Assembly: GCA_043228905.1 (NCBI GenBank)
Contig: JBHGNT010000002.1
Location: 26,722,001-26,786,000, forward strand
From: Azolla caroliniana
Taxonomy: Eukaryota; Plantae; Polypodiophyta
Direction of reading: 5' to 3'
DNA length: 64,000 nucleotides
Of this stretch, positions 1 through 64,000 are shown one piece after another; position 1 is the first letter of the stretch; every line of letters starts with the position of its first letter. The notes under the pieces were generated by a model. That model had not been told where the DNA came from and did not search any database. It saw only the letters and a list, made by a program, of their open reading frames with translations. The position numbers and the translations under genes were made by a program.

Positions 1-1565
1 TTCCATGTTTGTATCATATCAAAATTACCTTGTGGGGAGTTTCCAAGGTTCCATATCTTTTGTACTCAGGTTTTTTCATATCATCGTGACTTATGTTTAA
101 TGCATAAAATCCATGGCATGCCGTATCACTTGTATGGAAACACAAACACACACTTTCCTCAAAAGGTTGATGTTCACTCTCATGGCAAACCAAGACTTCC
201 AACATCATTTTGCCCCTAACGAGGACTAACCAAAGCATAACTTCTTTGTTGGGTTCTCAATTAATGTATCTCAAAAAGCATTGCATCTATGCCCCTTCAA
301 TCGTCGGGGAGATATTGTACGGTCGAAGGTAATGTTGCATGTGATTCTCTGCCCCAATTTAAACAATATTTCGTTAAAGAGGGGGGGAAGGGGGACGGAA
401 AAAGCCATCTTGGTGGAGGATATCTCCACTCTATTCTCTCTCCAAAAGAGGTGAAGACCTCTACCTTTTTCCAAATTTCTCGAAATTGTTGTTGTTTACG
501 AATCACAACATTAGGCTCACTAGTTATTGCCTCATAGTGACCTCTTAGAGTAAGTAGGAGCATTAACCATATCTCCTTGACAACATCAACCGCATTCTAT
601 TTGACTTTATGAAATATACATTTACATTTAGTCTTCTACAATACCCAAACTACTAAAGAAGATATCGTAGACCAAACCTTGTCCCCTTCCAAACAACGGA
701 TTGTTGTAGTATAAGAGACCTCCAATACATGTCTTCCATTGGAGAGGAGAAGAAAATTAACATACTCCTTTTCATAATTCTATATTTCTTCAGCCAATCT
801 TCCCCATCTCACTAAACCCCATGTGTACACATGTAAATACCATAAATAGGATATAGAATTCTGAATATTCTTTTCCGGATTGCTCTAGCAATAGGACATA
901 TCCATAAAACATGGTGAACCGATTCAATGGGAGAACCACAACTATTACATTTTAAATCATGGCAATGCCCCCGCATCCAGGCCTTCACAGGAATGCCATA
1001 ATGTATCAACAACCATCTAAATAATACAACTTCTTTAGGAATTTGCATGGCCCATAGCCATTTCAAATAAGCATCCAACCAAGAGTCTTGTACATTACTA
1101 GACCTCCAAAATTTACAAGTTGTTGGCATACTAGCCACACCCCTCCTTACAACCATCTAAATAATACAACTTTTTTAGGAATTTGCGTGGCCCATAGCCA
1201 TTTCCAATAAGAATCCAACCAAGAGTCTTGTACATTACCAAACCTCCAAAATTTACAAGCTATTGGCATAACAGCCACACCCCTCCATTAGCAATTCTCT
1301 ACCCATTTTTACCGAGCTTTGAAAAAATGGGATTCGCTTCTTACCTAGCATTCCTTGTGCTGATATGATTTGCCATTTCCATTCATCGAGATCCCACAAA
1401 AGGTGATCAATTGGCTTATTCTCATAGACCCACAATTCAAAGAGATTGTTAATATCATTTGGATGTGGATTCAACATCCAATGAATAGGCAACATACTCA
1501 CTTGAGTTACAACTTCGTCTTCCATGAAGAGAGAATGAAGCTGTCTAGAAGGCAAAACATTGAAG
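1..1565 (-). mobile_element. L1-type LINE remnant, 3' part of ORF2 (zf-RVT region), degraded
   Basis: ORF 812-1156 contains KWLWAMQIPKEVVLFRWLLIH...CNSCGSPIESVHHVLWICP, a typical LINE zf-RVT (C..C...E...H....C) motif. Reading frames are broken. Confidence 0.75.
1011..1286. repeat. Tandem duplication, period ~140 bp, inside LINE remnant
   Basis: aaccatctaaataatacaactt...gccacacccctcc occurs at 1011-1146 and again at 1151-1286. Confidence 0.9.
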
Positions 1566-2069
1566 TGTTTATGGGTGGGGGTGGAGTCATTCTCCCATGG
1601 GGGTTGAGCGTGAGGGGAGAGCAAGAGAGAGAGAAAGCAACAGAGCACGAGAGACGGACACAAATTTGGAGGGAAACTTTTTCTATTTCTTTTCATTCCT
1701 TTGGAGGGTTTATATATGTACAAGAGGTAACCGTTACAAATTAAGAACGTTAGGGTAGCTCCTATTGTAGGTTTTGGGTTAGGGTTAATGGTAATGATGA
1801 TTGGTGATGGAGATGGTGTGTTTAATGAGGATGATGAGCGTTATGGGATTGATGGTGAGAGAGACGACAAGCATTGAGAAGCATTGTGGGGTGGGGGGTG
1901 GTGCCTAGAATGGCTCCACCCCCCTCCCAAGGGGGTTCAACGTTAAGGGGGAGGGAAAAGAGAGAGAAATGACAAGAGAGAGATTGAGAGAGAAAATGAT
2001 CATTGTATTCATTCATTCCCCATAAGGGGTTAAATAGGTACAAAAGGGTAGATACACAAGGGTGTAAGG

Positions 2070-3014
2070 TGTTGGAAGACAGGTCCCTCCGGATGGGAAG
2101 GGAGAAGAACAGTGCCGATGAACGAACTCGGCCGAGGCCAATAGGCCGAGGCCGAAACCGTATGAGGAGGACCCGGCTACGGAGAGCCGGATGATACAGA
2201 CCCGGTGAAGACCGGATGAGGAGTACCCGGCTACGGAGAGCCGGATGATACAGACCCGGTGAAGACCGGATGAGGAGTACCCAGCTACGGAGAGCCGGAT
2301 GATACAGACCCGGTGAAGACCGTATGAGGAGGACCCGGCTACGGAGAGCCGGATGATACAGACCCGGTGAAGACCGGATGAGGAGTACCCGGCTACGGAG
2401 ATCCGGATGATACAGACCCGGTGAAGATCGGATGAGGAGTACCCGGCTACGGAGAGCCGAATGATACATACCCGGTGAAGACCGGATGAGGAGTACCCGG
2501 CTACGGAGAGCCGGATGGTGCAGACCCGGTATGAACCGGATAAAGAGACATATTCGTAAATATGTTTTCTGAGAGTTCATCGAGGCTATATTTGTAAATA
2601 GCCGAAAAGTCATATTAGTATAAATATGACTTAGGGCAAACTTTTAGTATCTGTTGTTGTTGTTGTTGTTGTTGTCAATTTTGTTTGTGCAAGAAATAGA
2701 GAGAGCGCGTAACTATGTATAGAGAGAGAGAGAGAAAGAGGTCATTGCCTCTATTGTAACCGCCGCCTGTGGCGAAGATCTGTGAGCACGAGATCGGTGC
2801 CTCAGTGAACTCACTGTTGTATATTCTTACATAGTGACAATTTGCAGCCCGTGGGCTGCCGTGGTTTTTCCCCTAGTTTGGGGTTTTCCACGTAAACATC
2901 CTGTCTACTTGTTTTCTCTCCTTTGTGTCGTGCATTTGTTTCCCGTTTTCTGTGTATGAAAAGAATCTCGGTTGTGGCCGAGCGTTGGACATAAGGAGCC
3001 TTGAGTTCCTGTCA
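2070..3014 (+). mobile_element. Solo LTR (~945 bp), probably Ty1/copia
   Basis: tgttgg...tgtca with perfect TSD taagg (2065-2069, 3015-3019). Carries a TATA-like tataaata near 2620 and gtggtttttccc...gggttttccacgtaaa, a motif common in plant copia LTRs. Confidence 0.75.
2150..2540. repeat. 54-bp tandem repeat, ~7 copies, in LTR U3
   Basis: Unit gaagaccggatgaggagtacccggctacggagagccggatgatacagacccggt, seen as the 18-aa repeat LLIRSSPGLYHPALRSRV in the ORF track. Confidence 0.95.
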
Positions 3015-3362
3015 TAAGGCCTTTGGCCATTCACACCTAGTCACAAACTCACACCTCTTTGTATCCACCACATTCACACTCATAATCGTATAACATTACA
3101 CATACACATTACATCTTTCACCCTCACTTATCACACTTATCAATCACACGTACGTCTTGTACGGTAACAACTCCATAACTTTCTCACCATTTACATATTT
3201 TCTCATAGGTGTACACATGCACACAAATGTGCTTGTGTTCACATACTCATATTCATCCTCACACTCACACTCACACTCACACTCATATACATTACACATA
3301 CATAACAACCACTCTATCGTCTTTCACCCTGGTACCTCCCTGTACATCTCCTACGGGTAACA

Positions 3363-4230
3363 CGAAGTAAAGGCATTCATGAGAGTTTTTATAACCCTTG
3401 ACCCCCAACAAGACATGTAAGGATGAAAATATACCATACCAACATAGACTAGTTTGAGAAGGCTGAAAGGAAGACATCATAAACACTCTATCCAGTTTTG
3501 CAGCATACATAATGTTCCCTCCCCAAATTGTTCTACAAACATGGGTTTTATTTTCCATCATCAAAGAAGACAAAGTGATCCAATTCCCCACCGACTCAAC
3601 TTCACCTCTATCAAAATCAGCCCACTTCAACCTAGTTCTCTTCCCTAACATTACCCCCTCCTTTGATGTACTGATATCAAAATCAATATGAGGGGTTGGT
3701 GCAACCATTCCTTTGTACATGATGGTAGATATTGGACTAAGTTATGTTTCAAATACCACCATGCCTTCATGATACCCCTAAAAAACTTATCATGGCGAAA
3801 AATATCAATGGAAAGACTAAAATATCTTAAAAACCACCATCTAATACCATCTTTCCAATTGCTACCTGTAGAAGGCATAACCTTAACCATTCTTTGCCTT
3901 AAGTTTTTTTTCCAAGGCTCCCCACCAGCCAACAAACCTCTTAGAATAAATTTTCCCAAAAAAGCCTTACATTTTTAAAGAGGATCAATCAATCCAAGAC
4001 CACCCTCATCCTTTGGAGTTATAATAACTTTCCAAGATAGCTTGGCTCTCACATATGAACAATCTTTAGATCCCAAAAGGAAATTCCTAATAAGCCTTTG
4101 TACTTGTGATCAAACTGAATGTGAGCACAACCAAGCCGATAAAATGTACCACATGGAAGCCAAGAATACTTGATTGGCAACAACAACCCTACCTGCCAAT
4201 GACAATTTAGTAGTATTCCAATATAACAAT
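3363..4230 (-). mobile_element. LINE ORF2 remnant (post-RT region), continuation of the 1-1565 element
   Basis: Minus strand around 4040-3970 reads like the LINE motif SWKVIITPKDEGGLGLID. ORF 3651-3959 has LRGLLAGGEPWK...IMKAWWYLK...LHQPL. Confidence 0.7.
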
Positions 4231-5134
4231 TGTTCATTATATAACTTTCATGAGCTCTCATTTTCGATAAAAATAGTATTATCTCTTTTTAAGATAAACT
4301 TATCCTTATCCTTGCATGGGCTCTTGGTTTCGGCAAAAGTATGTCAACGTATTTAGAGGTGGACAAAATTTCATCAAAGCGTGGGCACTTTAATGCAAAA
4401 AATATTGAACCCGACAATGGGCTCTTTCATTATATAACTTAATTCATGAGCTCTTTCATGAGATAAAAATAGTATTCATGATCTCTTATTAGCATACACA
4501 TGTCCTTATCCTTGCAAGGGCACTTAGTTCCAATAAAAGGTATGTTAACGTAGTTATAGTACACTTCCTTGTTATTACTTATGCATTGTACTTCATCATT
4601 TTCCCTTCATTTCCTTTATGAAAATTGTGAGCCATTGCCCTTTCATTACCAAATTTTGGCTCTTTCCATTACAACTAAATTTCATTATTGTCTTAAATCT
4701 TCCTCTCTCAATGATCAATTTGACCAAAATCCCAACATATCATAAAACTTAATTTACTTGCGCTTTTCTCCCTTTGCACATACTACACTACAATTTCAAA
4801 TCCCACGAAACACATTGTTTGGCATGTGGTGGAAAGGTGGAGAACCCATCCTCCTTTTCTTCGTTCCCAAATCCCTCGTCTTTATCTTTATCTTTATCTT
4901 TATTTTCATCTTTGTTGGAAGCTTGCACCTCTTTCGAATGCTTCTTGGAAATTTTGACTCTATGCCCTATAAGAGTCATCACTAGTATTGTTTAATCAAG
5001 TTTAACCAAGTGGTGCATGGCATTATCATTCATCCTAATTAATACATATGAACCAAACCACTGCATTGCAAACTTCCATAATGAGTTGTGTTTATTGCCA
5101 AGGCTATTGTCGTAAACCAATACTCAGTCCCCTT

Positions 5135-5493
5135 TGTTGATGGGTGGGGGGTGGAGCCGTTCTAAGGGGGTTCAAATGTGAGAGGAGAGAGGGAGAGAGA
5201 CACATAGAGAATGAGAGGGAAAATCGAGACAGACACAAGTTGAGGGGTAACTTCACTATATTTCTCCTTCTTTTCATGCCCCATGGGTGGGGTTTTATAT
5301 AGTACAAGATCTTATCAAGACATTACAAAAAGCCAAATGGGGGTAGTTACACCTACTTAACCCACTCTTGTACATATGCACACAAAAGCCAAATGTGCAT
5401 GTGTACACACACACTCTCTTCCTCACACATTACACATTAACATTTCATGTTACACATTACATCTTAACCCTCCCATACACTATACAGGCAACA
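5135..5493. mobile_element. Solo LTR (359 bp)
   Basis: tgttg...caaca inverted termini with perfect 5-bp TSD ccctt (5130-5134, 5494-5498). Confidence 0.85.
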
Positions 5494-6680
5494 CCCTTCC
5501 TCATTTTTCTCGGACAAGGACAATGTATCCCTCCATGCTACGTATAGTGGACAATAGATAAACTAGTTCCTAGAAGTTTGAAAAACACTATATTGTCACA
5601 TCGAACCACCCAACATTCCTTTGTTCATCCCCTCTCCCATCACACCCCAAATCATCATACCATTATCAAGACTAACAACAATGTCAACAAACTAGTACGG
5701 CAATCCAAGATCGATAGTTCACATATGATGACTACAATGAAACAACATCATAATCCCCCACCAACATCACCATATGAAATGCTTGTTTAGATGCCAAATG
5801 TGAATGACAATGCTCATTAGAACCTCTTGAACAATATTGCAACAACAATAAAAAACAATCATAGAATAGACTTAAGCAAGCTTTCATCTATATCCCAAGT
5901 TCCAACTTTCTACAACATTGCATGTGTCATGAATAAGAAGTTCCATCCAGGGTAAATAAATTCTCTCAAACAAATGATATGCTCTGAAACATTGGACTAC
6001 CTCCACGTGCCCTTTCAATATCTTTAATGAACTACCTCTCAAGTACCCTATACCCATAGAGCACCTAACCCAAACACACCCACTGCCACCCATTGCAACC
6101 GACTAGCCCAACCCTCTTCCCCTAAACCTCCATCCCCCTCACCTAACCAATATCCTCGATTCCATCCTCACACCCAACGCCCCCATTTCTAATCCATTCT
6201 ACACAAACACCCAAACACGGCCCATTACCACCCTACATACCACTAGCTCAACCCTCACCAACCTTTACACATCTAGCCAACAATAGTCTGATGTTATCTA
6301 ATTAGCCCCATAGATATCGGATCTAGGCCATTTAGGTAGGGTTAACTAGAAAAATGTGACGTAAGTCCTAAACTTCCCCACGTTGAGGTAGGATATAGAA
6401 TATCTTTACATTTTTATTTTTACTTTTATTATTATTATTATTATTTTCAAAAGAACATATCCTTCCATTAGTTTTAAAAAGCATATCAGCTACAAAATAC
6501 AAGATAGATGGAAAGGAAGTGACTATCCTTACCAAGCTCATGTTGTGTAAGATAATGTCTAGCCATGAATCCTTTGTTTGATAGATTTGATTGAGCACTC
6601 CTCAAATTTCCCATTCTCGGCATATCCTGCAATTAGTGCAATCCAAGAGACTTGTTCCTAGACTGAAAGCCTATTAAATA

Positions 6681-7070
6681 CTACTTGTGCCTCAGGTCCA
6701 AGTGACCCACCAATTTAGCATACATATCTATTAATGTATTGTCAATGAAATAATATCTTTCAACAACTTTTTGTACAATTTCCTTGTGAATTTCATGGCC
6801 TGCTAATGTAGCTTTAATGCTACCACATGCTTTCAGGCAGCAAACAAGTGCGATGGTATTTGGAGGGATGCCCAATCTTTGCATTTGCTCAAAGAGGGAG
6901 AGATATCCATGTTCCACATATCTTGCAATCAATATATTCCATGAAATTGCATATTTTATGGGAAGATCATTGAAGATTTCATGTGTTGTTGAGAAAACCA
7001 CATTTGGCATACATATCCACTAAGGTATTGGCAATGAAGGTCTCAGTCTATAACCCTTTCTTCATAATAT
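6681..7070 (-). pseudogene. PLS-class pentatricopeptide repeat (PPR) gene fragment
   Basis: IFNDLPIKYAISWNILIARYVEHG...LFEQMQRLGIPPNTIALVCCLKACG...EIH...NTLIDMYAK are P/L/S PPR motifs. Only ~3 repeats remain, with internal deletions. Confidence 0.8.
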
Positions 7071-7084
7071 CGTCATATAATACA

Positions 7085-9332
7085 CTACCTTGATTGATGT
7101 CGCCGACCAAACCGGAACTCGATCGGCCGAGACCGATCCGGGCGAAGGCTAAGTCGGCATGATTGGAGGTCGAGGCGAACGAGCCACAACACCCGGTGGG
7201 AGCCGGTGAGCACAAGAAGGAGGCCAAGCATGCACAAGGAGTACGACTCGGTGGGAGGCCAAGTGCGAGAGGAGCCCTCCACATCTATCCTTGAGACTTT
7301 GGCAGTTGCGGATCGACGTAAGACCAAAGAGACGGTGGGTGGCGGCGAGGTGTCGGAGACCGGAACATACGAGGCTACCGGAACGTGTACCCGGTGCGTG
7401 AAGACGGACAAGCATGGCCAAGAGGGCCAAATGGAGACGGAAGAGTGTACGGCAACGAAGGACGAAGAGACCGACGCGGAGGTCGGGTCTACGGTGGATG
7501 AGGTGCGTAATACGAAGTATGCACTACGGCGTAAAACGGAGCATGCACTACGGCCGGCGAAGGGCCAAGAAGCAAGCATGCAGCCGGAAGAGCGGCAACG
7601 AGTGACCGGCAACAGCGGACCGGTCAAGCCTTTGAGAGGCAAGCACGCTGCAAGAGACGGAGCGGTGAGTTGCCGGGATCGGCGGATGAACGACGAAAGC
7701 GGAGGATGGTGCGCGGAGAGCAAAGAGTTATGCACCGGGGAGAAACAAAGCGGCGTCCCGGAGGACATGCGGGGCCAAGCGGGCCAAGAGGATGCGAGTC
7801 GGGATGAAGCGGTAATGAGAGCTGCGAAGAACCCCGACACGAAGGTCGGGATGACGATACGCTCTACTACAAGAGAGCATGGAGAGCAAGGGAGAATCGA
7901 GGTGCACGTAATGGGGTCACCTAAGGAGCAAAGAATGAGGTGCATTCGGAGGAGCCGCAACAAGTGACCGATGATGACGGTCGGAGGAAGCCTTCGAGAG
8001 GCAAGCGCGGGACGACAGACGGCGCAACGAGACGCCAAGACCGACGGAACGAGACGAGCGTGATCGGCATGAACGAAGGATTGTGTCTGGGAAAACGGAG
8101 GAGATGCATGGAGAACGGAGGGTCAAATGGGGCATCCTGATGGATGTGTGCGGCCGAGCGGGCCAGGCGGACCAAGAGGGTGTACCTCGGGGCGAAGCGG
8201 CAACATCGGAGGTTGCGGAGGACACCGAAGACGAGAGCACCGACACGGATGTCGGGGAAGCAAGGTACCTTTTCGAAAGGGTAGGCAGAGCGGAGCAGAG
8301 TGCGAGACATGCGATGTGGCCGCGTAAGGGCCGAGCGATGAGCACGAGGATGATCGACGACGAAGTTCAACGCGCGACAGTGCTGAGTCGAGGAAGCGGC
8401 CGAGGCAAGACATGCGTGGACGAAGAGCACACGGTGTGATATTCGGCAAACAATCGGGAAGAACAAGGATTCGGTCCAAGGTCGCGCACGGAAAACGAAG
8501 GAAGACAAAGAGAGGTTTGCGAAGACCGGGTCTGGCGGACCGGGCGGAGACAATGGTTCAGCGAACTCCGTCGAGTATGGTGGATCGGATGGAGCCGACA
8601 ATTCGAGAGCATACAATGGATATGGCGGACCGGGAGGCTACGGTGGTCCATGTGGGATGGATGGGCTTGCTCGAAGTGGAAGACGAAGTCGGGCAAAGCT
8701 GTCAAAGACGCTAAGGACTCGGTTGATCGCCATGGCCGAAAATCTCACCTCTTTCCCCTTTTTGGCACATGCCGGTGGATGTGCGGTTTTGGAGGGGGTG
8801 GATGTCGTGAAGATTTTCGTCCATAGGGGGAAACTGGGGTAGAATGGGCAAGTTGGTGGTGTGCAACATGTGCACATATATACTAGGAAATGGTGTGTAG
8901 AAATAAGAGGGGAAATTTTATCCCACATTGTAAGGTCCCTCTCTACTTGGGCTATAAAAGGAAGGGAGGGGTCACTTATGAAGGGGTTGCCCATTTTGCG
9001 TATGAGAGGTATACCACTTAGTCTAGAGTTCTTACCGTTTTAGGGTTAGGGTTTTGTTTAGGGTTTTCCTTATTCACCTTCGGTTAGGGTTTTCTCATAG
9101 TCATTTGGTGCGGCCCATGTGGCCACCATTGTTGTAATCATTCGTTTGTTTTAATATATCTTGTTGAGTGTCTTACCTCCGCCGATCGCTCCTTCTATGT
9201 GGTGATCTTATTCTTTCTTCTTCTCCTCTTGAGCTAAGCTTCCAGACATATCTTATTCTTTCTCCTCTACTCCCTAGTCCGAGACCCCCGTCGTCCCGCC
9301 CCTTCTACACGCGAACACGAAACTTCGCGACA
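7085..9332 (+). mobile_element. 3' portion of a Ty3/gypsy-family LTR element (GC-rich, no recognisable pol), with PPT and 3' LTR 8803-9332
   Basis: PPT ggagggggtgga (8791-8802) directly precedes the LTR tgtcgtgaag...cgcgaca. The LTR is clearly homologous to 11206-11707 and is followed by ccgt. Confidence 0.8.
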
Positions 9333-11205
9333 CCGTGCAGGTAATAGCTCCTCCCGGCTCATCTTGTTGTTCCAGTCCACCGTTGTCGAGGTATTCCTCG
9401 CGGATGCGTGGAATGAGGCGGGGTCTCGGGGGTCTTGTACCGAAGAGCAGGAGACAAAGGAGAAGGGAAGGGACCCACTACGTGTGGGCGTAGATTCACA
9501 GGGACACGGCCCTTCGACACAAAGACGCAAGTGGGACACCGACGCAGAGAGACACGAATGTATGTATATATATATTAACAAGGGCAAACAACAAGAAGCG
9601 CGAAGTCGGTTACAACCGAACAGGCCGTCGAACAGATGTCGATGCCTGTTCGTAAACGCTCAGAAAGAAAGGAGTAGGTTGGAGGTGCTGCCGAAAGCAC
9701 TCAGGCATTCCTCAGAGCAGCGCGAGCCTCCCGAAAACCTGCACAGGAAGAAGCTACAGAGTATGGAAGAGAGAGAAGCCTTCGGCCGACAACCCGACAA
9801 CACTTCGTCCTCTCTAACCGCGATCCCCTTCCTCTTCCCCGCCTCCCTCCTTTTATAGGCAAGAAAGGAGTCGTTTCCTATTAACTTCCTACCTACCGAA
9901 TCTACCTACCTAGGATCTTCTATGTACCTAATTCTCTCTTATGTACAACATAAGACGTACGTGCATGAAGAGCCGGTTCATACGCTCCGGTGCACCGATT
10001 CCGCTTGTGGACGGTTTTCTTCACGACACCGTGGCCCATGAGGAGATTGTCTGATCTGTTGGCATGATCGGCTTCTGGCTATACATTAGCTCTGCCGGCA
10101 TGAACCCGGTTACTGAACTATGCGTAGTTTGGTCCACCCACAACGCATAGGGTAAGAGCCGCGGCCAGTTCCCGACATGGCCTCCACACGCCCGTACCAA
10201 TGCTTTGACGATGGGTCCGTGTCCGCGCTCCACCTTCACGTTAGCCTTTGGATTGTACGTCGTGGTGAGAGAGAGTTTAATTCCTAGCTGGTCAAACAAC
10301 TCTTCCACCTCTTGCGCGTCCAATTCCCCGCGGTTGGCCACGATCCTACCTACGCACCCGTACCGGCATACCACTTCTTCGATTAGAAATTGGCACACGG
10401 CCCCGGTCGTTTTGCTCTACAATGCTCGGCCTTCCACCTGGTTCGTCAGGTCCTCCCGAGCCAGCACCAGATACCGCATCTGCCCTACCCCCATCAGCAT
10501 CGTCACCAGATCCACCATCCACTTGAAGTGGATGGTCGGAGGGTAGGTCGGGTGGAGCTCGTCCCGATGTTGGACTATGGAGTGCACCTGACAGCTTTCG
10601 CAAGTCGTCACGAACCGATGCACGTCCCGGTATAGTCCCGGCCACTAGTACTTCCCCTTTAGCTTCTCGAATGTGGCCCACGTCCCGTGGTGTCCGGCCC
10701 AGGGACTCTCGTGGTACGCCGTCAACAATTCTTCTTGTTCCTCTTTCTTCACCATCACTCGGAGCGGGATGCCCTCTCTCTTCTTTGGGTGCTTCCATAT
10801 GCTTCCATCCCATAGAAAGAATTCGTACGCTTTCTTCTGAATCCGGTTGGCCTCTTCCTTCGTCCATGCCGCGTCCGGTGTCATTGCCTTCAGGAACCCG
10901 CCGATCTGGAGCCACTCCCCGTCATACTTGCTCTCGTCGAATTCGTTAAGCGCCGGACTGCTCCCCTTTCTTGTTGTTACGTTGGTTGACCCGAAGAAAT
11001 CCTCGTCGACTTCCTCGTTATCCGAAACCATGCCATCCTGGTCATTGAACTGCGCCCTTGAAAGCATATCGGTTATGGCATTATCTTTCCCGAAGATGTG
11101 TCGTATCTCCGGGTTCAGGGACTTGATGTATGCGATCCACTTGAGCATCACCAGGTCTAGGGTCGCACATCCGGAGATCATACCTAGAATCGGTAGGCAG
11201 TCCGT
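9333..11205 (-). mobile_element. Ty3/gypsy pol fragment (RNase H end, integrase), frameshifted, host of nested insertions
   Basis: TDCLPILGM...WIAYIKSLNPEIRHIFGKDN..DMLSR (RNase H), YHESPWAGH...CESCQ (integrase HHCC), WMVDLV...AREDLTNQVEGRAL...YNPKANVKVERGH (integrase core). Confidence 0.9.
9384..10028 (-). mobile_element. Solo LTR (645 bp) inserted in integrase, 4-bp TSD ccgt
   Basis: Minus strand reads tgtcgtgaag...cctcgaca, with ccgt at 9380-9383 and 10029-10032. The integrase frame rejoins as ISSWAT|VDWNNKMSREELL. Confidence 0.85.
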
Positions 11206-12660
11206 TGTCGTGAATATTTTCGTCCATAGGGGGAAACCAGGGTGGAATGGGCAAGTCAGTGGTGTACAACATGTGCACACGTATACTAGGGAATGGTGTA
11301 TAGAAATAAGATGGGAAATTTTATCCCACATTGTAAGGTCCCTCCCTTCTTGGGCTATAAAAGGAAGGGAGGGGTCACTTATGAAGGGGTTACCTATTTT
11401 ACGTATGAGAGGTATACCACTTAGTCTAGAGTTCTTACCACATTAGGGTTAGGGTTTCAGTTAGGGTTTTCTCATAGTTTGGTGCGGTCCATGCGGCCAC
11501 CATTGTTGTAATCATTCGTTCGTTTTAATATAACTTGTTGAGTTTCTTGCCTCCGCCGATCTCTCCTTCTATGTCATGGTCTTATTCTTTCCTCTTCTCC
11601 TCTTGAGCTAGGCCTCCATATTATGTCTTATTCTTTCTCCTCTACTCCCTAGTCCGAGACCCCCGTGGTCCCACCCCTTCTACACACACGCGCGTAACAA
11701 CGCGACATCTTTGGTGAACCCGACGTGAAGGGTGGCAAGGGAGCATGGAGATGGAAGAAGACTTCGACTTCAACGAGATGATGGCAAAGATTGTGATGGA
11801 AGCCGGACGGAAGATGGCGAAGCGAGATGCGGCTCAACAAGCCGTCAAAAGGGTGGTCAATCGAGTCGACTAGTTCAATGGGAATGAGGTCCTAAAATTT
11901 TTGGGAGCCTACAAGGCCGACATGGTGAAATGGGGCGTGGACGAGGCGATGCGGCTAGAGTATTTTCCTCGAGTGGCGGTCGTATCGGTGCACAAGGAGG
12001 TCAAGGAGCTACGAGAAGCTCATGAGTCGTGGGTGTCCTTTGAGGGAGCCCTATTGGAGGCGTACGGGTACACGGAACCGGAAGGAAGAGGTCGACATGA
12101 GTTCGATCGGTGGGTGGCGTCGGCGAGGCGTCATCGGAGCGCGATGGAGGCATTCCGAGAGTTCAAGCGCCGTTTCTCTCAACTCTCGGAACGAGATCGG
12201 AGATCGGTGGGGGCAGACAAAGTCCTCTTTTTTTTGAAGACGATACATCAAGAGGAGAGGACAGACATCTTATTCGAGCTTCAAGATGATTATGGAGCAC
12301 ATGGTCTCACCGAGGAGTGGTCCGAGGTGGAATGGGTGTGCCGGCAACATGATGTGAGGCGGTCGGCCACAACACGGCCCGCGAGCGGTGGAGAAGAGAG
12401 AGCGGCGAGTGAGTACGCACTACCGCCAGAAGAGAGCTCAACGCCAAAATGGTTTAGAGGAGCTCGACCTAGAAGCACTAATACGGGAGACATGCAAGCT
12501 TGTGAAGGGGAAAATCGAAGCCGAAGAAGGGCTTATTATGGATTCAGGCCGAAGGCGATCGGAGGATGCGGAGGAAGAAGCCTCCTTAAGCGTAGAAGAC
12601 GGGGGCCTATACGGAGGCCAGAAGAGCGTACGACGGCGACATGGGAGAGGGTGCGGAGCA
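11206..12660 (+). mobile_element. 5' LTR (11206-11707), tRNA-Trp PBS and gag of a Ty3/gypsy-family element, truncated
   Basis: LTR tgtcgtgaat...cgcgaca. PBS tggtgaacccgacgtga at 11712-11728 is complementary to the plant tRNA-Trp 3' end. Gag-like ORF from ~11901 (YKADMVKWGV...LEYFPRV...WVSFEGALLEAY). Confidence 0.85.
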
Positions 12661-13599
12661 AGAAAAAGCTCCTTGATCTTCAAGGTGTATGTCGTGATGG
12701 ACATCTCCCTTTGTTGAATGTTGTTAAACTCTTGGCGGAGTTGAAGTCTTCTTGCGGTTGTGTTCACCGCGAAAATCTTTCGTAGATTTTCCCATGCCTC
12801 CTTCGGCGTCTTGGCTTCGCAAATGTAGCCGAGCATGTGATCGTGAACACATGTCGCCAAGCAATACATCACGTGGCTTGCAGCTTGCTCCCATGTCGCG
12901 TATCCGGGAGCCGTTTCGATGGGTCGGTCTTCGTGCACTCCTTTGATGTAGCTCCAATAGCCTTGTCCGACAAGGTATTGGTGCATCTTGTACTCCCAAG
13001 ATGCGAAGTTGTTTCGATCCAACTTCTCGGTAGGGAGAGCGCTCCCCATTTGAGTATTCATTATGTCGATTCTTCTTCTTCTTCTTCTTCTTCTTCTCTC
13101 TTCGAATGCGAGCTATGTAGCGAAGCTACGATGGAGATGAGTTGGTTCTTGGTCGTCGGCATAGGACACAGCGCACGCGGATGGGCTAGATCGAGCTACC
13201 AACCTCGCTCTGATACCATGTAAAGAATCAAGAGATGGATTCTGTGCAACGGAATAGATATGAATTGTGTGTGTGTGTGTGTGTATGAGAGAGACAAGGA
13301 GTAAGACACAGAGAATACGCAAGGTAAAGTATATTAACAAAGGAGAAAGACTCAACATTATACAAGGTGGGAGGAGGGTGCTTTATATAGTCACCCTCTC
13401 TCTTCATTAACTACAAGACTCATGGAGCATGGGGAATGTGAAAGCTCATAAGTTATGTGTCATAGAATATGATTCTATGACTTATACTAAATGCTAGAAT
13501 ACAAAGTGGTGACATAATGGTGACTCTTGACCGTTGGAGTGTCTATTCACTCTCAAGGTGAGTTCACACACTAGACCAAGTTGAGCTTGATTCTCAACA
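12661..13599 (-). mobile_element. Ty1/copia 5' end: LTR (13219-13599), tRNA-iMet PBS and truncated gag
   Basis: Minus strand LTR tgttgagaatc...tttaca followed by tggtatcagagc (13207-13218). Gag reads EKLDRNNFASWEYKMHQYL..QGYW...AKTPKEAWENL (copia gag/UBN2). Confidence 0.9.
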
Positions 13600-15877
13600 G
13601 CACCCAATTCATCTCAGACGCATCGGAAGCTACAGATTGGTTTTCTCTCGCATTCTCTGCCCTAAGATTAGTGGATTTTTGGGGAAACGGTTGACCCCTA
13701 GCAAAGATCTGAACTGTCTTTGTGGGGTTACATGCTAGGAGGTTGTTCTCGAACTCAATGGTTTCTGACCAGTCGTCCACAAGAGGGCTGCCTTCTTGTT
13801 CGTGCACTTTTTGTGTGTATGCTTTGATGCAAAAGGTTTTGTTGTTTTTACGCATATAGATTGTATCGTTCCCAAAATCCATTACAAGGCGGCTTATGCG
13901 TAGGAATGACCTCCCTAGTAAACACTCGTAAGCCACATGATTGGATAATTTTGTGATGATGAAGGTGAGATTGAACTCGACCCCGTGGATAGTGAAGTAG
14001 TGTGCCGGGATCATGCCTTTTGGCCATTGGATGGACCCATCTGCCATTCGGATTTTGACGTCTGAAGGAAGCATTTTTGGGCTCCCCCACTTACACCAAC
14101 ATTCATAGTTGACTATACTTACCCTTGCTCAAGTGTCAATGATCACATCACACGTCGTGCCGTTGATGCAGACGGGGAGAGTGAAACTAGTATCGTCGCT
14201 CTCGAAGTGAGCTTCACATATATCTACTGGTGTTCCTTCAGGTTGTTTAGGGATTGTGGTAGTATGAGGGACATGGGTGTGTATCTTTTCTCCGTAACCT
14301 GCTGATAGGCCTCCGTTGAGGTGGCAAAGGACATCGTGCCATGGTTGGATGTCGAGTTTGAGCAGCTCTTCAAGTGTGAACTATATTTCCTTGGCGAGGA
14401 TAGGTCGTAGGTGGGGCTTGTCAATCACGAAGGTGCCGGTGTAGCTCTGTACTTCGCGTAATGTGAGACATAATTTTAAATTTAATATTTGATGGAGCAG
14501 GGTCATGTTGACTTCTTTGATTGGGGTAGGTTGGGAGATGGTGGTGTCTGTTGGTGTTACGACGAGGGAGGGTGTATCCATGTGTTGGGGTGGAGGATTT
14601 ACCCATTCTTCGAGTTGGTCGAAGTTTAGGCTCGGGAGACTAAGCGATCCTTTGAACTATTCGTGTCATATGAGTTTGATGTACTCTTCGACCTTTTGTT
14701 TTTCAGCCGCTGGGTTTCGGTATGCTGCTAGGTGTGTTGGTAGCCCTTGGTTAGGGTTGACGAGTGTTGTTTCTACATCTCCCTCCGATTCTTGCTCTTG
14801 CTTTGAGGTCTGCGTGGATACATTTTTTTTGGATTTTCGTCTCTTACGCATAGTCGTGGGGAGGCCTTGGTCGTGATACTTTAAATTATGAGCTACTCTT
14901 TGAGTTCGTGTGATGACGTTGGCGCCAACCGTTGATGGTACGATGGATAACATATTTGCACTAATCCGTTTCTTTTTTTCTGGGCAATCAGGTACTAAGT
15001 GTTCTTTACCACACCCTGTGCATGATGCTTCTCTTTGGAACCACTCGATAAGCTTGTGTGACTGTTGGGTGAGACTTTGTACCGGTGGTTGTGGGGGTGT
15101 TTCGAGTGGGTGGTGTCGTGGTCGTTGTGCCATCCGGTTGTAGTACTCATGTTTGGTTGGGCACTCGCTAATCATGTGTGGGCCTTGGCAATTGAACATT
15201 TCAATTCTGAGCTTCTTAGACCATTATTATTGCGATATCCCATCGACAGGCCCCTTTGTTCTCCTCTCAAGATGTACACTAGTATTTGGTCGCCTTCGAA
15301 GTCAACGAAGTGGGAAAGCACCTCTTCTTCAACATCATACTCCCAGTATGAGTCTTCATATTCGGGGACGCCCCACCCAACCTAAGTTTGGTTATCGATG
15401 CCGTATTCTAGTTCGGCAAGACGAGCGCCAATACGCGGTACTGGGGTTGTTGGGGAAGTATTTCTGGTAGTTGTGAGCAGCTAAGCAGTGGAGGTGAGTG
15501 TGGGTGCTCGACCATTGGTGTTTGGCTATACCTTCCGTTTGGGGCTTGCCAGCAGTTCTCTTGAGAATGCATCACGAAGGCTTTGCACCAATTACAGTAT
15601 TGCAGCTATTGTTGGTGGAGGAGAGGGCACTCATGCCCCATGTGATGGCCATGGCACACCGTACACCTTGCATTTTCTCTTTGGCGTATGCTTCGGGTCT
15701 TTCTATACGGGGTGGTCTCGGTGGCGTGGGTGGAGTGGGATCCGAGGACTTCTCACGGTTGTTCATAGGCGCTTGAGTGGGTATCCGTAACCCACTCATT
15801 GAATCTTCGAAAGTCATCATTACTGTGCAAGCTTTAGCGCGAATGACCGACACATCCTGGCAATCAGGAAATTTTGA

Positions 15878-16285
15878 CAAACTCGATACATTGTATCGAG
15901 TTCATTTCGGGTTTTTTTTAAAAATTGCTTTTTTTCTATTTATTTTGGTTTTTTGTTTTTTTTTTAGCTTTAATAAACGATGAAAAAAATAGAGTTTTCA
16001 TCACAAGTCGATACAATGTATCGAATTCATGTTTAAATTTATTTTTTTCCATAAAAAAAATTGAAAAAAATATTAAAAAAATTTGAAAAATATACTTTAA
16101 ACATGAACTCGATACATTGTATCGAATTGTGATGAACAATCTGGTTTTTATATGAACTCAAGCTCAACTTATTTTTTTTAAATCCGGTAAAAAAAACTTT
16201 GAACATGAATTCAATACGTTGTATGGAATTATGATCAAAACTCTGTATTTTACATCAACTCGATACAACATATCGAGTTCATATT
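15878..16285. repeat. Array of palindromic aactcgataca-t-tgtatcgagtt motifs in direct and inverted orientation
   Basis: Five copies at ~15880, 16007, 16106, 16208 and 16257, separated by A/T-rich tracts. Confidence 0.85.
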
Positions 16286-17134
16286 TAAAAAACTTCTTGT
16301 TTTTCAAATAAAAGAGGTTTTTTAAACATGAACTCAAATTATACTAAAATCTATGTTTTTACAAGAGAAAAGGATACATATCGATCTTGCAAAGATGTAT
16401 GTTGCACAACAAGATACCTTATGGTGAACATGTGCTTCATTGATTAACAAAAAAACATTAATAATTGTATTGATGGTAATTGAACTTCGCAAATGCCATT
16501 TACTTCACAAATTTTGTAGGGGAATTCTCAAAAGGAAGAAGAGGATAAAAGTTTAGATACCTTGATAACTGTGTGATATGTTCAAATTGATATATTAATG
16601 TTCACATCTAAAGTTTGACAGTTTTGACACTTTATGAATATCATCTACATTTTAGGAGTTGTGGATTTATCAAAATTGTTTATGAATATGGTCTACATTT
16701 CTTGAGTTGTGAATTTTCGGATGTTAATGAGCACTAAATTTATAGATGATGACAGTAAAGATTGCAATGTTACCTCTTATACTTACAACATTTTCAAGTC
16801 TAACAAAAGATGTAATCTTAATCTCATCAAGATGGTGAAACCATTTATCTTAACTTGTGCCTTGAGTTAACCATTGTGATTTTCTTTAAGTTAACTACAT
16901 TTTATATATGCAAACCATCAAAATTTAAACATTTACTTAAAAACTATTCAATTTTAGAAATTATCATTTTGAAACTTGTTAAATCTCAAAAATTTAGCAA
17001 ATTTTACATGCTATTTAAAACATGTGATACTGGTGTATCAAGTTTTTGAAAATGGTCTAAAATTGCAAGATTATAAAAGGAATCTATAAATGGAATGCGT
17101 GATCCTTCCACTTGTGAACGCGAACGTGTTGTTT

Positions 17135-17302
17135 GGCAAACTTTGACCTTTCGTCGAAAGATGTGGGTTCATCGAACTTTGATCTTTCGTCGAAGGATGT
17201 GGGTTCGTCGAAAGATGATCTTTCGTCGAACTTTGTGGGTTTGGCAAACTTTGATCTTTCGTCGAAGGATGTTCTCTTGTCGAACTTGATCTTTCGACGA
17301 AC
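17135..17302. repeat. Short tandem repeats (~36 bp, degenerate) of actttgatctttcgtcgaaggatgtgggttcgtcga
   Basis: Direct reading. Appears as repeated NFDLSSKDVGSS in the ORF track. Confidence 0.85.
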
Positions 17303-18240
17303 TCTGAGCGGGAAATTTGAATGTTTTTGGCGCCAACGGCAATTTCGTGTCCCATAGGATGATCGAAATCAGCGAGAATCGCGGTGATCACTTTTGCCCT
17401 GCAACGGCTAAATCTCAACAATGTTGTGTTAACCGGACGAATAGCTTGCTAATGTCCGGGCGATTAAGGGGGGGGGGGGGGAATTAAAACTAAACAAAAC
17501 TGAAAATTAACTTAATAAAAATGTGAAGTAGTGAAAATTTTAATTAACATGGTTTCCTTTCTATTTCTTCCCTCGTTAAGTGGGTTGCCTACGAGTGTTT
17601 GATCACTCGAACTCGGCTTCAAGCGTCAGTCGTATCCCCGGCAACGGCACCAAATAGATGTGTAGGATCTATGTATCGATGGAGTTAACTCCTCGATGTC
17701 ATTCGTAGAATTCGGACCGGCGTATACCCTTTTAATGGCGAATCGGGTGGAGATGGTTGTCGGACACCTCTGAGCCTCACACTCACTTAACGATTAGTAG
17801 ATGATTAAGCACAATATCTCTCTCACTCTCTCAAGCTCGCTCTCATAAACAATAGGGTAATGAACGTAGACAATAAGTGTAATGAATATGTTATTAACCC
17901 TCTTTATTAAGAGGTCTAGCACCAACAAGGAAGAGAGATTAGTATTCTCTAACTAAACACTTCACTAATCTCTCTTAAGCTTAAAGGTTACAAGAAGGAG
18001 GAGAGGAAGCTCTAGCTCTTAATCAATAGGGAGATCTTTACAAATGGAAGAACCCTTACAAAGCCACCACCATGTGGTTTATATAGCATTTACATTTAGG
18101 GTATGGACCTTTCACACTTGGATCTCCCTTAGCCCTCTTTCCTCTTGTCATTTCCTCTTCGTAGGTCCTTTAGCCATACTACGTCCTTGTTGATGCGCTC
18201 TTCTTCATTACCGGTCGTGGTGCGATCCAAGCGCTTAACA

Positions 18241-20450
18241 CACCACCACCTTGTTGTTGGTATGTTTGGCAAGGGCTACTGCTTCCCAAAATGAGAAGAG
18301 GTTGTCTAGGATGCTCCGATTTCTAACGAAACCTGTCTGGGATGGATGAATGAGTTGAGGGAGAAGTGGTGTTAAATGATGTGCCACGATTTTTGCTAGC
18401 AACTTATAGACAGTGTTGAGAAGAGTTATGGGCCGCCACTTGCTAATGTCATTGGCACTCCCACCACTTTTAGGAATGAGATGTATCATCCCTTGTCTAA
18501 TTTCCTCTGGCATGTTTCCAGAGGTGATGATCTCCTCATATGCTTGGAGGAGGTCTTCTTTAATAGTGTCCCAAAGGCATGTGAAAAAGTGAGGGGTGAG
18601 GCCGTCAATTCCAGGGCAACTATCTTCATCCAAGTTAAAGAGGGCCTCCCATATCTCAATGATTCATAGGGGACGCACGAGCCATGTATTCATTTCCATC
18701 GTGACTTTCTCGGGTATGCTTTGGCGGATAATATCTTCTCTTATGTCTTCCCCTGTGGCCATAGTATATTCGGTAAGTAGACGCTTATAGTAATTTGTGG
18801 CAATATTCCTCATTTCGTCGCCATCCTCAGTGGTCGTTCCATCATCTCGGTTGAGGCTGCGCATCATTGTTCTAGCATGCCTCGGGCCTTTGGAGTGGAA
18901 GAATTCCTTTGTGGTTTTGTCCCCTACTCGAATCCATCACGCCATGGTTCCATGAAACTCCATGTCATATATTTCCTTTTCCGCCATGCTGAGTTCATGT
19001 TTGGCCATGGCAACTTGTCCTGTGATCCAATTACATGACGGGTATCTCTGTTGGAGTCGTTGTAAGGCTATTAGTCCCTGTTTTGTCCTCTGTCGCTTTT
19101 CCTGAGCATCTTTGCTTCTAGTCTTGACAATCTCATGTAGGAGAGTTGAAGCTCTTGTTAATTTAGCTAGAAGTTTGTCAGATGCTTATGAGTCATTGAT
19201 GGGTAATGACCATTGGTTGGAGAGTTGTTCCTTCACCTCTATAACTATGTAAATAGTGTATAGGATGCGAGGCTGGAATGGGCCCCATTTTCGGTGCAAT
19301 TGAAAATAACCAACGATCGGGTAATGGTCAGAGAAAGTCGTGCCTAGAGTCCACTATTCCGCCTATCTGATCGGAAAAATAAGAGAGAGTCCCTTTTTTG
19401 TTGGAAGTTGTCAGAGTGCCAGATGTCTCGCAGGTTAAGGTGTACACATAACTTCTCCCATTGTTTACATTCCCTTCCTTGTAGATCTATGGGGTTGTTG
19501 GAACTATCGTGAATGGATTTGATCATATTAAAATCCCCTCCAATGCACCACTCTTCCGCATCCGTTACTTGTAGGCGGAAGCATTCCCAGAATGTTGCCC
19601 TTTCTATTCTGCTATTTGGAGCATAAACATTCATGAAATTCCAGCGTTACCCTTGGATGGCCAACTTGCAAAAATGTGTCCTACCAAGTATAAGTAATTC
19701 CTGGTGTATTAAGCCTTGGGCTAGATGTTCCCGAATCAAAGTGCAAATACCACCATGATTTCCATCCTCCCCTATTGTTGGCTCCCAAATTGTTCGCCAT
19801 GATCATGGTAGAAGGTCTCCGACTTCCTTTGATTGTGTGCTATCGAGGTGGTGTTCCTGCAACATGATGATGTCAGCAACAGCAACACTCCCTAATAAAT
19901 AAATAAATATTCCTCAAGATTCCTTCTCAGTTTCCATCTGTTTTGTTGGTCTAATCGACTTCTGAGCCCTTGCTCGTTCCATGTTACAATCTTCATACTC
20001 ATGGAATGGGGTGGGAGCATGCCAGTTGTTCCTGGTGCTTTGCACAACAAGTCATGAGTGGGGAGCACTCACCATTTAGACATCCAGTCATTTCCAGGGA
20101 TAGAATGCTAGTCCAAATCCAAGAATGGAGTTTGTGGGCTATCCGGTGAGCTTCAATAGCCCCTCCCTGCTTCTCATAGAAATAGAAGAAGCCTGGAGTT
20201 AGTTGGGTGTCTATGATAGTCCGCAGGTGGATGTGGCAGAGATGAGGTTCCTCTTCATCCATGGTGCACCAGAAATCTGTGTTATTCCAATGCTTCTTTA
20301 GTTCATTCATGAGGGCTCCATCTCTAATTTTTGTTCAAAACAAGCTACTTGACTGCATAGGGTATCTTTGATCTTGACTTGGACCAGTCCTCTTGTGCCG
20401 AAAGCAAGAATGGAAAAGAAATTGAGGTCGTCGGTACTCCATTCTGACCC
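18241..20450 (-). mobile_element. L1-type LINE: APE endonuclease and RT N-terminus, pseudogenised
   Basis: Endonuclease motifs DIIMLQEHH, NVYAPN, WCIGGDFN and SDHYP. RT motifs CPGIDGL, LIPKSG, WRPITLLNTVYKLLAK and QTGFVRNRSILDN. Confidence 0.92.
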
Positions 20451-21820
20451 TTATTTTGTCCACTGTCGTATGCCTTATACCTAGCCATTTCAAGGCATTT
20501 TGTGGGTCTAGTTCAAGGTCCTGGCTAGATGTATCACACTCATTTATGTTTGGGAAGGCTATGATCTGAGGCTCGAATCAACTCTTGCTCCTGCTCTGGC
20601 ACTATTCCCCGATGGCCTCTGCTCCGCTACTCCTCCGCTTCTTGCTTGTCCATTCCTATATATTTCAAACCTAGAAGTTTGTGGATAGAAGAAATATGAT
20701 GGTTTTTTGGATGTTCTTTCCAAGAAGAAGTTAACTCCCTTCGGAAATGAAAACTTGCAAATCCACTAGGCAAATATGGTTCATGAGTTCATAAAGCATG
20801 ATGGTAAAATCAATGTTAAAAAGTTGTCAACCGCAATCATTTGCAGAGTTTAAGAAAATGTAAAATGGTATCATCATAATGTTGGTCGCTACATCACACA
20901 AATGTATACCTTACTTCATATGTTGACAAATAACAATAGGTGAGACGGTTAAGCCAATGGCAACGAACTTGAGGGATTGTAAGAGGCACCCCATGACTAC
21001 ATCTAACAAACAAGAATGCAATTAGCGTAAACGTGAAATATAGCAGCAATTTCATGATGAGGTTAAATTCATTGTGTATGTTGAATTCAACTTACATTCG
21101 AAGCGTCATATGCTACAACCATGTGCAATTTTTCACATCATAAAATATTATTCTGACTACTGCATCGTATTCAATCAATCCCCTGCTGTAAGGATGGAAC
21201 AAGGGCTTTTCAGAAGATAACGGAGAGCAGTTTGGAGAAATAATGAGAAGCTCTACAGTATTTTTCTGGGTTTATCTATACCTAAGCTGTAAAGATGGAA
21301 CAAGAGCTTTTGAGAGGATAAAAAAAAGGTCCGGAGAGTGCATTTTGGAGAAATAATGAGAAATTCATCGGTATTTTTCTGGGTTTCTTCCTCTGATGGG
21401 TATTGCTGAGCACAAGTACAATTAGAAGTCAAAGTTTTAGTTTTTAAGACTCAACAAGTCTTTGTGACCGTGAAGTATATCCAAGTTTGGATTCTGATCT
21501 TTAACATGATTCATCATCCTCTACACTATAATCTTTAAATCTAAAGCCATTCAAAAATACCTCTAAATTCAATATATTAATTAACATTGACATTCAAAAA
21601 GCTCTAATGCCACTAGTAATGTGTCAATGAATAGGACTAGACTCCCCTAGTGACACTCACAACAGAGCTTTTTTGCTCACTCATAGTTTGATTGAACATA
21701 GATATATTCTAGCAGCATCCCTAAATAAGCATCCTATCTTTTCCCGTTACAGATAAATTCCTATATTTATATATATCATAAACACCCGAGCACTTTACAC
21801 CCAATAACTCTTGTGAGTGT

Positions 21821-24800
21821 TCATATCTGAGAGAAGTTCTCTTTCTCTGATTGATCATTTCCATGCCACATCCTTCTTTGCCGAGCATCCATTAGGCACT
21901 GATTAATCTGCAAAAAAATAGTTTATTATGTCATAGGCCACACATGACAAATTTTAATTGATGTAGGTTAAATTTATAGAAGTCTATTAAAATATTACGT
22001 TACAAATATTCTGTTAAACAACTCTTTTCTTGTGTTCTTGCTCAATTTAATAGGTTTCACTTCCCCGAAGCTACAAAATTTTACTGGGTTGTAAATGAAA
22101 GATGGCAATCTAAAGTTGCAAATAAAACTGAAGAGTGTTAAAATGCGAGCATACTTCTACCTCTTTTAGCTTCACAATCTCCCTATGAGCAGCTGCTAGC
22201 AGATCATCTTTCAAAAGGTTACAGCTTTGGTCGTTTTTTCTTCTCTGCATCCTCTGCTGCTGCTGCTGTCGCAAACCACGCAATTTTCTACCACTTTCTT
22301 TGCTCTGAGAGCTGTAGTGGCCATCTAAATCATCAATACTCTTTTTGGAATGAGTCTTGTGGCATGAACATAAACTGACAGATCTCACAGTCTCTGTAGT
22401 TGGGGTCATGCATTCATTCCCTTCTACCCCTTCTTCAGCCCTACCTTTGACGTATAATTCACAGCTATCAACTCCATTATGTGAATGCCTTATTATTTCA
22501 TTGGGTTGCAAATCTTTCTGACCCCCCATTTGCATTGAGTTCACACTATTCTTGGATGTCGATTGAGGCTCAGGAGGTAAACACATCTGTTGATTCAAGG
22601 AATGAAACTTTTCTTGCCATTCTACCAACTCTACTTGGAGATTTTGATTGCCATGACGTAACATTGCCTGAAATCCACACAAATCGTATTTGATATATTT
22701 GTTGGGTTTTAGTGTTCAATAAACACATCTTCACTGCTACAAGTAATATAAAAATTCACAAGCAATACAAACCAGTTCTGTGAGGAGATGTTGTTTTTCA
22801 GCTCCCAGCATAGCTCTCACCTTTATGACATGAAAAACATTTATAACTTTTCATTGCATATCAACCAATACACAGAACCATGTTGTATCTCTGGAACTAT
22901 ACAGTTAATAGGCCAAATGGAAATCACCATCAGAATTTGATACTGACCTTACGAAGTTCATGATCATAATCCGCTGCTGCTGATGCCATCCGTTGATTCT
23001 GGAGATCTGCTATCTAACATTGGCTAAAAACTGTAAGAACACTTTTTGTGCAGCACCCATTAACTTGAAAATAATTATGATGGTAATTATTTATTCATGA
23101 CCCCTGCAGATCAACCCTGCTAATGTCATTGACAAACTATCTAGATGTCTTACTACATATGCAATCTTTGTCATGAAGCAAATTATATTTCTTATTGATC
23201 TTATTATTCTTAATCCTCCTCCTTGATGTCAAAATTGAAGCACCACAACTTATTATGCAACTTATCCTCCTTGATGTCAAAGTTCAAGTACCACAAATTA
23301 GGTTGCACACTTAATGAACTGACAAAAGTTGGGGCAATTCAATCTTAGTAGTGGAATCAGTAGTCGAACACATGGCAATTATTGAAGTATCGGGCCATCT
23401 ATGGAAAAGCACAGGTATCACCCTGATTTACCTGTTGTTCCAACCGCTGGTTGTGGTTTGCCAATTCTGTCTTCTCTCTTTCAAGATTTTTCAGTCGTTC
23501 TTCAGCTGACTGAAGGGTCTTTAATTGTGTTTCAAAAGCCTCTAATGTATTGGCAAGTTTCTTGGACTTCTCATGACACTCAGTCTGATGGAACAAAAAT
23601 AAAGTTTAAATGGAGAGGTAAGCAAATAAGATAATTTTAAGAGAATGGATCCTACCTTGGCTTCTTCCAGGGATTTCTGCAACATCATTATTTCATTCTC
23701 TGAAGATTTTAAAGCATCATTATTGGAATTCGACGAAGTTTTGATGTTCAGTTCCTGCAAAGGTCACAAAGAAACTCTTTGCTTCATAAAATCAACTATC
23801 CACTTCAGAAAAGACAAGCTATATCTTTTTCCAGAATAGCATACCAATTGCTCAATTTTCTCTTTCATTCCGTGTAATTGTCCAGCCCTAGCCTGTATAT
23901 TATGAATCAATTTAAAACTTATTCACTACCACTAAAGAATATGAATATATATGTACTTTTGATAAGACCAGAACAATCCGGTGACTACAAATTAAGTGAT
24001 CGGAAAGTGACAGAAACGAGGGAAGTATGAATAAAAGTCAATCAGTTTATTAGACTTATAATATAAGTATAGAAGTAGATAAATGTAAGTGTGAATCTAC
24101 CCTACCAGAGAAATAAATCTGAATATGTAGATTTTGTCAGCTAGATGCAAAGGCATCTCTATTCACTTTAAAAAAATCCACAATCCCATGAGAAATTTGA
24201 CCACATAAGAAAGAACTGTTATGAATACATACATGATAAAGAGTACGGCATTCCGCAACTTCCATTCTCAGCCTTTCTGATTCCTCTTCTTGAGCTTTGA
24301 TCACTGAAGAAGCATGCCTTTTAACCTAGACGCAGAAAGAGGGAGCAGTTATATTCATAGAATGAGGTGAAATAAAGACCACAGTTAAGGCCTTATAGAA
24401 AAAATCAGCACAAGAAATCAAGGATATGGAATCCAAAGCAAAATGAAGTACTTTATCCAGCTCCATGGTCGCTTCACGTGCCGCAGCAACAGATTTAGCA
24501 GCCCTGGCAGTCTGCATTCGCGCTTCTTTGGAAACTTCCATCACAATTTTAGCTCGTAGCTGTTCAAGCTCCCTACACTCATCTTTTGCAGCTGATCATG
24601 TATCATAAGAAATCATGTAAGACAACATACATGAATTACCTCGTATTTTCTATAATGAACCACTAGTGAAGCATATATATGGTGGAAATAAATTATTAAC
24701 AATTTATGTGAATTAAGAGCCAGCCAGGCACGCTGATTTATGTCTTCCTGTGAACAATTCAGAGGCATTTGAACTTGACTGGGAGCATAGTAAGAAAAGT

Positions 24801-27800
24801 CTGATAACCCACAAATTGTTATCAGATGCTCTAGCTCTTGAACTCTTGACTGGAGACCAGCTGCTGCAGCTTCCACCTCAGCAAGATACTTCCTCAATGC
24901 TTCAGTCTCCAGTTCACTTTCCATACGTGCACTGACGCATCCAACAACGCATGGGATCACCACTGTCAGTAATTTTAATGATTCTCCAAAAAACGTAGAT
25001 TACATCACAGAATTGTTAAACAGTGGAACGTGTCATAAACATGAATTCAAAACTCTTCAATGTTGACAAAAATAATCTCTTAGCAGTATTGGATGGTGAT
25101 TGGCACGAAACAAGCAATAAATCACCTCTCTGATGCTCGCAATGCAATTCTTAGCTCCGAAATCCTCCATTGCAGACCAACCTGTGTTCACAGGATCTGC
25201 TTATTGAATACTTAATTAAAAGAGGTTAATGTTGTTCCTTGTTAATTGCTTGGAAGGGAACATTCCTTCTTATAATAAAGATTCAACGATGATGGCAGCT
25301 CTGAAAATTCTTGCCAATTAATGCAAGGGATTAGCATTATCCAAAATGCACCTCATCAGCACTAGGTAAAATAGCATCAAAGACATCAGACTGTATGAGC
25401 ATCTTTCCGTTTTTGTCTGTCCAGCGGCTTGCACGATCTTTTAGGCATGATGCGTCTTGATGCATCATCATATTCTCACCATCAATATTCCTTCCCCTAA
25501 CCGATCTAGGACTCTCTATCCTCGAAGAAACCGATGAATTTGAACAGTCATATGTTCTTTCACCACAAACCGACGCACTGGACTTTGTCAATGTCACTGA
25601 ATTTATTTGAGCAATATCAGAAGATTCAATCCTGTGATTATTTGCCATTGTTCCACTCTCTGCAGTATAAGAATAATCCATGTAAGAAATTTTGTTCTTG
25701 GAGTCTCCCTCATAGATAATTGGGATTTCCCTTCAAACGAAAAGGCTATAATATCCTTCAGCCAGGGTAATTAAGGAATTTTCAATGTGTATTATTTTTA
25801 TGTTACCATCCACCCTCACAATAAGGGTAGTGCACATATACTAAAGTTCTTAGCCAAATAGATGGATGTAAAAAAGAGCATGAAATCCTATTTTTTCTGA
25901 TTTCTTTGTAAATGACAATAGGTGAATACTATCTTTAAGAGAATATCAAGACAACCCAAGTATTCCTACAAAGAAAGCCAAAGGATACGTTCAAAATAAT
26001 AAGCTTTTGAAATTGCACAAGTATTCGCATAGAATACAAAATTAACAGTTGTAAGTTTCTGACCTCATGAGAAATTTGCTTGTCTATTAAGTTATAAGAG
26101 GAAAATAGAGAAAATCATTGGATATATAGAATTTTAATAAATGTAATGGACATCTTTGTCAACGTGTCATCCTTATTGTCAATGCATTGTCTGATGTATG
26201 ATGCTACATTAGGACTGTATAGTAGCCAAAACATTCTTAATCCATTGAGACCTTGTAACGTGTTAATAGGACACTAGAGCTAAATTCTAGATCCAATTAA
26301 CAGTTAGCCTCTACTTGCGTTAAAAGAAATCAATGTAAACCACAAATACAGACAATAAAATTAAGTTTCAGAATTGAATAGCACATTTATGGAGGGTAAG
26401 AAATGCTTTGCCATAGGGCATATTTACCATTAGCTCATTCATGAAAATTTTATTCAAGTATTATAAATATTTGAATTCAACCAAGAAAAGAACATTTTTT
26501 CCTTTGATCAAGAAAATATGTAGATAAGGAGTAACTAGTATTAGATCTGAGGGAGTAATAATTCCAGGATATATCTGAATTGGAAATAATATTCAAGAAA
26601 TCTTAAGTGTTAGAATTCAGTGAAGAAATTAATGAATTCTTGGCTTGATCACAACCAACAATGAATGACTATCCAATGTTAGATCTGTTGGTGAACACCA
26701 CTATTGCTGAATTTGAAACATGTTAGACATACTAAATATTTGAAGTCGATAAAGAAAATGATGCATGTTACGTACAATCTAATGACAAGTGTGTATAATC
26801 AGGGCTTAATATCAGTGCCAAGAGTGTATACATGACAATCATTCTTTCAGTATAAGCAATTTCAACTATTGCTAAAACAGAAAAAAAGCATTCAAGCATT
26901 CTAATTATTAGAACACAATGAAGAAAACAATGAACGTTCAATATGATGAAGTAGTGATGACTACCAAATGTCAGATCGGAGTGTGTAGGAGAATCCAATT
27001 GATCTTTCGATCGTCCTCTTGATCGAAATCCTTCAGGAGCTTCCCACCAATGAGTCATGGACCGTCTGTTAGCTAACCCACAGCTTGTAGTGTCATGCAA
27101 CAGCATTCCCACCCCATGACAAAGTTCAGAAGTCATAATTTTACTTTTCTCTTTGTGAAGACAATTTTCAACCTCCCTGTCATTGCTAGTTGGCAGGAGA
27201 AGAAATATTATTAGCGGGGACAACAGCTAAAGTAAGCTTAAATCGGTCAGGTTATAAATTTCTTTTTTAGACACGAGTTAATGGGGAAGTTTGAGAAAAA
27301 TGCGACTGATGAATATTAGAGGAAACTTTTATTAAGCATTTTCCAATTTTATCTGTGGGATTTTGTTCCTATTATACATATTTCCCTGTTATTATCGTTC
27401 ATGGGAGAACCAGTAAAATTGTCCCCAGTGTTCAGGAAATGAATCTTCTCATAATTTCTTCTTCATAGAAGAAATATAAATTAATATAAAAACATGAGAA
27501 AATTACCACAATTGTAAGACAGGGATTAAGTGGAAACTTTTTTGTTCCTTCTATGATCATTTTCAATAGGCAATGTCCTTATATTATGGATTTTTAAAAG
27601 GAGGTGAAACACTGTCTGCATGTATTAATAATATCATTTTCCAATTTCCTTTTTGTGCATGTATTAATATAGAGCTATGAAAAATATACTATGGTTTTAT
27701 ATATAGGAATTATGAGAAAATGACACGGTTTTAAACAGGAGTTCAGTAGAAATGTATGCTTGATTACATGAAGTTATGAGAAATTGCATATTTTTATTTA

Positions 27801-27990
27801 GGTACGAAATAAGTAAAATAACATTACCTTATGATAATAATAAATATCAAATGAAAAATTAAAGTAAGTTTTAGTGCTTGAGGTGGAAGTACCTTTTTCT
27901 TGAATAATCGTTATCATGAGCTTCATGATCGTAATGGAAATTTTGGTGGACATTCTTGGCATTTTTCTTGGCATGTTCAGACATCGTATC
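21821..27990 (-). CDS. Multi-exon gene encoding a coiled-coil protein of unknown function (5' exons may extend to ~29.2 kb)
   Basis: GT-AG bounded heptad-rich exons, e.g. 25730-25352, 25181-~25126 (VGLQWRISELRIALRASER), 24931-~24712 (ARMESELETEALRKYLAEVE), ~23583-23431 (KLANTLEAFETQLK...LEQQ), ~22667-22160. The last exon from ~21907 ends with TGA at 21821-21823. Start codon not identified. Confidence 0.7.
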
Positions 27991-29306
27991 TATACGAACA
28001 GCAAGATTCCATGAATTAAAATTGATGAGGAAAAAAACTCTTTTTTTCATGGTTCGAAGCAAAATAATAGAAAGGCTCATATTCTCCATAGAAAAAAATT
28101 TAAAAAACTTAAGAAATATCTCTTATATCGGAAACCGAAACACTGACATTTATTCACCAAACAAACGACACATAGAGAAATCGGAACAAATCACGCAGAA
28201 GAACACTTTTCTCAAGCTTGAAACAAAACAAGCAGAAAGACCTCCAACACTGAAGTGGGGTTGGAGTTTACCTGCTTATTTCTTTCTAAAACTTTTTAGA
28301 ATACAGATTTGAATTCTGCCTTTGGCACCGGTTGTGGCGACACCAAGAACAAAAAAATGGCTCAGAATTTCGATAAAGGTAATAGAGATATACAGCAGAT
28401 TTCCTGCGAGGAGAGCTGACTAAAGATAGATTCGAACGGATATGGTTCTGGTATCGATCGCTCTAATGCCAAGAACAAACTACGCCACGGAATTTGACAA
28501 ACAAGAACATAATATACACGCACAGATTCGTTGAAACATTCGCGAGGGGATACGCATAGGATGAGAAATTACGAGGAAAATAAGATGATGATGATGATGA
28601 TGATGATGAGGGAGTAAAATAATGAAGAGGTTCGTGGAACGATATGAGAGATGATTCGAATGATTTTCTGAAGGACAATATGACGCCAAGAAGAGGCCAA
28701 ACTCGTTCCCCTCAAAGATTACGTTTACTTCTGATGTAAAGTAGAGATAAAAATCCGGAGATATCTTATTCTTCTTCTTCTTCTTGAGGATGCAAAGTAT
28801 GATGGAAAGCTCGAGCTCGCTTTCGTCGTCGTCGTCTTCTTGCTTTTATTCTTCTTTTGTTTCTCCACTGCTTCTTTCTTCTTCTCCTCCTCCGCCTATT
28901 CTTTCTTTCGTCGTCTTCTCCGACTCTTCCTTCTTTCCTTCCTTCCTTTTTATTCTCCTTGATGCTAAGTAGCCATGGAAAGCTGGAGCTCTTTGACTTC
29001 TTCTTTCTGTCGTCTTTGCTAGGTCGTCTTTCTCACCTACTGCTTCTGCTTCATCTCTGTGTCTTCCGCCTTTTTTCTTCCTTCTCTGAGACGAAGAAAC
29101 GTGAGGAAGAAGGGGCGGCGGCGGCGGCAGTAGCAGCAGCAGGTGCAGGAACAGCATTGAAATTTCTGTGGGGTTGGTTTTCCCGCCCATTTTGCTTCAC
29201 AATTTATTCTAAGCCTTCTTTTCTTTCTTTTAATTACGGTATTCTTTTATTTCTTATTCGTTTCTTTTATTTCTTTCTTTTCTTCTTTGTATGTACATGT
29301 TTTTTG

Positions 29307-29368
29307 CCTCCTCCTCCTCCTCCTCCTCCTCCTCCTCCTTCTTCTTCTTCTTCTTCTTCTTCTTCTTT
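29307..29368. repeat. (CCT)n(CTT)n microsatellite
   Basis: Direct reading. Confidence 0.9.
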
Positions 29369-32300
29369 TCACACACATTACACTCATGTATATCTATACA
29401 TATCTTATTTGCAAGTCATTTCTTTAGAAGTTATAATCATCATCTCCATTACATACATGCATACCGCCGCCACCGCCTATCCACCAACGCAATACAAGAA
29501 GACATCGGACAAAACACATACATTTTCGAGATGACGAAATGGTCACTCACAATCCTAGGACCCGATCCCCCCCCCCCCAAAAAAAAAAAAAATGGAAAAC
29601 AATGTAGATGGTGCTAAGCATGTTCGAGAAACGTATCATTTCATTAACTTCTTAGATTGGTTCATGCTCCAAATGATCAATAGTCCATGGGCGTGAGTGA
29701 GATCTTTGTCGACTTCACATGCTTGCCGCCAACATACCCAATGTGCCACCACCGAGAATAGTCGAGTTGCTTGATTTCATGGACAAAGTTGATTACAATG
29801 AAGCGCACGTCAAGTACATAAATCCGGAAAAACTCGAATGAAGCCGAAGCATGTCTCGTGACATGTGAGGAAGGTAGCTCCTCATAAGTACGAGCGAGAG
29901 GAATATCCTTGAGGACATTAATGTGCAAGTTGTTTTAGAGTTGCACCATGCCGTTATCCCTTTAAGACATGCTCTTTGTTGTACATATTTCCTCGTGGAA
30001 CATAAAGTGCGAGTCTCGACTCTCTACGTGAAAAACCATTTTCTATGTTAGTTACGCCAACAATTCCACTTTCATAAATTAGATGAATCAAAACATGGAC
30101 TTGAATATCAAAGAATATTAAGGCGATTACAATTTTGTAACACGAAGCAAGTTGCAAGTCTTTTCCAATCACTATTTCATATCTTACCCACATTTATTGT
30201 CTTTAGTTCTTATTTTATGCCATTGCATAAATTGTTTGTAAACCTTTTGATTCTTTGAAAGGGTGTTCCTCCCCTTAAATGAATTGAGAGTCCTAAATCT
30301 CTTCATTTTAAGAAGAAAAACAATGATCGAGAACAAGAACCAAATGTGATTATTTGTATTGTCAATTAGTCCTTATGTTAACGAGATGGTGACATTCCAA
30401 TGGAGTGGTTTTTATTTTTGACTTTGTTGGATTGAGATGATTCTAGTAATTTTGCATCCCGCATGATTATAGGTTTATTTGGAAATACCCATGGAGTATA
30501 ACATTAACGATTTACCAATAAATAACATACATGGGTTGATTGGCAGTGACGGGGTTAGACTCAGTTTTACAAGTTACAATTAATCTCGTGTACCATTTAT
30601 CCATTGGGTCTCTTTGATGGTTATCCTATAATGCTACACAATAATGGAAGGTACATGAATATGATTATGAATGACACCATATCTCAGAATGTAGTTTTCA
30701 TTCTTAATTGTCATTTGTGTTTACCTTTATGATTAACTCTAAGGAGACATGGACCAGCAACATGCAATCGCTTCTTTTGCACTGTTCAAGCGAAAGATAA
30801 AACACATCGTTTCATACATTGTCTAATTGCGTGTAAGATTTGGGGCAACATTTCTTAGATTTGGCAAGTTTTTCACATTGTTATTGACACCAATATATGG
30901 TGTGCTTGCACAATTTACCCAACTTGATCAAAGATCAATGATGGAGATTGGTTTCCTCTTTTCCATATATTTAGGATTGAATTATAATTGAAAGTTTTTG
31001 TATTTGATGCCAAGCATGGAATCTAGAGCATATCTAAAAAAGTCGAGCATCAAGGTGGCAAATTTGTTTATTGCAGTAACTTGAAATACTTTCCTCAATA
31101 GATTGTTGGTCTTGCCCATTAGCGCTTGAACATGTCCCACAGTCCACTACCCAAGCATCGATGACAACAATAAAACTGCTTGTTTTCACCGAGGAGAGCT
31201 TAAGAAAAAAAGCACCCACTCTCTCTCCATATTTAAATATCACGAGTACAATAATCTATTGTTAATGATTCCCTCCCCCAAATTCGAATACGTCTACTTT
31301 TTTCATGCATAAGAGCATAAATAATAATAATAGCTTTCACCCCAATGGCTTAGTATTATATTTTTGCATACTTGTGATAAATAAAACATTCAAAATGGAT
31401 GTATTCAAATTTCATACATTTCACACTTAACAATACGATGATGTCTTTGTAAATTTTGCGACCATAAAAAATCGATTATTTAGACCAAAAACGTGAAAAC
31501 AACCATCAATATACAACATTGAATATTGCAGACGTTGAGCAACTATCTATATTCAACATATGAACTAAACACTTGTGAAGCTAAAGCTTTCTTTGAACAA
31601 AAGTCCTCTATTGTTGCTAGTTACATGTTTTACAAAAGCTAAGCACCCCCTTCAAACAAAATGATCGAAGTGCACAATATGAGTATATGCAAGACATGAG
31701 CTTCCAAATTTGAGAAAAAATGGACAATGGAACTATAGAAAAGGAGAAGTTTCCAATGGAGATAAAACCACCAAAACAAACTAGAATGACATAGAACTAT
31801 AACCATTTATTCGAATATGGGCATTAGAAGGCTCTAGTATACCCATGTTGTTACGAGTATGACCATAATTTATCCCGTGAGGATAAAGTGTGAGGGTTAA
31901 TCAAGAGTGAAAAGAAGGGAGGATTACTTTTAATCCTAGGAATTGAGAGAACCCATAAGGGGCAAGTGTGAAATTGCTCAGGGGCCTTAGGTCTGACAGT
32001 AAATACGAGGCCTAGCTAACCTCATTGGAGACATCATTTGATTACATCGAGACTATGATTGTGTGGTGAACAAACTATTTTAGTGAGCACGCCAGTACCG
32101 AGTACGATTCGATGCCATGGCGGTAGTATGAGATGTTGATCAAGGCGCGAGTTCATCTCGATCCCTTTGCTCAGGGGTGGTGGGTGGATCTACACCCTTC
32201 TTTCTCTTTCTTTCTCTATCTACCTATCTTATATTTCCTTATTTCATGCTTACATTAGGATTAAGCCCTAACAAATGTTGATATTATCATCTAACAATTC

Positions 32301-33816
32301 AGATAACTTGGGTATGTGGTTCCTCATTATTAGGATTGGCTTCAGATTCCATGGCATGTGTGGCTTAATGAACCTTGGATGAACACATCCTATTTATCGT
32401 GGGAAGAAGACTCAACACCTTCTATAAATTTCAGCACCTCCCTAAAGCTTGGCTCGTATTTGGGTAAGAGCAAGCTACGCCCACCAACTCAAATCTCTGC
32501 TCACACCTAATCGTTTTATATAAGCCGAATACTTTATGAGTCTCATAAACTTATATCAATTACTACTACTTTCATCCTTTGCAATTTAGAAACTATTGAT
32601 TCTTTCATCCTTTGCAATCTATAAACTATTGATTCTTTCATCCTCCACGATCTATCTTTTGGAACGGGAGTAGCATGTGCTTCACTTTCTAATCCAATTC
32701 TTTGTACTCGTAAGGATTTTCACCTATTTTCTCGTTACACTTCACCTGCGTTTGTGAACAATAGGGTGCTTATTTCATAAAGTTGACTAAAACCACCTCT
32801 ACTTATGAGGGTATCTACTCTATGACAATCTCTAGTTCCCCTTCAACACCATTTAGTAATAATATCCTGTTTAATTAGTTTTATGTTTAGGAATTTCTTA
32901 TTCTTTTAAGTTTAATTATAACTTTTCGTCGTTGCGTAAGCCAACTCATTCTTCAATGTATTTGTCTTTATCTATGTTGTTTAGGACTACTGAATGAGAC
33001 GTTAAAGTCTTGAATTTAAGAACCAATGACCTTTTCCACATCCCTAATTGGCAAATTAATGTTTGAGGAAGCTCTATATAAATATTTTGTGACCTTGTTA
33101 TTGTTGCGATCCTGGATCCATGGTCGATGTCGATAGGCCATCATCTCCCTTGTTTAGAGCTTCGTAAAAAACAAGTCACTCTCATATCCATGGTCAGTCA
33201 AAGGTTACCACCATTTTCGTAACATCCTTCATCCTTAATGAGCCTAATATTGCAACCCTCACCCTACGTGGTTACGTTTAGTTATTTTACACGATTTCAT
33301 CCTCTTCAACCCCCTTATGTTACAATTGCATGTGATTCAACGTCTTATTGGTTTCTTCATTTGAGAGTTCTCTCCTTGTCTCCATGAAAGCAATGGGGTC
33401 CTAATGAGATTATTTGTTTGTTATCCACGAGAGTTCCCTCGATATAAACTCAATGTCACAATCAAGAACCATTTTCTCCAACACCTTTCTTATACATGTC
33501 CATGCGTAACTTATACATCAACCCAATTTTATCTTTCTCTTGTCTTTGGTTCGCTTCTTCATAGCACCATTTAGTGCTTCTCTCTTCTTGGGTTCACTTA
33601 TTGTGGCATGCTTTTAAAAAGAACCTTCGTGTTTCATGTGTTCTTTTTCGTTCATCACCCACTAAGGCTTTGTACATCCAACATGATGCTTTGGCTAGAC
33701 TCACTTTTCAATTGCCTTATTTTTCAGACCTATGGCTTCCTTCTTCATGGCACAATTTATTACTTCATTCTTATTGGGTTCCCCTATCAAGGTGTGCTTT
33801 TAAAAGGGGCCTCCCC

Positions 33817-36800
33817 TGTAACACATCCGATGTGTTGAGGGGTTCCATGATTGGAACCACAACACCCCACCTCGACGGATTGAGGTGAGGGCCTTTCTCG
33901 ACGGATAGAGAAGGCGCCCATGACTTGAGGTAAGAGTCATGGCCTTCTAAGTCTTCTCGATGGATGGAGAAGACACCCATGACTCAAGGTGTGAGCATGG
34001 GGCTTATGGTACATGTACCATTCCCAAGGTAAGGTGCACATGGGGAATGTGACATCTAGTGCATCTAATACCATAGTACTCAAGTACCTAAGTGGGGAAA
34101 GGGAATCTCCCTAGGCATTTGAATAATCTTTAAATGAAGTCAACTACCTATGTGGAAGAAGGGAATCTCCCTAATGACTTTTATTAAATACCATTAGGAC
34201 GGATGTAAGGTACTTATGTACTATATGGGAAACTTATGAGAGAAAAGGAGGATCTTGTATATAAGTTGGACAGAGGGTGGTTGGGCGGAGTTCAACATAT
34301 CCAAGTTCTCTCCCTTAATTATATTTTCCCTTAGTCAAAAAACGTAGACACGCGAGTTCGAATCCAATCGGCGATCCACCCTTATCGTGAAATTTCGGTG
34401 GTGTTACATGGTATCAGAGCGAACTCACTAAAACTACACTTGCGGCTTGTGGGAATCGTGAATCTTAAGGTAGTATCCTTTCAAATAGCTACAATGGAGC
34501 TCGAGATGCCCAAATTTTGGAGAATTTCATTTGGGATTGCGAGCAATTCTTCCTAGCCGCCCATATCCTCAAGGAGGCGGACCTAGTCTTCCATTGCTCA
34601 ACCTTCTTGGCCGGGGATGCTAAACTATGGTGGCGCAACTTCGTGGATGATAGCATTCGACAAAAGGGGCCCATGCCCGTGAATACGTGGGAAGAATTAA
34701 AGGAAGCTCTCAATAAACAATTTCTTCCTTCTAATTCCGAGTGGAAGGCTCGCCAACAACTTGATCTACTTCGTCACACGGGCCATATCAAGGATTATAT
34801 TAAATCCTTTCAGGCTCTTATGTTACAAATCCGCTCCATGGGAGAAGAAGATCGTTTCTTTGCGTTTACCAACCGATTGAAAGAGTGGGCCCAAAACGAG
34901 CTACGCCGACAAAATGTAACGACTCTTGCGGCCGCTTACGAAGCGGCGGATCGCCTGACCGATTGGCATTCTCAAGGTGGCTCCTCCGATGGCAAAGACA
35001 AAGAAAAGAGGGGTCCTCCAAATTTGAAGGCACACAATACTCATCCCTTCAAGAAGGTGGCTTATAATTCTCAAGGAGGTGGATCTCGACCCCCCATCAA
35101 TGGCCAAAATGTTGCAAAGAAGTTTCCTTCCGCGAAGACCACGAATGTGAATTCCTTCAAGCCTAAGGATGTTGCCGTGAAAAGGAAGTTTGAATGTTTC
35201 ATTTGCCAAGGTGACCATTTCGCTAGAGATTGCCCTCTCAAAGGCCAACTCCACTCACTTGTTAAGGCTTCGGATGACGACGCGAATGATCGAACCATGG
35301 GGCACATCAAGCGTTTGTGTGCGTTTCGTGAGGTAAAGAGTGAGCATTCATTACTTTATGTTAGTGCTCTAATCAATGGTCGTTTGTGTCAAGCGATGGT
35401 GGATACGGGTGCGTCTCACGAATTCATGACGCCGACCCTCGCCAAAGCATGTGGGCTACGTATGGAGGTGAATTCCAAGGGCACTTGGAAGACCGTCAAC
35501 GGAAAGGAGGAGCAAGTGGGGCGGATTGCTCCTAATGTTGTGGTTACTATTGGAGAGGTGACCGTGCGCGTTGAATTTAGCATCGTCGAGATGGACGATT
35601 TTGATGTGGTTTTAGGTCAATCTTGGGCGAGATTGGCGCGCGCACTACCCTACCCTTTTGGTTTCAAGACGTCATGCCCAACACTTTACCAAAGGAGTTG
35701 CCTCCAAAAAGAGAGGTTGATCATCACATCGAGGTGGTGCCGGGATGCACTCCTCCCGTGAAGAGTCCTTATCGCTTAAGCGTTGCCGAGAATGCGGAAT
35801 TAAAGCATCAACTTAACGAGCTATTAGAGGCGGGATTCATACGCCCTTCTAGATCTCCTTATGGTGCCCCGGTGCTCTTCGTCAAGAAGAAGGATGGAAG
35901 CTTGAGAATGTGCGTCGATTATCGAGCATTGAACAAGCTCACTATCAAGAATCGTTACCCTCTCCCCAACCTTTGAGAGATGTTCGACCAACTAGGGAAG
36001 GCGCGGTACTTCACCAAGATGGATCTTCGTTCGGGATACTATCAAGTGAGGATCGCCGAAGGTGATGTGGAGAAAACCTCCATGCGAACACGATATGGCT
36101 CATATGAGTGGCTCGTAATGTCGATGGGCTTAACCAATGCCGTAGCAACCTTTAGTACACTCATGAATCAAGTGTTTGGGCCGGAGCTCGACAAATGCAT
36201 TGTGGTCTACCTCGACGACTTGCTTGTCTTTAGCCCTACTTGGGACCAACACTTGAAGGATGTTGAGATGGCTCTCCAAATATTAAGGGAGAACCATCTC
36301 TATGTGAAGAAATCCAAATGTGACTTTGGTGTGGAAGAAGTGTACTTCCTCGGCTTCAAAATAGCTCGTGGTGAGCTACAACCCGAAGAGGAAAAGCTTC
36401 ATGCAATCAAGGAATGGCCTACTCCTCTTTCTAACCTTACTCCTCGACTCTCTACTCCTCTTTCTAACCTTACTAAAAGTGGGAAAAAGTGGTTTTGGTG
36501 TGACAAGTGTGCTTGTGCTTTTGATGCCTTAAAAGAGGCATTGTGCACGGCGCCATGCTTGGCGCTACCCGACTTTGACAAGCCCTTTGAGCTTCATATT
36601 GATGCATCCGATTATGCCATGGGTGGAGTGCTCATGCAAGAAGGAAGGCCGGTGGCATTTGAGAGCAAGAAGCTCATGGATCGGGAGACGCGATACCCCA
36701 CCCATGAGAAGGAGATGGCGGCCATCGTCCATTGTCTTCGTACATGGAGGCATTACTTGATGGGGAGGCACTTCACCGTCCACACGGATAACATCACATC

Positions 36801-39052
36801 AACGTACTTTGCTTCACAACCAAAACTCACCGCAAAGCAAGCTCGGTGGCAAAGACTTCCTTGCCGGTTATGATTTCGACCTCAAGTACAAGCCCGGAAA
36901 GCAAAATGTGGTAGCCGATGCTCTTAGTCGAAGGGCCCATTTGGCGGTCATGCATGTGTTGGTTGATACTAATATGTTGCCAACCCTCAAGAGTGCACAT
37001 CATGGTGATGAATATGCACAAAAGTGTCTTCGTTCGTTTGCTAATGGTGAAAAGGTGACCCACCTATCTCTCAAAGATGGGGTGATCTACTTCAAGCAAC
37101 AAATACTCTATGTACCTCAAGTAGTGAGGAAAGAAGTAATGTATGAGTGTCATGACACATTGTGGACCGGACACCCCGGTGGGGATAAAACCATGGAAAT
37201 GTTGACTCGTAGGTACTTTTGGCCACACATGGACCAAGAAGTTCAAGCCTATGTGAGAGGATGCCAAGTGTGCCAACAAGACAAAGCCGAAAGATGCAAG
37301 CCCGCGGGATTGCTTCAACCCTTAAGCATCCCGAATCAACCATGGGAATCCCTTAGCATGGACTTCATAATAAGCTTGCCGGAGAGCCAAAACTACACGG
37401 GTATCTTCGTCGTCGTGGATCGACTTACGAAGTATGCTCACTTTGTGGCCTATGAAAGCCCCGCGAATGTTGAGTATGTGGCAAAACTTTTCTTTGCCAA
37501 TGTATTCAAATACCACGGTCTCCCAAGAGAGATTATTAGCGATCGTGATAGCCGCTTCACCGGTAAATTTTGGTCCACACTTTTTGCTTTGATGGGTACT
37601 AACCTCAAGTTTAGTAGTTCCTATCACCCACAGACTGATGGTCAAACGGAGAGGACTAATCAAATATTGGAGGATTACCTTCGCCATTATGTTAGCTTGG
37701 ATCAAAAGGATTGGTCCCAATACCTTGACATAGCGGAGTTCTCCTACAACCTCCATAAGCAAGATTCCACAGGATTTAGTCCCTTTGAACTCAATTATGG
37801 GTTCCAACCTTTGTCTCCCGGAGACCTTATGGCGTTACCCTTAGCTAGCATTGTTCCAAGTGCCAACATCACAATGAATAGGTGGTCCACTCGCCTCAAC
37901 CAAGCTAATGAGGCTATGGAGAAGGCTCAAGCTCGGTACAAGAAATATGCTGACCTCAAACGTAGGCATGAAGAATATGAAGTGGGTGACTTAGTGTTCG
38001 TCAAATTGGATAGCGAACAATTTATTCTTCCAAAGGGTATCACTCCAAAGCTTGCTCGACTGTACGATGGTCCCTTTCCCATCATCAAGAAATGATCTCC
38101 TTTGACTTACAAAGTCAAGCTACCGGAACACATGGGTGTTCATCCGGTGTTTCACATTTCCTTGCTCAAGAGGAGCTACATGGATGAAAACCATGAGGAA
38201 ATGGCGGTTCGAAGGGGTCCCGCTTTGGTGATTGACAAAGGTAGCGACTACGTCTTGGAGGCCATCCTTCGTCATTGGGATCGACCAAACCAAAATGGGC
38301 CTAATAGGCTCTACTATTGCCAATGGAAAGGCAAACCCACGGAAGAGAACTCGTGGCAACAAGGCGTGACCTTGTGGCAATTTGAAGATGTGGTTAATGC
38401 ATACAACTCCCATCACCCTTTTAAAATGAAAAGGGGACGCCTTCTTCAAAGGGGGGAATTGTAACACATCCGATGTGTTGAGGGGTTCCATGATTGGAAC
38501 CACAACACCCCACCTCGACGGATTGAGGTGAGGGCCTTTCTCGACGGATAGAGAAGGCGCCCATGACTCGAGGTAAGAGTCATGGCCTTCTAAGTCTTCT
38601 CGATGGATGGAGAAGACACCCATGACTCAAGGTGTGAGCATGGGGCTTATGGTACATGTACCATTCTCAAGGTAAGGTGCACATGGGGAATGTGACATCT
38701 AGTGCATTTAATACCATAGTACTCAAGTACCTAAGTGGGGAAAGGGAATCTCCCTAGGCATTTGAATAATCTTTAAATGAAGTCAACTACCTACGTGGAA
38801 GAAGGGAATCTCCCTAATGACTTCTATTAAATACCATTAGGACGGATGTAAGGTACTTATGTACTATATGGGAAAACTTATGAGAGAAAAGGAGGATCTT
38901 GTATATAAGTTGGACAGAGGGTGGTTGGGTGGAGTTCAACATATCCAAGTTCTCTCCCTTAATTATATTTTCCCTTAGTCAAAAAACATAGACATGCGAG
39001 TTCGAATCCAATCGGCGATCCACCCTTATCACGAAATTTCGGTGGTGTTACA
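33817..39052 (+). mobile_element. Full-length Ty3/gypsy chromovirus (Galadriel-like), inactivated
   Basis: LTRs 33817-34408 and 38460-39052 (tgtaac...gttaca), TSD tcccc, PBS tggtatcagagc (34409-34420), PPT before 38460. Contains gag (ENFIWDCEQFF..DAKLWWR, CFICQGDHFARDC), protease (VDTGAS), RT (YLDD), RNase H, integrase and chromodomain. Confidence 0.97.
34517..38464 (+). pseudogene. gag-pol polyprotein of the chromovirus, with stops, frameshifts and deletions
   Basis: Split into ORFs 34517-35761, 35623-35976, 35980-36873, 36809-38095 and 38102-38464. In-frame TGA at 35974 and 38093. The last segment has a chromodomain (YVLEAILRH...YYCQWKG..EENSW). Confidence 0.93.
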
Positions 39053-39099
39053 TCCCCCCCCCCCCCAATAAAAATATCCTCCATTGGTATTAAATAAAG

Positions 39100-40260
39100 T
39101 GGCCAAAGGCAATATACAACAAAATAGTCCAGTATTACAAAAATTCAACATAAACTAACAAACTATCGAACACTCGTGCAGCCAATAGTGGGCTCTTGAG
39201 ACTACATTCCAAACCAAATGTTCATCAACAAATTCTTAAGACCTATCTCGCATTCCACATTTCACATACATAGTGATATTTAGTTTTTCCCCCCAACATG
39301 TCCTTCTTCACAATGTCATCATAAATCTTTGTTCCTTTATTGATGGCTATCCTAGTAATATAGGCCTTGAAGATACAATTGTATGTGATGTCATCCAATA
39401 CGCATTGTGCAATTGGTCGAAGAAATCAAGAGTGTCTTCATTGCATCCATGTTGGAAGCAATCTTTGATGATCCTGAATCTATCATGATATTTTTGGCCT
39501 GTATGTTATCATCAAGATTCACTTCTTCAATATGCCCGGCATTGCCACCACTCTCAATCTTCAAATTGGTAAGCAGGTCAATATTCAGATTTAAAAGGGG
39601 CCTTCTTGTTTCACGTGTTTTTTTTTTGGTCACCCAATAAGGCATTGTATATTCCACATAAAGCGTTGGTTAGACTTGCTTTTCTTCCACAATATTTTTC
39701 AAAACTATTGTGGTTTGTGCCCTTGCTTTAGCCATATTTGCCTCTTTAGGCCAAAAGTTTCCCCTTATTAATGCCTTTAAGAATCGTTGACCAAAACCTA
39801 AACTCTTAGTCTTTTGGCTCATATTCTTCTACACCTAGTCATATTGCAACCATTGTCGAGTAACATATAACCCTAGCACATTTGGCTTGATTTGATCATT
39901 CATAAGATCTTTAGGGATTGATTTGTGACCTTATTCCTCCTATTAGGCTTTTTTCACACAATAGACTTTGCCACCACTCACGGATTAATTTATTCCCATG
40001 TTGGCTCATTGTTGCCACTTGTCAAAGAGACCACCACCCATACGAGTATTTCCCAAAATCCCGCAAGTATGTATAGTCAAGTCTCATCCTCAACTTCCCA
40101 TTTACTCACCATCAAAGGTCATTGCCCTTCATTACATTGTGTGATCACCATGTCTAAAAGGGCCAAAGTCATGAGGGTTAACATACCACACACATATGTC
40201 AATATTGGTTTCCTAAATGGCTATCTCATAGGAGGGAGTTTCATGGAGTAGTCATTATTT
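39100..40260 (-). mobile_element. Highly degraded retroelement gag-protease remnant
   Basis: IMIDSGSS aspartic-protease-like motif in ORF 39391-39657. Surrounding frames are broken. Confidence 0.35.
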
Positions 40261-41289
40261 TTTGAGTCACTTGATTCAAAAAGCAATATCTCAACACAAC
40301 AAAAAGCTGATAATGGGCTTAAGTGAGCACCATGGGCCATACAAAGTAGATTTATGGTTCCCTTGCAATGGAATCATTTAGCATATGTCCAATGTATGAG
40401 GCACTATATATTGAAATTAAAGAATTATAATGGATGTGGATGATATGGTTTCTATGGCACCGTTGAAGTCTACATGGATATGACAATGACAATCATGGGA
40501 ATTTGCAATTTTGTATGGGGCCAAAGATGAATCAAATGGACAAAGGGGTGTTTTTCTATCTCAAATGTGTTTAGTTGTCAAAATTTGACCAATCCGTCTT
40601 GTCAACACCTTTGTCGCGATATTTTTGTAAACATTAATGTGAGCTAACTCCAAAGGGGAGTTCTCACTTTCAACCAATTTCACAATTGACTTTTGGCATA
40701 AAATTCCTAACATGCAATTCTCACAAATTCATAACCATAATAACCAATATTATAAATTTTCTTTCCAACACATCTACATGCATCTCCCATGAGTGAGTAT
40801 GCCATACATTTGCATATGCTTTACCCTTTTGCTTATACACGACCAATGTGTTCACTGTTTAGCTCAAACAATATGTCTCCTCACTCAATGGACTCAATTC
40901 AATGAAGTCGATTACAATGAACCTTTGCCAAATGATGAAGGCATGGGTGTACTAGTTTATCCCATTTGATGATTCTTATTTAAATTGATATATCTACGGC
41001 AATCTTGGAGCCCTTCACTAGTCTCTTTAAGGTTGGGTGGTAGGGGATGTGCACATTGGGCACTTTCCAAAGGTTCTTGGGAACCTTAGAAACCAAACCG
41101 CTCCACAGAACTATTGTTATACATGGTTACCTTGGTGTAGGTTTGCTTTGTTAGACACATGGGAATATATATATGAGAATCATACACATTGGAAACTATT
41201 TAAAGTGTATATATATTGTACATGACTATATGCTACATATTTTTTAATCAATACAAAGGTTCACCACAGTGCCTTGGCATGACAAATCA

Positions 41290-43050
41290 CCAAGACGAGA
41301 CTAGTTGTCTACTCTACACAATGACTCTTAAAACTCAAATCAATTGGTTAAGGGTTTTGTTTAATTTCAAAAAATTTGCACATGATGGTTAGAGTGAACT
41401 TTTAGGCTCAAAATGGTTTTTAGTGAACTCAAATCAATTGGTTGAGGGTGAGCTTTATACAAGGGTTTTTGTTTAATTTTGAAATTTTGAACATGATGAC
41501 GAGAGTGAACTTTTACGCCCAAAACCTCGATTCAATGGTTTCTAGTGAACTCTATACAACGGTTGCTATTTAGCTCTACACAATAGTTTTGTTTTAGGTT
41601 TTGAACCTCAATACAATTTATTGCTTGAGAGCTCCACATGATGGTTCGTGTTCATGTTTGTGAAGAATTGGGTATGATTCTCGTGTAGCGGAAGAGATGT
41701 GTGTTATGTGTATGTGTGAGAGGAATTAGAGGACAGAAAAGAGAACACAAGATAGATAGAAAAAGGAATACTCAAGAAGAAGGTGTATATTCACAAGTAG
41801 AATAACAAATACAAAATGTAACATTACAAGGAGTCACAACCGACTTAGTATGAAGTATGAGGAGGGTGCTTTATATATAGTCACCCTCTCTCTTCGTTAA
41901 CTAACTACAACAACTACTCTCTCTTGGGGAATGTGAAGACTCATAGTCACGGGGAATATGTAACTCATTAGTTATGTGTCATAGAATATGATTTTATGAC
42001 ACATAGTTAATGTGTAGAGAGCAGTGGTGTGACTCTTGAACTTTGAGTAATCATAGATTCTCAAAAGGTGTGTTCACATGTTGCACTATGTTGAGCTTGA
42101 TTCTCAACAAATGTCGAAAACATAAACATTATAGTTCAAATCCATGTTGAAAAAATCAACATGATGGTGTCCAATGAGCTCTCTATTAACTTGCTAACAA
42201 CCGACAACTATAGTTGACAAACACAATAGTTGAATGTTCGAATCCAAACGTTTTGACAAAAGATTGTGGTGAAGAGATGGATTGATCAATGCTAGTCTTT
42301 CACCTAGACTAGTTACTATGATATACATGTGATCAACAATTAGATGCAATACAACTTGTGAAGTAGAGACCGTAGTCGAACATTTGACATTGACACAATT
42401 AGAAAAACTTACGACACAATGTAGTTGACACAATGGATACTCTAACTACTAAAATTTACTCAAAATACACAGATACAATTATAGTGCTCTCAGGCCCTTT
42501 TACAGGTGATTCGAGAGTCTCTCTTCCAAGATTACGCTTGCCTAATTCGGCAAGAACTACAACCAAAATTGTCCTAACAAACTTACTATATTTTATACTT
42601 GGCAAAATACATTATATTAGTTTATGTCCTTTTCATATTCTGATTTTGTCTTTGTCCTTAAGACTACTGTTCACATTGTCGACTCTGACTCAAACCCTTG
42701 GACTCTGGGTAGCCGATCGACTAACACTCTCTGTGATGTTTCTAATTGAGGTTTTAGAACATCAACAACATTATTGCTAATGAGCTCTACATAACGGTTC
42801 ATGTCGAGGTTTAAAACCTGAATGTGATGTTTTTGGTGGGCTCTACATGATGGTTGCATGTGAAATCTGTACAATGGTTCATCTTGAGGTTTAAAACGTC
42901 AATATGACGGTTTCAAATGGGCTCTACGATATGGTTGCATGTGAAGTCTACACAATGGTTCATCTCAAGGTTTAAAACCTCAATATAATGGTTTCAAATG
43001 GGCTTTACATGAACGCTTGAGTTTGAGGTTTAAAGCCTCGATGTGATGGT
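41290..43050. repeat. Degenerate satellite-like repeats (gagctctacatgatggtt...gaggtttaaaacctcaat), interrupted by a solo LTR
   Basis: Recurring ctctaca...atggtt and gaggtttaaaac motifs at 41300-41650 and 42745-43050. Confidence 0.65.
41659..42109 (-). mobile_element. Solo copia LTR, same family as 13219-13599
   Basis: Shares ggagggtgctttatatag, tcaccctctctcttc, gttatgtgtcatagaatatgatt and the terminus ttgagcttgattctcaaca. TSD is imperfect. Confidence 0.8.
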
Positions 43051-44335
43051 TTCCTATAATGTGCACACAATGAAAAAGTCCTTGAATGGTATCTTTTGAA
43101 TATTGTCTATTTACATAATGATTAAAGGTGATAACAACGAGTGGCTGTTTTTTGCGTTGTTGCATTAAATGGTTAAGAGAATCCTTAAAATATACACTCA
43201 AGCAATTTCATTGCACTAATATTGTATATCTTAGGACTAGATCGTATTGAGAAGGGAATATAGTTACTACCCTCGACTATTTAGTAGTACTAATCAACAG
43301 TTATGGTTAGACTTATTGTTAAGTAAATGGATTATGATAGCAATCAAGCTTTTTTTTTTTTTAATCAACGATAGAAATAGAGAAATGAACATTGCGGTGC
43401 ACTAATCTTCGTTGAAGATTATGTAAAGCTCACCACTAGCTTTGAGTAGTGGTTGCATGTACCGTAGATACCATAACATCTTATTTGTGACGTTTGGTTG
43501 ATACTTAACAAATGCTCGTTGCATTTGAGAAGTGTGGGATTAGAGTCAAGATAAAATCAATTATCCTCATAATATCTACATACACGGACAAATTGTATCC
43601 ATTAGACTTAGCCCCTATTAGCAAGTGTATAATGATTGGAACCGTATTAAACCAAAAAGTAGCAAAAAGGCCCTATTAGACTTGAAACTACTTTACCTTT
43701 CTTGAGTGCTCACAAAAGCTAAATGCATTCAATACTAATGAAACACATGGTCATTGATGCATTAAAAGGAAACAATCTCTTAGGCCATTCACTATCTTAG
43801 GGATTTGTAAAGGATTCGTGAAGAAGAGGGTGAAGGGCTTAAACATCTACCTAATTATATGCACATGGCCATCATTAGAAACAATAATGAAAAGCATTGG
43901 CGATGACTAGGCAGATGCATCGAGAGAAAGCAAAACCTTAGGAATTCGTAGAGTTCAACGAGAATGGGAGTTACGCAGCAAGGTGGGCCCGACTAACATC
44001 AGAAATGAAGCTAGACACGGTGGAGTCGACCGACACACATACACAGATGCACACACATCGAGAGTCAGGCGAGTGGCCGAAAGGCAACCGAAAACACTCT
44101 CTGTTTCTGCGCCGAGCGGCCAAAGAGAAGGCTATGAATGAAGTGAAGACACCAGGGAAGGCTTCAAACGCAAACGCTAAATGCGAGGGAGAGAGGAGTG
44201 TGTGTTGTGTTCAGTTCACACACACAGACCACACACACACACGCACGGAAGGAGACAAGCACCACATCACACGCCCACACACACACACACACACTCTTTC
44301 TCACCACCGTTTCTTAGGGATTAGGGAAGAAGAGA

Positions 44336-44378
44336 AAGAGAAGAAGAAGAAGAAGAAGAAGAAGAAGAAGAAGAAGAA
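44336..44378. repeat. (AAG)n microsatellite upstream of the eIF3a start
   Basis: Direct reading. Confidence 0.9.
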
Positions 44379-44574
44379 ACCCTTTTCTCTCTTTCTCTCT
44401 CGCCCCCTCCCCCTTCCTTACCTTACCTTACCTCCTTGCAGAAAACGCAGACACAGACGCAGACGCAGACGACGACGCCGACCTGGCCTCGCACCTTCTT
44501 CTTCTCCTCCTCCGAACGCCATCCCCCTCACCCCCCTGTACCAGATCTCTGTGTTCCCCCTCCCTCTGCTCGCC

Positions 44575-47500
44575 ATGGCGACTACCTTCGCCAAGCCCGA
44601 GAATGCTCTCAAGCGCGCTGAAGGTAGGGTTTCTGCTTGCTGTCCTCGTCCCCTTCCCTTCCTCTATCTCCTCTTTCTTACTTGAAAATTCATGCTCGTT
44701 TTACGTCTATGTATCTATGTCCATCCCTGTGCGAGATCGGAGCAGAGTTAGCAACCTATATTGCACTGGGAAAGATAACTTTTACAAGCTTCACGTTTGC
44801 TGTTAGACTTTGGATTTTTAAGTGTTTTAGTTACTCTCGTTTTTTGGTGTTTTACCTTTAACGGGCTCGAAAACTAGTACTTTCTCCTTCATTCACCTCC
44901 ATAGAGACGGGATACGATGTCCTACATATTATTAGATCTTACCGTATATATCAATATTAACTCTGGTTGTTGTATGATTCCTTGAATTAACTTGAGAAGT
45001 ATGGGAGATTACACGCTCACATGTAAATAAATCAGAGTTTGAATGCCGTATTTCTCATTGACCTAACTTGAAAACTATTGGAGCTGATATTACCTTTGTT
45101 GTAGATCTTTTTACGTATGTGCAAATCAAACTTTCAATGTTTTTTTATGTTTCCTTTAAATGACAAACTTTGGGAGATTGTTTTTCATATATGCATGTTA
45201 GATTTCAAATAACGATTTATGTTCCCTAGAAATGTCTAAAAAGCGATGAGCTGTAGTTTTCTCTTCACCTTTCACCCTATTACTTAGATGAAGACCTACA
45301 GGAAATAGTCTACATATTTGATCTTTCTACATGTACAAATTGGGGTGCTTCGATAACGATTATACAAATGAGAGTTTAGGCTTATTCTTCTCAGCATTTT
45401 AGTGTGGGACATGGACAACATATTATATATTTCTACATGTAAAAGATGGACTTTTCATACTGTTGCATGCTTCCTTGAAATCGAAATGGCTTGAGTACCA
45501 TAGATTTGGTGCTTGCATACTAGATCTTACCACATGTACCAATTAGACTTCAAATGCAGCACCATATTTAAAATGTTGTTTGGTTACTCAAAGTGAATTG
45601 TGAAGAATGAGAATTGTGGTATGAACATTCGGTAGTCTACATGTTCAGGTTATCCTTTGGATGTTGTATGCTTTTTTACTTCAAGCCTGGCAGCTACAGG
45701 AAAATTGCATGCGTGTTAACAATTATAGGATGATCTATAGGGGAAATGGTCTGAATTCATTGTCTTTCTAACAACACAAATCAGCCTTGGATAGCAGAGG
45801 TTAACTGTAGCATTTGGTATAAATGGTGGATGATCACAATTTTTTTGGAACTGAGTTGCTACCACTGTTTTGTAAGATTCCTGAAACTGAAATTAAAGAG
45901 AGTTTTCCTCAAGAAGATGCTCATCCATGCCTGAAAGATACTGGAATTGATGTGAGTGAATGACTATTGACTGTCATCCAGTGATAATTGAGCCGTTGGA
46001 GAGTTTTAACTTAATTCATTACAGTTTGGTTCAAATTTTAGTTTATATGCCCATATTTTCAATCCAAAAGAGCTATTATCAAAGCATTGCTGAATGGAAA
46101 GAGGAGCTTCACAAGCTATCCATGTCTTTTGGAAATTCTTCCCCCATTCTTTTTGGAACTGAGTTGCGACCATTGTTTTGTAAGCTTCCTGAAATTGAAA
46201 TTAAAGAGAGTTTTCCTCAAGAAGATGCTCATCCAAGCTTGAAAGATACTGGAAACTTGATTCATTACGGTTTGGTTCAAATTTTAGTTTATGTCCCCAT
46301 ATTTTTAATCCAAAAGAGCTATTATCAAAGCATTGCTGAATGGAAAAAGGAGCTTCACAAGCTATTCACGTCTTTTGGAAATTCTTCCCCCATTCAAGTG
46401 TTCTAACATTTAGCACTTCTGTTTACTTAATCCTGAAATCTCTTTTTGGTTGGGCTTCTAATTTTGCTTTATTTTCTTTCGTAGAGCTTATGAACGTTGG
46501 ACAAAAGCAAGCAGCCTTGCAAGCTTTGCACGACCTCATCACCTCAAAGCGTTACCGAGCATGGCAGAAAACCTTGGAAAAAATCATGTTCAAGTATATC
46601 GAACTATGTGTCGATATGAGAAAGGGCAGATTTGCCAAAGATGGGCTTATTCAGTACCGTATTGTATGCCAGCAAGTCAATGTTTCTTCACTGGAAGAAG
46701 TTATAAAATATTTTTTGCAACTCTCAAGTGAGAGAGCAGAGAAAGCCCAGGCGCAAGCAACAGCTGAAGTTACCTTGGATGTTGAGGATCTGGAGGCTGA
46801 GAAGAGGCCTGAAGATCTGATGGTTAGTTATGTCAGTGGTGAGAAAGGAAAAGAACGATCTGACAGAGAATTAGTTACCCCTTGGTTCAAATTTCTTTGG
46901 GAGACATATCGCACAGTGTTAGAAATTCTAAGGAACAACTCCAAATTGGAAGCCCTATACGCAGTAAGGTTTCTTGGGCCATCCACTATGTATAATGATT
47001 CTTATTTTTAATCTTCTTGTTTTTTAATGATTACATTTTATGCAGATGACTGCACATAGAGCTTTCCAATTTTGTCTTCAATACAAGAGAACAACCGAAT
47101 TTCGAAGACTGTGTGAAATTCTCCGCAATCATTTGAGCAATCTCAACAAGTATAGGGACCAAAGAGATAGGCCTGACCTGACATTGCCTGAGAGTCTGCA
47201 GCTATACCTTGATACCAGATTTGAACAACTAAAGGTTGCAACTGAACTAGAACTATGGCAGGTATTGGAAAGATCGTCTTAATACCTCTTTTGGCATTTT
47301 GCAATCTCAATTATAAAACTTTCCCTCAGTTCGTTTGGCTAGTCATCTTCTTCTTAGTATTTTCTCACATAATGATGTATGAAATTCTATTTATAACCAG
47401 GAAGCCTTCCGATCAGTGGAGGATATTCATGGTCTCATGATAATGGTTAAAAAGAGTCCAAAGCCTCAGATGATGGCTGTTTATTATGCAAAGTTGACAA

Positions 47501-50500
47501 AGATATTTTGGGTTGCAAATAGCAACTTGTTCCATGCTTATGCATGGTACAAGCTATACAACTTGCAAAAAAGTTATAACAAGAATTTGACACAAAAGGA
47601 CTTGCAGTTGATGGCATCATCAGTCTTGTTGGCAACCATATCAGTTCTACCTTATGATCACAAGCATGGGGCTTCTCACCTTGAGCTTGAAATGGAAAAG
47701 GATAGAAATGTACGCATGGCCAGCCTTCTTGGCTTCACATTGGACCCAAAGAAAGACGCAAGAGAAGTTGTAAGTTGATCATGTTGAGTCTTATAACTGT
47801 TCAAAGTTTATGAATTATTTCATTGTTTCTATTCTAAATTTCTGTCAAATTTTCATTCATTCCTTTTGTTGACACTCATGATTGTGATTTCTATTTTAAC
47901 AGCTGTCACGATCAGCTCTTCTTTCAGAACTTGTGAGTATTTTGTTCCAATAATAATAATAATTCTATATGAGTAGACAGTTGTTTAAACTGCTAGAGTT
48001 CTTATGTATTGATGAGAAATTCTTTTGTTATTTAGATCGCAAAAGGTGTCATGACATATGTCGCACCTGAGGTTAAGGATATATACAACCTTCTTGAGAC
48101 TGAGTTTCACCCTCTGGAACTTGCTGCCAAAGTCCAACCTTTACTTGCTAAGCTACCAAAAACCAGTGAGAAGCTGTCATCTGCTTCACCTATTCCTGAA
48201 GTTCTTTTGGAGCAGTATATTCCAGCTCTTGAAACATTGACTACCTTAAGAGTGTTGCAGCAGGTAATTTCCACAAATTTATATCGGCAATTCGACTGTT
48301 ATGAGTCACGACTTTGCACACATTTGACTCCCATAAAATGTTGATTCTGGATTTTGGATGTTTTAGGTTTCTCAAGTTTATAAAACGATGAAAATCGGGT
48401 CTCTTGTGAAGATGATTCCGTTTTCTGATTTCTCTGTGGTTGAAAAACATGCTGTTGATGCTGTGAAGTACAACTTTGTTCAAGCAAAGATTGATCATTT
48501 GAAAGGCGTAGTCCAGTTTGGAAGCCAGGTTTGCTTTAGATGTGTTGAATGTGTCGTAACTTACAATTCCATTATCAAGTTACTGATATTAGAATTTTGC
48601 TAGCAGGATTTAGAGTCTGAGAAAATGAAAAATCATCTCACAATTCTTGCAAAGCGCTTAAATAAAGCTGTTAGCTTAGTGGGTTCTTCAGTTCCTGAAA
48701 AAGCATCCAAGCAAGTTTTGCCGTACCCAGCTTTATGTGCAGCAGTTGAGAAAGAACATAAAAAGCTTCTCGCTAGGAAAGTCCTGATCGAGAGAAGAAA
48801 GGAAGAACAAGAAAGACTTATGCTTGAAATGGTAACTACTTATGTTTCTTCTACTCTTAGAATTTTCGATTCTGATTTCATCTAATTATCTATTCCTTTC
48901 TGAAGGAACGAGAAGAGGAGTCAAAGAGACAGAAACAGCAAAAGCTATCAGAGGAAGCCGAGGCAAAACGTCTAGCCGCAGAATCCGCAAAGCGGGAAGA
49001 GGCGCGAATCAGGAAGGAAATAGAAGAGAAAGAACTGGAAGAGGCAAGAATGCTCCTTGCGGAGGCAGAGCGCAAGAAGGGAAAGAAGGGCAAGAAAACA
49101 GCAGTAGATTCTGTAAGATATTTCAAAAGCTACTAAAGCATCATGTAGTTTTTGGATGAATACTCCTAGTTGGATTGAAATATTTAAATTCTCTTTCAGG
49201 ATGTAAAAGTTACAAAACAAAGCCTGATGGAAGAAGCTTTAAATGAGCAACAAAGGGAGAGACAAGAATTTGAAAGGAAAATTATGAAGCTTACAAAAAC
49301 AATGGACCATCTTGAGAGGGCAAAAAGAGAAGAAGAAGCCCCTTTGATTGAAGCTGCATATCAAAAAAGTCTCGAAGATGATGCAGTTTTCCATGAGCAA
49401 CAGCAACAGGTGAGTGTCTAGACTCTAAATCCACCCTTTTTGATACATTCGAGGATTTTTTAAGAATTTTATTTTGTGTCATTATTCAGCTTGCCATTGA
49501 GAAAAGCAAGGAGCAACATGTAGCTGATTTGGCCGAGAAAAACAGGCTTCTTCGCATGTTGGATGATAAGGTAATATTCAAGTGATTTAGATTACTTTCT
49601 GATGAGATGGAGAACGTTATGGTTGAGGTTGGAGATGGTTTCCATGCACAGAGCAAGTTTCAAGAACAGGTGGTGAGCCGAAGAAAGGATGAATTTGAGA
49701 GCAGGAAGAAGGAGAGAGATGAGAGGGTTGCTCAATTGAAACAGAAACGGTCCCAGGAACGTCTTCTGAGAAGGAAAATGGAGTATTATCGCCGACAAGA
49801 GGAAATCCGTATCGTGAAGCTAAGAGAAGAAGAGGCAGCAAGGAAAAAACAAGGTCTATATATTATAGATTGTTAATTTCTGGTTCTTTACTTGCAGAAA
49901 CGTTTTTCCAGATTCTATTTAGATGTCTTTGTAAATTGTGTGCTTATTATATTAGGATTTAATTCTTAGATTGCATGGAGGATGGAAACTCTGTTTACTT
50001 GTCTCTAGGAGCCTTCCTGAATAAGCACCAATCACGCGGTTAGGCATGTCCTATAGCTGTTTGCTATGTTATGGATGACCAAGCTGATCTTTAGTATTGG
50101 AGCTTCATACTTATGGTGTGCGTTTATATGTTTACTTTCTTTTTTCATAGTTCACTAGCTTTGGTGAAACAGATTGAGGTTTGCATTCTGTCCAAGTGTG
50201 CTTACATTTAGGCTATGCATTTATATGTTTACTGCCTTTTCTTGCAGAACTCCAGATTTTCATTGTTCTTCTGAATTGTCCTATTGAATGCCTTGTTTTT
50301 ATGTACTATAGTAAGTATATTTATATAGTTCTAGATGAAACTGAATTTGACGTGTGTAAGTCTGCATTCTATCTCTTTATGCTTACATTTAGGTTACATT
50401 CTCATTTGGGGTTATCTAGTTTGTACATGTGCTCTTTTTTTAAAACGTATTTATGTATGTACACATGGATATTAGATTCCTTAGATGAACTATTATTCAG

Positions 50501-51068
50501 GCTTTTTTTAATTAGAAATCTTTTCTGGATATATAATCTAGAGGAGGAATTGAAGAAGAAGGAAGAAGCAGAAAAGAAAGCGAAGTTAGACGAGATAGCT
50601 GCCAAGCAGATGCAGAAAATTCTGGAGATTGAGGCAAGAGATAGAAGAGATGCCAAGCTATCAGTAACACCCGAAACCAAATTTGTTCCTTCAGCCTTGC
50701 GAAAGAAGACAGAGTTTCCTTCAAGTGAACAACCACCTGCGGAAAAGTGGACAAGTTCAAGAGGTGATGATAGGGCGGGTCTGCCAAGAGTGCATGGTAG
50801 AGATGATGAGCATTGGGGAAAAGGTGATCAGCGTATATCTTCTTCTGAAAGAGTTGTTGCTCCGAATAATGGCGTCGGTGGTGAGAAATATGTGCCTCCG
50901 ATCGCCAAAAATGTGCCTCCGAGTGCAAAAGATGTGCCTCAAAGCACAAAATATGTGCCTCCTAGAGGGAGAAGTGAGTTGCCACCTTCTGTAGGGTCAA
51001 CAAGTCGTTCTGATAGTGCTCCACGTTCTAGAGCTTTTGGTAGTGGTCAGCGTAGGGGTCCAGGGTAA
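44575..51068 (+). CDS. eIF3a: Eukaryotic translation initiation factor 3 subunit A, 13 coding exons
   Basis: [16 protein letters not shown]|[35 protein letters not shown] is the conserved eIF3a N-terminus. GT-AG exons: 44575-44623, 46485-46963, 47046-47261, 47401-47769, 47903-47932, 48036-48263, 48367-48528, 48607-48831, 48906-49112, 49200-49409, 49490-49570, 49652-49853, 50542-51068 (TAA). Confidence 0.97.
45843..46395. repeat. Tandem duplication (~305 bp and ~245 bp copies) in eIF3a intron 1
   Basis: ttttggaactgagttgc...gaaagatactggaa...attcttcccccattc occurs twice. The second copy lacks ~60 bp. Confidence 0.9.
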
Positions 51069-51413
51069 TAATATAATATTCTCTTATCATTAAGGGTCTG
51101 TTATTTCTATTATCTTAGTCTGAGGTTCGAGGAATGTGGAAGTTTTGTCTTTGTTTGTCGGATTAGTAAGTGTACTAGTTTGCAGCATAGGTTTTGAGGG
51201 GATTGAGGTTGGTTTTTCTACTAGTTTGCCAGTCCATATGCATGTGAGGGTGAGGTGGGGTTGATCATGAGGTTCACAAATATTTTGTTTTCTTTCTTTT
51301 CAGGCTTATGTCCTTGTAACAAATAGTTCAATTAACTTTTTAAGGCTCATGTTTATTGGTTCTTTTATTCTGAAAGAAGAAAACGTACTGTGCATCTCTG
51401 CTTGAAATATTAT

Positions 51414-51727
51414 TCCACAACACAGAAGTGAAAACGTGACAGTAACAAGATATGATTTGGTTGGAATGATTTTCTTGGAATTGAAGTTAAAAGTTCTTTC
51501 ATATCAGTGTATTATGCATAAATGTGAAGTTTACAAACGTTTCATGGATATACAGGTGCAAATGTGTGGTGCCACAACACAGAAGTGAAAACGTGACAGT
51601 AACAAGATGTGATTTAGTTGGAATGTTTTTCTTGGAATTGAAGTTAAAAGTTCTTTCAAATCTGTGTTTTATGCATAACTGTGAAGTTTACAAAAGTTTC
51701 TTGGATATACAGGTGCGAATGTGTGCC
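51414..51727. repeat. Tandem duplication, period ~157 bp, downstream of eIF3a
   Basis: ccacaacacagaagtgaaaacgtgacagtaacaagat...ggatatacaggtgc occurs twice. Confidence 0.9.
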
Positions 51728-54700
51728 ATAATAATTGGAATAATGTTACTCTGGAAAAAGTATCATCTTTTCTCATTCTGTGAATTGTTTGTGTATATGG
51801 AATGTCAAATATACTTTTGTTTTGCAGATGTGCATATTATCAAGGGGGTTTATCCTCCACTTATAAGCTGTAAAGCATATGTTATATACATTTAATAATG
51901 CTCGCTATAGTTGTGAAAGCCCACATTGAATGTTTGTAAGATTCAAAGCATTATTTGATAGTTATTGAAAAAGATAGTTAAGTATATTGTAACCTTCATT
52001 TAGTTGACAGATATACTCATTCAACTGATGCTGAATGGTATTGTTTGTGTTATTGGTCTATTTTTTAAATTTCTATTAGATAGTTTGAAAACGTTTGTTA
52101 GAAGTCTTCCATCTTCCTTTTCATTAGATAGTGAAATGAGAGATAGATTGCTTCGTGAATGGTCAATTGCATTTGTTTTAGGTTGTCCTTCCATATGATG
52201 TCACTTTTATTACTGATTTGCTTATACTCACTTGAAATGTTGTGAACATTGGGGAGCTGTTGGCAATGGAATAACTGTTTATTTTGATGTATGCTGATGA
52301 ATATGGTCTTTTAATGTGTCGACTGATGTGTTAATATACTTCTTTGGAGTTGTCGATTGAAGTAGGCTGAAAATCACTTATGAATGTGGAGTGTCTATTA
52401 AAATTAAAAATTTGTAGGCATGCAATTAAAAGATGTATGGTTTCTTTTACATTTAATGTTCACCATGAATGCTAACTAAAGCGAACAAATGGATTACATC
52501 ATGTTGTGAACTTGAGCTGTCCTTGGAATTCCCTAGATAAAATCCATAGTATTCGAGAAGCTGTGGGGTGAAGTTGTTAGCCTTCTTTTTTAGTGAACAA
52601 TCTTTGACGATATATAAATGGGTTGGTGATCTACTTATATTCAGCAAACATAACATAACATTATTTATCTCTTTAAACTTGTCATGGTGAGTCACAATGA
52701 CAAGTTTTAGTCCAAGGCACTTTGGAATATTATATGCAACAAGTCGAAATGAGTTCTATGAGTTTTGAAATCCGATTGAAACACGGATTAACTCCTCTCC
52801 CTTGTTGATGAACTGTCTAGGTTGTGATGGTCCATGGACCGTAACAACATTGTGCACTTCATTATCACTTGCACCTTATATCGGCAACAAGCTTCCTGGA
52901 CTATCATCTTAATAGACTACGACATGAATTTTGTTTCATGGGCTTTCAAGAAGGCAACACATTGCCTTTCTTGTCTCGTGGAGTTCATGACTCGACTAAG
53001 GCCAAAGACATATATTCCGCTAAAATCAGGCCAACTCAAAAGCTTTATAAGATATAACCTCTCTTCGAACAACTCCGAGGTAAAACATATCACTGTAGTG
53101 AGAATCTCGAATCCACTCCCCAAGGAAATCAAAGAAGGTTTGGGCCCTTGGGGGATCTAACAGTGTTCTCGAGACGACTGAGTTTTGAAACACTTGTACA
53201 ATGGGTGATAAAACATCATGGGTGTTTGGCACATTTTTTTTTCGTGAGAGCAACCTTGGAGAACATTTTCCATAACTGGCAAACCAAAACTCCACACAAT
53301 TTTATTAGCTGCCTTTCACATGAATCTACATTGCAGACAGAGTACTGCCAAATATTAAAATGCTGAGCCCATACTCTCCTGAAATTCCACTGTTTAAGCC
53401 GAAAACCTAAACTCACTAGAGTAAATTTCCAATGTTAATAATATTTTAACCCATAATCCTGAAGACCAAATCCTCAACGTTAATCTCTACAATTCATCAC
53501 CCTAAAACTCTTAACCCTAAGATTGAAACAAGTAAGCCAAAAACGTTGAAGCTCCTAAAACTCTGAACTGGATGTCATGAATTGTCAAGAAATTAAAATG
53601 GAAACATTTGTGAGCTTTGTGCCTCTTGGATGCTCCTCCCTAGTTTTTATGAAGCATGAGAAAATGTGAGTTGTAATTGGAGCAATTAGCTACTGATTGG
53701 ACCTAAAGGGGCAATCAACTATTGACTTGAGCCTAAAGGTCTAAGGGACTTGCTTTGAAAGTCATTCTTTAATCACCCTCACACTTGCCACCACCATTTG
53801 GTTGCTCCCAATACTGTGATTTCAATTGTTAAGTTGGGTTGTAACCATCTTCACCATTGCCAACACACTCATGTCAATGATCTAAATCATAGCATGCCAC
53901 TTCCCCTAACCAAATTCGCCATTTCCAACTTCAAGGGGTCAAACGGATCTTGAATGTTACAAATCTACAATGTCCCCTCCAACTTCTATGCCCCAAGCTG
54001 TTGGTCACCCACGCGATATAAGCCGATCACGTGCAGCATTTACACTTCAATGATTTGGAAGATGAACCATATCTCATGAACCCGGAATTGAATGACAAAC
54101 ACCGATTACGTATGGCACTGAAGTTTGAGGATTTGGGATTCAGGCAATTTAGTAGCTTTAAAAGAATGTTCGGGAAAAAGGTTATCCATTCATGATTAAC
54201 ATAGCAGTTGAACTTTTGAAGCCCGAGTCCCACTGGAGAGATGTACATGTAAGTTGGGTTAAATTCCTAGTGTCAATGTGCACATAAATTACACAACATT
54301 CACAAGGAGCACACTCAAGCTAGAATTCACAGTACGAAACCGGTCCTCGAGTTGCTTTCCTAAGAGAAATAAGCACACATGAATTTGATAAAACATGAAA
54401 GGTGATGCACGAGAAAAATGTTAAATTAAAGGAACACAATCAACTACTAGCATTAGTATTAAGAGAACACATCCGCGGTCACCTACTAGTGAGTGAGAAA
54501 TAAAAGTGCACGTATTGATCAAACAAGACGAAGGGTTTGCATGAGGAAAATTAAAATGCTTTTGACATCGATCCGAAATCTCGTAAAATAAAGATTTTGA
54601 AGGCGTTGAGCAAACATAAACGGAAGAGAATTCTATAAAGATAGTAAGTGTTTTTGTTCTTCTTTGGGTAACAAAAACTTTCTTCGATGATGACAAAGTT

Positions 54701-55006
54701 GAAGGTTTTCAATATGAAGTGATCTATTAAAATGTAATGGGAAAGTGGCCCCCCTCCCCCCTTTTTATTTGAACCAATGATCTTCTCGAGCATAGTTGTT
54801 GTTTAGTACAAGTAGGCAAGCAAATGTATATATAAACAAAGTTATTTTGGAGGAGGGAGGGAAGGGGGAGTATATATATATATATATGTATATATATGTA
54901 TATGGGGGTGTTACACATAGAGAAGAAGGAGGGATGCTTATTTGATTAATTGGTTAGAGAGTGTGGGTTTTTTTTTCCCCCTAGGGGGATGTGGTATCTC
55001 ATCCAT

Positions 55007-56683
55007 CTAGATGTAGGCACAATTGTCGGGACGTTGTACGGTGGGTACGAACGGGTTGTCGCAATCGGTATAGATCCCTAGCAAAGCGGCTGTGTTGAGG
55101 AGGCTAATGACAGTGGCGGGCGGGAGTGTGGGCGTGCGTGAGAGGAGTAAGAGGTCGGTGATCGGCCCCCGGTCCTGGTCCGCATTGTTCGCATCGCATG
55201 TATAGGCGAGCAACACGGAATACTCCCCTATGCTCGAAGGGACAACCCCCTCCAATGCTATGATCTGCAAAGACTCCGCCAATGCTGTGGTCGATACGGT
55301 TGTTGAGGCATCGGTGGACGCGGACACGGACTCGGACTCGTTGTCCATGCTCTCCATCATCATCGTCGCCATCATGGCCTCCTTGGAGAGCCTCTCGACC
55401 TTGGCATGCCCCCTCCTCACCACCCTAGAGCTAGTGGTCTTGTTGGTTGCCGCGTGTAGATTCGTCCCCGTGCTTGTTATCATCGGTCGGCTCATCCGAT
55501 AGTCGGCCGCCATCATCTCAACTAATGGTCCTTCGATTGTGATCAACTGGCTTTGCAATGTTGTCGCCTACGTTGGGGGGCATATTCCAATAAACATCAT
55601 GCTAAGGTCAAGGGGTTGTGTTAAACTATGAATGATTCTCCAACACTAGGAAAGGAAAGGAAGGCTTTTGATTGAGCCCATTTCCCAATGGGAGCATGTA
55701 TACATAAATAAAATAACCTTTCATGTGAACACACTCAAAAGTCATATTGAAATGATAGAATGAGAGCACAAATATTGTATTACCTGCCCAATCACATCAT
55801 CTATTTCTTGATTGATCAACGACAACGCATCCCCTAGATAGTCACGTGCGTTCGAATTCTCGGTCGCCGGGATATGAGAAATAACTTGGTTGAGGACGCT
55901 ACTTGAGAATGTGAGGTTGTACACGAGTAGGGAGGCAAGCTCGGTAACATCGTTGGTCGCCACGCCGACACTCGCCCGCACGGCACGTAGGACCGGGTCT
56001 AGGGCTGCGGAGGCACCTGCACCTTGGTTGAGACTTGAGGCGATGATTCCGGTGGCAATGTTGATGGAGCGCGAGAGGCGTTCGATGTGGGAATTGATGC
56101 CGCCGACTGAGGCATTGAGAGTCGACACGACTTGGTTGAGTGTGGACGCATCGATTGGGTTGGAGGACGAGAGTTGTTGGGCTACGTCCGAGATGCGGAG
56201 GTTCGCCTCGTAGATCTTGCTTTGAGGGGAGATCATGGAGCACATGCGAGCTGCACTTGAGCACACGCTCGCGGACAACGACGCAATACGCGTCAATGCG
56301 GACAACGTTTGTTGGCCTTGAACCACTGGAACTCCCGATGTGAGTACATTGACGGTCACAATGTTTTCGGACGAGGCAGAGGTATCGAGGGTAAAGTTTG
56401 TGTGGGTGCATGCCATGCCTAGCTCGTTACGAAGTTTGTAGTGGGCAGTGGAGCCGATCTCGTAGTAAGAGCCCAAGAGAGTGTTGAGATCAAGACTAGA
56501 GGGGGTGGGGGGCGTGGGACATGTCTTCTTTGGCTCTAACGCTCGATTGCAAAAGTCAGTATTAAAAATGGAAGGTGTATCGCCTTTGCTAATTGTAATG
56601 AATGTAGGTTGAGCTACTAGAATCACCATTGCAAGCACATTTAGTATTGAAGGGACATAAGTATTAGCCATCACCCCCTCCAT
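55007..56683 (-). CDS. Putative secreted lipocalin (ApoD/Blc-like) with a large internal helical insertion, 2 exons, ~486 aa
   Basis: Exon 1 56683-55784 (alternative ATG 56671), phase-0 GT-AG intron 55783-55568, exon 2 55567-55007. Hydrophobic N-terminus ILNVLAMVILVA. SCR1-like LDLNTLLGSYYEIG, then CTHTNFTL. SCR2-like YSVLLAYTC, SCR3 LLLSRTPTL and a C-terminal Cys. Confidence 0.8.
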
Positions 56684-56795
56684 GTGCTCTAAAAACAATA
56701 AACTCTCAAGTTCTACACAACTCTTTAAAAGACTAATGTGCTTGGCACAAGACACAATCTCACTTTTATCTTTTCATAGTTTCCCACCCCCACCC

Positions 56796-56802
56796 TTTTA
56801 TA
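56796..56802 (-). promoter_or_regulatory. Candidate TATA box (TATAAAA) for the lipocalin-like gene
   Basis: TATAAAA on the minus strand ~115 nt upstream of the ATG at 56683. Confidence 0.5.
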
Positions 56803-59800
56803 CATCTCATTTGCTTCAATGAACTCTAGTTCTCTCACATACTTTATTATTATCCTTCCCTTTCCAAGCGTCTCATTTCCTTTAATCATTCATTCCTTCT
56901 TTAAAAAATTGCTAATCACACATCTCTCTCTCTCTCTCTCTCATGGGGGGACATTATATAAGCTTATACTATGAGCTCTATCATATCATTGTCCCTTAAT
57001 TCTTTATAACAAAATTTACCAACCCCTCTCGTCGTATATTTTTTGTGATCTTTTTTTGATGCTATCATCATCATCATTATACGGTCACTATCACCATCCT
57101 AGCTTACATTATGCTTGAGCTTTACATGATTGTGTTGCTCTCAGAAAATAGCAACATGAAACACCTAAATTAGATCACATTATGTTTGAGCTTCATATAA
57201 TTGGCCACTCTTCATTATCATGAGAACTCAATTTTTTTTTTGGTTCAATACTTTACTTGGAAGTACCCTAGAATTAAAAAAACAAAACTTGTAGTATAAT
57301 ATTTTAAACAATGCACACTATTTGTTTTGATATTCTTTCTTTCTAAGTCACATCCCACATTTTAAGTAGTCGGAAAACAAAAATGATTTGGATTTTGGAT
57401 TTCTGCAAATTATGGGGCCCATTATTTAAAATGTCACACTTCTTTTATAACTAATGGAAGGAGTTTTTTTTGGAAAAAATAAAATAAAAATAAAATAATA
57501 AAATAAAATAAAATGTCACACTTCTTTGTTTTTCATGATAAAATAAGCATCATAATTTTAATCATCTTGAGATTCATACATTGAGCATTACAAACATTAC
57601 ACTCAATGGATTGTGGAGGGCAATGTGTGCTTAAAAAAGATCATGAAACTTATAAGAAAGTTGGTGGGTAAGTAGGTGGAAATTCATATGAAACTAATGT
57701 TCAAGAGTAATGATAAGCAAAATGCAACTTAAGATAGTTTTTTCATTACGAGAGAGTAATGTTTTTACAAACCAAAAAGCCATTTTCACACCTATATAAG
57801 TAAAAACTCAATATAGCACAACTTCAAAGTACCACGAGACACTTCATTTCTATATCTTTAATCGTGCAACTTCATAATATACTTGAAAAATCATCGACAC
57901 AATGTTTATAAGAACACACACATTTACTTTCATTTTATAGTAAGATAATCTTATAACAATGTGTGTGTGTGTGGATGTAAAGAGCACAACTGAAGTGTAA
58001 ATACATACTAAGAGCTACGATGTTTATGTGGTAGCATTAGTCATAATTGGGCACTCACCCAGTACTTGCACAATGCAATTGTACTTTCTCATGTTTCTTG
58101 TTGACAATTAAATGAAAATTACTTCCAATTTCTTTTTTGACAAACTCCATCACAAAATTAATGTCTTTATTATGAATGGTGCTTTTGGCATTGCCAAATC
58201 ACTAACAACACGTACATCACAAAATTGGCAACCATTGAGAATCACATAATGATTTTTTTGGCATTGCCATATGCCATGCTAGCAACCTCATGGACGTCGC
58301 ATAATTGGCAACCACATGGGTGCCACATAATTATATTGTAACCAATTTTAGGATAACATTTAAGTAAACTTGAAACACCACACACACAACTTCAAGAAAT
58401 AATATGATCTTGTTTGGCCCCCTAGATGCGTTTGATAAAGCAATGGAGCTTGCCAACCCTTGTTCAAACTTGCTTAATACCATTGTTATTCTCATACTCT
58501 TTCATTTGAATTCTTTTTAATCAATATTTTCCAAACTAGTTACATATTCTTGTGGTGTCGTCAAGGCTAAACTAATGAGTAAAACCTGTTTGAACCCCAT
58601 CCAAGTAGTCTGTAGTCTTCAATTCTACTATTTGAGCATGTAATCCGTTTGACATAAAAATGTTTGAAGTTGGCAATTTGTTTTTCTTCCTAAACACCAT
58701 TCTACTGCATTTCCTTCGATAAGATTCAAGGAACGTACATAAGTTCCTCCCATTGAATTGCCGAGTTGTTTATACAATTCTATCAATCACCTTTACTAGA
58801 CCAACCACATCTCTTATATAGCTAATTTGTCCCATAACCATCGTCATCTTGCAATTTCATCAGTATAATCACATGACGACTACATCACATGCTTGTGAAC
58901 AAGTGCCATGCCTTTATTTGCATGGAAAGGAGGGGTTAGAGAATACAATACGAAGGTAAGATGGTATAACACAATGGAAAGAACTAGGATCATGAAAAAA
59001 GAGTTTGAAGGTTTGAATCTTGGATAAATATAAAATTTATATTTGATTTATAAGTGGAGTATTTCAAAAATTTGCTCCTCATTTATTTGCAAGTGTTTAG
59101 GTCCTAGTGTTAACCCTAATTTGATATTTTCCATTCTCGGCTTTCGTCATTATCATAAATTGATGTGTAGCATTGCATACTCTCCTTCATGTGTAGACTT
59201 TTGGTTGGAGAATCCTTCAAAAGATTTAAAGGTTATTCTTAGTATATCTTGGCTTGTGTGATATGCCTATCTTCAATGTTTATAACAAGAGAAACTATGG
59301 TGAAGTAGTGGAAATGAAGAGGATCACGACTTGTGTTACCCGACCCCTATCTTTCTTCCACTTTAGCCAATGTTAAGGTTGATATTGACTTTTCACATCC
59401 AAGATGAGTTGTTGAATACTTACTTTACTTTTAGTGAGTAGGTATATAGAAATCAAGAAGAAACTAAAATTGGTTTTGATTATGATCCCTCAAAGTTGAA
59501 CAAACAATAAGCTATCAATGTGATTACCCCCGAAAGACAAATAATATGAAATGTTCCTAGAAAGGCAATTGCAAGAGTATGGCCAAAAGCCAGTCGAGGC
59601 CATAGCCAACTTGAACTTTAGTAAAGGAGTATGAAGAAGTTCATCACAAGTCTAATGGTGAAGATGTTCGATGTTGCACAAACATATAGTCAAGCTCCTA
59701 TTGTGAGGACACATGGAATGAAGAAACCCTTGCAAAAGCCGAATGATAAACTATCATGTTGAAACAAACCAAGAAAAGAATCTAGTTACCAATGCATAAC

Positions 59801-60088
59801 GTAAGTAGTTCTTTGGATAACATAAAGGGCAATACTCTACGAGCAAAGTCGCAATGATTGGAGGTGATTACCTGCATGTACGTATTTCATGTACAACCGT
59901 AGGGCGTTTTTTAATACTAATGTAATATTTTTGTCGAAAATGAAATAAAATCTAGTTATGTAGTTTGCGCACAATGTCTTCATGGTGCAATGATATGTGT
60001 ACATGACGAAGGTAGTTGAAGTCCCAAGCCTGAAAGCTTCGTAGAGTTGCACAAGATCATGATTAACAAGGAGATGTGGGTTCTATAT

Positions 60089-60240
60089 GAAAATGAAACA
60101 TTGGACCTAGTTTTCAATTTGCTACACAAGAAGGCCATCAAATGCAAATGGTTGTACAAGATAAATTAGAACTCTCATGACAGTATCATTAGGTACAATT
60201 ATTGCCTATTGGCGAAAGGATATGCCCAAACACATGACAT
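60089..60240 (+). mobile_element. Ty1/copia reverse transcriptase fragment, degraded
   Basis: Translates to ENETLDLV...KKAIKCKWLYKIN*NSHDSIIRYNYCLLAKGYAQTH, matching the RVT_2 N-terminus (NETWDLV..KAIGCKWVYK..RYKARLVAKGYAQ). Confidence 0.8.
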
Positions 60241-61159
60241 GGAAAACTTGCAAATACTCCCCACACAATCACGCTTGACGGCCAAATCTAACCAATGAGA
60301 CCAAAGTGAAACATTTCCACATATTATGTCTCCAATTGATTAATAATTCTTCATATTCAAGAATTTTATTAATAAATGTTGGGATTGAGAGTGCATATTT
60401 TAATTGCAAGAGAAAAGTGTAAAAGGATTGGCATGGGTTGAACATGTGAGGAATCAAACTCGAATATGGTCAAAGGTGAAGCTATATCGTAGATTTTGAT
60501 ACTTGGACACATAAACATTTTTAGGGAAAAATATGCATAGTCGATGACTCTTCTCCCTTGTTCTCGGATCCCCGTCTCACATAAAAGAGAATGATCATTA
60601 AGTGTTTTTTTCTAATTAACGAAGAAGGCGATTTTATATTTTGGTGCAACATATATAACATAATGTGTCAATGATGAGCCTTCATAAATCCTAATCCATG
60701 ATATATTGGCAATGCAAAAGAGCATTGTTCATGGATGAATCTATTGAGGCATCATGAGGCAAGTGTATTGCGTCCCCTCTTCCAAACAATTTCTTGATAT
60801 CTTACACCCATTTAGTATCATGCAATGAGTATCAAGTCATGTGAAACGTTGAAAAATCATGGGGTTCTAAACAAAGAGAAGTGGGAGGTGTGGAGACCAT
60901 TCATATGCATTTTCGTTTGTAGATCGTTGAGATGATTCACGAAGTAACACATTTGATCTGATTCCTCTCTCATATACCTAAGTGAGGAGTTTTTTCGAAA
61001 ATAAATTAAGCCTTTCTCCTTTTTAAGTAGTCATCAACATATACTTAGACAATCTTTGCCAATAGGTCAACTTATTGTGTTAGTTTGATTCTAGACATGC
61101 TAGGATCAACATCTACACACTTTACGACAATCTTGCAAATGAGCACTTTTGGCTCAATG

Positions 61160-61225
61160 ACATGTAGAATTTGAACTTATGAACCCCAGTCATTAAGAGG
61201 ACAATCTAACCAACTAAACTAGGAT
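61160..61225 (-). pseudogene. Degenerate tRNA-derived sequence (tRNA-Ile-like pseudogene or SINE head)
   Basis: Minus strand tagtttagttggttaga (A box) ... taat ... agttcaaattcta (B box). The stems are decayed. Confidence 0.45.
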
Positions 61226-63174
61226 ACTAGAAAACAGTTTTTGCAACAAGAAACACCCCACATGTCAAATGCAACATGACACTATGAAGTCAATTTTTTT
61301 CTTTTCTGTGCTAATTGAGTTATTTTAATTGCTTCTCATGCAATTCTAGGAAGTCGATATGTATATTCTTTAAACTTAAGCATGTACTCCACCATACCCA
61401 AATTCATATAATCACAACGGGAAGGGATTGATCTTAAGTAATCGGAACATGAACTTCATAAAAAAAAGGATTTTGGAAAATGTTGATGCTTATTCCAAGT
61501 GGACATAGAGATGCCAACGCCCCATGTGTTAACTCTCTAGAGGAGATTAGTGTTATTAAATTGCTGGTACAAGTATTTTTTGAGAATGAAACATTTTTGG
61601 ATTTGGTAACAAGGTGATGAGTTTAAATTCTCTTTGTCAACACTTTGGGTTCTATATCCGTTTTTTTCCAGATCCAAGACTTGGGGATATAGAGTTTATA
61701 AACTTGACAAAAAGAATGATTATTTCATTCATTTATTTTGTTTTTATGGTCACTATAAGTGTCTTGAGGCAGACGATAGTTCTTTCTCCATATCCTTTAT
61801 CATGACGGAGAAAGAAATTGTGTATAGAATTTGTTATATCCATCAAAATATCATGCGATTTTATTAGTCAAGCCGTTCAAGCTAATATTTGATGCAAATT
61901 ACGAGGATGCAAGAACATATTGTAAATAAATATAAATGCGTGTACTTATTCCTTCTTTACTATAGTCGATAAATCATTTACATAGTCTACCAAATGTTGG
62001 TATTGTTAAAAGTTCATTATTAGATTGAATAGGCACCTTTATCATTGACAATGTGCCATATAAAGGCACAATGTCTATTAGTTGTGCTAGTTATGGTTTC
62101 TACGATGTGGTAGCCACCTTATTGGAATAGAAAGGTAAATTGTAATGGGACAATGCACTTGTCACTTGACATTAGTTTTTCATGGTCCTCGCCTGTAGCA
62201 TATTTAAGTTGACATTGTCATGAAGATTGAGAGCTGTAATTACTTATGATGTGCTCATTAGAGAGTCGATCAACGATCAACAGGAACCCATATTTCAAAA
62301 CATAGGACATACAAAACATTTGTTGTCAACATTGAAAGATGTGTCTTAACATTAAATGCTTGTGTCACAATAAAGAACTTGTACTCGTGCAAAAAGGAGT
62401 TTGACTATCTACGATTATGAGTTGGGCTTTAATATAAGTTTCCAAAAAACAATCATATGAAAAGTTTGATAAGAGAAACTACTAAGCATATATTCAATAA
62501 AAGCTACTACGCAAATGTTTGTTGTATTTGTCATTTTGCAAACATTCGACTAGCTTTAAGAATGATAAATCATATAGTTAATTGCCATAATGGAACCAAT
62601 TAGATCTATAATATGATTTGCCAACCTAACCTAATACATAACTTGTTGTCTCATAGACCCATGGTCATGCATGTATTGGAAATGTGAATGCCTATTACAA
62701 ATTTCTACCTGGCACTAAGCTTGCTTGATGAGGCAAATTTCGTAAGATTTCTTGTTGTGTTTTATGGCTTGCATTTTTGCAACCGTTTTAAAGCTCGCCT
62801 TTCTTGGTTCCTCCATATTAAATACGTCTTCAAGTTTCACGAGCACTTTTTTGTTCTGCTTCAAGGAGGCAAAATCCTAAAACTTGACCTTGGGGTAACC
62901 GAATGAAAAAATAGCATAAGTCAACATGTGTTGTTAAAGGAATAACAAGCCCCTTAGGCCTAATTCAGTGAAGAAAATTTCTCCTTAAGAATAATGCAGA
63001 AGCGCATGAATGAATGTGTGTTTTTCGAAGTTTTTTTTTTTCCAAAAATGTTTTTCGAAGTTTTTGGAATTGGAAAACAAGAAAATGCGCACATTTTACA
63101 GCAATTGGAAAACAAGAAAACCAAATTCATTTGTACACAGAGAGTTTTGCACAATCCACTTGAAATATGTGGAA

Positions 63175-63430
63175 ACGAGAACTACGAAAGCAACTCCAAC
63201 AAGGTATGGAGTGGACCTACGACGCTACCTTGCCAAGGTGTAGAATGGATGTTCTTTTTTTGCTAGAAAATTACGAAAGCAACTCCACCAAGGTATGGAA
63301 TGGATCTACGAAGTGACCTTGCCAAGGTGCAGAATGGACGGGTTTTTTCTTTCCCTTTCGGAAAACTACAAAAGTATGCCATCGAGGTGTAGAATGTAAT
63401 AATGAGGGGTTTGGAAAGACTACGAAGCTA
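63175..63430. repeat. Degenerate tandem repeat, ~90-bp unit, ~3 copies
   Basis: gaaaactacgaaagcaactcca.caaggtatgga.tgga.ctacga....accttgccaaggtg.agaatgga is repeated. Confidence 0.8.
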
Positions 63431-64000
63431 CGATTTGCCGTGGCAACAAATGTGAAAGGTTTCAGAAGGCGATGAAATTTACCCCCGCAAGGTGGTATAC
63501 AAGTTTTATGTACGGGTCAGGCGAAGAAGGGGGGGGGGGGGGGGGCAGTGGTTTTGTTTGAGGGTATGCTTGTAAATATAGAAAACCCAATGGGGGAATT
63601 TCACAAGTGTGAAGAACCAAACATAAATTCATCATCATACAAATAAGGGAAAGAAAAGGTAATGATTTTGAAGTGATTGATGGTTGGATTCAAAATATAG
63701 TTATGCAACCCCAACAAAAAAACTGATGGAAAAATAATATACACACAAATTTGTTTTTTTGCATATGTTATCTGTTGTTGTATGCATAATGATAAGAAGT
63801 AGAAGAAGCAGAAAGCTGAGCAGTTTGAAATGATTCAGTTATATGTATTGAATGCTCTGTTTTTTTGGGGGAAAACACAATCCCTTTGCATACATATGAA
63901 GAAAAAAAGCTCTCTGTTTTTCCTCATCTGTCCATCAAAAACCTGCATTATATCTTGCAAGTATGATCATCAAATCTTTGTAATGAAAAGAGCCCATTTA

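What the first reader, a model, noticed from the sequence alone, without database searches (positions are those of the whole stretch)
8803..11728. Three separate LTR insertions all land at CCGT within 1.9 kb of one gypsy pol: sequence-specific targeting with a 4-bp TSD
Seen: the 3' LTR ending at 9332 is followed by ccgt. The minus-strand solo LTR 9384-10028 is flanked by ccgt on both sides, and the duplication does not extend to 5 bp. The 5' LTR starting at 11206 is preceded by ccgt. All three LTRs begin tgtcgtgaa, end cgaca and share cgagacccc near the 3' end, but they are diverged from each other. Established: most plant LTR retrotransposons make 5-bp TSDs with weak sequence preference. Inference: this lineage has an integrase preferring a CpG-centred CCGT/ACGG site, which would steer it into CpG-rich related elements and build self-nests.
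Basis: partly seen in the sequence, partly recalled or inferred. Interest (0 to 1): 0.72.

Follow-up and report, generated by a model that had tools for sequence, protein, structure and literature searches.

The report
CpG-targeting moss-type retrotransposon nest
These jumping genes insert almost only at a CG pair and copy four bases when they land, a habit already described for the moss Phygy group to which they likely belong; that all three hits here read CCGT is likely chance, since ACGT is the commonest site genome-wide.

Summary
In detail: three LTR junctions sit at CCGT in one gypsy pol, and the solo LTR has a 4-bp, not 5-bp, duplication. Genome-wide, 4,655 of 5,722 LTR starts not preceded by the PPT follow NCGN (background 3.7% of 4-mers). 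ACGT (1,418) outnumbers CCGT (586) and ACGG (559), and NCGA is avoided (214), so the rule is roughly VCGB, not CCGT. Of 37 two-sided sites, 20 match exactly at 4 bp and 14 with one mismatch; none fits 5 bp. The elements have a tRNA-Trp PBS, RT-RH-INT order, and no chromodomain or aRH. Neumann et al. 2019 give Phygy as 4 bp, NCGN, tRNA-Trp, so the targeting is known; a REXdb tree was not run. The host pol is collinear with 11 uninterrupted copies and is a sister family, so this is a self-nest, probably of three insertions. Nesting is 25 of 108 junctions against 11% of random CG sites and 6% of random positions: CpG density explains about half. None of the 8 earlier scan notes shown (of 39 that fit) concerns this targeting.

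The parts
7102..8802 (+). Internal 3' part of element X (family A, non-autonomous; no pol found in two LTR-to-LTR relatives), cut off at its 5' side; ends in the PPT at about 8791-8802
   Evidence: blastn collinear with L073, L075, L076; junction at 7102; ORF scan
8803..9332 (+). LTR A, 3' LTR of element X
9333..9336 (+). Target 4-mer CCGT at site A; ACGG in host sense at the homologous place in 7 of 11 uninterrupted host copies
9333..9383 (-). Host pol, integrase part downstream of site B
   Evidence: ungapped match 43-47 of 51 to 11 host copies
9380..9383 (+). TSD copy (CCGT) of solo LTR B
9384..10028 (-). LTR B, solo LTR of family B (autonomous relatives about 7 kb, pol 81-84% identical to the host pol)
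10029..10032 (+). TSD copy (CCGT) of solo LTR B; host copies hold this 4-mer once (overlap -4 in 11 of 11)
10033..11205 (-). Host pol, end of RNase H to integrase core, two in-frame stops; family H (about 7 kb, same PBS and PPT, LTR starts TGTCGTGGAG)
11202..11205 (+). Target 4-mer CCGT at site C; ACGG in host sense in 9 of 11 host copies
11206..11707 (+). LTR C, 5' LTR of element Y (family A)
11712..11728 (+). Primer binding site complementary to the 3' end of tRNA-Trp(CCA)
11729..12662 (+). 5' internal part of element Y (gag-like), cut off at 12662 against a copia fragment

Best explanation
This is a self-nest of Phygy-like Ty3/gypsy retrotransposons that insert at CG-centred sites with a 4-bp duplication (rule roughly VCGB, best ACGT), likely because their integrase bends and reads the central CG, and the three CCGT junctions are likely three separate insertions into a CpG-rich sister element. 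Shown: 4-bp TSD, CG centre, avoidance of T at the first and A at the last place, no strand bias, tRNA-Trp PBS, collinear host, nesting excess. Inferred: (1) a symmetric integrase multimer cuts 4 bp apart and kinks the central pyrimidine-purine step, as in the foamy virus intasome, with added base-specific reading that narrows YR to CG; (2) TG/CA-centred flanks are later methyl-C decay of CG; (3) family A, which has no pol, uses the integrase of family B/H in trans through the shared LTR ends; (4) B became a solo LTR by LTR-LTR recombination, and later deletions removed the outer parts of X, Y and the host; (5) elements hold 2.1-2.5 times the genome's CpG density and so draw extra hits, with survival bias or chromatin adding the rest.
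For: Genome-wide exact counts: 9,040 LTR starts (reversed control 7); 3,318 follow GGA, the PPT end; 4,655 of the other 5,722 follow CGN and 5,394 follow YRN; background NCGN 3.7% of 4-mers in 400 kb from 40 fixed stretches. ACGT 1,418, CCGT 586, ACGG 559, NCGA 214 (4.6% vs 34% background). TSD length: 24 solo LTRs, 15 exact, 7 one mismatch, 2 two or more at 4 bp; 13 LTR-to-LTR elements, 5 exact, 7 one mismatch, 1 two; 0 of 37 within one mismatch at 5 bp. In 27 of 27 two-sided sites not picked for their flank, at least one copy has CG in the centre; 12 of 14 single mismatches are C>T or G>A in CG or CHG context (read by eye). PBS: 4 of 4 tested genomic matches are tRNA-Trp(CCA). Pfam: RT-RH-INT, no chromodomain, no aRH at E<=0.05. 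Named relatives: Riccia 54-59% and Adiantum 53% for RH-INT; many Physcomitrium patens proteins at 34-63% for the gag-side ORF. Host collinear, 4-mers present at all three places. A and C share 0 rare states where true LTR pairs share 4-7, and do not group in the tree. Literature: PMC6317226 passages and supplement file 3; PMC4422553 passages.
Against: No tree with labelled REXdb Phygy sequences. LTR-to-LTR family B and H copies are 5.3-7.3 kb, below Phygy's 7.7-10.0 kb. The AU test does not reject A+C as one clade (p=0.096), and 9.4% divergence could also come from one old element. X, Y and the host have lost their outer ends, so sites A and C have only one TSD copy each. Nesting exceeds the CpG-site null about twofold (25 of 108 vs 11% raw, 9% class-weighted; p 0.012 and 0.001), which CpG density alone does not explain. 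No biochemical evidence here for the integrase. Counts cover only LTRs with the exact 14-base start (LTR C and family H are missed), and the last C of a left TSD copy can decay to T before the LTR's TG, slightly inflating NCGT.
Confidence: 0.85

Rival explanations
1. The integrase specifically recognises CCGT/ACGG.
For: Three of three window sites are CCGT; CCGT and ACGG are each about 2.4-fold over their background share.
Against: Only 1,145 of 4,655 NCGN starts are CCGT or ACGG; ACGT is 1,418. All three families sampled use several NCGN words.
Confidence: 0.02
2. Junctions 9333 and 11205 come from one family A element, doubled or rearranged (tandem duplication, or uncoupled joining of the two ends), not from two insertions.
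For: A and C are one family, on one strand, facing as 3' end then 5' end; both outer ends are lost; both LTRs have similar long branches (0.047, 0.053); AU p=0.096.
Against: The host piece between them is collinear with 11 uninterrupted copies, with no internal permutation. A-C identity 90.6% is below all 13 true LTR pairs (93.9-99.4%). They share 0 rare states, and differ at the U5 end (ACTTCGCGACA vs ACAACGCGACA). Y's end and X's start are 1.26 kb apart in L073.
Confidence: 0.12
3. Beyond the CG rule, the integrase or a partner actively targets methylated, element-rich chromatin, so self-nesting is a directed strategy.
For: 25 of 108 junctions lie in clade elements against 11% (bootstrap 4-19%) of random CG sites; seen in both samples (8 of 41 genome-wide, 16 of 59 on C1; 1 of 8 in random stretches).
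Against: No chromodomain. Old insertions are filtered by selection, which favours those inside other elements. 59 of 108 junctions come from the first 12 Mb of one contig, and the control rests on 40 stretches. Three quarters of insertions are not nested in the clade.
Confidence: 0.2
4. The lineage is a sister clade of Phygy (or another non-chromovirus branch) that shares the targeting, not Phygy itself.
For: Shorter elements than Phygy; closest named RH-INT hits are liverwort and fern proteins, none from P. patens among 107 hits.
Against: TSD length, NCGN motif, tRNA-Trp PBS and lack of extra domains all match Phygy's row; gag-side ORF hits many P. patens proteins.
Confidence: 0.15

Closest known systems
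Phygy clade, non-chromovirus Ty3/gypsy (Neumann et al. 2019, PMC6317226; passages and supplement file 3 read)
   Same: 4-bp TSD (100%), NCGN preference, tRNA-Trp PBS (81%), no chromodomain, no aRH.
   Different: Here about 7 kb rather than 7.7-10.0 kb; several families including a pol-less one; motif resolved to VCGB with ACGT on top; a genome other than the P. patens-sized set described (organism not identified).
TatI and Selgy (same table)
   Same: 4-bp TSD; TatI also uses tRNA-Trp.
   Different: TatI carries aRH (none found here); Selgy uses tRNA-Ala; the paper gives no TSD motif for either.
Prototype foamy virus and gammaretroviral intasomes with 4-bp TSD (Serrao et al. 2015, PMC4422553; passages read)
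   Same: 4-bp stagger, central YR step, T disfavoured at the first and A at the last TSD place (PFV consensus VYRB).
   Different: Their preference is weak (YR up about 63%) and accepts any YR; here the centre is almost always CG.
Drosophila ZAM integrase (Faye et al. 2008, PMC2527525; abstract only)
   Same: Gypsy-type integrase with CG-containing target (CGCGCg), reported to bind and nick it in vitro.
   Different: Insect element with a longer alternating CG motif; no relationship tested here.
Nesting surveys of plant LTR elements (Jedlicka et al. 2019, PMC6911290; passages and section 6 read)
   Same: 4-bp TSDs have GC-rich centres; nested sites are GC-richer; gypsy autoinsertions occur.
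   Different: It reports Phygy inside Tcn1 in P. patens and does not list Phygy among families with evident autoinsertion; no CpG-site null was seen in the parts read.

Membership tests
Ty3/gypsy | LTRs TG...CA, PBS, PPT, pol order RT-RH-INT | tested here: met
Phygy | Phylogenetic placement of RT/RH/INT in the REXdb Phygy clade (the formal definition) | not testable with these tools
   No labelled REXdb sequences on hand; only indirect hits to P. patens, Riccia and Adiantum proteins
Phygy | 4-bp TSD | tested here: met
   34 of 37 two-sided sites within one mismatch at 4 bp, 0 of 37 at 5 bp
Phygy | NCGN target motif | tested here: met
   4,655 of 5,722
Phygy | tRNA-Trp PBS | tested here: met
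   (4 of 64 matches tested, 4 of 4 tRNA-Trp CCA)
Phygy | No chromodomain and no aRH; polyprotein spans nearly all of the internal part | tested here: met
   Pfam at E<=0.05 on 6 ORFs; pol ORF ends about 70 bp before the PPT in L118. Tested on family B and H copies; family A lacks pol
Phygy (descriptive trait, called of little weight for classification in the paper) | Length 7.7-10.0 kb | tested here: inconclusive
   B and H copies are 5.3-7.3 kb, most about 7.0 kb, just under the range from one species
TatI | aRH domain | tested here: not met
   no second RNase H family hit
Selgy | tRNA-Ala PBS | tested here: not met
   PBS is tRNA-Trp
Chromoviruses (Tcn1, Galadriel, Tekay, Reina, CRM) | Chromodomain at the integrase C-terminus | tested here: not met

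The most novel reading that the evidence does not exclude
A plant gypsy integrase with a near-absolute CpG requirement that also prefers methylated CpG or element chromatin, while its own CpG-rich body serves as a decoy landing pad: the clade would steer its copies into itself and away from genes, a chromodomain-free safe-harbour strategy testable with a purified integrase.
Probability: 0.15. Interest if true: 0.6.

Novelty: new member of a known kind. Interest (0 to 1): 0.2.

Why it matters
The targeting rule is published for Phygy as one sentence and one table row. This genome adds thousands of sites that sharpen it (VCGB, ACGT best, near-absolute CG centre) and a first rough measure of self-nesting against a CG-site null. 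If the excess nesting were active targeting of methylated CpG, it would be a new route by which a retrotransposon avoids genes, and a CG-specific integrase would be a good model for how intasomes read bases. As found, it is a clean example of a known trait.

Tried and rejected
CCGT-specific targeting: rejected by counts. 5-bp TSD: rejected; by contrast the other gypsy in the window (33817-39052) has a 5-bp TCCCC duplication and a Met-type PBS. Permuted or tandem-duplicated host piece: no internal junction. First LTR-end caller left 52 of 141 starts without an end; the revised one left 31 of 137; these were used for left flanks only, not for TSD length. L038 is a solo LTR (ACGT both sides) that misfiled as a 5' LTR; it is not among the 24 solos. 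The site A end printed came from an alignment whose offsets were re-checked without gaps. From 128 junctions, 20 were dropped before the nesting count (window's own, second ends of counted elements, off-centre finds in loci picked for host pol), leaving 108. AU test of A+C was inconclusive. Paper searches: 'Phygy' 18 papers; 'NCGN' 93 papers, the 20 listed unrelated; searches listed nothing on a Phygy integrase mechanism (listings only). PMC7466625 passages had no target-site data; PMC12885004 passages report Phygy in a liverwort, enriched at centromeres. Neumann's per-element file was not among the supplements held as text, so their Phygy TSD spectrum could not be compared. No structure or complex prediction was run.
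Full report
Observation. LTR A (8803-9332, +) follows a polypurine tract and is followed by CCGT. LTR B (9384-10028, -) has CCGT on both sides and the match stops at 4 bp. LTR C (11206-11707, +) is preceded by CCGT and followed by a PBS. A and C are one family (90.6% identity, 3 indels). B is another family sharing only the ends and the CGAGACCCC box.

Anatomy. The DNA between the LTRs is a minus-strand pol piece from the end of RNase H into the integrase, with two in-frame stops. It matches 40 other places at 89-92% (only 40 of 5,440 candidates were scored). In 11 of 11 such copies examined the two host pieces around LTR B overlap by exactly 4 bases, and the 4-mer ACGG (host sense) stands at the homologous place in 9, 6 and 7 of 11 copies for sites C, B and A; the others show ATGG, ATAG, ACAG or ACGA (L062 and L063 look like one sequence assembled twice). 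So the 4-mers are host target sequence and the host is collinear. The host family is about 7 kb with the same PBS and PPT and near-identical LTR start. Family B copies are about 7 kb with a pol 81-84% identical to the host pol; family A copies L073 and L075 are 4.7-4.9 kb with no match to the host pol. Element X runs 7102-9332 and element Y 11206-12662; both have lost their outer ends.

One event or several. A-C identity is below all 13 true LTR pairs (93.9-99.4%). A and C share no rare state, true pairs share 4-7 and group in the tree, A and C do not; the AU test does not formally reject them as a clade (p=0.096). I put three independent insertions at about 85%.

Target rule. The window lies in a 523-Mb genome. 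The 14-base LTR start occurs 9,040 times (reversed control 7). Of these 3,318 follow GGA, the PPT end of 3' LTRs. Of the other 5,722, 4,655 (81%) follow CGN and 5,394 (94%) follow YRN. NCGN is 3.7% of 4-mers in 40 fixed 10-kb stretches, so the enrichment is about 22-fold. Within NCGN: ACGT 1,418, CCGT 586, ACGG 559, NCGA 214, against background shares of 5.3%, 5.0%, 5.0% and 34%. CCGT and its reverse complement are equal, as expected of a symmetric integrase complex. In 70 junctions not picked for their flank, C and G fill the two central places in 91% each, T is 4% at the first place, and outside the 4-mer only a mild C excess is seen next to it. The rule is about VCGB, best ACGT.

TSD length. 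Of 24 solo LTRs 15 match exactly at 4 bp, 7 with one mismatch, 2 with more; of 13 LTR-to-LTR elements 5, 7 and 1; none of 37 comes within one mismatch at 5 bp (10 of the solos were picked for a CG on the left). In the 27 unpicked sites at least one copy always has CG in the centre, and 12 of 14 single mismatches are C>T or G>A in CG or CHG context (read by eye). The TG/CA-centred flanks are therefore best read as later methyl-cytosine decay (inference), which would make the CG requirement near absolute.

Why three CCGT. The 1.22-kb host stretch holds 88 NCGN sites, among them 9 CCGT and 1 ACGG on the plus strand. With sampled preferences, three hits are all CCGT with probability 1.3% and all the same 4-mer with 3.6%. 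Among thousands of insertions such a trio is expected somewhere.

Self-nesting. Thirteen elements carry 78-93 CpG per kb against 36.6 in the random stretches. With one blastn procedure, 25 of 108 insertion flanks lie in clade elements, against 278 of 2,500 random CG sites (11%, bootstrap over stretches 4-19%; 9% when weighted by site class) and 89 of 1,500 random positions (6%). CpG density gives about half of the fourfold excess. The rest (p 0.001-0.012) may be survival bias, regional clustering or chromatin; 59 of the 108 come from the first 12 Mb of C1 (16 nested), 41 from genome-wide blast hits (8 nested), 8 from random stretches (1 nested).

Classification. The PBS is complementary to tRNA-Trp(CCA): the pattern found 64 places and 4 of 4 tested are tRNA-Trp genes. 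Pfam finds RT, RNase H, integrase and a weak SH3 hit, and no chromodomain or second RNase H, in 6 ORFs. Named homologues are from Riccia and Adiantum for RH-INT and include many Physcomitrium patens proteins for the gag-side DUF4100 ORF. Neumann et al. 2019 (PMC6317226; passages, supplement file 3) list Phygy as 186 elements, 4-bp TSD in 100%, NCGN, tRNA-Trp 81%, 7.7-10.0 kb, and name it the one lineage with a sequence preference. TatI (aRH), Selgy (tRNA-Ala) and chromoviruses fail a defining test. It works like Phygy on every trait tested; formal membership needs a REXdb tree that I could not run, and the elements here are a little shorter.

Mechanism. Shown: 4-bp stagger, CG centre, symmetric flank bias. 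From literature: 4-bp-TSD retroviral intasomes bend the target at a central YR step and disfavour T first and A last (PFV consensus VYRB; PMC4422553 passages), and the Drosophila ZAM integrase binds and nicks a CGCGCg site in vitro (PMC2527525 abstract). Inferred: this integrase uses the same geometry with added reading of CG; family A borrows it in trans; solo LTR formation and later deletions produced today's layout. My paper searches (listings) showed no study of the Phygy integrase itself.

Verdict. Real, well supported, and essentially known: a new set of Phygy-like families with NCGN targeting. The CCGT specificity is wrong. New here are the sharper motif and a modest, unexplained twofold nesting excess. 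Earlier scan notes: a word look-up found none; a genome look-up showed 8 of 39 fitting notes, all on other lineages, and none bore on this reading. Interest 0.2.

Noticed in passing
window 33817-39052 (+): A young gypsy element with 98% identical LTRs, Met-type PBS, gag-protease-RT-RH-INT hits and a 5-bp TCCCC duplication; an internal contrast to the 4-bp clade.
   Followed up: partly
window 12663-13600 (-): Copia 5' fragment (gag Pfam hit, Met-type PBS near 13209-13219) fused directly to the cut end of element Y at 12662.
   Followed up: partly
G000 C8:17.797-17.823 Mb, C5:10.106-10.112 Mb, C16:4.99-5.11 Mb: Clusters of tRNA-Trp 3'-end matches, on C8 at about 1.2-kb spacing; 64 matches in all. 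Possibly tandem tRNA-Trp gene arrays, the primer this abundant clade uses. The arrays themselves were not scanned.
   Followed up: no
TSD pairs in L079, L082, L083, L141: TSD mismatches at the base touching the LTR fit CHG-methylation decay created by the LTR's own TG/CA ends.
   Followed up: partly
window 2103-2601 and 17131-17310: Tandem arrays of 54-bp and 36-bp units inside repeat-like DNA.
   Followed up: no
window 46340-47011 (+): ORF with a strong eIF3a domain hit, a host gene exon.
   Followed up: no
L032, L143: Clade LTRs inserted into the CG-rich U5 end of another clade LTR (flanks read as reverse LTR ends), a possible local hotspot.
   Followed up: no
L117:4794-5897 (-): The gag-side ORF of the host family matches Pfam DUF4100 below its cut-off, and many homologues carry that domain, so DUF4100 is probably part of Phygy-like gag/protease.
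   Followed up: partly

Follow-up and report, generated by a model that had tools for sequence, protein, structure and literature searches.

A lipocalin gene of Azolla caroliniana very probably encodes an ApoD-type barrel with a four-helix bundle in the loop between strands C and D, both barrel and bundle being predicted on a relative of the protein. Lipocalins are known as compact single-domain barrels. The gene lies in a 64-kb window (the whole stretch of DNA analysed, 64,000 nucleotides), and the insert architecture is real, conserved and apparently undescribed, within a partly named group. Regarding function, we favor, with a probability of roughly 0.45, an extracellular carrier: the predicted secreted barrel would carry a hydrophobic ligand outside the cell, while the bundle would act as a rigid docking arm that holds the pocket to the wall, a membrane or a partner protein, a role in which we infer both the ligand binding and the docking.

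Gene structure and genomic surroundings

On the minus strand, the gene runs from an ATG at 56683 to the end of the stop codon at 55007, with a product of 486 aa. The earlier note had proposed a two-exon ORF of about this length, which is borne out by a phase-0 GT-AG intron and by a homologous junction in fern gene models. Exon 1 (55784..56683, 900 nt, aa 1-300) encodes a signal-like N-terminus, strands A to C and most of the bundle, and exon 2 (55007..55567, aa 301-486 and the stop codon) encodes the end of the last bundle helix, strands D to H, the C-terminal helix and strand I. The 216-nt intron between them (55568..55783), whose position is common to the fern relatives, has a GC content of 37%, compared with 52% in exon 1 and 57% in exon 2. 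The window contains a single copy of the insert-bearing gene.

Splicing of the 55783-55568 intron is predicted from homology. Gene models from Adiantum and Ceratopteris, as well as the 492-aa relative P0017, run unbroken across the 300/301 junction of the window protein; the DNA of a further relative (L003) has a GT donor at the same position; the exon-1-only ORFs of relatives stop just past the donor position in nine cases out of the nine examined, counting P0022, which duplicates part of P0003; and P0019 starts at the acceptor position. The full-length fern gene models hold both lipocalin halves in the same order, so the two-half ORF is not a product of chance. In the covered parts of exon 1, the codon changes are 27 synonymous and 4 non-synonymous relative to L004, and 53 and 23, respectively, relative to L001, placing the gene, at the level of sequence, under purifying selection. 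A gene-prediction artefact was rejected. Fern-type copies with 44-100% identity to exon 1 were also seen in metagenome assemblies (L001-L004, P0003, P0004, P0006 and P0012), and the protein of L002 is identical to that of the window over 236 aa.

An alternative in-frame AG, at 55646, surpasses the acceptor used in its pyrimidine tract and leads to a stop after 25 codons, while intron retention leads to a stop after 13 codons. The acceptor at 55646 is possible as a minor form, giving a truncated product. That the gene mainly yields such products, by either route, or is decaying, would fit this tract and the divergent strand E region, but is hardly credible given that the reading frame of exon 2 is intact with a GC3 of 72% (59% in exon 1), that the close relatives P0018 (95%) and P0019 (51%) both keep this exon, that the changes in exon 1 are mostly synonymous and that the 300/301 junction agrees with spliced fern models.

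Elsewhere in the window, a multi-exon eIF3a gene occupies approximately 44600-51068 on the plus strand (PF22591, E 1.5e-58 at 46340-47011). About 4 kb separate the end of its last long ORF from the stop of the convergent lipocalin gene, no functional link being implied, and two diverged direct copies of about 150 nt, detected by eye, lie downstream of the eIF3a gene at ~51415-51725. On the plus strand, 34469-38095 contains gag-protease, reverse transcriptase and integrase-like ORFs in several frames, which we take, by eye, to be a broken Ty3/gypsy retroelement, and 10645-15223 presumably holds further retroelement-like pieces. A tandem repeat of an 18-codon (54-nt) unit, open in two frames, is located at 1822-2643 on the minus strand.

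Lipocalin barrel, cysteines and predicted secretion

The lipocalin motifs quoted in the earlier note are all present. The N-half (56327..56551) contains Cys45, a Cys55-Pro motif, strand A with GSYYEIG, strand B with Cys92 and a sequon at Asn96, and strand C. The C-half (55010..55270) contains strand F, strand G with Cys424, strand H, the C-terminal helix, Cys469, strand I and Cys483, and the third lipocalin region is present as the Arg ending strand H (LLLSRT). As had been noticed from the sequence, Tyr replaces the Trp of the GxW motif in GSYYEIG, with an aromatic residue retained there and the motif otherwise intact. For comparison, we aligned 34 rows chosen as near full-length, the window protein included: Tyr occupies this position in all five fern-clade rows, and Trp in the remaining 29.

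What had been described as a Ser/Thr/Met-rich linker turned out to hold strand D (VVRRGHAKV, 55397..55423, aa 349-357, aligned to strand D of the model described below), probably strand E, and then an enlarged acidic loop. The candidate strand E (aa 364-371) and the acidic Ser/Thr loop (aa 372-399) together form a Met-rich stretch at 55271..55378, in which the assignment of strand E is uncertain: we placed it by eye from P0019, and the aligner put it further along. The distance from strand D to strand F is 42 residues in the window protein versus 16-29 in the other 33 rows. Between these strands the window protein has six methionines, the other rows zero to three. As a side lead only, these methionines may recall Met93 of ApoD, which lies at the open end of the barrel and reduces lipid hydroperoxides, as stated in excerpts of PMC3316614 and PMC8530192. 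Because strand E is hard to place and Tyr replaces Trp, the pocket of the window protein may have diverged.

Sequence profiles tie both halves to the lipocalins. Compared with a profile of un-inserted lipocalins, the N-half scored 30.9 bits and its shuffles no more than 2.5. For exon 2, the score with un-inserted lipocalins was just 2.2 bits; the profile built from 17 non-fern members of the insert-bearing family gave this exon 72 bits and the whole window protein 209 bits. No Pfam lipocalin model reached threshold in either exon, scanned separately, or in nine fern-clade relatives (best E 0.23); PF08212 was matched by 18 of the 23 full-length members at E up to 0.1, and several non-fern members passed the threshold. 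PDB sequence searches with single exons gave nothing significant. With a profile of the 23 full-length members, the match to human ApoD (E 8e-22) fell into two segments, residues 5-61 and 60-152 of the chain, which meet at the C-D loop; sandercyanin, Blc and TIL came next.

The fold was predicted on the relative P0017 (492 aa) from an alignment of 43 sequences, the window protein, 54% identical to it over 167 barrel columns, being read by homology. The model (pLDDT 84.3, pTM 0.84) is an eight-stranded antiparallel barrel with strands at 62-70, 81-90 and 113-122, helices at 128-351, and further strands at 360-368, 376-381, 398-404, 416-424 and 430-438, followed by a helix and a short ninth strand. 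Its best match is ApoD (2hzr; Z 20.6, rmsd 2.1, 159 of 161 residues aligned), Z values being 18.5 for Blc, 18.2 for TIL and 16.1 for VDE, and sandercyanin and ApoD head the Foldseek rows. The proposal of an ApoD-like fold is thus upheld on this relative by both the structural and the profile match, as is that of an eight-stranded barrel with helices between strands C and D. An earlier model of a relative, from eight sequences of which only four had the C-half, resolved the helices only, with a barrel pLDDT below 50, and gave no Foldseek match at E <=0.001. Atlas feature matches for a fern member were all below 0.9, the rows being lipocalin-labelled or clusters of about 200 aa.

The predicted signal peptide spans approximately aa 1-34 (56582..56683), with a hydrophobic core at aa 13-24. 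The best 12-residue hydropathy of the window N-terminus is 2.92, and a value of at least 2.0 was found in 22 of 28 insert-bearing rows. The protein contains eight cysteines and five sequons. Together with the Pro/Ser-rich extensions of some members, these features suggest that it enters the secretory route and is likely glycosylated. In two Taxus proteins (P0025 and P0082) and two Selaginella proteins (P0030 and P0076), the signal peptide is followed by long Pro/Ser-rich stretches that resemble modules of wall glycoproteins.

Cys55, Cys92, Cys424 and Cys483 sit at ApoD motif positions. For the other cysteines, co-occurrence was counted in 31 rows, three rows without an N-terminus being left out. 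In P0017 numbering, Cys145 of the insert and Cys464 of the C-terminal segment agree in 28 rows, and Cys34 of the N-terminal segment and Cys152 of the insert in 27; the Cys145/Cys464 pattern tracks one clade, the land plants, and therefore counts as about one evolutionary event. These patterns point to four putative disulfides, two ApoD-like and two extra, the latter pinning the first bundle helix to the N- and C-terminal segments of the barrel. Pinning of the first helix to the barrel exterior, as the cysteine pairs suggest, would favor two domains packed into one compact body over a free stalk. Of the helical bundle or stalk that the earlier note had envisaged, the bundle is predicted on the relative, while a free projecting stalk is less likely, the cysteine pattern speaking against it.

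The window protein shares with ApoD and sandercyanin (2hzq/2hzr and 5ez2), the best sequence-profile and fold matches of the insert-bearing family, the eight-stranded barrel, the C-terminal helix, four aligned cysteines, the strand B sequon and a signal peptide, both barrel and signal peptide being predicted in the window protein. It differs from them by a helical insert of about 230 aa where ApoD has a short C-D hairpin, by four extra cysteines, by an enlarged acidic D-F region and, as in the rest of the fern clade, by Tyr in place of the GxW Trp.

The inserted bundle and its possible roles

The inserted helical domain (55502..56314, approximately aa 124-322) spans the intron, and its first helix bears Cys141 and Cys148. 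Strands C and D of the window protein lie 229 aa apart, and about 200 aa of this stretch are helical, the helical part continuing through LITIEGPLVEMMAA; the claim that helices split the barrel between C and D is therefore kept, whereas the length of ~185 aa given for them is not. Bundle helices have a pLDDT mostly of 85-97 in both models of relatives, and we read the insert as four long predicted up-down helices of ~45-60 residues each, the first and last kinked. The window insert alone scores 44.5 bits against the profile of 17 non-fern members (the shuffle control having been made on the barrel part), and so the insert is homologous across the family. By itself it gave no usable feature match and no nameable structural match. 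The best fold match of the bundle is Maquette-3, a designed single-chain four-helix bundle (Z 17.0-17.7, rmsd 2.4-2.8), a likeness that is geometric because this is a designed protein. Besides AhlB and PMEI, many bundles unrelated to the insert come after it, at Z values usual for helical bundles. Like Maquette-3, pectin methylesterase inhibitor (PMEI), invertase inhibitor, AhlB and ClyA share the up-down helices of the insert (Z 10-17.7), with identities of 5-11% and no homology shown.

The C-D hairpin is one of the four loops at the mouth of the lipocalin pocket. According to excerpts of PMC3316614 and PMC8530192, three of these four loops in ApoD are hydrophobic, with a presumed role in contact with lipid surfaces, lipoproteins and membranes. 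If the open-end loops of ApoD do contact lipid in this way, the bundle, sitting in one of them, would replace a surface-contact site. Conservation in the bundle is weak except at one Cys and at a Gln-Ser-Gln patch where helix 2 ends (16-21 of the 26 rows keep it), and so no docking face was identified.

The helices might instead open on lipid. We considered an exchangeable apolipoprotein-like module, with which the protein would ferry bulk precursors of the cuticle, spore wall or zygote wall as a small particle. Four of the five helical segments of the window insert are more amphipathic than their shuffles (0, 6, 9 and 27 of 1,000 shuffles were as amphipathic as the respective segment, and 144 for the fifth), weak Pfam matches to ApoLp-III (E 0.0075) and Apolipoprotein E (E 0.072) were each found in one of the 23 members, and the length and up-down topology of the bundle resemble those of apolipoprotein bundles. 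Amphipathy, however, is expected in any bundle, the charged residues of the inserts (8-23%; 12% in the window) are below those of exchangeable apolipoproteins, both ends of the bundle are tied into the barrel with the first helix probably pinned by disulfides, and the best 50 fold matches listed for the bundle include no apolipoprotein; we consider this reading unlikely.

The matches to plant inhibitors raise the idea that the bundle, attached to a lipid pocket, is an inhibitor module of the kind found in the cell-wall inhibitors of pectin methylesterase and invertase. These inhibitors are also secreted plant four-helix bundles, and the fold search returned PMEI 1x8z (Z 12.1-12.4, rmsd 2.4-2.5, 121 of 151 residues aligned), 1xg2_B (Z 11.3-11.6) and the invertase inhibitor 1rj1 (Z 10.6). 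According to the search tool's own guidance, however, Z values below about 13 are common for helical bundles; moreover, the identity is 7-9%, the window bundle is much longer and no PMEI family appeared in Pfam scans of the 23 members, the window exons and the fern relatives, which leaves an inhibitor module quite doubtful. We hold in equally low regard a soluble sensor, in which the barrel ligand would shift the bundle and a receptor would read the shift. The position of the insert at a pocket-mouth loop, the pTM of 0.84, which suggests a defined two-domain arrangement, the Gln-Ser-Gln patch at what topology indicates is the barrel-proximal end of helix 2, and weak fold matches to the TorS and McpS sensor bundles would be consistent with it, although the predicted disulfide clamps would restrict motion.

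A ClyA-like alpha-pore-forming defence protein, with the barrel as its lipid-targeting head, is very unlikely. The bundle does match AhlB (Z 13.5, rmsd 2.9, 187 residues aligned) and ClyA (Foldseek E 2.4e-3, TM 0.39 by target, rmsd 7.4), but both matches are within the generic-bundle range, both bundle ends are tethered and the window holds no second copy. Furthermore, a hydropathy of 1.6 is the cut-off for a membrane-spanning segment; the best 19-residue value in the window insert is 1.25 and 4 of 28 inserts reach 1.6, so that by this measure a conserved membrane-spanning hairpin or tongue is absent from the 28 inserts. The docking-arm carrier is the reading that we favor.

Distribution and relation to known plant lipocalins

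A profile of eight fern-type sequences retrieved 59 clusters among 1.84 billion representatives. Because the eight-sequence alignment was poor in the C-half, this profile covered 309 positions, mostly N-half and insert, and it was through this search only that prokaryotic insert-bearing forms were tested. We looked up the organism for 25 of the 59 clusters, and 14 gave one. The named members come from land plants (Ceratopteris, Diphasiastrum, Selaginella, Marchantia paleacea, Calypogeia, Riccia, Taxus chinensis and Ginkgo) and algae (Chara, with two, Closterium and Mesotaenium); one is a transcript filed under the amoeba Leptophrys, which probably came from algal prey, and the named hits also include a compact Ceratodon protein without the insert. 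An Adiantum member was found by a separate homologue search, and a search with a diverse alignment returned two proteins. The earlier note had called for homologues retaining the insertion, and these were found in Chara, Closterium, Mesotaenium, liverworts, lycophytes, ferns, Ginkgo and Taxus. Flowering plants were absent from the 14 named hits of the 59 clusters, which suggests that the insert-bearing family was lost in angiosperms. A viral scan revealed no relative of the insert-bearing lipocalin.

In the 34-row alignment, the C-D distance is 195-237 aa in 25 rows, 135, 149 and 313 aa in three more, and 49 aa in one Chara row with strand C unaligned; it is 3-6 aa in four compact lipocalins and 47 aa in a fifth, with strand C unaligned. 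The shortened inserts, by C-D distance, of P0040 (Ginkgo Gb_35276, 135 aa), P0049 (49 aa) and P0051 (149 aa) reflect either errors in the gene models or a bundle partly lost in nature, and these proteins would be useful for probing its role. P0033, a 1321-aa protein of Closterium sp. NIES-65, apparently strings together three insert-bearing lipocalin units in tandem, with a universal stress protein domain after them, and may represent merged gene models; P0058 (1591 aa) consists of tandem compact lipocalin repeats of ~177 aa each.

We built a tree from 169 barrel columns, with two repeats of P0058 as the outgroup and with TIL, CHL, ApoD, Blc and the seedless plants-specific lipocalins (SLLs) of Physcomitrium, Pp3c11_15530 and Pp3c1_13830, left aside. 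The window protein is sister to P0017 (100/95), within a starred clade with Adiantum and Ceratopteris (100/99), and the land-plant insert-bearing members group at 91/92, unstarred. The data do not reject the 29 non-compact rows as a single clade (p-AU 0.50), a result compatible with a single origin of the insert-bearing form. The compact Ceratodon lipocalin takes no resolved position, and the barrel tree does not separate ancestral compact moss lipocalins from secondary loss of the insert. An insertion specific to this genome was rejected, a homologous insert being found from Chara to Ginkgo and Taxus. Judged by its sequences, the insert-bearing design is an old streptophyte family.

SLLs have been described as predicted secreted proteins, mostly with a single Blc-like domain, that occur in charophytes and bryophytes, are seldom met in vascular plants and seem to have disappeared from seed plants, with function unknown; the survey searched with TIL, CHL and two Pfam models (text of bioRxiv 10.1101/2025.03.13.638958). 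The window protein, predicted secreted and Blc/ApoD-like, likely belongs to this group, and the compact Ceratodon lipocalin retrieved alongside the family is of SLL type. In contrast to the definition of SLLs as confined to charophytes and seedless plants, the insert-bearing form occurs in ferns and lycophytes and also in Ginkgo (Gb_35276, with a short insert) and Taxus chinensis; some long members may already be in the SLL tree. In the body text of that preprint, figures and supplements aside, the words "insertion," "helical" and "fern" do not occur. The novelty claimed in the earlier note thus holds, as far as this text goes, for the insert, whereas the secreted ApoD-like plant type had already been named SLL. 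Plant TIL, CHL and the VDE domain, as well as bacterial Blc, share the barrel, and the solved chains of TIL, VDE and Blc (162-179 aa) all lack the insert; the same preprint text locates TIL to the plasma membrane and CHL to the thylakoid lumen. Excerpts of PMC8420045 cover chordate lipocalins with plants unmentioned, and in those of PMC13214078 only the plastid lipocalin is mentioned for a fern, one reference title aside. Our literature search, in whose scope subscription papers mostly did not fall, found no description of a helical insert in lipocalins.

The window locus adds to this family a divergent fern branch, with Trp replaced by Tyr, an enlarged acidic loop and no visibility to Pfam. 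The reported rarity of SLLs in vascular plants may be due to the survey's Pfam models missing the fern clade. The fern members, which escape Pfam, and the existence of gymnosperm members bear on the picture, as given in the preprint text, of secreted plant lipocalins rare in vascular plants and lost in seed plants. That charophyte algae and gymnosperms alike retain a bundle of ~200 residues in one loop implies selection for a second function, and it suggests to protein engineers that the C-D loop tolerates a whole domain. A broader view, improbable as a whole, is that of a streptophyte-wide extracellular lipid handler in one chain: the pocket would pick up a specific hydrophobic molecule and the bundle would deliver it to, or signal through, a partner in the wall or membrane, the design having arisen once before land plants, been kept from Chara to Ginkgo and yew, and been dropped in flowering plants. 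If true, this would show a whole domain naturally inserted in a lipocalin barrel, and would supply a missing part of early land plant lipid export or signalling. With members in the transformable Marchantia, Ceratopteris and Closterium, the family offers a candidate, open to testing, for how non-flowering plants handle lipids outside the cell.
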